Assembly (NCBI RefSeq): GCF_000829315.1
Contig: NZ_AP013028.1
Coordinates: 30,001 to 62,000 of the forward strand
DNA: 32,000 bases
Source of the DNA: Wolbachia endosymbiont of Cimex lectularius
Lineage (GTDB): Bacteria; Pseudomonadota; Alphaproteobacteria; Rickettsiales; Anaplasmataceae
Direction: 5' to 3'
Part shown: piece after piece, positions 1-32,000 of the stretch
Layout of the letters: each line of letters starts with the position of its first letter
Position numbering within the stretch: position 1 is the first letter of the stretch
The notes under the pieces: generated by a model
What the model saw: the letters and a program-made list of their open reading frames with translations, nothing else
Told to the model about the DNA's origin: nothing
The model's database searches: none
Program-made: the position numbers and the translations under genes

Positions 1-628
1 CAGTAACCTTTTTGGTTGTATCGCCAGGATGTGCAGGATCTTGTTTTTGCCCATCAAAGCTAGCGCCATAAGAGCCGAAATAGCGAGCACCAGCGTAAAG
101 CTTGATTTCTGGAGTTACATCATAGCTAACACCAGCTTTTGCTTGGTAAGCAAAACCAAATCCATGTTTTTTATCTCCCACAGGGCTCTTTAAAGGGTTG
201 CTGAGATATGCTGCACCAACACCAATGCCAACATACGGAGTAATAGGCATATCCTCAATTGCTACATCATAATACACATTAACTAGCCCTGACATTACTG
301 ATAAATTATCTGCAAATGGATTAACTGTATCTTTGTTGTTGTTGAGTTGTGAGTAAAGCGCTTCAACATCAACTCTAATGTCATCCATTTTGTAACCAAA
401 TGCACCACCGCCAGCCATAAAAGAAGCTTTGAAAGGATCAACTTTGTCAGGATTCGGTATACCACTAACTTCTGTTTTAAAAGGTGAAAATTCACCATTG
501 TACTGCAGGCGAATGTAGTAGCTAGTTTCTTCATCAGCTATTGGACCAACAGGATCTGAGAAAGCAGCGTTTGATAAACTTAGCAACGTCACTAAAGCGG
601 TTGCTGAAAAAAACTTTTTATAATGCAT
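1..628 (-). CDS. wsp: Wolbachia surface protein WSP (outer-membrane beta-barrel), 5' part only; the 3' end lies beyond the window edge
   Basis: The minus-strand frame is open from the window edge to the ATG at 628-626. It translates as MHYKKFFSATALVTLLSLSNAAFSDPVGPIADEETSYYIRLQYNGEFSPFKTEVSGIPNPDKVDPFKASFMAGGGAFGYKMDDIRVDVE..., a signal peptide plus the N-terminal region I recognise as WSP. GAGGG lies 5 nt upstream of the ATG. It is absent from the ORF track because no stop falls inside the window. Confidence 0.9.
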   Translation of the reverse strand, partial: MHYKKFFSATALVTLLSLSNAAFSDPVGPIADEETSYYIRLQYNGEFSPFKTEVSGIPNPDKVDPFKASFMAGGGAFGYKMDDIRVDVEALYSQLNNNKDTVNPFADNLSVMSGLVNVYYDVAIEDMPITPYVGIGVGAAYLSNPLKSPVGDKKHGFGFAYQAKAGVSYDVTPEIKLYAGARYFGSYGASFDGQKQDPAHPGDTTKKVT

Positions 629-670
629 AATTACCCTCGTTAAAAAAAAAATTAAAATTCCACTTTAGCA

Positions 671-699
671 ATTTAAGTAAAAACTAAAGTTAAGTCAAG
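671..699 (-). promoter_or_regulatory. candidate sigma70 promoter for wsp
   Basis: On the minus strand, TTGACT (699-694), 17 nt, then TTAAAT (676-671), about 45 nt upstream of the wsp ATG. The AT-rich background makes chance matches common. Confidence 0.3.
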
Positions 700-962
700 T
701 ACTAACTTAATAACATAAAATATTTGACATTTAAACCAATTTTTAAGGGTAAGGTAAAAATTTTATTAATAAAAAGACAATTATATAACTTTTTACCTTT
801 AATTTTTTGGTATTTTCTCACTGACTCTAGTATTTCTTTGCTTTCTGCATACCATCTTCGCTGCTGCGATTTCTTTCATCTTTGCATGACGTTTCGGGTA
901 CAGTATATGAAATAATGCTAGTACCAGAGATACAGAAACCTAGTTAGCGATACAGAGAACTT

Positions 963-1295
963 TTAAAAGGGAAGTTTAAACCCAGGTGGTAACCCCATCA
1001 TACCTGCAAGATCAGAGGTTGCATTTGCCATGTCTTCCTCTGCCTTTTTAATGGCATCGTTGAATGCTGCCGTTACTAAATCTTCTACTATATCTTTCTC
1101 CTCGTTTCTCATAAGCTCTAAGTCTATGCTTACTTTCTTAGCTTTGTAACTACCTATTTTTACAACTTCCACCAACACAGAAACTTTGCCACCCCCGGAA
1201 ATACCTTGAAACTCTTTCCCAATGTACTTCTCTTGAGCTTCTGCAAGCTTTTTTTGCATCTCTTGTGCTTGCTTCGTTATTTGACTAAAATCCAT
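963..1295 (-). CDS. ybaB: nucleoid-associated protein YbaB/EbfC
   Basis: 110 aa with a GGGKVSVLV core and coiled N-terminus. It sits 3 nt downstream of dnaX, matching the conserved dnaX-ybaB arrangement. Confidence 0.9.
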   Translation of the reverse strand: MDFSQITKQAQEMQKKLAEAQEKYIGKEFQGISGGGKVSVLVEVVKIGSYKAKKVSIDLELMRNEEKDIVEDLVTAAFNDAIKKAEEDMANATSDLAGMMGLPPGFKLPF

Positions 1296-1298
1296 AAC

Positions 1299-2783
1299 CT
1301 ACTCCTTATTCTCTATATTAACTACCTTTGCACCCTTAAATGTATCAAGTATATTCCTGACTACAGGTGCGTAATTTAAATTACTTACTTCCCTGCTCAT
1401 ATAGCCTGCATCAACTGTGACAACCCATTCTTGCCGAGTCACTTGATTTAAGTAATTTTTCAAGTCATTACAAAAACTGTTGTCCAGCCGAGATACGGCT
1501 CTTAATTTTAAATACCCAGGTTTGCAATCCACTAATTGTAGATTACTACATAGCTGTTTGTAAAGATAAATTTGGTTATTCTGTCGTAATAGTTGCAGAA
1601 TTTTATCAAAATCGTAATTTTTTTGCTGTGCACTCTCTGCGTCACGCATATTCCTTTGCTGGGTATTCTGCGTAAGAACTTTTTTGACTACTTGCTCAGG
1701 GGAAGGTAAATCAGAAAGATAACAGAGGCTAATTAACATCATTTCAGCAGCAATATCGTTACATGTTGAAGTTTTTATATCCTGAACTCCCTTGAGCAAC
1801 ATCTTCCACAATCTCGAAAAAAATATTAAAGACTTCTTTGCACTTAAGTCTTTTATCCTGTTCTTTTCACATTCTATAACTGAACTATCGATTTCTTTTG
1901 TGATCAAATAACGGCATATTAATTGGATTGTTTGCAATAGACCCTCGAAGACACTGAGTGGGTTTGCTGTCTTTATTGCCTTGTCGAATACTGACAGAGC
2001 CTTCTGTAAATCACCATCTAATATTGCTTCCAGTAGATCAAATATAATATCTTTATCCACCAAACCGAGTATTTCTATCACATTCTTGATGGATATTGTG
2101 CCATCTTTGCTATGTAACACTGCTTGATTCATTAAAAATAAGGCGTTACGCATCGAATTGCTACAGTGGTGTGCAATTAATTCTGATGCCCCATTTTCAA
2201 TGAGATAATTTTCTTTTTGTGCAATGTCGTTCAACCGCTCCACTATTTTAGCTGCAGGGATATTATGCAAGTCAAACCTTTGACAACGTGCAATAATAGT
2301 TATCGGTATCTTTTTTATCTCTGTGGTTGCCAGAACAAACTTTACACTGGATGGTGGTTCTTCTAGGGTTTTAAGCAATGCATTAAATGCACTGCTGGAT
2401 AACATGTGTACTTCGTCTATAATATAAACCTTGAATTTAGAGCTTATAGGTGAATAGCAAATGTCTCCTAGGATTACTTTGATATCCTCAACGCTAGTGT
2501 GACTTGCCGCGTCAATTTCTATTACATCCGGGTGACTTGAATTCTTTATCGCCAGACAATTTTCACATGATCCACAAGGTTCAAAAGTTGGTCCCATGGA
2601 ACAATTCAAACACAAAGCTATTATTCTTGCTGTGGTAGTTTTACCAACTCCACTACTACCAGAGAGCAGTATGGATTGTGGGATTTTGTTGAGAGTAAAA
2701 GCGTTTTCTAATATACGCACTAATATATCTTGACCTATTAGATCTTTAAAGCTACTAGGACGATATTTTAATGCTATGTTCAT
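1299..2783 (-). CDS. dnaX: DNA polymerase III subunit gamma/tau
   Basis: 494 aa. Walker A GSSGVGKTT, zinc module CGSCENC, Walker B IIDEVHML, and ARCQRF sensor motif. Confidence 0.92.
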   Translation of the reverse strand: MNIALKYRPSSFKDLIGQDILVRILENAFTLNKIPQSILLSGSSGVGKTTTARIIALCLNCSMGPTFEPCGSCENCLAIKNSSHPDVIEIDAASHTSVEDIKVILGDICYSPISSKFKVYIIDEVHMLSSSAFNALLKTLEEPPSSVKFVLATTEIKKIPITIIARCQRFDLHNIPAAKIVERLNDIAQKENYLIENGASELIAHHCSNSMRNALFLMNQAVLHSKDGTISIKNVIEILGLVDKDIIFDLLEAILDGDLQKALSVFDKAIKTANPLSVFEGLLQTIQLICRYLITKEIDSSVIECEKNRIKDLSAKKSLIFFSRLWKMLLKGVQDIKTSTCNDIAAEMMLISLCYLSDLPSPEQVVKKVLTQNTQQRNMRDAESAQQKNYDFDKILQLLRQNNQIYLYKQLCSNLQLVDCKPGYLKLRAVSRLDNSFCNDLKNYLNQVTRQEWVVTVDAGYMSREVSNLNYAPVVRNILDTFKGAKVVNIENKE

Positions 2784-2807
2784 AACTTACGATAAACAAA
2801 CAGTTCA

Positions 2808-2892
2808 ATAGGTATGCAACCCAAAAAGATTCTGATATGGCTGCTTCATCTCTGACCTGACCAAGTGACAGAGTTTTTGCCTGCATACCTTG
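2808..2892 (-). ncRNA. ffs: signal recognition particle RNA (small bacterial 4.5S type)
   Basis: The minus strand reads ggtatgcaggcaaaaactctgtcacttGGTCAGGTCAGAGATGAAGCAGCCatatcagaatctttttgggttgcatacc, one long hairpin closed by ggtatgca/tgcatacc. The apex matches the conserved domain IV pattern GGUCAGG-UCN-GNRA-NGA-AGCAGCC, here UCA-GAGA-UGA versus E. coli UCC-GGAA-GGA, a compensated stem with a GNRA loop. It lies directly upstream of dnaX, a common synteny. The ends are approximate. Confidence 0.75.
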
Positions 2893-2986
2893 TAAAATAT
2901 TATACTTTTTTTTTTATTTAGCAAGGTATATCCTATGGTAGTTTACGATTAGTTGGGGTTGCACAAGTTATATATAGAAATTAATT

Positions 2987-3640
2987 ATGATTTTATATCA
3001 CTTCCCTCTTTGTCCGTTCTCACGAAAAGTTAGAGCTCTTCTCAAGGAGAAAAAGTTAGGTTGTGATTTAGTATACGAGAATCCGTGGGAGAAGAGGAAT
3101 GAATTTATGGAGATTAACCCAACTGGACAAGTACCAGTGCTTGTGGATAATAATTTTATTATAACAGATAGCACTGCTATTTGTGAGTATCTAGAAGAAA
3201 CTTATAGCGGCAATATCAAATTGCTCGATTTGTCTACTGTTGTTAAGTCTAAAATACGTGCTTTGGTTAATTGGTTTGATAACAAGTTTTACAACGAAGT
3301 TACTAAATACATTATAAACGAAAAAGTAATAATTAACCGCAGCCCTGATTCTAGGTTTCTTCATGCAGCTCAGCACAACCTGTCTTGCCATATAGAATAC
3401 ATTGAATATTTAATTAGCAAAAACGTTTGGCTTGCAACCGATAAGTTCACTTTGGCTGACATTACTTTAGCGTCACATATCTCTGTAATGGACTATGTAA
3501 ATAGTTTTCCATGGGAAAAAAGTAGAATTTTAAAAGAATGGTACTCTATTGTTAAGTCAAGGCCTTGTTTTCGTGAGATGTTATTAGAAAGGGTTTCTGG
3601 ATTAACTCCTCCTAGGCATTATGCCGACTTTGATTTTTAA
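2987..3640 (+). CDS. glutathione S-transferase family protein
   Basis: 217 aa. The N-terminal domain is thioredoxin-like (CPFSRKVRALL, VPVLVDNNFIITDSTAICEYLEE) and the C-terminal domain is helical. Confidence 0.85.
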   Translation: MILYHFPLCPFSRKVRALLKEKKLGCDLVYENPWEKRNEFMEINPTGQVPVLVDNNFIITDSTAICEYLEETYSGNIKLLDLSTVVKSKIRALVNWFDNKFYNEVTKYIINEKVIINRSPDSRFLHAAQHNLSCHIEYIEYLISKNVWLATDKFTLADITLASHISVMDYVNSFPWEKSRILKEWYSIVKSRPCFREMLLERVSGLTPPRHYADFDF

Positions 3641-3641
3641 C

Positions 3642-4292
3642 TCATGTTAGCTTTAAAGCTACAATCATTCCCTCATCAGTTGGAATCAACATAGAGTGAT
3701 ATTTTTCTTCGTCTGATAATCTACGATTAAATTCTCTCATAGCAAGCCATGATTTTTCTGATACTTCCTTTGGAGGTGATTCTAAAAACACTGTATTAAA
3801 CAATAGAGTGTTATCTGCAACAATGAGTCCATCTCGTTTAATATACAGCTCTGCCCAATCTAAATATTTAGGGTAACCACCTTTATCAGCATCAATTAAC
3901 ATCATGTCAAACGGTGCTTTTGCTGACAACTCATTCAGTTTTTCCAATGCGTCGCCTTCTATTAAAGTAATTTTATTGTTCAGATTAAAAGCACTAAAAT
4001 TTTTTTTTGCTATGCTTAAGTGCTCAGGATTGTTTTCTATTGTGTATATATGGCCATATTCAGGTAGAGCTTTAACCATACAAATCGATGAATACCCATA
4101 TAATGTACCAATTTCAACGATACTTTTTACTTTATGAATTTTTATAAATAAACTGAGCAGCTTTCCTTCTTCAGCACTAATTTGGATGTGTTTCTTTTCT
4201 TCAAAAATACAATATTCCTCTATTTTCTTGTATTTCTTTGCGAATAAGTCTCTTATGTATGATAATTTCGTGCTAGAGTTGTTGCGTGTCAT
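3642..4292 (-). CDS. class I SAM-dependent O-methyltransferase (caffeoyl-CoA OMT-like)
   Basis: 216 aa. SAM motif VEIGTLYGYS and metal/acid motif LIDADK. It converges on the GST gene with a 1-nt gap. Confidence 0.85.
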   Translation of the reverse strand: MTRNNSSTKLSYIRDLFAKKYKKIEEYCIFEEKKHIQISAEEGKLLSLFIKIHKVKSIVEIGTLYGYSSICMVKALPEYGHIYTIENNPEHLSIAKKNFSAFNLNNKITLIEGDALEKLNELSAKAPFDMMLIDADKGGYPKYLDWAELYIKRDGLIVADNTLLFNTVFLESPPKEVSEKSWLAMREFNRRLSDEEKYHSMLIPTDEGMIVALKLT

Positions 4293-4524
4293 GTCTTGTG
4301 TTGAAGATTTAATTTATATATGTTAGCTTAAAATAATAAAAACGTTTATTTTAGGTTATTATTTTTTACAGCGTAAAATTTTAAGTGACAAAAATTATTA
4401 TATATAATATTATAATTAACTAGTATAATAGTTGATAGATTGTCATACTAGAATTTGAGGAACTGCTCATGAGCATTTCTCTTTAGTTAAAATATAATTT
4501 TCATAATCAATTAGAGGGAGTTAT

Positions 4525-4803
4525 ATGTCTTATAATATTGCTGGTGAAGTTGAAACGTTAAGCAAAAAATCTAACAAGGATGAAGGGGTTACATTGTTAC
4601 ATAACCCAGCTTATCGTGAGAAATATAGGGAACGTTTTGATGAAGCCCAGAAAAAAGTTATGGATATGGTTCAGTTCTATGATGGAACAATAATATTAAT
4701 AGAAAATAAAATTGCTATGTATTATTACGCTTGGCACAGTAAAAAAAGAGAATTTGAGCGTAAGAAACAACAAGCAGTGGTAAAAAACGACAGCTCAACG
4801 TAG
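4525..4803 (+). CDS. hypothetical protein (92 aa, charged, no recognised domain)
   Basis: GAGGGAG lies 6 nt upstream of the ATG. The ORF stands alone in a 230-bp AT-rich upstream region with no overlapping gene. I recognise no motif. Confidence 0.5.
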   Translation: MSYNIAGEVETLSKKSNKDEGVTLLHNPAYREKYRERFDEAQKKVMDMVQFYDGTIILIENKIAMYYYAWHSKKREFERKKQQAVVKNDSST

Positions 4804-4831
4804 GGTTTTTTTATGATAAGCTACAGTGGTA

Positions 4832-5542
4832 TTATTTCACTATAGCTTTTTCATATAGCCTACCTATTACATTAGTGAAGTATTCTAATGTTTTATATCC
4901 CTCGTGTTTAATTTTATTATGTTCTGTATGTGATTTATCGTTGCTAAGCTTGATAAAAAATATTGGAGTAGCCATAATACCAAGCTTATTTATTGCCAGT
5001 GATTTATCGTTTATAATTTTGTCAAACACTTCCTTGTTTTTCTTTTCATCGATGCATTGGTTAAACAGGTCTTGCTTTAAGTTACTTAGTGCAGCAATCC
5101 TTTGTAGTACAGTTAAATCACTTAAATCAGAATAGTTCCACGAGTCTATTGAATTAAAAACAGCTTTGTTGAAATTAAAATAGTCTTCTTCTTTTTCATA
5201 GCAATAGCTTAGCATTGCAGCTTTTAATCCTCTATAATCTAGAGGAAAATGACGGAATATATATAACATTTTGCCCGTATCTATATATTTCTTTTTAATT
5301 GCAGGAAAAACCTCCTTATGAAAAAGGGAACAATGATAACAAGTGAGCGAAGCATATTCTATCATTAAAATTAGCGCTTTTGGATTTCCTAGTGATTTGT
5401 CATCGGGCAATGGTGATAATAGTTCTTCTGCTGTTGTTTCACCAGTTTTTCGAGTGTACTGGTTGTTGGATAAGTCTTGTTTGATAACTGCATGAGAATT
5501 AACACTTATAAAAATTAGTAAAAGCAATAGTCTGAAAATCAT
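4832..5542 (-). CDS. dsbA: DsbA-family thiol:disulfide oxidoreductase
   Basis: 236 aa with an N-terminal signal peptide and a CYHC active site in a thioredoxin-fold context (ASLTCYHCSLFH). Confidence 0.85.
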   Translation of the reverse strand: MIFRLLLLLIFISVNSHAVIKQDLSNNQYTRKTGETTAEELLSPLPDDKSLGNPKALILMIEYASLTCYHCSLFHKEVFPAIKKKYIDTGKMLYIFRHFPLDYRGLKAAMLSYCYEKEEDYFNFNKAVFNSIDSWNYSDLSDLTVLQRIAALSNLKQDLFNQCIDEKKNKEVFDKIINDKSLAINKLGIMATPIFFIKLSNDKSHTEHNKIKHEGYKTLEYFTNVIGRLYEKAIVK

Positions 5543-5607
5543 TACAATATAAACACTAAAATTACTAAGAAAATTACGTATCTATATTAATAATGTCAAG
5601 ATAACTT

Positions 5608-6057
5608 TTACTTAGCAAGGTTCTTAACTCTTTCTTTAAATGCAGCAATTATTTTACTTTGTGTATATTTGTACACTGAGTTTAATAGAGTTGAAAGCGA
5701 GCTAGATTTAAACTCAAATTCTATGTAAAACTTCACCATGGTCTTATTTTCACCTATAGGAATGAATTTCCATTCATTGTATAAATGTTTAAATATCCCA
5801 TTTGATGATACAGCTTTTATCCAACCTTCATTTGTTCTGCTTGGAGAAAGAAAAGTTACTTCTGATGTATACTTTCCTTTAATACCATGAAAAGCTGCTA
5901 GAAGATCCACAACCATTTGGCTATCGGTTTTTTCTTTTATATAAACAGCTTTGCACCAAGGAACAAAATCAGGATACTTCTCAACATCAATTACAACCTG
6001 AAATATTTCATCGGATGAACAGAAAAAAGTACCTTGTTCTTTGTATCGGTAGAGCAT
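5608..6057 (-). CDS. SRPBCC/START-fold protein (RatA / COQ10 / polyketide-cyclase-like)
   Basis: 149 aa. The DVEKYPDFVPWC motif and overall size are typical of the RatA/COQ10 family. Confidence 0.7.
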   Translation of the reverse strand: MLYRYKEQGTFFCSSDEIFQVVIDVEKYPDFVPWCKAVYIKEKTDSQMVVDLLAAFHGIKGKYTSEVTFLSPSRTNEGWIKAVSSNGIFKHLYNEWKFIPIGENKTMVKFYIEFEFKSSSLSTLLNSVYKYTQSKIIAAFKERVKNLAK

Positions 6058-6343
6058 AAATCTAAATCAACTGGAACAGGATCCGTATCTACCGTCAGTC
6101 TTAGTAGATTCCTGAGACCTAAAGTTAAAGTGGGCATCACGTATTAATTTCAACGAAATCAATAGAGACAATTCCCTTGACTAGAAATTATCGCTCGGGA
6201 AATTTAACTTAACTCATAACGTATAGAACAGACCCTTATAATTATAGCTAGTTTACACAAGTTGTGTCTATATGTATATTGCAGTCAACAATAAAACTAA
6301 CTATCTTTATTAAACTTTGCATTTTAAGTGTTACGGTCAATAA

Positions 6344-6943
6344 ATGTACCTTATGAATATTACTAAAGCTTTAATCATTATTGTTTTTGTTATAATTTCT
6401 TCAGGTGCTTACACTAGTTGTGCAGATCACAAAATTTTTGTGCATGCTATGAAGCAACAAGTGGATAGCATATACACAAAGGAAAAGAAAAGAAATCGGG
6501 AATATATATATATAAAGCTTCAGGAGATCATTCGAAGCAATGTTAATCTCAAAGAAATATCCCGATTTGTAATGGGAAAGCATTGGACTTTGACTACCCA
6601 GGAAGAAAGAGAAAGTTTCTTAAAAGAATATGAGGTGTATCTTACGCGTTTGTGCATCAAAATTTTGTATAAGTACATGAATAACAGCGAAATGACTATA
6701 ATGGGCTCAAAAGCAGGTGATGATGGAACTTGCTTGGTTAGTACAAGATTTTCCTACGGCGACGAAGAATTCACAAATATTGACTTTAAAGTTGCTAAAA
6801 GTAACAGTTCTTTCTTAATAAATGATGTTGTAATGAATGGAATAAGTATTTCTATTAATCAACGTTCCCAATTCAGTGAAAAAATTGATATGCATGGTAT
6901 AGCGAGTGTTATAGATGAATTAAAATGTAATAACAATCTATGA
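6344..6943 (+). CDS. mlaC: MlaC/Ttg2D-like periplasmic phospholipid-binding protein
   Basis: 199 aa with a signal peptide. The segment ISRFVMGKHWTLTTQEERESFLKEYEVYLTRLCIKILYKY matches the pattern I associate with the MlaC (toluene-tolerance Ttg2) family. Its stop overlaps the folC start (ATGA). Confidence 0.65.
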   Translation: MYLMNITKALIIIVFVIISSGAYTSCADHKIFVHAMKQQVDSIYTKEKKRNREYIYIKLQEIIRSNVNLKEISRFVMGKHWTLTTQEERESFLKEYEVYLTRLCIKILYKYMNNSEMTIMGSKAGDDGTCLVSTRFSYGDEEFTNIDFKVAKSNSSFLINDVVMNGISISINQRSQFSEKIDMHGIASVIDELKCNNNL

Positions 6944-8098
6944 TATACATGCCTCACTGGCCTAAGCCACTTGGCAGAAGACCAAAAGACTTTTCTCTTG
7001 AGCGCATGAAAAGCTTTCTAAGTAAGTTAGGCAATCCCGAAAAAAAAATGCCTCCGGCAATTCACATAGCTGAAACTAATGGAAAAGGTTCAACACTATC
7101 TTTTATGAGGTACATAATGCAGGCAGCAGGGTATAAGGTTCATGCATACACTTCTCCACATTTAGTTAATTTTAATGAGAGAATAGTCGTTGCAGGGAGT
7201 CATGTCGACGAGAATGAACTATATAGTTTATTAGAAAAATGCCGCAGTGCAATCGCAGATCAGCCTATCACTTTGTTTGAAGCTGCAACAATTGCAGCAT
7301 TCTTAGTTTTCTCTCATCATGAAGCCGATGTCACTTTAATTGAGGTAGGTATGGGTGGAAGACTTGACGCAACAAACGTTATAGATAATCCGATTTTAAC
7401 AATCATTACTTCCATCGCACTTGATCATATGGAATATCTTGGTCCTACTGTAGAAACTATAGCAGGTGAAAAGGCTGGAATAATGAAACATAATGTTCCT
7501 TTCGACTATTCAATCAATAGAATTTCCTTTGCCTTCTTTGAAGGGCGATCATCAAATAATTAATGCAGGAAACGCTATTGCAGCATGCAGCATTTTGAGT
7601 GGAAAGTACGGATTTGATATTGGAGAAGAGGATATCACTTCAGGTTTACAACATACCTACTGGCCTGCACGACCAGAGCTTATAAAAGAGGGAAATTTAA
7701 TTTCTTTGTTACCGAAAGATTGGCAATTATTTTTAGATGGTGCGCACAATAACGATGGTGCCAGAGTATTAGCTGATTGGGTGAAAGATAATTTTGCTGA
7801 AGGTATCTATATGATTTTTGGTGTTACTCGTAACAGAAACGTGGAAGAGTTTTTGGAACACTTTAAACCATATATCAAGTTATTATGTGCGGTTTGTGTT
7901 AAGTCTGAGCCTAAAGCAACAAATACAGGTCTAATCAGAGAGGGAGCGAATAATATAGGAATGAATGCTATTGAATGTGAATCGATCGGTGATGCCATAT
8001 TAAACCACATACTAAAAGTTCCTATCCAGAACGTCAAAACCATACTGATTTGTGGTTCGCTATTCCTAGCTAGGGACTTTGCTATGGAGAATAACTGA
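6940..8098 (+). pseudogene. folC: folylpolyglutamate/dihydrofolate synthase FolC, split by a frameshift
   Basis: ORFs 6940..7563 and 7493..8098 are the N- and C-terminal parts of one Mur-ligase-like protein (TNGKGST P-loop, EKAGIMK, then LKGDHQIINAGNAIAA, LDGAHN). The second frame opens only after a TGA at 7484-7486, so the +1 shift lies between 7487 and about 7530. No homopolymer is present at that site. Confidence 0.75.
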
Positions 8099-8161
8099 GC
8101 CTTTTAAAGTTTATATCAACTAGCGCTATATTTTTTTCTGGAAGAAAGCTATATTGTAGCT

Positions 8162-9307
8162 ATGGACAATATAATCATAAAAAAATTTGGTGGGACTTCA
8201 TTAACTGACTTAAACCGAGTTGCGAACTTGATAAAAAAAGATGTTGAGAGAGGTTGTAACGTAATCGTCGTTGTATCTGCTGTTGCAGGATTTACTGATC
8301 AAATGGCTTTTCAGGCTAGACAAATCTCAGATTTAAGCTGCAAACGAGAGCTGTCGGAATATGACGTTATACTTTCAGCGGGGGAGCAGATTTCTTGCGG
8401 CATGTTAGCAATCACTCTCCAATCTATTGGAATAAACGCTAAATCGTGGCTTGCCTGGCAGTTACCGATTATAACAGACGATCTTTACTCCGAGTCTAAA
8501 ATAAAAACAATAGAGACTGATCATCTGAAAAGGTCTTTTGCTGAAGGGTATACTGTAGCGATCATTGCTGGCTTTCAGGGTATACATGATGATAGAATCA
8601 CCACTTTTGGAAGAGAAGGCTCTGATATATCAGCAGTTGCCTTAGCGGTAGCTTTTAACGTCAAAGTTTGCGAGATTTTCACTGATATCGATGGAATATA
8701 TACGGCTGATCCGAAAATTGTTCCAAAAGCACGCAAGCTCAAATCTATCTCTTACGATGAAATGTTGGAGATGTCGTCATCTGGTGCTAAAATACTACAT
8801 AATCGTTCAGTACAGCTTGCAATGAAACATAACATTAAAGTACAAGTGCTGTCCACCTTTAAAGGGATGGAAGGAACTGTAGTACTACATAAAAAAGATG
8901 TACTGGAGAGATACACAATTACCGGAATAACTTATAGCACCAATGAAGCTCTTGTAACTTTTGCTAACCTTGCAGATACCTTGCGTATTTTAAGGGATAT
9001 TGCAGGAGCAAACATTAAAATTGATATGATACACGGATCAAGTCTTGTAATTTCCGAATTTGATATTGATTCAATGAAAAAGCTACTGAATGGGAGCTAT
9101 ATCATAAACAATAACGTAGCTAGAATTTCAATAATTGGTATTGGCGTTATGTCTAATACTGAGGTGATGCACCGCATACTCAAGGTCTTGAGCGAAAAAA
9201 AGATAGAAATACTCGCTATCACAGCATCTGAAACCAAGATCAGTATAATCGTTCAAAGAGAATGTGCTGAAGCTCTAGCTAGGGATTTACATACAGAGTT
9301 GGTATAA
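8162..9307 (+). CDS. lysC: aspartate kinase
   Basis: 381 aa. KFGGTSL N-terminus, amino-acid-kinase fold, and C-terminal ACT-like repeats. Confidence 0.9.
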   Translation: MDNIIIKKFGGTSLTDLNRVANLIKKDVERGCNVIVVVSAVAGFTDQMAFQARQISDLSCKRELSEYDVILSAGEQISCGMLAITLQSIGINAKSWLAWQLPIITDDLYSESKIKTIETDHLKRSFAEGYTVAIIAGFQGIHDDRITTFGREGSDISAVALAVAFNVKVCEIFTDIDGIYTADPKIVPKARKLKSISYDEMLEMSSSGAKILHNRSVQLAMKHNIKVQVLSTFKGMEGTVVLHKKDVLERYTITGITYSTNEALVTFANLADTLRILRDIAGANIKIDMIHGSSLVISEFDIDSMKKLLNGSYIINNNVARISIIGIGVMSNTEVMHRILKVLSEKKIEILAITASETKISIIVQRECAEALARDLHTELV

Positions 9308-9330
9308 ATAGCCTTATGCCATACAACTTA

Positions 9331-9760
9331 GACCTCTCGCATATCAAACTAGTTTTGGCATATGCGAAAAAACTACTTGACAAGTTCCTCCAAACCCATT
9401 ATCATGTTATTGGAGCTATTCATTTAGCTTCAATCTGTGCACCTTATGTCTTTATTAATTTTACCTAGACTTCTAGGTTTTTCCCTATACAAGCTGAAAC
9501 GCGCTTATAAGTCGTTTAGGACAGTATAGTACGCCAATTTGCAGGATTAGAGAGTGAGCAACTTCTACCACGGGACTCTTTTGTCTTTTTTTCTGCTTAG
9601 TAAGTTTCTTAGCACTTAAGCTAAGGGTCTGTTGCAGTTTAAAAGTCGCTAAATTGCAGCGTTTAAGACTTAAAAAAACGCCAATACTAAAAATAAATAC
9701 CGACCAGGGTTTCTTTTGCTTTTTTCTCCGTTTAGTAAATTTCTTAAATATTTATTACTA
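9331..9760 (+). repeat. promoter-bearing intergenic element, copy A
   Basis: Aligns by eye with 15574-16010, 28300-28809 and 31711-32000. It has a leader, an A-tract, the promoter, a small inverted repeat and two tandem modules (9490-9612, 9631-9748). No ORF of 60 aa or more. Confidence 0.8.
9377..9405 (+). promoter_or_regulatory. sigma70-type promoter of element copy A
   Basis: TTGACA (9377-9382), 17 nt, TATCAT (9400-9405), with the A-tract aaaaaact directly upstream of the -35. Confidence 0.6.
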
Positions 9761-9774
9761 AAGTAGTATCCAGG

Positions 9775-9797
9775 ATCTCAGTGTCAGCTACTGGGAT
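9775..9797. repeat. short palindromic unit (atctcagt-gtcagct-actgggat)
   Basis: An 8-bp stem (one G-T pair) with a 7-nt loop, at the 3' flank of element copy A. A related unit sits at 28836-28860 after copy C. Confidence 0.5.
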
Positions 9798-9972
9798 GAC
9801 AAGCTACTTGGTGTATTTTTGTATCAGAAAACACTTGCTAAGGCTTTTTGGCCGCTTATAGATAGACTATAGCACTTCGTTTTTTGTAAACTTTCTCTGT
9901 CTTTGGTAATTTGTTTTAACATAGATAAAATAAACTGTGTATTTTTTTTAATAAATTGACTATGCTAAAAAC

Positions 9973-11046
9973 ATGCAAAAACGCTATGCAACTGTTTGTC
10001 TTATATTACTTCTTATAATTGGCACATTACTTTTAGTGCGCCCTATGATTTTTCCATGCTTAATCTCTATCGTTGTTACATATTTATTTAATCCGCTAGT
10101 AGTAAAGTTTGAGGAGTATAGGATACCACGCCTATATTCTGTAATTTTTATAATACTTGTCCTGCTGATGATTTTTGTATTAGCTGTTACATTTGTTTTA
10201 CCTATTGTATATGTTCAAATCACTTCGATATTGAATTTTTTAGTCAGTAAAGCACCTTCGTTAAACCTCAAAGTTATTCCATCTGTGTTAGAATTTCTCA
10301 ATATAAAAACAGAAGATGGTTTGCTTGATCACTTATCTGAAAGTCTAGCAAAAAATTACGGCGATTATATATCTTATTTCGTAAATGCCTTCGATATTAC
10401 CAGTAATTTTATAATCCAGGTGTTAAGCTCGAGCTTTAGCTTGATTCATACAGTATCATTAGTGGTAATCACTCCGGTGATGTTCTTTTATGTATTGCGT
10501 GATTGGCCTTTGATTGTAACAAAAGTTAGTGAATTAGTCCCTGTTCCTTACAGAGAAAAAGTTGCAGATTACTTTTCAAAAGTGGATTTTATTGTATCTA
10601 ACTACCTAAAAGGACAGGCGAATGTATGTATTTTTATGATGATTTTTTACTCTGTAGGCCTTAGTATAATCGGGTTGAAACATTCTGTTGCTATTGGAAT
10701 TTTGTCAGGAGCACTAACATTTATACCTTATATAGGGCCATTATTATATACTATCATTGGGTTTTTGAGCGCTGTGACTCAATTCAGTGGATGGTTTGAA
10801 AGCACTGCTATTTTAATATTATTTGGTGTTGGACAGTTGATGGATGCAAATATACTGGTTCCTTTATTGATAGGAAAAAAAGTCCATATACATCCGGCTG
10901 TAATTATTCTTGGAGTTACCGTATGTGCTTCATATTTTGGATTTATGGGTATATTACTTTTTGTTCCAATAATAGCAATATTTTATGTATCAGTGGAATG
11001 TATAACCGATAAATATCTTAAAAGTGAGTTTTATAGAAATGGCTAA
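9973..11046 (+). CDS. AI-2E family transporter (PerM/UPF0118 permease)
   Basis: 357 aa, a polytopic membrane protein. Length and hydrophobic profile are typical of the PerM family. Confidence 0.75.
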   Translation: MQKRYATVCLILLLIIGTLLLVRPMIFPCLISIVVTYLFNPLVVKFEEYRIPRLYSVIFIILVLLMIFVLAVTFVLPIVYVQITSILNFLVSKAPSLNLKVIPSVLEFLNIKTEDGLLDHLSESLAKNYGDYISYFVNAFDITSNFIIQVLSSSFSLIHTVSLVVITPVMFFYVLRDWPLIVTKVSELVPVPYREKVADYFSKVDFIVSNYLKGQANVCIFMMIFYSVGLSIIGLKHSVAIGILSGALTFIPYIGPLLYTIIGFLSAVTQFSGWFESTAILILFGVGQLMDANILVPLLIGKKVHIHPAVIILGVTVCASYFGFMGILLFVPIIAIFYVSVECITDKYLKSEFYRNG

Positions 11047-11141
11047 CAGGTTTTTTGCATTGTAATAAGGAAAGGGAATACCTGATGTACTCAAGGAGAG
11101 TAAGTAAATTTTGACGTAAAAGTTACCGTCAGGAACACAAA

Positions 11142-11786
11142 ATGTCTAGTGTGCAATTAAATTTATTTAGCAACAATCAAGCTGATTATAGCCGGCAAAA
11201 CTTCATCATCTTAGATGAAAATAAACATGTGTACCACTCAGTCATTGATAATTTATCCTGGAAATGTTTGATCCTTTTTGGACCTAAAAGCTCTGGTAAA
11301 ACTCATCTTGCTCACATTTGGCAATCGATGAACGATGCAATCTTTATCAATGTGAACAATTTTATAAGCGAGATTAGATATAGCAACGCTTTTATTTTAG
11401 AAGATATACAAAACGTTCAAGATGAAGCAATGTTACTGCATTGTTATAACTATATGAAAGAAAATAACAAGAGATTGCTTATTACTTCTTCGACTTCACC
11501 AAACAAGCTTAATTTTAAGTTGAAAGATTTAAGTTCTCGCATATTATCAACCATCAGCGTAAAAATTCCATCAGCGAGTGAGGAATTGTTAAGGATTATG
11601 TTGATGAAACGGTTTTCAGATAAACAGTTGAAAATTGATTTGAAAGTAATTGATTATATTTTGGCAAGGGTGGAGCGTTCTTTTTACAGCATTAGTGAAA
11701 TTATAGAAAAGATAGATGATGAATCTATGGGATCAAATGTTACCCTTCCTTTTATTAGCGCTTTATTGAAAAGAGATACTATGTGA
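11142..11786 (+). CDS. hda: DnaA regulatory inactivator Hda-like AAA+ protein
   Basis: 214 aa. Walker A FGPKSSGKTHLAHIW in a short DnaA domain III-like protein. Confidence 0.7.
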   Translation: MSSVQLNLFSNNQADYSRQNFIILDENKHVYHSVIDNLSWKCLILFGPKSSGKTHLAHIWQSMNDAIFINVNNFISEIRYSNAFILEDIQNVQDEAMLLHCYNYMKENNKRLLITSSTSPNKLNFKLKDLSSRILSTISVKIPSASEELLRIMLMKRFSDKQLKIDLKVIDYILARVERSFYSISEIIEKIDDESMGSNVTLPFISALLKRDTM

Positions 11787-11986
11787 TTTCTTCTTTTAAC
11801 AGAGCATATATACTAAAAATTTATTAACACCTGTAGCACTAATACAAGAGTTACCATTTAGTTGTGCTAGTGCTATAAAAACATTATATTATAATGAATA
11901 TGAGTAGATACGACCAAGAAGTGGTATATTATAGCAAAACTCACTTTACAGGATGCTTTCTACAGATTTGATGTTATAATTTAACT

Positions 11987-12172
11987 ATGGTAAGAATAAG
12001 ATCAAATCTAAAAAAAAAATTAGGACGAAGGTTTATTATACTTATTCTATTGGTAAATGTTTTGTTTATCTCGTATTTTTTATTAAGAAATACGAGTAGC
12101 ATTTCCAATCAAACTATAGTCAAAGAAATAAATATAGGAGCTGATAATGAAAAGAGAACAGTTACAGAATAA
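11987..12172 (+). CDS. possible small membrane protein (61 aa)
   Basis: Basic N-terminus followed by one hydrophobic helix (RRFIILILLVNVLFISYFLL). It overlaps the xerD start by 26 nt in another frame and has no clear RBS. It may simply be 5' UTR. Confidence 0.2.
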   Translation: MVRIRSNLKKKLGRRFIILILLVNVLFISYFLLRNTSSISNQTIVKEINIGADNEKRTVTE

Positions 12173-13133
12173 AAAAGAGAATCTTTACATAACGTATTAC
12201 ATAGATACTTTGGTGTCAGAAAGGTCTGCTACACAAAATACTTTAGAAAGTTATCGTTCAGACTTACGTCAACTTGAAGATTTTTTATTGGAAAGCGGTA
12301 CTACTTTAGTCAACGCAAGCAAAACTAATATTAAAGATTATGTGAAATCTCTATGCACACAAAAGAAATATAAAAGTAGTTCTGTATCAAGAAAGATATC
12401 TGCTATGAAAAATTTTTATAAGTGCCTATTTAATGATGGAATAATAGATTTCAATCCAGCTCCAGCTAATGATGATGAATTGAAAAATCCAAAAGTTTCT
12501 CGTCCTTTGCCAAAATATTTGAGCGTCAAAGAAATGTTCTTGTTAATGGATGCAGTCAGAAAATCAGCAAGTGGATCGAATAAAGAAATAAACGGTAGAA
12601 GGTTATGCGCTATTTTAGACATACTTTACTCTTCCGGCATGCGTATTTCTGAACTGATTAATATGAAGTTATGTGAGGTGTCACACTTAGCAAACAGTAA
12701 TGACAAAGAAAGTTATATAATAATAAAAGGAAAAAGTGGTAAAGAGAGGCAAATTCTTTTTAATGAACAAGCGCTGCGAAGCCTTAGAAATTATTTATCA
12801 GTTCGTAACAATCTGATTCCTGACGGACAGGAGTCTGATTGGCTGTTTCCAGGTAATAGACCTAATAAGCCGATTACTAGGCAGAGAATCGGTCAATTAA
12901 TTAAGGAATTAGCAAGAAAATGTAATATTGATGAAAATAAAATCTCTCCACATGTGATTAGACATTCTTTTGCTACCCATCTGCTGGATAGTGGAGCAAG
13001 CATTGTGCTGATACAAAAAGTTCTTGGTCATACTAACCTTTCTACAACACAAATATATACTCATGTTGTTAACAAAAAATTGAAGGACAAATTAGCTGAC
13101 TCACATCCTATCACTCAGACAATCAGTAGTTAA
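12147..13133 (+). CDS. xerD: site-specific tyrosine recombinase XerD (XerC/D family)
   Basis: 328 aa. Core-binding domain TLESYRSDLRQLEDFL. Catalytic motifs GMRISEL, HVIRHSFATHLL and TQIYTHV. Confidence 0.85.
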   Translation: MKREQLQNKKENLYITYYIDTLVSERSATQNTLESYRSDLRQLEDFLLESGTTLVNASKTNIKDYVKSLCTQKKYKSSSVSRKISAMKNFYKCLFNDGIIDFNPAPANDDELKNPKVSRPLPKYLSVKEMFLLMDAVRKSASGSNKEINGRRLCAILDILYSSGMRISELINMKLCEVSHLANSNDKESYIIIKGKSGKERQILFNEQALRSLRNYLSVRNNLIPDGQESDWLFPGNRPNKPITRQRIGQLIKELARKCNIDENKISPHVIRHSFATHLLDSGASIVLIQKVLGHTNLSTTQIYTHVVNKKLKDKLADSHPITQTISS

Positions 13134-13188
13134 ACTTATTGTTTTTAATTTGCAGTAGAGCTAAACTCAAGTAAGTTTATCTGAGTTT

Positions 13189-13914
13189 ATGATTTCAGGC
13201 TTATTGTTTAATTTTTTTCTTATATTATGGGAGGTGCTCTATACTTCAATTGCTCTTCCTATACTCTTCTTTCCTGCACGCATAATAACTATTTTCCTTG
13301 CTTGCTCAGTAAAGGTTGTATTGTTTATGCTTCGTTTATTATGTGGAGTTGAATATGCAATTAAGGGGATAGAAAATATCCCAAAGCAGCCATTTATAAT
13401 TGCTTCTAAGCACCAATCTCCGCTTGAAACATTTATTTTTATACTTTTATTTAGAAACGTAGTTTTTATTTTAAAACGTGAACTGAAGTGGATTCCATTT
13501 ATTGGTTTGCACCTCATGGCGCTTAGGATGATTTTTATTAACCGCTTGGATGGTATCAGCTCTATACGCTATATCGTTAAGTTAGCTAAGATGCGCATAA
13601 AAGAAAATAGAAGCATAATAATATTTCCTGAAGGCACCAGAACAGCTGCAAAACAAAAAGCAAAATATCGACCAGGTGTCGCAGCTTTATATAGCGTATT
13701 ATCTGTTCCTGTATTACCAGTTGCTTTAAATACCGGTTTATTTTGGCCAAAGAGTATACTTTCTATAAGAAAAAATCCCGGGAAGGCAATAATAGAGATA
13801 TTACCTCCGATATACCCTGGGTTAAGTAGAGATGAATTCTTGAGAAATTTAGAAAAAGCTATTGAAGAAAAAAGTAGCGAATTGGCTGCAGAAAAAACTA
13901 GTATTGCAAATTAG
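13189..13914 (+). CDS. plsC: 1-acyl-sn-glycerol-3-phosphate acyltransferase
   Basis: 241 aa with an N-terminal TM segment and acyltransferase motifs KHQSPLE and FPEGTR. Confidence 0.85.
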   Translation: MISGLLFNFFLILWEVLYTSIALPILFFPARIITIFLACSVKVVLFMLRLLCGVEYAIKGIENIPKQPFIIASKHQSPLETFIFILLFRNVVFILKRELKWIPFIGLHLMALRMIFINRLDGISSIRYIVKLAKMRIKENRSIIIFPEGTRTAAKQKAKYRPGVAALYSVLSVPVLPVALNTGLFWPKSILSIRKNPGKAIIEILPPIYPGLSRDEFLRNLEKAIEEKSSELAAEKTSIAN

Positions 13915-13964
13915 TGAAAAAATTCTATAATAAGGAAAGAGTACAGTGTTTTAGGTATTAATGT

Positions 13965-14234
13965 ATGGCGAATCATAAGAGTGCTAAAAAAATGATAAAG
14001 GTAATAGCGAAGCGCACTTTGGTAAATAAAATGCGCAAAAGTAAAACCCGCACTGCTATTAGGAAATTGGTTGATATAATTAAGTCTGGTGATAAAGAAA
14101 ATGTCATTATAGCATTTCGAAACGCTGAATCTAATTTGCACAAGTGTGTGAATAAAGGTGTTATTCATAAAAACACTGCTGCACGTAAAATAAGTCGCTT
14201 AAATGCAAAAGTAAAAGCGTTGATGACTGCTTAG
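13965..14234 (+). CDS. rpsT: 30S ribosomal protein S20
   Basis: 89 aa, very basic, with the MANHKSAKKMIK start typical of S20. Confidence 0.92.
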   Translation: MANHKSAKKMIKVIAKRTLVNKMRKSKTRTAIRKLVDIIKSGDKENVIIAFRNAESNLHKCVNKGVIHKNTAARKISRLNAKVKALMTA

Positions 14235-14311
14235 TGTGGTTAATCTAAAGTTAACTAGGTTAATATATACTCCTCGGTTTGTATGCTTTGTATAGAATTT
14301 GAGTGACCTAA

Positions 14312-15565
14312 GTGATGGATAAAAAAGCGTTATTAGAATTAAGCAATGGATTAAAGATTGAGCTACCCATATTAAACGGAACAATAGGTCCTGATGTATT
14401 AAACATTAAGGATTTGTACAGGACAACAGGGTTGCTTACTTATGATCCAGGGTTTGTTTCCACAGCTTCGTGTTCTTCCGCAATTACATTCATTGATGGA
14501 GATGAAGGGGTTCTTAAGTATAGGGGACATAGTATAGCTGATTTAGCAGAGAATAATGATTTTACTGCTGTAATTTACCTATTACTCTATGGTGAGTTAC
14601 CTAATTTAGAGCAACACAAAAAGTTTCTTTTGAAAATAGAGGAATTATCTAAAGTGCCAGAGCAGGTTGTAAACGTAGTTAAAGCATTTCCAAAAACTGC
14701 TCACCCTATGTCGATTTTGATTGCATGTTTTGCGAGTTTGTCAGCACTTTACCACGAGAGACATGGCAACAACGTCAATAGTGAAGATCTAGATTTTGGA
14801 ATTTCTGCAATAGCGCAAGTTCCTGCAATTGTTGCAATGATATACAGGCATATCAACAATCAGGAATTCATAAATGCCAACAATGAATTGAGCTATAGTG
14901 AAAATTTCTTAAGGATGATGTTTGGCGATGCTTTTGATAATGATAAAAGTGCCCTTTTTGCAAAAGCTCTGGATAAAATATTTACTCTTCATGCTGACCA
15001 TGAACAAAATGCTTCTACAGCGGCTGTCAGGTTGGTGGGATCAGCCGGTTCTAGCTTGTTTGCAAGCCTCTCTGCAGGAGTTGCTACACTTTGGGGACCA
15101 GCGCATGGTGGTGCTAACGAGGCAGTTATAAATATGCTAAAGGAGATAGAGCAAAGTGGAGATATAGATAAGTTCATTGAAAAAGCTAAAGATGATAAAG
15201 ATCCATTCAAATTGATGGGGTTTGGTCATCGTGTTTACAAAAATTATGATCCACGCGCACGCATATTGAAGGACGCCTGTAATGAGGTTTTGGGTAAACT
15301 GGAACAAAGTAGTGAACTGCTCAAGATTGCAAAAAGACTTGAGGAAATAGCTTTAAAGGATGAGTATTTTGTTGTGCGCAAGCTATATCCGAACGTTGAT
15401 TTTTACTCAGGTATAATAATGAACGCTATTGATATTCCTTCGAATATGTTTACGCCTATTTTCGCACTTGCAAGAACTACTGGTTGGGTTACTCAGTGGT
15501 ATGAAATGGCAAATGACAAAGAAACTAAAATCAGCAGACCAAGGCAGCTCTATATTGGTAAATAA
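14312..15565 (+). CDS. gltA: citrate synthase
   Basis: 417 aa. Signature GFGHRVYKNYDPR and the HADHEQNAST active-site region. Confidence 0.95.
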   Translation: MMDKKALLELSNGLKIELPILNGTIGPDVLNIKDLYRTTGLLTYDPGFVSTASCSSAITFIDGDEGVLKYRGHSIADLAENNDFTAVIYLLLYGELPNLEQHKKFLLKIEELSKVPEQVVNVVKAFPKTAHPMSILIACFASLSALYHERHGNNVNSEDLDFGISAIAQVPAIVAMIYRHINNQEFINANNELSYSENFLRMMFGDAFDNDKSALFAKALDKIFTLHADHEQNASTAAVRLVGSAGSSLFASLSAGVATLWGPAHGGANEAVINMLKEIEQSGDIDKFIEKAKDDKDPFKLMGFGHRVYKNYDPRARILKDACNEVLGKLEQSSELLKIAKRLEEIALKDEYFVVRKLYPNVDFYSGIIMNAIDIPSNMFTPIFALARTTGWVTQWYEMANDKETKISRPRQLYIGK

Positions 15566-15573
15566 ACCTTCAT

Positions 15574-16010
15574 GAGACCTCTCACATAGTTTCTAGCAGC
15601 GCGCTAGGCGTATAACAACCGTCATTCAATAGAAACAAAAAACTACTTGACAACCTTCACCAACCCTGTTATTATGAGACTGAAGCTATTTGTTTAACTT
15701 CCCAATCTGTGCACTGCATGTCTTTTTAAAACTTCGGGGTTTTTACCCATACAAGCTGAAACGCGCTTATAAGTCGTTTAAGACATCACCCAACGCCGGA
15801 TTTTAAAATAGAGAGTGAAATAACTAGCTACCTCGGGGTTTTATTGTCTTTTTCTTCTGCCTGGTAAATTTCTTAAATATTATAGCTTAGACTAGTTGCG
15901 TTTAAAAGCAGCTAAATTGCAGCGTTTAAGGCATAAAAACGCCAATACTAAAAATAAATACCGACCGGGGCTTCTTTTGCTTTTTTTCTTCGCTTGGTAA
16001 ATTTCTTAAG
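15574..16010 (+). repeat. promoter-bearing intergenic element, copy B
   Basis: Same architecture as copy A, with modules at about 15752-15876 and 15895-16010. Module 2 is nearly identical to module 2 of copy A. Confidence 0.8.
15647..15675 (+). promoter_or_regulatory. sigma70-type promoter of element copy B
   Basis: TTGACA (15647-15652), 17 nt, TATTAT (15670-15675), with an upstream A-tract. Confidence 0.6.
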
Positions 16011-16222
16011 CATGAAGGTTATACCAATTTTCGTTATCAAACAAGATACATAATAAATTCGCTAAATCTCTCATCGTAGGGAAACTTTTTATTTACCATT
16101 GGGATTTGGTATAATGATGTACCAAGACATTACCTTTAACTGTTGCCTTATGTTTGATATACGGACCATTGATTAGCAGGGAAATTGTTTTACTTTTATG
16201 ATTTTCATGTTAAAGTATAACC

Positions 16223-16568
16223 CTAGGTGAAATAAGTAGCTGCTGTTGTGTGATAAGCACAGCAGAGGAAAGTCCGGGCTCCAAGGAAAAATAGTGACGG
16301 GTAACGCCCGCCGGGGGTAACTCCAGTTATAGGGCTACAGAAAATTACCGCCTAAAGTATTTTAGGTAAGGGTGAAAAGGTGTGGTAAGAGCACACCATA
16401 ACAATGGCAACATTGGTAGTCGAGTAACCAACACTAGGAGCAAGATTAAATAAGAGTAGACCTTATGTTTTTCTTCATATCTACTCGGGTAAATCGCAAG
16501 TAGTAAATGGTAACATTTACTCCAGATAAATAGCTACATAAACAGAACCCGGCTTATATTTCACCTAG
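16223..16568 (+). ncRNA. rnpB: RNase P RNA (bacterial type A)
   Basis: Contains GAGGAAAGTCCGGGCTCC and the 3' partner ACAGAACCCGGCTTA (the P4 strands). The terminal P1 helix pairs ctaggtgaaataag with cttatatttcacctag. About 346 nt. Confidence 0.92.
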
Positions 16569-16615
16569 ACACTCACATAAATATCAATTATGCCGTATTC
16601 AAATGTATAAGCACT

Positions 16616-17386
16616 TTATGCATTGTCTTTTACTTGTTCTGCTTGATAGCCACCACTATTCTCACCTACATTGGCATTAGAATATTCCTCTTCATCAACA
16701 TACTCTTTCAGAACATACCCTCTGCCCCAAATGGTCTCTATATGGCTTTTTCCATCATTTGCACTTTCAAGTTTCTTACGCAACTTGCACATAAAGACAT
16801 CAACTATTTTGTTATCTGAAGGTTCATCTAAACCATTGTAGAGATGATTTAAAAACATTTCCTTTGTTAGTACTGTTCCTTTACGTAATGCTAGTAACTC
16901 TATCATAGAATATTCTTTATTAGTCAGATGAACCGTTTTACCTTTTACCTCAACAATCCTATGATCAAAATTGATATTTATATTACCAATTTTTATCACT
17001 GATTCAGGATGACCTTTAGTACGACGTATTATTGCCTTTATTCGAGCAAGTAGCTCACTTTTATGGAATGGTTTAGTTAAGTAATCATCAGCACCGTATC
17101 CAAGTCCCTTAGCTTTCTGATTAACGGCTGATATGCACGAAAGTATCAGGACAGGAACTTTAATTTTTGCACTTCTTAGTCTTAACAATATATCATATCC
17201 ATCAATATCACCGGGCAAGTGTATATCTAGAATAACTAGGTCATAGTGATCTCCATTTGAGGAAACTATATTATTGTTGTAGTCTTGCGCAGAAGTCACA
17301 ACATCACAAAAGTGCCCATCAGAAGTTAAAGCGTTAACCACAGTCTTTGCACTTACTTGATCATCTTCAATTAGTAATATACGCAT
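16616..17386 (-). CDS. ctrA: OmpR-family response regulator, most likely cell-cycle regulator CtrA
   Basis: 256 aa. Receiver domain (LVILDIHLPG, LTKPF) plus a winged-helix output domain (TIWGRGYVL). Calling it CtrA rests on the small two-component repertoire known for Rickettsiales. Confidence 0.7.
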   Translation of the reverse strand: MRILLIEDDQVSAKTVVNALTSDGHFCDVVTSAQDYNNNIVSSNGDHYDLVILDIHLPGDIDGYDILLRLRSAKIKVPVLILSCISAVNQKAKGLGYGADDYLTKPFHKSELLARIKAIIRRTKGHPESVIKIGNININFDHRIVEVKGKTVHLTNKEYSMIELLALRKGTVLTKEMFLNHLYNGLDEPSDNKIVDVFMCKLRKKLESANDGKSHIETIWGRGYVLKEYVDEEEYSNANVGENSGGYQAEQVKDNA

Positions 17387-17612
17387 ATTTTACACCCCGT
17401 AAGTAATTTATAATTTTAGTAATATATATAACTAAGGAAAGTAACAAATCAAACTTTTATTAACAAATGGTCAAAACTACTAGTAATAGATATACCATTC
17501 CAAAATTATATAAATAGATCTAAAACATAATAGATATACTATATATCATAAGAATAACATTATTTTTAGTAAATATTGAGTTAAAACTATTATTACTAAA
17601 AGAATACTTAGG

Positions 17613-17628
17613 TTAATAAATATTTAAC
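17613..17628. promoter_or_regulatory. candidate CtrA box TTAA-N7-TTAAC
   Basis: TTAATAAATATTTAAC lies in the ctrA/gpsA divergent intergenic region. I roughly estimate about 0.2 chance matches in a region this AT-rich. Confidence 0.25.
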
Positions 17629-17709
17629 TATTTTATATACCTGTGTTATATTTTTAATTTACTTATCCTACCATTCTAAAGTATAAGTAATACTTTTTAG
17701 GGGCATTGT

Positions 17710-18687
17710 GTGACAATATCAATTTTAGGCGCTGGTGCATGGGGTACAGCAATTGCAATTTCACTAAGTGATAAACAAGATGTGATTTTGTGGACCCGTA
17801 ATAAAACTACTTTCGAATCAATCAATAGAACAAGAGAAAGTGACAAATTACTTGGTTGTAGAATTTCTGATAGCGTGTCAGTAAAATTAGCTATTGGGGA
17901 AGTAGTTAATGCTTCAACAATAATCATCGCTGTTCCTACCCAATCTCTAAGACAGGTATGTCAGCAATTACATGATTGTGGCTTAAAAAAAGATATAGCA
18001 ATAATCTTAGCCTGTAAGGGAATAGAAAGATCTACATTAAAACTACCTAGTGAAATAGTAAATGAAGTTTTACCTAACAATCAAGTCGCCATTTTTTCAG
18101 GTCCCAGTTTCGCTATAGAAGTTGCAAAAAAGCTACCCTATTCAATGGTTCTTGCATGTCAAAACAGTGCATTGGGTTCAAAGCTAATATCAGAACTACA
18201 GCAGGAAAATATTAAACTATACTTTAGCAGGGATATCATAGGAGTACAGATTTGTGCAGCACTAAAGAACGTTTTTGCTATAGCATGTGGAATTATTTTA
18301 AGTAAAAAACTCGGATGCAATGCTCACGCAGCACTGACAACAAATAGTATAAATGAAGTAAAGGCTTTATATCTAGCAAAAACAGGTAACGCTAATATAG
18401 ACACGCTACTTGGACCAGCATGTTTGGGTGATCTGGTTATGACATGCACGTCCTTGAATTCAAGAAATCTGTCCTTTGGGTTTAAAATAGGTAGTAGTAA
18501 CGATAGCTTTGACGTTCAGCAGATTCTGTCAGAAGGTAAGTCAGTGACTGAAGGTTTTAGTACTGCTCAATCTGCATTTAATTTAGCAGAGAAGCTAAAG
18601 ATAAAAATGCCTATATGTGAAGCGGTCTATAGATTGTTGTATGAAAGCGTATCTATAGAGGATACTATTTCTGCTCTTGTAAATTAA
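17710..18687 (+). CDS. gpsA: NAD(P)H-dependent glycerol-3-phosphate dehydrogenase
   Basis: 325 aa. Rossmann motif ISILGAGAWGTAIA, and GPSFAIEV. Confidence 0.9.
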   Translation: MTISILGAGAWGTAIAISLSDKQDVILWTRNKTTFESINRTRESDKLLGCRISDSVSVKLAIGEVVNASTIIIAVPTQSLRQVCQQLHDCGLKKDIAIILACKGIERSTLKLPSEIVNEVLPNNQVAIFSGPSFAIEVAKKLPYSMVLACQNSALGSKLISELQQENIKLYFSRDIIGVQICAALKNVFAIACGIILSKKLGCNAHAALTTNSINEVKALYLAKTGNANIDTLLGPACLGDLVMTCTSLNSRNLSFGFKIGSSNDSFDVQQILSEGKSVTEGFSTAQSAFNLAEKLKIKMPICEAVYRLLYESVSIEDTISALVN

Positions 18688-18706
18688 TTTTGTAGTTTGG
18701 TGTACT

Positions 18707-19189
18707 GTGGAATTTTTATATAAATTGATATCAACATGGTGGCTATCTGGCACAGTAAAGAAAATGCCAGGTACTGTAGGCAGTTTAGCTGCTTATCCAG
18801 TTGTTCCTCTAATACTAGGTAACAAAGTTTTAGGTGCAGCAATTATCCTTTTCTTATTCTTAATCGGATTGTGGTCCACAAGTAATTACATAAAACATTA
18901 TCAGACTTCACATGATCCAAAAGAGGTAGTGATTGACGAAGTAGTTGGTCAATTGCTGACAATATTTCTAATTTCAACATTGCTAAACCAAGAAGTGAAT
19001 TATCCTTTATTACTGTTGTGCTTTTTTTCCTTTAGGTTTTTTGATATAATAAAAACGTGGCCTATAAATTTGATTGATAAAAATATCAAAGGTCCTCTAG
19101 GCGTTATGCTAGATGATATTATAGCTGCAATTTTAGCCTGTGTTCTTATAGGGGCCTTTTATTGTTCATTGTCTGTGTATGCAGGATAA
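18707..19189 (+). CDS. pgpA: phosphatidylglycerophosphatase A
   Basis: 160 aa membrane protein with the PGTVGSLAA motif. Confidence 0.85.
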   Translation: MEFLYKLISTWWLSGTVKKMPGTVGSLAAYPVVPLILGNKVLGAAIILFLFLIGLWSTSNYIKHYQTSHDPKEVVIDEVVGQLLTIFLISTLLNQEVNYPLLLLCFFSFRFFDIIKTWPINLIDKNIKGPLGVMLDDIIAAILACVLIGAFYCSLSVYAG

Positions 19190-19958
19190 GAAAATTTATT
19201 ATTCAAGCTTGGTTACTAAAAATCTGAAGGATTATATACTGTACACAGCAAACTTATCTCAGTGGGAAGTGCATGATGAATTTGATAACATCACATTCAC
19301 AATAAATGGCACTAGAGAATCATTATTCAATTTTGTGTTTTGTGGAGAACAATGCAACGAGCTTTCTGTACAAAGAACTCTAGATTATCTTAGAACAAGG
19401 AATATAGAAGCAACATGGGTAATGGATTCGCATACAAAGACAAAGGGCATTTTAGAAAAGTGTAGGATAAAACACGTTAGCACACCAAAAAAAGCTTTAC
19501 TTCACATGAAAAACTATCTCTTACCTGCTGATATTGTTCCAGATTTGAGGTTGAACGCTGTAAATAGTAACAACCTATTGGAACAGTTAGATTTATGTAC
19601 TTCTAAGATTTTTTATCACAACGTTGGAATTGTCAGCACGTTTTTTCGCGGATTATCGAGTTATAATGATAAAGACTCGGGATTAAGATTTTTTCTTGCC
19701 ACACTAAACAACGAAGTTGTTGGAACATGCGGCTTTTGCATTCAGGACAACGTAGCTGGTTTCTATAGCGATGGAGTTTTACCGACTCATAGAAACCGTG
19801 GAATAGGTACTCAAATGGTTTTAGAAAGAGTCAAGATAATTCAGCAGCTTAAGTGCAAATATATAGTAGCGCATTGTATGAAACCTTCCGTCAACCTCTA
19901 CAAAAGATTGGGCTTTCAGATATTAGGCAATCTTTACTTGTACACTTCTTCAGCGTAA
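19179..19958 (+). CDS. GNAT family N-acetyltransferase
   Basis: 259 aa. C-terminal acetyl-CoA binding motif RNRGIGTQMV. Overlaps pgpA by 11 nt. Confidence 0.75.
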   Translation: MQDKKIYYSSLVTKNLKDYILYTANLSQWEVHDEFDNITFTINGTRESLFNFVFCGEQCNELSVQRTLDYLRTRNIEATWVMDSHTKTKGILEKCRIKHVSTPKKALLHMKNYLLPADIVPDLRLNAVNSNNLLEQLDLCTSKIFYHNVGIVSTFFRGLSSYNDKDSGLRFFLATLNNEVVGTCGFCIQDNVAGFYSDGVLPTHRNRGIGTQMVLERVKIIQQLKCKYIVAHCMKPSVNLYKRLGFQILGNLYLYTSSA

Positions 19959-20753
19959 CTTATACATACCCTTGTTGAGCGGTTATAAATTTTTACGTCT
20001 GTTTTAAAAGTACTATGTTTTTTTTGTATGAAGTAGTTTTATGATTAATTTTAATATTATTCTTTCTTTCTTATTCCAAATTGAAAGTGGATAATAAAAT
20101 TAAGGCCTACAACATCAAAATATTATAATAAGTAACTTAATTGATACTGTGGATGATGGGTTTTATATTTGGGATGCAAAAAAACGTATAGAAAAGTTTT
20201 CTCCTAACTTACTAGTTTTACTTAATACTGTTTTTTACTCATTTAATGAGTTTGTCAACTTTTTTGAGCAATCGGAAAGCTTAATTAAAAATTTTACTGA
20301 GGCAAAAAAAGTGAATAAATCTTTTACTCTGGACTTGAAGTCAAAAGACGGTGAAGTTTACTGTATATGTTATGGCAGAAGCATAATAGACAACTCTAAT
20401 AGCGTAATTGGTGTGCTGTTGTGGATAAGAAACGTCTCAGACTGCAAGATAAAAGCTAACGAATTGGAGTCAGAAAATAGTAAGCTTAAACAAAAAGTAG
20501 AGAACTACAGGAGCATTCTTAACTCTCTGCCGTTTCCAATACTAAAATATAATGAAAATAAAAAAGTAAAGTTTTGCAACCTATTTTATGATAAATATAT
20601 CAATAGCTCCCAGAGATTGGCTGTTACTGATAGTGCCCACAGCACCAAACCAGGAAAACATGTGATAACTTGCAAAAACGAACGCAAGGTTTTTGATTTT
20701 ATTAGAACCTGTTTAAAATCTTCGTAACAGGAGAGAAATGAAGGAGAGGACTA

Positions 20754-21176
20754 TCATCTGTAAGCTAGTGTTGAGCTTCCGCTCGCAATTTTTCCCAATC
20801 GCCTGCACTTTTCTAACCAGGCAAAAGAGCGTTCAACAACCCATCTTTTTGGCAATACGACGAAAGTGTGTAACTCACTTCGCTTTATTACTTCAACAGT
20901 CGCACCAATGATAGCTTTTATTTGTGTTGCAAAATTTTCTCCTGTGTAGCCAGCATCAACCAGTATGTTTTTAACTTCAGAGAGGTTTGCTTTAGCATTT
21001 TCGACCATTTTCACAGCACTGCTACGGTCAGTTGCTTCTGCCGTTGTTACATAAATTGCATGTGGCAAACCTTGTGTATCAACTGCAATATGGCGCTTTA
21101 TCCCTGAAATCTTTTTACCTGCATCATAGCCTTTTTTTTTCAGCAGTATCTGCGTTTTTAACGCTTTGAGAATCAA
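20754..21176 (-). pseudogene. transposase DDE segment of the outer IS copy, C-terminus frameshifted
   Basis: Identical to the inner copy up to EKCRRL, then diverges because of the 1-nt deletion. Confidence 0.8.
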
Positions 21177-21300
21177 TTATACAAAAGCTAGTTTTCTCCT
21201 TCCGACCATTGCTGATACGGACCTCTCCAACTAATTTTTTTTAAGAACCTGTTTAAAATCTTGGAAATGTGAGGTAAAGTAAGCATAGATTAATAATGAG

Positions 21301-21621
21301 GTGTCTATGCAGAAAAGTTATCCAAGTAATATAAGTCAAGAGCAGTTTGAAAAAATCAGGCCAATTTTGGAGAGTAGCAAGCAGAAAACAAAACCAAGAA
21401 AACTTGATTTGTATGACGTATTTTGTGGGGTGTTGTACGTCTTAAAAAGTGGTTGTCAGTGGAGGATGTTACCAAAGGGTTTTCCAAGATGGGAAAGCGT
21501 ATATTACTATTTTCGAGTGTGGAGTAAAAAGAATGGAGAAGAGCCAGGCTTGTTGGAATTAGTCTTAAAAAAAATTAGTTGGAGAGGTCCGTATCAGCAA
21601 TGGTCGGAAAGAGAAAACTAG
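21301..21621 (+). CDS. IS5-family transposase, N-terminal segment (inner copy)
   Basis: 106 aa. The DLYDVFCGVLYVLKSGCQWRMLP region is typical of the IS4/IS5 transposase N-terminal domain. The last 21 residues are out of frame after the A8 run. Confidence 0.8.
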   Translation: MSMQKSYPSNISQEQFEKIRPILESSKQKTKPRKLDLYDVFCGVLYVLKSGCQWRMLPKGFPRWESVYYYFRVWSKKNGEEPGLLELVLKKISWRGPYQQWSEREN

Positions 21622-21632
21622 CTTTTGTATAA

Positions 21633-22097
21633 TTGATTCTCAAAGCGTTAAAAACGCAGATACTGCTGAAAAAAAAAGGCTATGATGCAGGTAAAAAGAT
21701 TTCAGGGATAAAGCGCCATATTGCAGTTGATACACAAGGTTTGCCACATGCAATTTATGTAACAACGGCAGAAGCAACTGACCGTAGCAGTGCTGTGAAA
21801 ATGGTCGAAAATGCTAAAGCAAACCTCTCTGAAGTTAAAAACATACTGGTTGATGCTGGCTACACAGGAGAAAATTTTGCAACACAAATAAAAGCTATCA
21901 TTGGTGCGACTGTTGAAGTAATAAAGCGAAGTGAGTTACACACTTTCGTCGTATTGCCAAAAAGATGGGTTGTTGAACGCTCTTTTGCCTGGTTAGAAAA
22001 GTGCAGGCGATTGTGGAAAAATTGCGAGCGGAAGCTCAACACTAGCTTACAGATGATAGTCCTCTCCTTCATTTCTCTCCTGTTACGAAGATTTTAA
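21633..22097 (+). CDS. IS5-family transposase, DDE C-terminal segment (inner copy)
   Basis: 154 aa containing GYDAGKKISGIKRHIAVDTQGLP, LVDAGYTG and RWVVERSFAWL. The first ~15 residues in the track are out-of-frame translation upstream of the A9 run. Confidence 0.8.
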   Translation: MILKALKTQILLKKKGYDAGKKISGIKRHIAVDTQGLPHAIYVTTAEATDRSSAVKMVENAKANLSEVKNILVDAGYTGENFATQIKAIIGATVEVIKRSELHTFVVLPKRWVVERSFAWLEKCRRLWKNCERKLNTSLQMIVLSFISLLLRRF

Positions 22098-22108
22098 ACA
22101 GGTTCTAA

Positions 22109-22372
22109 GACTAATTCCAACAAGCTTGGCTCTTCTCCATTCTTTTTACTCCACACTCGAAAATAGTAATATACGCTTTCCCATCTTGGAAAACCCTTTG
22201 GTAACATCCTCCACTGACAACCACTTTTTAAGACGTACAACACCCCACAAAATACGTCATACAAATCAAGTTTTCTTGGTTTTGTTTTCTGCTTGCTACT
22301 CTCCAAAATTGGCCTGATTTTTTCAAACTGCTCTTGACTTATATTACTTGGATAACTTTTCTGCATAGACAC
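22109..22372 (-). pseudogene. transposase N-terminal segment of the outer IS copy, cut by the inner insertion
   Basis: Same 5' sequence as 21301..21621 (one G/S difference). The track ORF 22094..22372 reads across the junction into the inner IS end. Confidence 0.8.
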
Positions 22373-22879
22373 CTCATTATTAATCTATGCTTACTTTACC
22401 TCACATTTCCAAGATTTTAAACAGGTTCTTAGAATTCCAATGCAAAATTTTGGTGGTGCGGTAATATATGGAAAAGATGTTAGCGATGCAGAGGAGTTAC
22501 GTGCTAGACTAGATAGTTATTTAGCTGCACAGAAAAGTTTACTTGAGGAGTTACCAATTGCTATTGCAATATACAGTAAGAATCAAAAACTGAAGTTTCA
22601 TAATAATGCTTTTGTAAAAACCTTTCAACTTGATACAAAGTTTTTGGCATCCCATCCAACTTATCATGAAGTCATGCTTTACCTATTCGAATCTCAGAAG
22701 CTTTTAGAACAAAAAGATTTTCAAACTATTAGCAACCAAAGGCATGAATTATTCAAAAGATTATTTGGACCGCATAATGATACAATCCATCTTACAAATG
22801 GAAAAATGTTCAGGATATTGATAATACCCTATGCTTCAGAAGGTTTACTCTTTTCCTATGAGGAATGCAAAAGGTAGCC

Positions 22880-23668
22880 TCAAACTCCTTCTCTTCCTAC
22901 CATAAGCTGCTTCATTTTCGCTATTGCTCTTGCTGGATTAAGTCCTTTAGGGCAAGTTTTTGTGCAATTCATTATTGTATGACAACGATACAACTTAAAC
23001 GGATCATTCAAGGCATCAAGTCTCTCATTTGTCTTATTATCACGGCTATCAGTGACCCATCTGTAAGCCTGTAGCAGTATTGCTGGTCCTAAAAATTTAT
23101 CACTGTTCCACCAATAGCTTGGGCAGCCAGTTGAACAACAAGCACACAATATGCAATCAGAAAGGCCATCCAGTTTCTTTTTATCTTCAGGAGATTGTAA
23201 ATACTCTTGATTTGGTAAGTCAGGTTTATCTGCTTGTAACCAAGGATTAATTGACTTGTACTGCTCATAAAATTGACTCAGGTCCGAAACTAGGTCTTTT
23301 ATTACATACATATGGGGTAGTGGATATATTTTTACGTCACCCTTTATATCGCCTATGGATTTAGTACATGCAAGAGTGTTGGTTCCATCAATATTAATAG
23401 CACAAGATCCACATATCCCTTCTCTACAAGAACGTCTGAAGGTTAAGGTTGAATCTATTTCATCCTTTATTTTTATTAATGCGTCAAGCACCATAGGGCC
23501 ACAATTATCCATATCAATGAAAAACGTGTCTACTCTAGAATTTTTCTCATCATCAGCAGACCAACGGTAAATTTGAAATCTTCTGACGTTTTTTACTCTA
23601 GCAGGAACAGGGTAGACCTTGCCCTTTTCATTAATTTTAGAATTCTTCGGCAGAGAAAACTGGACCAT
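22880..23668 (-). CDS. sdhB: succinate dehydrogenase iron-sulfur subunit
   Basis: 262 aa. Cluster motifs [22 protein letters not shown] and [12 protein letters not shown]. Confidence 0.95.
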
Positions 23669-23762
23669 ATTGCTTACCTTTTATCGTCTATAGCTAAAAA
23701 CTCTCTTGCTTTGTAGATAACATATTTTAGCATTCTCTACTATATTTTTTATTAAATTCCTT

Positions 23763-24215
23763 TTAAATCGCGCTCATACTATAGCCAAGTGAAGTTAAAA
23801 TTTTTCTTTCTAGGTCTTTCATTATAATTTCCTCATCTTCTTTTTGGTGATCGTAATCAAGTAAATGTAGCAATCCATGCACTAACATATGTGCAGCGTG
23901 AGCTAAGATAGATATATGGTGTTCATTTGACTCTTTTTGTATTGTATCTATCGAAATTGCTATGTCTCCTAAATCGCATTTGTTAGATAATTGCTCACAC
24001 TGAAATGATAACACGTTAGTTGGCTTATCCATTTTTCTAAATCTTAAGTTAAGTCGATGTAGTAAATCATCATCAGCAAGAGCTATCGATATACTTGGTT
24101 TATAGTGGTCTATTTTTAATTCTTTCAGAGAAGCATTTATGATATCTAATACAAAGCTCTCCGGATCCCCTGTAATGCTGTGCCACCTCTCATCAAGAAT
24201 ATTTACTTCTAACAT
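23763..24215 (-). CDS. ybeY: rRNA maturation endoribonuclease YbeY
   Basis: 150 aa with the zinc motif [11 protein letters not shown]. Confidence 0.9.
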
Positions 24216-24607
24216 TCACTCATTCTTATTATTTCATTCCATTCGGCTTCTGAGACTGGAGAAACTGATAAGCGCGGTTGTTTTAATATGGCCATGTTTT
24301 TTAAAAGTGGGTTTCGTTTTATATCACTTAACGTTACTTGATTACTCAAAGGCTTGGAAAATTTCACGTCTACCAGTCCAAACTTGGAGTCGTTAACGAG
24401 GTAATATTCTTTAAAGATCTCAACTATCCCAAATACCGCTTTTTCTTTACCTGTATGATAAAAAAACGCAGAATCACCTAATTTCATAGCTCTCATATAG
24501 CTTTGAGCTTGATAGTTGCATACACCATCCCACTTAGCTACCTTCTCCTTTTCCATTTCTTGCCATGAATATTCACTTGGCTCTGACTTAAGCAGCCAAA
24601 ATTGCAT
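24209..24607 (-). CDS. EVE (PUA-like) domain protein
   Basis: 132 aa. N-terminus [13 protein letters not shown], plus DGVCNYQA and [10 protein letters not shown], typical of EVE/Thy-N-like domains. Confidence 0.8.
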
Positions 24608-25797
24608 TATTTCTTTCTTCTTAAATAAGCTGGTATATCATAGATATTGTTGCTCCACTTAACTCCTTCATTTACTTGTTCAGCTGGTTTTGTTTCTGGT
24701 ACTGGAGTTTGGCTATAGGACCACTTGAACTTTTCTTTCTCTGAAGTCTCGCTTTGATTCACAGAAGGAGTTTCTGACTTATCATCACAAACAGCGCCAC
24801 CATCAATACCAGTTGCAAGAACAGAAACCCTAACTTTTCCTTCCATTGCTTGATCAAAGGTAGCACCGAATATTATATTTGCGTTTTCATCCACTTCTTC
24901 GCGTACTCTATTTGCTGCAGCATCAACTTCAAATAAAGTCATATCTCCGCCACCTGTAATGTTAATCAATATTCCTTGCGCACCTTTCATTGACACATTA
25001 TCAAGCAATGGATTAGATATTGCAGCTTCTGCAGCACTCATTGCTCTATCTTCTCCTTCTGCTTCTCCAGTACCAATCATTGCCTTGCCCATCTCGCTCA
25101 TCACTGTTTCTATATCAGCAAAATCAAGATTAATGAGCCCAGGCATAACCATTAAATCAGTCACTCCTCTGATACCAATATGCAGGACATTATCAGCAAG
25201 TTTAAATGCATCAGAGAATGTAGTTTTTTCATTGGCAATTCTAAATAAGTTTTGGTTTGGAATAACAATGAGAGTGTCCACGTATTTTTGTAATTCCTCA
25301 AGTCCAAGCTCTGCAATATGCATACGGCGTACACCTTCAAAGCCAAATGGCTTGGTTACAACTCCAACAGTCAATATCTTTTTTTCTTTTAATGCTTTAT
25401 CCTTAACTGCAGCTCTTGCTTCTCTTGCTGCTTTTGCAATTACTGGTGCTGCACCTGTTCCAGTACCACCACCCATTCCTGCCGTGATGAAAAGCATATG
25501 ACTATCTTTTATATGCTCCATAATCTCATCAATTGATTCTTCCGCTGCACCTTTGCCAACATCAGGCAAAGCACCAGCCCCAAGCCCCTTAGTTAAGTTA
25601 ATACCTAGCTGAATTTTTTTATCACACAATGACTTCTCTAGCGCTTGAGCATCAGTATTTGCTACAACAAAATTCACCCCTTGCAAATTGGATTGGATCA
25701 TGTTATTCACAGCGTTTCCGCCAGCACCACCCACCCCCACAACGGTAATCCTTGGGTGCAATATAGGTAATTCTGGCAAACTAAGGTCAATTGACAT
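24607..25797 (-). CDS. ftsZ: cell division protein FtsZ
   Basis: 396 aa. Tubulin signature [10 protein letters not shown] and C-terminal peptide [10 protein letters not shown]. Confidence 0.97.
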
Positions 25798-25998
25798 TGA
25801 AATTTCCTAAATTTAGTGAATTCACTTGATAATAAGTTACTGCTTTTTTAACAATATGCAAACACTTTTCACTTCTGTAGACATAAACAGTAAATAAGAT
25901 TTACTTATTCTTAACTTTATAAGTACCGTAGATACAACGATTACTAGACTTTCAGATAGCGTTATTGGACCAGCTCAAGAAATAGAAAACGTTTATAA

Positions 25999-26022
25999 AA
26001 AGGGATAGAAATCTATCCCTTT
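25999..26022 (-). terminator. Rho-independent terminator downstream of the 26050..26634 gene
   Basis: AAAGGGATAG-aaat-CTATCCCTTT, a 10-bp perfect stem with T-rich sequence after it on both strands, 27 nt downstream of the minus-strand stop. Confidence 0.7.
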
Positions 26023-26049
26023 ATTTTGTTGAAACTATCTTATTTTTCT

Positions 26050-26634
26050 TTATGATTGTACCTGCTGTTCTGGTATTGGATTTAGAGCAAGCACTTCCAT
26101 AATTTTGTCCACACATGTTGAAAGCTTACTATCATTCAGTTTAAGTTTTCCATTTTGATCTTTCTCAAAATTACCTTCTGTGTCTTTTGTATAAACTTCT
26201 AACACAGCTTTCTTCACTCCATCAATTTGATTTGCTTGTTCCTTAATTTGGCTTGCTTTATTATGGTTCCTGTATATAAGAGCACCTATAGTAAACACTA
26301 TTGCAGCAGTTAGCAGAGCAGTAAATACCGGATTAGTCACTGCAAGTGCATATAATCCCCTACCTCCCGCTATCATACCAGCGTAAGTTGATGCTGCTGT
26401 TGTATTGACAAAATCTGAATAAGCTGGGTTTAAAAAATAAGCAGCTATAAGCGGAATTGCTACAACCATACTAACAGCTGCAGCTGTTTTCCATTTGTTA
26501 TTTTTAGCGTACTCACCAAAACCACCAGCAGCACCTGTAATTTTCCAGTGATTGTCAGCCGGATTTTTATACCCCTCTGAAATAGCATGAAAAACACCAT
26601 GCCCTTCTTGATATTTATAATTTATTAATGCCAT
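26050..26634 (-). CDS. hypothetical membrane protein (orphan-looking)
   Basis: I place the start at the second Met (MALINYKYQEG, ATG at 26634) because AGGAG lies 7 nt upstream; the track's start at 26655 lacks an RBS. It has a Gly-rich N-terminus, 3 hydrophobic segments and a charged C-terminal tail. I recognise no family. Confidence 0.6.
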   Translation of the reverse strand: MALINYKYQEGHGVFHAISEGYKNPADNHWKITGAAGGFGEYAKNNKWKTAAAVSMVVAIPLIAAYFLNPAYSDFVNTTAASTYAGMIAGGRGLYALAVTNPVFTALLTAAIVFTIGALIYRNHNKASQIKEQANQIDGVKKAVLEVYTKDTEGNFEKDQNGKLKLNDSKLSTCVDKIMEVLALNPIPEQQVQS

Positions 26635-26724
26635 AACTCTACTCCTAAAACACAATGTGTTAAACCTTTATTTATTAAGGATAATATATAATAAGAAAAA
26701 CCTTCTGTCAAGCAAATTAATTTA

Positions 26725-28218
26725 TTAATACGCTCTTATTCTGTAATTTAGAGCTTCAGCAATGTGTGCTCTTTTTACCTCTTCACTTTTTGCAAGATCT
26801 GCAATGGTTCTTGCAACTTTTAATACGCGTGTGTAGCCTCGGTTGGAAATGTAGTTTTCTTTTAGTACGTGTTTTAATAGCTCTAACCCTGCTCGGTCTG
26901 GCTTAGTGAATTTATTCAAAGCTTCACCACTTACTTCTGAGTTGCAGCTAATACTTAATTTGCTGTAGCGCTCAGCCTGAATTCTCCTTGCTGCTATTAC
27001 TCTTTCTCTTATTCTGTCAGTACTCTCTCCCTCTGAATAAATTTCAGGAGAAAGTATGCTGACGTTTGGCATTTCGATGCATATATCTATTCTATCAAGC
27101 AATGGTCCTGATATTTTATTCCTATAATCTGTGCTACATCGTGGAGCTTTGTTGCATGACCTACTCGCATTTCCCAAGTAACCACACCTGCAGGGATTCA
27201 TCGCAGCAATTAGTTGAAAATGCGCTGGGTAAGTAATGTGAGCATTAACCCTTGCAATAGTAACTTTTCTATCTTCAAGTGGTTGGCGTAGGGAATCAAG
27301 CACGAGTCTTGGAAACTCTGGCAATTCGTCAAGGAACAATACTCCATTATGAGCCATAGTGATTTCCCCAGGTTTTGCATTTTTTCCTCCTCCTATCATC
27401 GCTGGCATGGAGCATGAATGATGAGGTTCGCGAAAGGGACGAGTTACTTTGAATATCTCATTGTCAGCCTGTGTTATACTGGAAATGATATTCACATCAA
27501 TCATTTCACGCTCAGTTAAATCAGGCAGCAGCCCTATAAATCGTTTGGCAAGCATCGACTTTCCAGTACCGGGAAGTCCAACAAGAAGCATGTTGTGTCC
27601 GCCTGCCGCCGCAATTTCAGCCGCTCTTTTTGCTACAACTTGACCTTTGATATCCTTCATATTTGGTACTGATCTTTTTTCTTTCGGTTTATTAAAAATT
27701 ACCGACTCAATCGACTTCTCACCTTTGAAATATCTAATAATATCGGTCAATTTCTCTATAGCCAAAACTGAGACATTCTTTACCCATGAAGCCTCTACTC
27801 CATTTCCCCTTGGACAAATTATTCCTTTGTTTTTCTGTTTTGCATTGATTACCGCTGGCAAAACCCCTGAAACTGAAATAACCCTGCTGTCAAGGGCAAG
27901 TTCACCCATAATGATGTAAAACTGAACTTTTTCGACTGGTATAACGTTCATCACAACAAGCAGTCCAATAGCCAAATCATAGTGGCTGCCTTCTTTCAGC
28001 AAATCTGCAGGGGAAAGATTAATTGTGATTCTTTTAGGAGGGAGCAGTAGATTAGTTGAATTTAGTGCTGCTCTAATACGTTCTCTGGATTCTGCAACAG
28101 TTTTATCCGGCAATCCAACGATATTAAAGGCAGGAACACCATTTGCCATGTGAATTTGGACATTAACATTTACTATATTAATTCCCTGAAGCACAACGGT
28201 ATTTATATTTGCAATCAT
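26725..28218 (-). CDS. comM: YifB/ComM family ATPase (Mg-chelatase ChlI-like)
   Basis: 497 aa. Lon-like N-domain, Walker A GLPGTGKSMLA and Walker B VLFLDELPEF. Confidence 0.88.
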   Translation of the reverse strand: MIANINTVVLQGINIVNVNVQIHMANGVPAFNIVGLPDKTVAESRERIRAALNSTNLLLPPKRITINLSPADLLKEGSHYDLAIGLLVVMNVIPVEKVQFYIIMGELALDSRVISVSGVLPAVINAKQKNKGIICPRGNGVEASWVKNVSVLAIEKLTDIIRYFKGEKSIESVIFNKPKEKRSVPNMKDIKGQVVAKRAAEIAAAGGHNMLLVGLPGTGKSMLAKRFIGLLPDLTEREMIDVNIISSITQADNEIFKVTRPFREPHHSCSMPAMIGGGKNAKPGEITMAHNGVLFLDELPEFPRLVLDSLRQPLEDRKVTIARVNAHITYPAHFQLIAAMNPCRCGYLGNASRSCNKAPRCSTDYRNKISGPLLDRIDICIEMPNVSILSPEIYSEGESTDRIRERVIAARRIQAERYSKLSISCNSEVSGEALNKFTKPDRAGLELLKHVLKENYISNRGYTRVLKVARTIADLAKSEEVKRAHIAEALNYRIRAY

Positions 28219-28299
28219 AATATACTTTCTAAAATTATTAATAGAATGTATTAAAGAGATTATGAAGTAAAGGCTTTGAACTCCTTGATTTAAGCTGTC

Positions 28300-28809
28300 A
28301 CTAGACTTTTTGCATAGTTTTTAGCAGCGTATGTCACCCAATAGAAACGAAAAAAACTACTTGACAAATTCCTTCAACCCCCTTATAATGAGACTGAAGC
28401 TATTATTTATCTTCAGTCTGTACAGATAAAACGACAAAAAACTCAATGTACTTGGCGTCTCATGTTTAATTTTTTGCACTATGTGCACCTCATGTCTTTA
28501 TAAACTTTCAAGGGTTTTACCTAATATAAGCTAAAATGCGCTTGTTAAAGCATTTAAGACAATAAAAAACGCCAATTTAAAAGATAGATAGTGAATAACT
28601 AGCTAACGGGGTTTCTTTTGCCTTTTGTCTGTTTAGTAAATTTCTTAACGTTTAAAATTAGGTCAATTGCGGTTTAAAAGCAGCCAGATTAGACGTTTAG
28701 AATAAAAAAACGCCAATTTATAAAGTTAACATAAATAATTAGCTACTAACGGGGCTTCTTTTGCTTTTTTTCTTTACTCGGTAAATTTCTTAAATATTAT
28801 GGCTAAAGC
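28300..28809 (+). repeat. promoter-bearing intergenic element, copy C
   Basis: Same architecture as the other copies. The 9-bp inverted repeat AGACTGAAG-N11-CTTCAGTCT is at 28391-28419, and the modules are at about 28527-28648 and 28665-28793. It has about 55 extra bp relative to A and B after the inverted repeat. Confidence 0.8.
28361..28389 (+). promoter_or_regulatory. sigma70-type promoter of element copy C (perfect consensus)
   Basis: TTGACA (28361-28366), 17 nt, TATAAT (28384-28389), with the A-tract gaaaaaaact upstream. Confidence 0.65.
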
Positions 28810-28835
28810 AATTCATGAACCAGGCAGAAAGGTGT

Positions 28836-28860
28836 CATTCCAGCGCATGACGCTGGATGG
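28836..28860. repeat. short palindromic unit (tccagcg-catga-cgctgga)
   Basis: A 7-bp perfect stem at 28839-28857 at the 3' flank of element copy C. It occupies the same relative position as the unit after copy A. Confidence 0.5.
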
Positions 28861-28992
28861 CTTTGTTGTAAACTGACTTTTACTATATGATTACCTTTTT
28901 ATGGCATCTTGTCTATCTCATTTTACCATTCCGCTGAACAGATATAAAATATTTAATAAACTCTTTTTTTTCAACAAAAACACATAATGGAC

Positions 28993-31554
28993 TTAAACCT
29001 TTTTAACTAAGATTTTGTTACCAGAAGCGTACACTATTAGCTCATCACCTTCTGTTACTTCCCCCGATAAAACTAACTTAGCTAGATTATTTTGAATACA
29101 CTCCTGTATTACTCTTTTTAGCGGTCTTGCTCCATACTCAGGATCATAGCCAGCTTGCGCTATTAGTTTCTTAGCTTCCTCTGACAGATTTATACTTAGT
29201 TTGCGCTTAGCAAGTGTTTTTTGTAAATAAGAAAACTGGACATCTATAATTTTATAAATGTCGTCCTTGGTTAAACTGTGGAATATAATAATCTCATCTA
29301 GTCTGTTTAGAAATTCCGGACGAAATGCAGATTTAACTATTTGCATCACTTCGCTTTTTACAGAGTCAGTAGCTCCCTTTAGCATTATCTCAGCACCAAG
29401 ATTAGAAGTTAAAATTAATATGGTATTGCGGAAATCAATTAATTTGCCGTAGCTATCGGTAAGTCTGCCTTCATCCAAAATCTGCAGTAATAGATTGAAT
29501 ATATCTGGATTTGCTTTTTCTATCTCATCAAACAAAATTACCTGATATGGTCTCCTTCTTACTGCCTCAGTCAACCTGCCGCCTTGTTCATAGCCAACAT
29601 ATCCAGGAGGTGCGCCAATTAGCTTTGAAACGGAGTGTTTTTCCATATACTCTGACATGTCAAAACGCAAAAGTGCTGATTGGTCATCAAACAAAAATTC
29701 GGCAAGGGCTTTCGCAAGTTCCGTTTTTCCAACTCCGGTTGGGCCCAAGAATAAAAATGAACCAAAAGGCCGATTAGTGTCTTGCACACCAGAACGAGAG
29801 CGCCTAACTGCATTACTTATTGCTTCTATTGCATCCTTTTGTCCTATCACTCTTTTTCCTATTTCATTCTCCATGTTAAGGAGCTTTTCTTTTTCACTGT
29901 GCATCATGTTATCAACTGGAATTCCTGTCCACTTTGAAACAATATTTGCAATGTCATTCTCAGTAACTTCTTTCTTTAGGAAGCTATCAGTGACTTTCTC
30001 CTGATTTTTTAATTCATTTTCAAGCTGAGGAATTACACCATACATTAGCTCTCCTGCCTTTTCTAAATTTCCACTGCGCTGAGCTAATTCTAGTTCTTTT
30101 CTAGCGTTATCTAATTTTTCTGCTGTTTCTTGAATTCTAGCTATTTTATTCTTTTCCATCTGCCATTTACTATTTAAGTCAGCAAACTTACTATTTAGGT
30201 TTTCGATTTCTTCGTTTATCCTCTTTAAACGCTGCTTGGAGTTTTCATCATGTTCTTTTTTTAGAGCCTCTGACTCAATTTTTAGCTGTACGATCTTCCT
30301 CTCAAGTTCATCAATAACCTCAGGTTTACTATCCATTTCAATTCTCACCCTACTTGCCGCTTCATCAATTAAATCAATCGCTTTATCAGGTAAAAACCTG
30401 TCTGTTATGTATCTATTGGATAATGTTGCAGCAGCAATTATTGTACCATCTGTAATCCTAATACCGTGGTGCACTTCGTACCTCTCCTTTAGACCCCTCA
30501 GTATTGAAATAGTATCAGTTTCAGTTGGTTGAGAAATAAACACAGGCTGGAAACGCCTTGCAAGTGCAGGATCTTTTTCTATATGTTCGCGATATTCATC
30601 CAAAGTTGTGGCTCCTATACAGCGAATTTCTCCACGTGCAAGAGCAGGCTTTAGCAAATTTGAAGCATCCATTGCACCACTTGTTGCTCCTGCTCCAACT
30701 AAAGTGTGTAATTCATCGATGAATAATATAATTTTTCCCTCTGCTTTTGAAATCTCATTAATAACCGCCTTTAGCCTTTCTTCAAACTCCCCCCTGAATT
30801 TTGTTCCGGCAATCAACGCACCAAGATCTAGGGCTAAAACTTTTGCATCACGCAAACCAAGCGGCACATCGTTTGCAACAATTCTATTTGCAAGCCCCTC
30901 AACTATCGCAGTCTTTCCAACACCCGGTTCACCTATCAGCACGGGATTATTCTTTGTTCGCCTTAGTGACACCTGCATAGTTCTTCTTATCTCCTCATCA
31001 CGACCAATTACAGGATCAAGCTTTCCTTGCATAGCAAGCTCTGTAATATCTTTTGTATATTTCTTTGCTGCATTTAGTTTTTCCTCGCTATTTGGCGAGT
31101 CTGCATTGTTGCCCTTTCTCATTTCTGCAATGACTGAGTTCAACTTTTGTGGAGTTACACCATTTTCCATTAAAATTCTACCCACAGTATCATCTTTTTG
31201 TGCAGCAAAACCCTGTAGTAAACGCTCAACGGTAACAAATGAATCTTTATTTCTCCTTGCAATACCAATTGAATCTTCAAAAACTTTTGCCACTTCTCTT
31301 GAAAGTTGGAGGCTACTACTTCCCGGACCTTCAACTACTGGAAACTTTCTAATTGCGCTATCCACAGCATCGGAAATATTTTGCACATTTCCACCACAAG
31401 CGCCTATTAAATCCTGGACTAAACCCGATTCATCTTCGAGCATCACCTTTAGTAAATGCTCAGGCATAAAAACCTGATGCCCAGCTCCCAATGCTTTCAT
31501 TTGGGCACTTTGAATTAGGCTTTTTGCTTTTTCGGTAAATTTATTTAAGTCCAT
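28993..31554 (-). CDS. clpB: ATP-dependent chaperone/disaggregase ClpB
   Basis: 853 aa. Two AAA+ modules ([18 protein letters not shown]) separated by a long coiled-coil middle domain, with a Clp N-domain. Confidence 0.97.
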
Positions 31555-31581
31555 AATATAAGTTTAACTCGTATTTGTCGG

Positions 31582-31611
31582 TATATATAGCAACTGCTTT
31601 TCTAATTTCAA
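31582..31611 (-). promoter_or_regulatory. candidate sigma32 (RpoH) heat-shock promoter of clpB
   Basis: The minus strand reads CTTGAAA (31611-31605), 15 nt, CTATATAT (31589-31582), ending about 28 nt upstream of the clpB ATG. The -35 matches the E. coli sigma32 consensus CTTGAAA exactly. The -10 is an AT-rich variant of CCCCATnT. Confidence 0.4.
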
Positions 31612-31710
31612 GCTAGGAGCTGTTCATTGCCAGGCAAAAATTCATGTTGCAGAGGTGGTGGTATAAATAATTCTGGAGGTTATGCCCATTAATCGCTAAT
31701 TTCGCTATTG

Positions 31711-32000
31711 GACTTCTCACATAGTTTTTGGCAGCATGCTAGGTGTATAGAAACAAAAAAAACTGCTTGACAACCTTCACCGACTTCATTATCATAGTAG
31801 TAAGGGTATTTCTGACTCAAAACTTGTTTTTGATCTGTAGGCTCAATGACAAAATTCAGTAAAAAACTCAGGGTATTTTTTGGCGGATTGTATCAAATTA
31901 TAGCGGCTGCATGTCTTTTTCATTTTTTCTACATTCAGCCAAATCGCGCTTGAACTAAGCGTCAGTAAATTATTATAGCGCCAATTTAAAGTATTATAGA
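31711..32000 (+). repeat. promoter-bearing intergenic element, copy D (runs off the window)
   Basis: The leader gacttctcacatagttttt, the A-tract and the promoter are conserved. The transcribed 5' part has diverged. It rejoins the family at gcatgtcttttt and gcgccaatttaaa, the start of module 1, at the window edge. Confidence 0.7.
31767..31795 (+). promoter_or_regulatory. sigma70-type promoter of element copy D
   Basis: TTGACA (31767-31772), 17 nt, TATCAT (31790-31795), with the A-tract caaaaaaaact upstream. Confidence 0.55.

Follow-up and report, generated by a model that had tools for sequence, protein, structure and literature searches.

What are the four similar intergenic stretches that lie within 32 kb of this Wolbachia genome, and is the promoter that each of them appears to carry being maintained? 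In the window, by which we mean the whole stretch of 32,000 nt that was analyzed, one repeat occurs in four copies (A to D), all of them intergenic and on the + strand. An earlier note on this DNA had aligned four + strand stretches, and a repeat search of the window confirmed them, with pairwise identities of 77 to 85% and a mean column identity of 62% in the alignment of the window copies. As seen in Table 1, the copies share a common layout of promoter, 5' unit and modules. In the repeat search, the promoter block formed a 4-copy family (9367-9431, 15637-15701, 28351-28415 and 31757-31821), and module ends of ~41 nt formed a 6-copy family with members 133 to 145 nt apart. The tandem pair of modules that had been described downstream of the promoter was recovered in copies A, B and C by both the repeat search and nhmmer. 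The two modules within one window copy are ~65 to 80% alike, and Tandem Repeats Finder gave no rows on the window copies because the modules are too diverged.

Table 1. Coordinates of the four repeat copies and of their parts within the window.
Feature	Coordinates	Strand	Remarks
Copy A upstream leader, variable	9331..9366	+	Family-wide conservation absent
Copy A promoter	9367..9405	+	A-tract 9367-9372 (UP-element-like), -35 TTGACA 9377-9382, 17-nt spacer, -10 TATCAT 9400-9405
Copy A 5' unit, internally deleted	9412..9486	+	Predicted start G 9412; homologous to wMel RACE 5' ends
Copy A weak hairpin plus T5, within 5' unit	9463..9482	+	Terminator scan
Copy A module 1	9487..9613	+	nhmmer with the copy C module as query; repeat search
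Copy A module 2	9625..9762	+	nhmmer; repeat search
Copy B promoter	15637..15675	+	A-tract 15637-15642, -35 TTGACA 15647-15652, -10 TATTAT 15670-15675, TG before the -10
Copy B 5' unit, internally deleted	15682..15748	+	Predicted start G 15682
Copy B modules 1 (15749-15876) and 2 (15893-16013)	15749..16013	+	Repeat search, nhmmer
Copy C promoter	28350..28389	+	A-tract 28350-28356, -35 TTGACA 28361-28366, -10 TATAAT 28384-28389
Copy C 5' unit, full length	28396..28520	+	Predicted start G 28396
Copy C modules 1 (28521-28651) and 2 (28654-28811)	28521..28811	+	Repeat search, nhmmer
Copy D promoter	31755..31795	+	A-tract 31755-31762, -35 TTGACA 31767-31772, -10 TATCAT 31790-31795
Copy D divergent 'D-type' 5' unit and beginning of module	31802..32000	+	Ends at window edge

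Copy C represents the full-length form, with a start-proximal hairpin (CTGAAG-N11-CTTCAG) in its 5' unit. Copies A and B lack ~58 nt inside the 5' unit, which measures ~125 nt when full and ~70 nt in these two, and the deletion is bounded by CTGTGCA microhomologies (~9435-9441 and 15709-15713). In its closest relative, the Wolbachia MAG L180, copy B has a full-length ortholog. The D-type subtype of copy D was also found in L180 (18267-18466, - strand) and in Ca. W. massiliensis (L185:20794-21095). A leader of the form ctc(a/g)catag, which the earlier note had listed as a shared feature, did not hold up, since the motif is present in only 9 of 61 sampled copies. The statement that all copies lie on the + strand is correct within the window and breaks down beyond it, where relatives have copies on both strands. 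Replication bias was considered for the one-strand arrangement and found unsupported: copies A and B lie in positive GC skew, C and D in negative, and the relatives are two-stranded.

The suspicion that this might be an already catalogued Wolbachia repeat proved right, and the family itself is known. As judged by sequence, the window stretches are diverged members of the ARM/VNTR-associated intergenic repeat family, specifically of the repeat that adjoins VNTR-105. ARM, the 'A-supergroup repeat motif', was described as a 440-bp multicopy intergenic element adjoining VNTR-105, with 24 copies in wMel and a reported absence from supergroups B, C and D (Schneider, Klasson, Lind & Miller 2014, BMC Microbiol 14:121, PMC4029913). 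That paper never mentions a promoter, transcription or a function (PMC4029913), and within the literature searched, the other publications naming ARM use it only as a PCR target. In the wMel IGR-1047 RACE transcript, the primer ARM-F (TTCGCCAATCTGCAGATTAAA) covers positions +18 to +38. The reverse complement of ARM-R was located inside module 2 of L186, the wVitA ARM locus, and by blastn this locus matched window copies B and C with E values of 2e-30 and 8e-29. The window copies are 78 to 91% identical to the wMel RACE inserts. The Woolfit primer IGR-1049 equals window 28477-28498 exactly, in the 5' unit of copy C, the IGR-1021 primer is the exact reverse complement of window 9528-9547, and other primers of that set resemble the modules. 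Within 3 mismatches, neither ARM-F nor ARM-R matches anywhere in the window; they do match L185b, L186 and L228. Therefore, the present lineage would escape ARM PCR or megablast.

The likeness to ARM consists in the positions of its primer sites, one in the 5' unit of the family and the other in module 2, and in a dispersed, intergenic, multicopy distribution tied to tandem VNTR periods. However, the window copies are only ~72 to 91% identical to A-type ARM, their host belongs by gltA to neither supergroup A nor B, whereas ARM had been described as specific to A, and their density is 4 copies per 32 kb compared with 24 per ~1.27 Mb for ARM in wMel. VNTR-105 and VNTR-141 of wMel are intergenic tandem periods of 105 to 141 bp that adjoin ARM (Riegler et al. 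2012, PMC3287509). The Woolfit IGR-921 primers, which belong to the VNTR-105 locus, resemble the module block ..AATAAC..CACGGGGCTTC.., and the VNTR-105 and VNTR-141 periods may be homologous to the window modules, although each window copy carries two diverged modules and the wMel VNTR loci carry arrays of near-identical periods. By primer or insert sequence, the wMel intergenic regions IGR-1047, -1021, -1049, -446 and -921 (Woolfit et al. 2015, PMC4349823), all with high RNA-seq signal, belong to the same family. Woolfit et al. treated these as individual loci whose repetitiveness made them difficult to assay and described no shared-promoter family; none of them was named as an sRNA, and ncrwmel01 and ncrwmel02 are different sequences (PMC4349823). 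With its 300 to 520 bp, its complete promoter and long transcribed body and its lack of consistent inverted ends, the ARM-type family also differs from the Correia elements of Neisseria. The latter are multicopy intergenic repeats with functional promoter elements that can alter the transcription of neighbors, and they are MITEs of ~100 to 150 bp with terminal inverted repeats and target duplications.

The citrate synthase of the window shares 97% identity with the L180 protein, compared with 90% or less for every named strain. In a crude distance tree of this one gene (gltA), on which the lineage placement is based, neither the window nor L180 falls within the A+B clade; supergroups A and B are ~92% identical to each other, and the window is 87 to 89% identical to both. 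Related loci were reached through citrate synthase homologues and then searched by nhmmer. This search yielded four copies on both strands in the 18.5 kb of L180, three in Ca. W. massiliensis (L185), which we take to be supergroup T, two in a supergroup A genome (L246) and one in a further non-A/B lineage (L247). No copy was detected by nhmmer in a wAlbB-type locus of supergroup B (21 kb) or in the wFol locus of supergroup E (21 kb). Against the reported restriction to supergroup A, the family occurs outside it, in the lineage of the window and L180, in Ca. W. massiliensis and in L247. A search with the transcript-internal anchor GGCGTCTNATNTTNAATTTTTNGCA retrieved 58 metagenome stretches and one viral contig; a single metagenome supplied 42 of the stretches, with 45 anchor matches over 42 contigs. 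Almost every anchor match is found no more than ~150 nt from the end of its contig, and many of the contigs measuring 2 to 14 kb carry a copy at each end, which is the way in which a dense high-copy repeat breaks assembly. Short-read assemblies with an identical citrate synthase likewise end inside copy B.

Across the 32 kb, the promoter pattern TTGACA-N17-TATNAT has exactly four matches, always on the + strand and each time inside a repeat copy; the chance expectation is 0.05, and four occurrences were reached in none of 100 shuffles. The hexamers and the 17-nt spacer had been read correctly in all four copies, with an invariant TTGACA and TATCAT, TATTAT, TATAAT and TATCAT as the -10 of A to D. 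A scan of a genome collection with the promoter pattern returned 57 matches, all of them chance consensus promoters in unrelated bacteria and none in Wolbachia, and a loose 15-base pattern run over viral contigs produced only noise. Conservation was measured on 56 distinct copies that were collected through the anchor, hence not selected on the promoter, and aligned without gaps from -60 to +30. Many of these copies share one metagenome as their source and are thus not independent. The -35 reads TTGACA in 51 of the 56, the -10 is TATCAT in 45, TATTAT in 8 and TATAAT in 1, and the spacing is 17 nt wherever both hexamers are kept. The mean majority fraction is 0.96 for the hexamers, compared with 0.72 for the spacer and 0.69 for the 6 nt from the -10 to the start (the discriminator). 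Conservation is about 0.9 in the A-tract plus CTAC (about -46 to -36) and 0.88 in the first 30 transcribed nt, and upstream of -50 the majority fraction is 0.3 to 0.5. The promoter is thus maintained, as had been proposed, and the possibility that the hexamers are no better kept than their neighbors fails on this 56-copy profile.

Copies identified solely by homology in supergroup A and supergroup T genomes also keep TTGACA-17-TAT[CT]AT. Nevertheless, decayed copies exist, with the -10 lost in L180b and L247 and a -35 of TTGATA in L180c, indicating that the constraint does not act on every copy. Within the same transcript class, the spacer plus discriminator differ by 33% and positions +1 to +48 by 5%. 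At least six promoter-core classes are found with a single transcript class, and five transcript classes share a single core class, so that cores and bodies have been reshuffled while the hexamers and their spacing stayed fixed. The L180 ortholog of copy B has another core allele and identical downstream sequence.

Transcription of the family has been recorded in wMel. By 5' RACE on IGR-1047 and IGR-1021, the 5' ends were located at the G of GAAG(C/G)..ATT, and the RACE inserts of two wMel family members open with GAAGCTATT.. and GAAGGCATT.. (Woolfit et al. 2015, PMC4349823). This G lies 7 nt past the -10 and is homologous to window 9412, 15682, 28396 and ~31802, the four positions at which starts had been predicted from the window. 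In A-type copies, TATCAT-GAAACT-G stands directly upstream of the sequence at the RACE start. The RACE relied on TAP treatment and lacked a minus-TAP control (PMC4349823), so that in principle these 5' ends could have arisen by processing. The two RACE positions are absent from the Cappable-Seq supplement lists, probably since multi-mapping reads were discarded. In the wMel RNA-seq data (PMC4349823), the ARM/VNTR-105 locus IG-921 has ~1037 normalised reads compared with 9 to 22 at its neighbors and IG-446 has 392 compared with 18 to 34, although reads that map to several repeats inflate or blur such counts. The RACE product of IGR-1047 is at least 330 nt long and runs through module 1 (PMC4349823).

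The earlier note had also proposed an sRNA of ~70 nt that ends at a hairpin of copy A, ACCTAG-actt-CTAGGT plus a T-run. The terminator scan did pick up this hairpin; a general sRNA of this kind is not supported, as the hairpin plus T-run is subfamily-specific (5 of 38 copies) and the wMel product is much longer. No intrinsic terminator was found that defines a 3' end across the family, as would be expected of a discrete sRNA. Global folding of the copy C transcript and of its reverse complement gave z values of 0.07 and 0.19, and RNAalifold returned -1.7 kcal/mol with one compensatory pair for 24 5' units and -0.7 kcal/mol with none for 37 modules. The sole constant structure is a 4-bp hairpin at the transcript start. 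The absence of coding capacity claimed for the repeat was borne out: no ORF of at least 60 aa overlaps any window copy, and the best common hexapeptide is present in only 6 of 18 diverse copies, single copies containing short ORFs of 35 to 67 aa. In Rfam, no match at the gathering threshold falls inside the repeat, and the best permissive match, GcvB with 20 bits against a gathering score of 42, lies outside the element. Elsewhere in the window, Rfam locates the 6S and SRP RNAs. Despite the missing fold and ORF, blocks of primary sequence in the transcript are strongly conserved, including the U-rich module block GGGGUUUCUUUUGCCUUUUUU..UUAGUAAAUUUCUUAA, suggesting an action based on sequence or on the act of transcription. 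The reverse complement of the module end was also considered as an antisense to the first codons of clpB and was rejected, with a score of 31 compared with background scores of 29, 27 and 26.

At the DNA level, the copies mark sites of recombination. Copy B joins the gltA-side 5' flank of L180c to the rnpB-side 3' flank of L180b, indicating that the repeats mediated a rearrangement between the window lineage and L180. Prophage WOVitA1 has its recombinase end at L186, where the match to the packaged phage genome stops at L186:7438. The attP reads ..GGACG-TCATGA-TGTGTATAAC.., and its crossover core TCATGA therefore overlaps the last four -10 bases of A-type ARM copies. The same recombinase-side junction was observed in L236, and in L213 the other phage arm is attached, in inverted orientation, at this palindromic core. 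L236 and L213 belong to the metagenome from which most of the window-like copies were obtained. In the window copies, this position reads TCATGT, TTATGA, TAATGA and TCATAG, and the window contains no prophage junction. Integration of sr2WO has been placed in the VNTR-105 locus (Bordenstein & Bordenstein 2016 and 2022, PMC9203015), and WO prophages of this type are flanked by disrupted VNTR-105/ARM sequence (PMC9203015). Compared with the published attB, the junction is narrowed here to TCATGA over the -10 box of the ARM promoter, and the promoter overlap is a refinement of the published integration site.

Taking these observations together, each copy is probably a self-contained sigma-70 non-coding transcription unit of the diverged ARM family, a reading that for this genome draws its promoter use from sequence and from the wMel homologues. 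RNA polymerase with the housekeeping sigma factor would read the A-tract (-46 to -40), which may act as an UP element, together with TTGACA, the 17-nt spacer and TAT(C/T/A)AT, and would transcribe from the G 7 nt past the -10 into the 5' unit. Some transcripts may end at the weak hairpin plus U-run present in some subfamilies only, and the remaining ones would run on via one or two U-rich modules of ~110 to 135 nt each, or more at VNTR loci. Since a defined intrinsic terminator is missing, transcription would sometimes enter the neighbors, more often antisense than sense. We infer that the RNA acts by its sequence, through protein or RNA binding, or that transcription itself matters. In parallel, the DNA copies would serve as substrates of homologous recombination, and their -10/start region would hold the crossover core of serine-recombinase WO phages.

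It is possible, though we doubt it, that the family is instead a selfish or neutral repeat whose promoter looks conserved through youth, gene conversion or transcription-aided persistence. The high copy number with its assembly breaks, the mosaic exchange among copies, the absence of both a conserved RNA structure and an ORF, the presence of decayed copies and an orientation that is random relative to the upstream genes (41 versus 40) all agree with such a repeat, and in the small effective populations of Wolbachia only weak selection is expected on each of dozens of copies. However, recency or conversion would preserve the spacer as well as the hexamers, whereas the spacer plus discriminator diverge by 33% and the hexamers are kept at ~96% with fixed spacing; in addition, the promoter is retained across supergroup A, supergroup T and the window lineage. 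An account in which the repeat is a mobile promoter cassette, with its main role as a strong promoter and 5' leader for the downstream gene, seems unlikely. It is true that, in both the window and L180, a co-oriented AI-2E-family transporter gene follows copy A at a distance of 211 nt and the co-oriented RNase P RNA gene (rnpB, 16223-16572 by Rfam) follows copy B at ~210 nt, and wMel IGR-1021 was found by RT-PCR to be co-transcribed with the downstream CDS (PMC4349823). Nevertheless, rnpB has a promoter-like site of its own (TTAGCA-18-TATGAT, 16173-16202), copies C and D point away from or against their neighbors, and of the loci with a complete 3' end, 21 have a convergent downstream neighbor and 9 a co-oriented one (two-sided binomial ~0.04); the cassette would also leave the conserved modules unexplained.

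The phage junctions raise the question of whether the repeat works mainly as DNA, as a multicopy attB of serine-recombinase WO phages and/or as a site of recombination or nucleoid organization, with incidental transcription. We regard this as very unlikely: the prophage/host junctions at TCATGA within the promoter (L186 and L236, with the other arm in L213), the published sr2WO integration in the VNTR-105 locus and the rearrangement junction at copy B are all accommodated, but an attB of ~40 to 50 bp gives no reason why the -35, A-tract, 17-nt spacing, 5' unit and modules should be conserved, the exact TCATGA core is present in none of the four window copies, and transcription is strong in wMel. 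A broader speculation, which we hold to be quite unlikely, would make the ARM promoter core, composed of the spacer, the -10 and the 6 nt that precede the start, an attachment-site family for WO serine integrases, its cassette-like hypervariability between invariant hexamers a record of phage-host coevolution (escape or specificity switch) and the abundant transcripts a functional lineage-wide ncRNA class. Finally, a remnant of a decayed gene, IS, MITE or type I toxin-antitoxin system is hardly credible. Such remnants might be intergenic, repeated and of this size, might retain the short ORFs seen in individual copies and might be bordered by inverted repeats like the perfect 10-nt pair around copy B; against them, such a pair is expected by chance and is missing from A and C, no terminal inverted repeats are consistent across A, B and C, no peptide is common to more than 6 of 18 copies, Rfam holds nothing credible, and the phage database matches only the WOVitA1 host flank.

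Given that ARM was known, what is modestly new in the self-contained transcription unit proposed here is the occurrence of the family outside supergroup A, the quantified constraint on the promoter with its cassette-like cores, and the phage crossover core within the -10. If there is one promoter-bearing family, then the ARM PCR target, the VNTR typing markers and the transcribed wMel intergenic regions that were too repetitive to assay coincide. Wolbachia is an endosymbiont used in mosquito control and is genetically intractable; if the reading is true, the family would supply it with a strong natural promoter of the sigma-70 type that has an UP-like tract and whose start is mapped, and this promoter and the overlapping phage integrase target would be parts for expression and integration tools. 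Censuses by 'A-specific' ARM PCR and megablast overlook diverged relatives of this kind, and in some lineages the family is a main source of assembly breaks and rearrangement. Overall, these results pose a testable puzzle, namely, why a reduced genome would retain dozens of strongly transcribed non-coding units.

When copy B was set against two family copies in L180, the locus of the window's closest relative, its flanks were split between them. The 5' flank, on the gltA side, is that of L180c, and the 3' flank, on the side upstream of rnpB, is that of L180b. Judged from these alignments, copy B is a recombinant junction, and the matches to two different copies indicate that the window and L180 lineages differ by a rearrangement between two repeat copies. 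Copy B is also bracketed exactly by a perfect 10-nt inverted repeat (AACCTTCATG / CATGAAGGTT), which is at about chance level for 500 nt and was not found at copies A and C. The halves of this repeat sit at separate loci in L180.

The 5' units of copies A and B are short by approximately 58 nt, and the gap is bounded by CTGTGCA microhomologies. Since the L180 ortholog of copy B is full length, the loss is recent, whether it arose by deletion or by conversion from a copy that was already shortened.

Coordinates of the repeat-associated features and neighboring genes (window positions unless a locus is given)
Feature	Position	Strand
Copy B	15574-16013	+
L180 copies compared with copy B	L180:11253-11764; L180:325-842	
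Inverted repeat around copy B	15565-15574; 16011-16020	
Gap in copy A	about 9435-9441	
Gap in copy B	about 15709-15713	
Palindrome 3' of copy C	28839-28869	
Palindrome 3' of copy A	9768-9798	
Att junctions inside ARM promoter	L186:7425-7445; L236:about 1180-1200; L213:150-230; L249:720-745	
IS5-family pair	20702-22434	
Region around the cumulative GC skew peak	about 20000-23000	
Promoter-like TTAGCA-18-TATGAT	16173-16202	
rnpB (RNase P RNA)	16223-16572	+
6S RNA gene	6076-6237	-
SRP RNA gene	2799-2896	-

Att junctions of phage WO with a WOVitA1-type serine recombinase fall within the ARM promoter. Their common core, TCATGA, is palindromic and overlaps the -10 box. Depending on the junction, the transcript side was found joined to either phage arm, which indicates that integration in either orientation, or inversion between copies, took place.

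Two inverted and interleaved IS5-family copies (DUF4096 and DDE transposase ORFs) have arms that are 99 to 100% complementary; at L199, a truncated copy of the ARM repeat family adjoins the same IS end (AGAACCTGTTTAAAATCT). The cumulative GC skew peaks at about 21 to 22 kb, coinciding with this pair and with the switch in gene orientation from + to -, and could be a switch tied to replication or the breakpoint of a rearrangement.

The rnpB gene starts 210 nt 3' of copy B and is directly preceded by a putative promoter; in L180, rnpB likewise has a family copy (L180b) upstream.

Short GC-rich palindromes, of a type common in Wolbachia, lie just 3' of copies C (TCCAGCG-catga-CGCTGGA, then a T-rich run) and A (ATCCAGGATCTCAGTGTCAGCTACTGGGAT), and might serve as terminators for the repeat transcripts. 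In other family members (L185a, L194, and L200), similar palindromes precede the promoter. Upstream of -50, we observed several recurring sequence classes (L187, L189, L193, L225, L240, and others), for example ..CCCACTACACAGAAAG..GACAACAGTGAAAAAAAGTTATAACGTCATCCAATAGAAAC, suggesting that the intergenic regions of this lineage are mosaics of several repeat modules.

Follow-up and report, generated by a model that had tools for sequence, protein, structure and literature searches.

In the window analysed here (the whole 32,000-nt stretch of DNA, positions 30,001 to 62,000 of contig NZ_AP013028.1 of the Wolbachia endosymbiont of Cimex lectularius), the spacer between comM and clpB houses an element, copy C, that is an ordinary member of a Wolbachia-specific family of dispersed non-coding transcription units. 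We consider it probable, at roughly 0.65, that copy C is a family member with its own promoter whose direction towards clpB is incidental, that the promoter is the selected part of the element and that the copies act as recombination substrates. The features of copy C and of the window's three other copies on which this reading draws are as follows.

26725-28218, minus strand: comM
28219-28992: comM-clpB spacer, home of copy C, 774 bp, AT-rich
28301-28338, plus strand: upstream module TAGACTTTTTGCATAGTTTTTAGCAGC..., a variant of the box TAGACTTCTCACAT
28339-28360, plus strand: CAATAGAAAC and an A-tract, then CTAC; UP-element-like, abutting the -35
28361-28389, plus strand: putative sigma-70-type promoter TTGACA-17 nt-TATAAT (-35 at 28361-28366, -10 at 28384-28389)
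28391-28419, plus strand: inverted repeat AGACTGAAG-N11-CTTCAGTCT with perfect 9-bp arms, starting two bases after the -10
28396, plus strand: predicted transcription start, the G of GAAGCUAUU, where the ends of wMel 5′RACE clones align
28396-28414, plus strand: transcribed part of the repeat, a 5′ stem-loop GAAG...CUUC
28396-28646, plus strand: transcribed core of approximately 250-255 nt (nhmmer model positions 2-258, E = 3e-63); alignments give the conserved blocks GCACTATGTGCAC, CATGTCTTT, AAGCT.AAA.GCGCTT..AAG..TTTAAGACA, ACGCCAAT, GGGGTTTCTTTTGCC and GTAAATTTCTTAA within it
28419-28481, plus strand: segment of approximately 62 nt, absent from copies A and B, between TGTACA (28419-28424) and TGTGCA (28482-28487)
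28692-28791, plus strand: second tandem 3′ module (model positions 158-258), start-to-start period 141-145 nt
28839-28857, plus strand: short G+C-rich palindrome TCCAGCG-CATGA-CGCTGGA with a 7-bp stem, flagged as terminator-like
28993-31554, minus strand: clpB
Approximately 9329-9745, plus strand: copy A, a deletion variant with two 3′ modules
Approximately 15574-16007, plus strand: copy B, likewise a deletion variant with two 3′ modules; the RNase P RNA gene follows 216 nt downstream
31709-32000, plus strand: copy D, with a type-2 head, reaching the window end and divergent from clpB

A promoter shared by a dispersed repeat family

The initial annotation, made from the letters of this DNA, had described a textbook TTGACA-17-TATAAT promoter in copy C between two minus-strand genes, and we recovered both observations: the hexamers match consensus at 12 of 12 positions with a 17-nt spacer, and comM and clpB both lie on the minus strand. 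The 32-kb window has five sites of the form TTGACA-N17-TATAAT with at most one mismatch, where chance would give 0.66; copies A, B, C and D account for four of them. Further upstream, the box related to the module at 28301-28338 is found 78-109 nt 5′ of the start in approximately ten copies, and the module itself is near-identical at the orthologous comM flank of L051 (a termite-associated MAG) and L060 (wTis).

Searching one genome per species with the pattern AAAAAACTRCTTGACAANYTYCWYC retrieved 65 matching DNA stretches. Three of these were chance matches in clostridial MAGs (Ruminiclostridium, Oscillospiraceae); the remainder came from wMoz, wPaur, wTis, two Wolbachia MAGs (one labelled Paracimex) and three 'Rickettsiales' MAGs that have Wolbachia-like flanking genes and proteins. 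The matches often lay at contig ends, as expected of a repeat. A profile built from the transcribed part alone (258 positions) and run against the window and 67 loci yielded 115 matches, including approximately 15 copies that had not been picked by the promoter pattern, and TTGACA was present upstream in 80 of the 82 matches that include the 5′ head. From 5′ to 3′ the unit is built of variable upstream modules; CAATAGAAAC, the A-tract and CTAC; the promoter TTGACA-17-TAT(C/T/A)AT; the core; and 0-2 extra 3′ modules. By our reading of the table of matches, roughly half of the full-length copies carry one or two of these extra tandem modules, with a period of 133-145 nt. The 5′ heads are of at least three types.

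Head type 1: starts GAAGCTATT..CTTC; copies A, B and C
Head type 2: starts AAGGGTATTTCTGACTCAAAACTTG; copy D
Head type 3: starts ATGGGTGTTTTAGGCC

For an unbiased view of promoter conservation we used copies that a 30-nt RNA-body motif, and no promoter criterion, had pulled from metagenomes. Upstream DNA was long enough in 29 distinct copies: 23 of them keep TTGACA-17-TAnnnT intact and five more have single changes, giving a recognisable promoter in 28 of 29 copies with a spacing that is invariably 17. Column identities over these 28 copies, from upstream to downstream, are listed below.

DNA further upstream: 0.46
12 nt before the -35 (A-tract with CTAC): 0.87
-35 hexamer: 0.98
Promoter spacer: 0.74
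-10 hexamer: 0.92, with only position 4 varying
Discriminator: 0.71
+1 to +9: 0.94

The usual -10 of the family is TATCAT, and the TATAAT of copy C is a minority form. Conservation confined in this way to hexamers and spacing is the pattern that would be expected of a promoter kept by selection. The predicted promoter of copy C is thus supported as a real one in the family sense, and it is probably active in its own strain as well. The same figures bear on the reading that the copies are functionless, decaying relics of an old expansion, their promoter kept intact only by gene conversion. Such decay would fit the persistence of deletion variants, the weak evidence for RNA structure (see below), the swapping of heads at orthologous sites, the occurrence of truncated copies, as in wRi, and a copy density that is strongly unequal between lineages. 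It sits poorly with hexamers and a 17-nt spacing that are kept while the spacer and far-upstream DNA drift, and with relatives in wMel, a member of a different supergroup, that rank with its most strongly transcribed intergenic regions. We regard decay as unlikely, and a promoter under selection as the better account.

Five Wolbachia contigs from other lineages (approximately 52 kb) contained no family copy, so the evidence that the family is general in Wolbachia comes from wMel and one wRi fragment. The latter is a truncated copy in a wRi 'phage WO' record, the sole match in a phage collection, and lies in the ruvA-rnhB spacer, overlapping the 5′ end of rnhB. A plasmid collection gave no match to the element, and a relaxed promoter pattern run on viral contigs returned 20 chance matches and zero family members. 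The copy C region had no gathering-score match in Rfam 15 (the best hit of an E-value search was at E of at least 1.6, far below threshold), a tRNA/tmRNA scan of the window found none, and a full-text literature search with four element motifs found no paper containing them. As far as could be found, the family is apparently undescribed as a family.

Transcription start, 5′ stem-loop and RNA body

Evidence for transcription comes from wMel, in which Woolfit et al. 2015 analysed highly transcribed intergenic regions by 5′RACE on TAP-treated RNA (PMC4349823). Of the five products that they cloned, IGR-1021 and IGR-1047 align with copy C along their whole length (PMC4349823 S1 File Table C), and the 5′ ends of both are the base equivalent to G28396, 7 nt after the -10 (PMC4349823). 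The start that had been predicted at approximately 28396 therefore coincides with the 5′RACE ends of two wMel relatives, and homology with these mapped ends supports it as the probable start in copy C. Primers for wMel IGR-392, -446, -1035 and -1049 match the element as well. RACE succeeded when the primer was antisense to the RNA of the element, and sense primers (IGR-446, IGR-1049) gave no success (PMC4349823); this fits transcription in one direction from the element promoter. In wMel RNA-seq, IG-446 reached 392 versus 15-34 for neighbouring genes, and IG-921 reached 1037 versus 9-22 (PMC4349823). These levels are 10-100 times those of the neighbouring genes, with the qualification that IG-446 is tied to the family by one weak primer match and that the IG-921 primers match only palindromic repeats flanking copies.

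The same data indicate how far such transcripts run. The IGR-1047 clone (ispH/WD1275) extends past the homologous U-rich stretch, and IGR-1021 (WD1243/WD1244) is co-transcribed with its downstream gene (PMC4349823), so the U-rich core end does not act as an efficient terminator. A scan of the U-rich 3′ stretches of copy C for intrinsic terminators found none at 28608-28648 or 28751-28793. The palindrome at 28839-28857, which is weak, is the only terminator-like site on the plus strand from the start to clpB, and it is of the same class as palindromes located 3′ of many family copies.

The perfect 9-bp inverted repeat that had been reported immediately after the -10 was found at 28391-28419, and repeat-finding extended its arms to 12 nt (28391-28402 and 28408-28419, 92%). 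A perfect 9-bp repeat anywhere in the 774-bp spacer is expected 0.13 times and was seen in 9% of mononucleotide shuffles; what is notable about the repeat of copy C is its position at the start site, not its mere occurrence. It had been interpreted as the place of a repressor operator or a 5′ stem-loop, and the family separates these two proposals. Every one of the 52 distinct type-1 heads allows the GRRG of positions +1 to +4 to pair with a CUUC 11-12 nt further on (35 with Watson-Crick pairs and 17 including G.U, one of the heads showing a compensatory AAAG/CUUU), the conserved stem inside the transcript is 4-6 bp long, and helix 1 has 100% of its cells paired. An operator gating copy C transcription would draw on the perfect dyad lying exactly between the -10 and +24, which recurs in L006, L029, L048 and L059. 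However, a dyad conserved among homologous promoters was not found: complementarity upstream of +1 amounts to 5 bp in just 4 of the 52 type-1 heads and to 0-1 bp in 36, copy B keeps the left arm GAGACT without the right arm, and in type-2 and type-3 heads the sequence found here is unrelated. Moreover, the stem varies from A to G, and because the resulting G.U keeps the RNA helix and, as a G.T mismatch, breaks the DNA dyad, the conserved feature is a short 5′ RNA stem-loop and not an operator. An operator specific to this strain, for which the perfect palindrome of copy C leaves some room, we consider highly improbable. The 9-bp repeat as such is indeed missing from most copies, an outcome that the initial annotation had named as speaking against its reading, and the degenerate hairpins that it had recognised in copies A and B are present as weaker versions.

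A 5′ stem-loop, which fits these observations where an operator does not, suggests the following course of events. RNA polymerase would start at G28396, and the first 19 nt of the transcript would fold into a small stem-loop of a kind able to shield the 5′ end from nucleases; with its short stem of 4-6 bp, it may stabilise the RNA. The five complementary bases upstream of +1 would represent a minority discriminator variant rather than a binding site. Transcription would pass through the core and, there being no good intrinsic terminator, probably through the duplicated 3′ module too.

Beyond the first helix, the minimum-energy structure of copy C, which taken alone has z = -1.5, joins the A-rich 5′ part to the U-rich 3′ part, UUGGCGU to ACGCCAA and UGUCUU to AAGACA. 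RNAalifold on 25 type-1 copies predicted 51 pairs in 10 helices with 94.7% of cells paired; run on all subtypes together it predicted only 3 pairs. Double-changed pairs numbered 11 in the type-1 set, whereas shuffles gave 4.5±1.6 (0 of 500) and slid controls 2-7; each double change in the type-1 set is carried by only 1-2 sequences. By column, the variants show no G.U excess (25 G.U versus 23 A.C). A conserved RNA structure is thus plausible but unproven. A protein-coding reading found no footing: the longest ORF is 43 aa (minus strand) and is not conserved, and the small ORFs considered as candidates (MFNFLHYVH... and the 43-aa minus-strand ORF) lack both conservation and ribosome-binding sites. 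Since no ORF exceeds 43 aa and the copies are separated by many indels of lengths not divisible by three, we take the element to be non-coding.

Copies A and B differ from copy C in the segment that had been described as approximately 55 extra bp in the latter. The difference is genuine, at approximately 60 nt, although its direction is the reverse of a gain. Most full-length copies in other genomes carry CTGTGCAGATTAAAyGAC...TTGGCGTCTyATGTTTAATTTTTTGCACTA, and the segment in copy C is therefore ancestral and not an insertion. The junction in A and B reads CTGTGCAC. Their state is a deletion between two TGTGCA repeats, of slippage or recombination type; the same loss of approximately 62 nt is seen in a few copies elsewhere (for example L020). 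Subfamilies do exist, as the initial annotation had concluded in counting at least two, but they are defined by the three or more head types, among which D is diverged, and by no shared insertion. In the full-length RNA, the segment deleted from A and B supplies the 5′ strands of two predicted helices. With promoters intact and these helices lost, the RNA fold may not be selected.

Gene order around the copies and the direction towards clpB

The gene downstream of a copy is convergent in 23 of 37 cases and co-oriented in 14. The convergent, antisense arrangement that had been singled out between copy C and clpB is present, but it is not specific to this locus: at 23 of 37 it is the commonest layout of the family. 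The clpB stop is 597 nt away from the start at 28396, clpB being on the other strand, and no element sequence is complementary to clpB.

These observations frame the proposal that copy C is a cis-antisense regulator, its transcripts entering the clpB 3′ end and modulating the mRNA by collision or duplex formation. The distance to be covered holds a single weak terminator-like hairpin, among the wMel relatives transcription passes the U-rich stretch in IGR-1047 and links IGR-1021 with the gene after it, and convergent layouts are frequent in the family; antisense read-through into clpB is possible on this evidence. Set against regulation are a partner gene that differs at every locus, orthologous comM sites elsewhere that have no clpB downstream, the missing complementarity between element and clpB, and the fact that the 23 of 37 preference is not significant and comes from copies that are not independent. 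We consider such a regulator improbable, antisense control of clpB having no specific support in these data.

Gene order gives a simpler account of the layout. From comM as far as the -35, the window hardly differs from L051 and L060; beyond that point they carry three different heads followed by different genes, and clpB is downstream in the window only. Because the comM side is shared only as far as the -35, the layout of copy C towards clpB appears to have arisen as a by-product of recombination. The break in the wPaur contig falls within the head of the element. In every other lineage examined the synteny upstream of comM differs, and genomes with a different comM neighbourhood have short spacers without a copy. 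Across the family, gene pairs split by a copy are adjacent elsewhere in 0 of 13 comparisons, versus 88 of 115 for pairs without a copy (Fisher p = 6e-8), the comparisons being few, not independent and restricted to ORFs. One locus seems to be retained in two genomes, L020 and L027, with an orthologous 193-194-aa ORF, the element and an rnpB-type flank (the rnpB side judged by eye). As judged from sequence comparison, the copies are associated with synteny breaks, and the simplest reading is that homologous recombination, its crossovers falling in the invariant promoter stretch that the copies share, has rearranged the gene order.

The gene-order data also bear on whether the family is a non-autonomous transposable element, a mobile promoter or MITE that supplies a promoter to the downstream gene. 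The element is a short non-coding multi-copy repeat that breaks assemblies; at one locus TAGACTTCTCACAT stands at -85 and recurs inverted at +518; some copies precede co-oriented genes, among them rpsP, ahpC, a nuoE-like gene and rnpB (from a reading of the flanks); and IGR-1021 shares a transcript with its downstream gene. Yet the inverted box is found at a single orthologous locus only (L004, L014), neither general terminal inverted repeats nor target-site duplications turned up, and only 14 of 37 copies are co-oriented with the next gene, a count on which we also rejected the view of the element as a promoter cassette for downstream genes. In addition, none of the 13 comparisons showed a filled site whose flanking genes are adjacent elsewhere, and scans yielded no copies on viral contigs and no match on plasmids. 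Transposition of this kind is, in our judgement, quite improbable.

The direction of copy C towards clpB would, on the recombination reading, simply be where an exchange between copies joined two half-elements, without a design for regulating clpB. At the family level, the promoter would be the conserved, selected part, and the copies would be recombination substrates that mark strain gene-order breaks. We think that control of neighbouring genes is less likely than a function of the transcript itself or a selfish persistence linked with transcription. A stronger version, which we put forward only tentatively and think unlikely to hold as a whole, is that the family forms a functional multi-copy RNA gene system: its dozens of near-consensus promoters would account for a large share of non-ribosomal transcription, the RNA would act in trans, for example as a sponge or ligand for an RNA-binding protein or RNA polymerase, and recombination between copies would be a main driver of the scrambled gene order.

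Wolbachia is not yet engineerable, and little is known of its transcription control. A promoter family with starts mapped in wMel would explain a good part of the strong orphan intergenic RNA-seq signal, which is usually discarded since its reads map to several places, and the compact native promoter with its 5′ leader is a candidate for expression constructs. Copies that mark gene-order breaks between strains would be useful in assembly, as contigs end there, and in the reconstruction of rearrangements. For clpB, the expectation of a dedicated antisense regulator is lowered.

Relation to known repeats and transcripts

Pneumococcal BOX and Neisseria Correia elements are short, modular, dispersed non-coding repeats whose internal modules vary in number; they are transcribed and can affect how neighbouring genes are expressed. 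They have terminal inverted repeats or defined end boxes, and their promoters are, as far as is known, at most fortuitous, whereas the Wolbachia element is without general inverted ends and has a consensus promoter as its best-conserved part. In reduced intracellular genomes, repeats that spread and are in some cases transcribed include the palindromic elements of Rickettsia and Wolbachia (RPE, WPE) and the MITE-derived small RNAs of Coxiella. RPE and WPE are palindromic and often lie in-frame within genes; the Wolbachia element differs in being intergenic, not palindromic overall and defined by its promoter.

Among Wolbachia tandem repeats, VNTR-105 and VNTR-141 consist of intergenic units of 105-141 bp with 23-bp hairpins that have 9-bp stems, and VNTR-105 was placed between WD1129 and WD1131 (Riegler et al. 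2012, PMC3287509). Hairpins of this type are seen 3′ of many copies, with a shorter 7-bp version at 28839-28857, and the primers for the wMel region IG-921 (tRNA-Arg-4/WD1131) match the palindromic repeats beside copies. The 3′ modules of the element cannot be equated with VNTR-105 or VNTR-141, as they lack the 23-bp hairpin and have a different sequence, and the VNTR work describes neither a promoter nor a dispersed family (PMC3287509). Putative mobile promoters, or promoter reuse, in the outline given by Nijveen, Matus-Garcia and van Passel 2012 (PMC3575422) likewise involve very similar promoter DNA at many unrelated loci within and between related genomes. In contrast to mobile promoters as outlined there, the promoter of the Wolbachia element is tied to its own non-coding transcript of approximately 250 nt, and it faces the 3′ end of the next gene more often than the 5′ end.

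The most direct comparison is with the wMel transcripts. The RNAs ncrwmel01 and ncrwmel02 named by Woolfit et al. 2015 have different sequences, and we rejected an identity of the element with either (PMC4349823). Woolfit et al. treated each of their regions as a separate sRNA candidate and dropped those that were repetitive or co-transcribed with genes; they noted repetitive sequence as hampering primer design, and described neither the repeat family nor the promoter (PMC4349823). Their IGR-1021 and IGR-1047 belong to the same family as copy C and begin at the equivalent base.

Strand layout and RNA genes

Cumulative GC skew peaks at ~22 kb in the window, and at the same point the majority gene orientation switches from plus to minus. 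The copies of the dispersed non-coding element lie on either side of this peak and are all on the plus strand (4/4). Three RNA genes, encoding SRP RNA, 6S RNA and RNase P RNA, are found inside this one 32-kb window:

2799-2896, minus strand, SRP RNA gene
6076-6237, minus strand, 6S RNA gene
16223-16572, plus strand, RNase P RNA gene (rnpB)

The rnpB gene lies 216 nt downstream of element copy B, and sequence resembling the copy B-rnpB stretch occurs 3′ of the element copy in three other genomes (loci L006, L020 and L027), where the genes upstream of the element copies are not the same.

Repeated boxes and a short element variant

A box of ~50 nt, TTAGAACCTGTTTAAAATCTT...GGAGAG, is repeated within the window in four copies:

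20697-20748, plus strand, box
21237-21288, plus strand, box
22062-22110, reverse complement, box
22385-22433, reverse complement, box

At least two of these copies (21237-21288 and 22385-22433) are located immediately 5′ of small ORFs, which belong to a small-ORF cluster that occupies both strands. The boxes look like 5′ regions common to paralogous small genes.

Promoter-like boxes were also detected next to element copies:

~16098-16125, in the interval from copy B to rnpB, TTACCATTGGGATTTGGTATAAT, a second repeated box that resembles a promoter and has an extended -10
28922-28950, between copy C and clpB, a weaker promoter-like box, TTTACC-17-TAAAAT

Boxes related to TTACCATTGGGATTTGGTATAAT were found 3′ of element copies elsewhere, L009 being one such locus. 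At L014 (2560-2740) and at L041 the element occurs in a shortened form, which has a body of only ~110 nt and the same terminal module as the element (GGGCTTCTTTTGCC..TAAATTTCTTAA); its promoter, AAAAAATTGCTTGACAAG-TATCAT, is a second one placed immediately 3′ of the U-rich end of a copy with the type-3 5′ head.

Flanking gene and palindromes

In wTis, comM (L060, 2728-4228) lies beside the orthologous element copy and the match to it is split in two (residues 1-401 and residues 418-498), suggesting that the gene may be interrupted. Near copies in the window there are short palindromes rich in G+C, with the pattern (T)CCAGCG..CGCTGG(A) or ATCCCAGT..ACTGGGAT:

9770-9812, 3′ of copy A, palindromes
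28839-28857, palindrome

The palindrome at 28839-28857 is followed immediately 3′, at 28858-28868, by GGCTTTGTTG, which is similar to TGGCTTTGTTGCATCGCTCAAGTG (the wMel IGR-760 primer in reverse complement) and may be what is left of an insertion-sequence end. Arrays of such palindromes follow many element copies 3′ in other genomes. The short G+C-rich palindromes near element copies match the 23-bp hairpins of the wMel tandem repeats VNTR-105 and VNTR-141 (PMC3287509), and likewise the hairpin in the wMel ncrwmel01 RACE clone.
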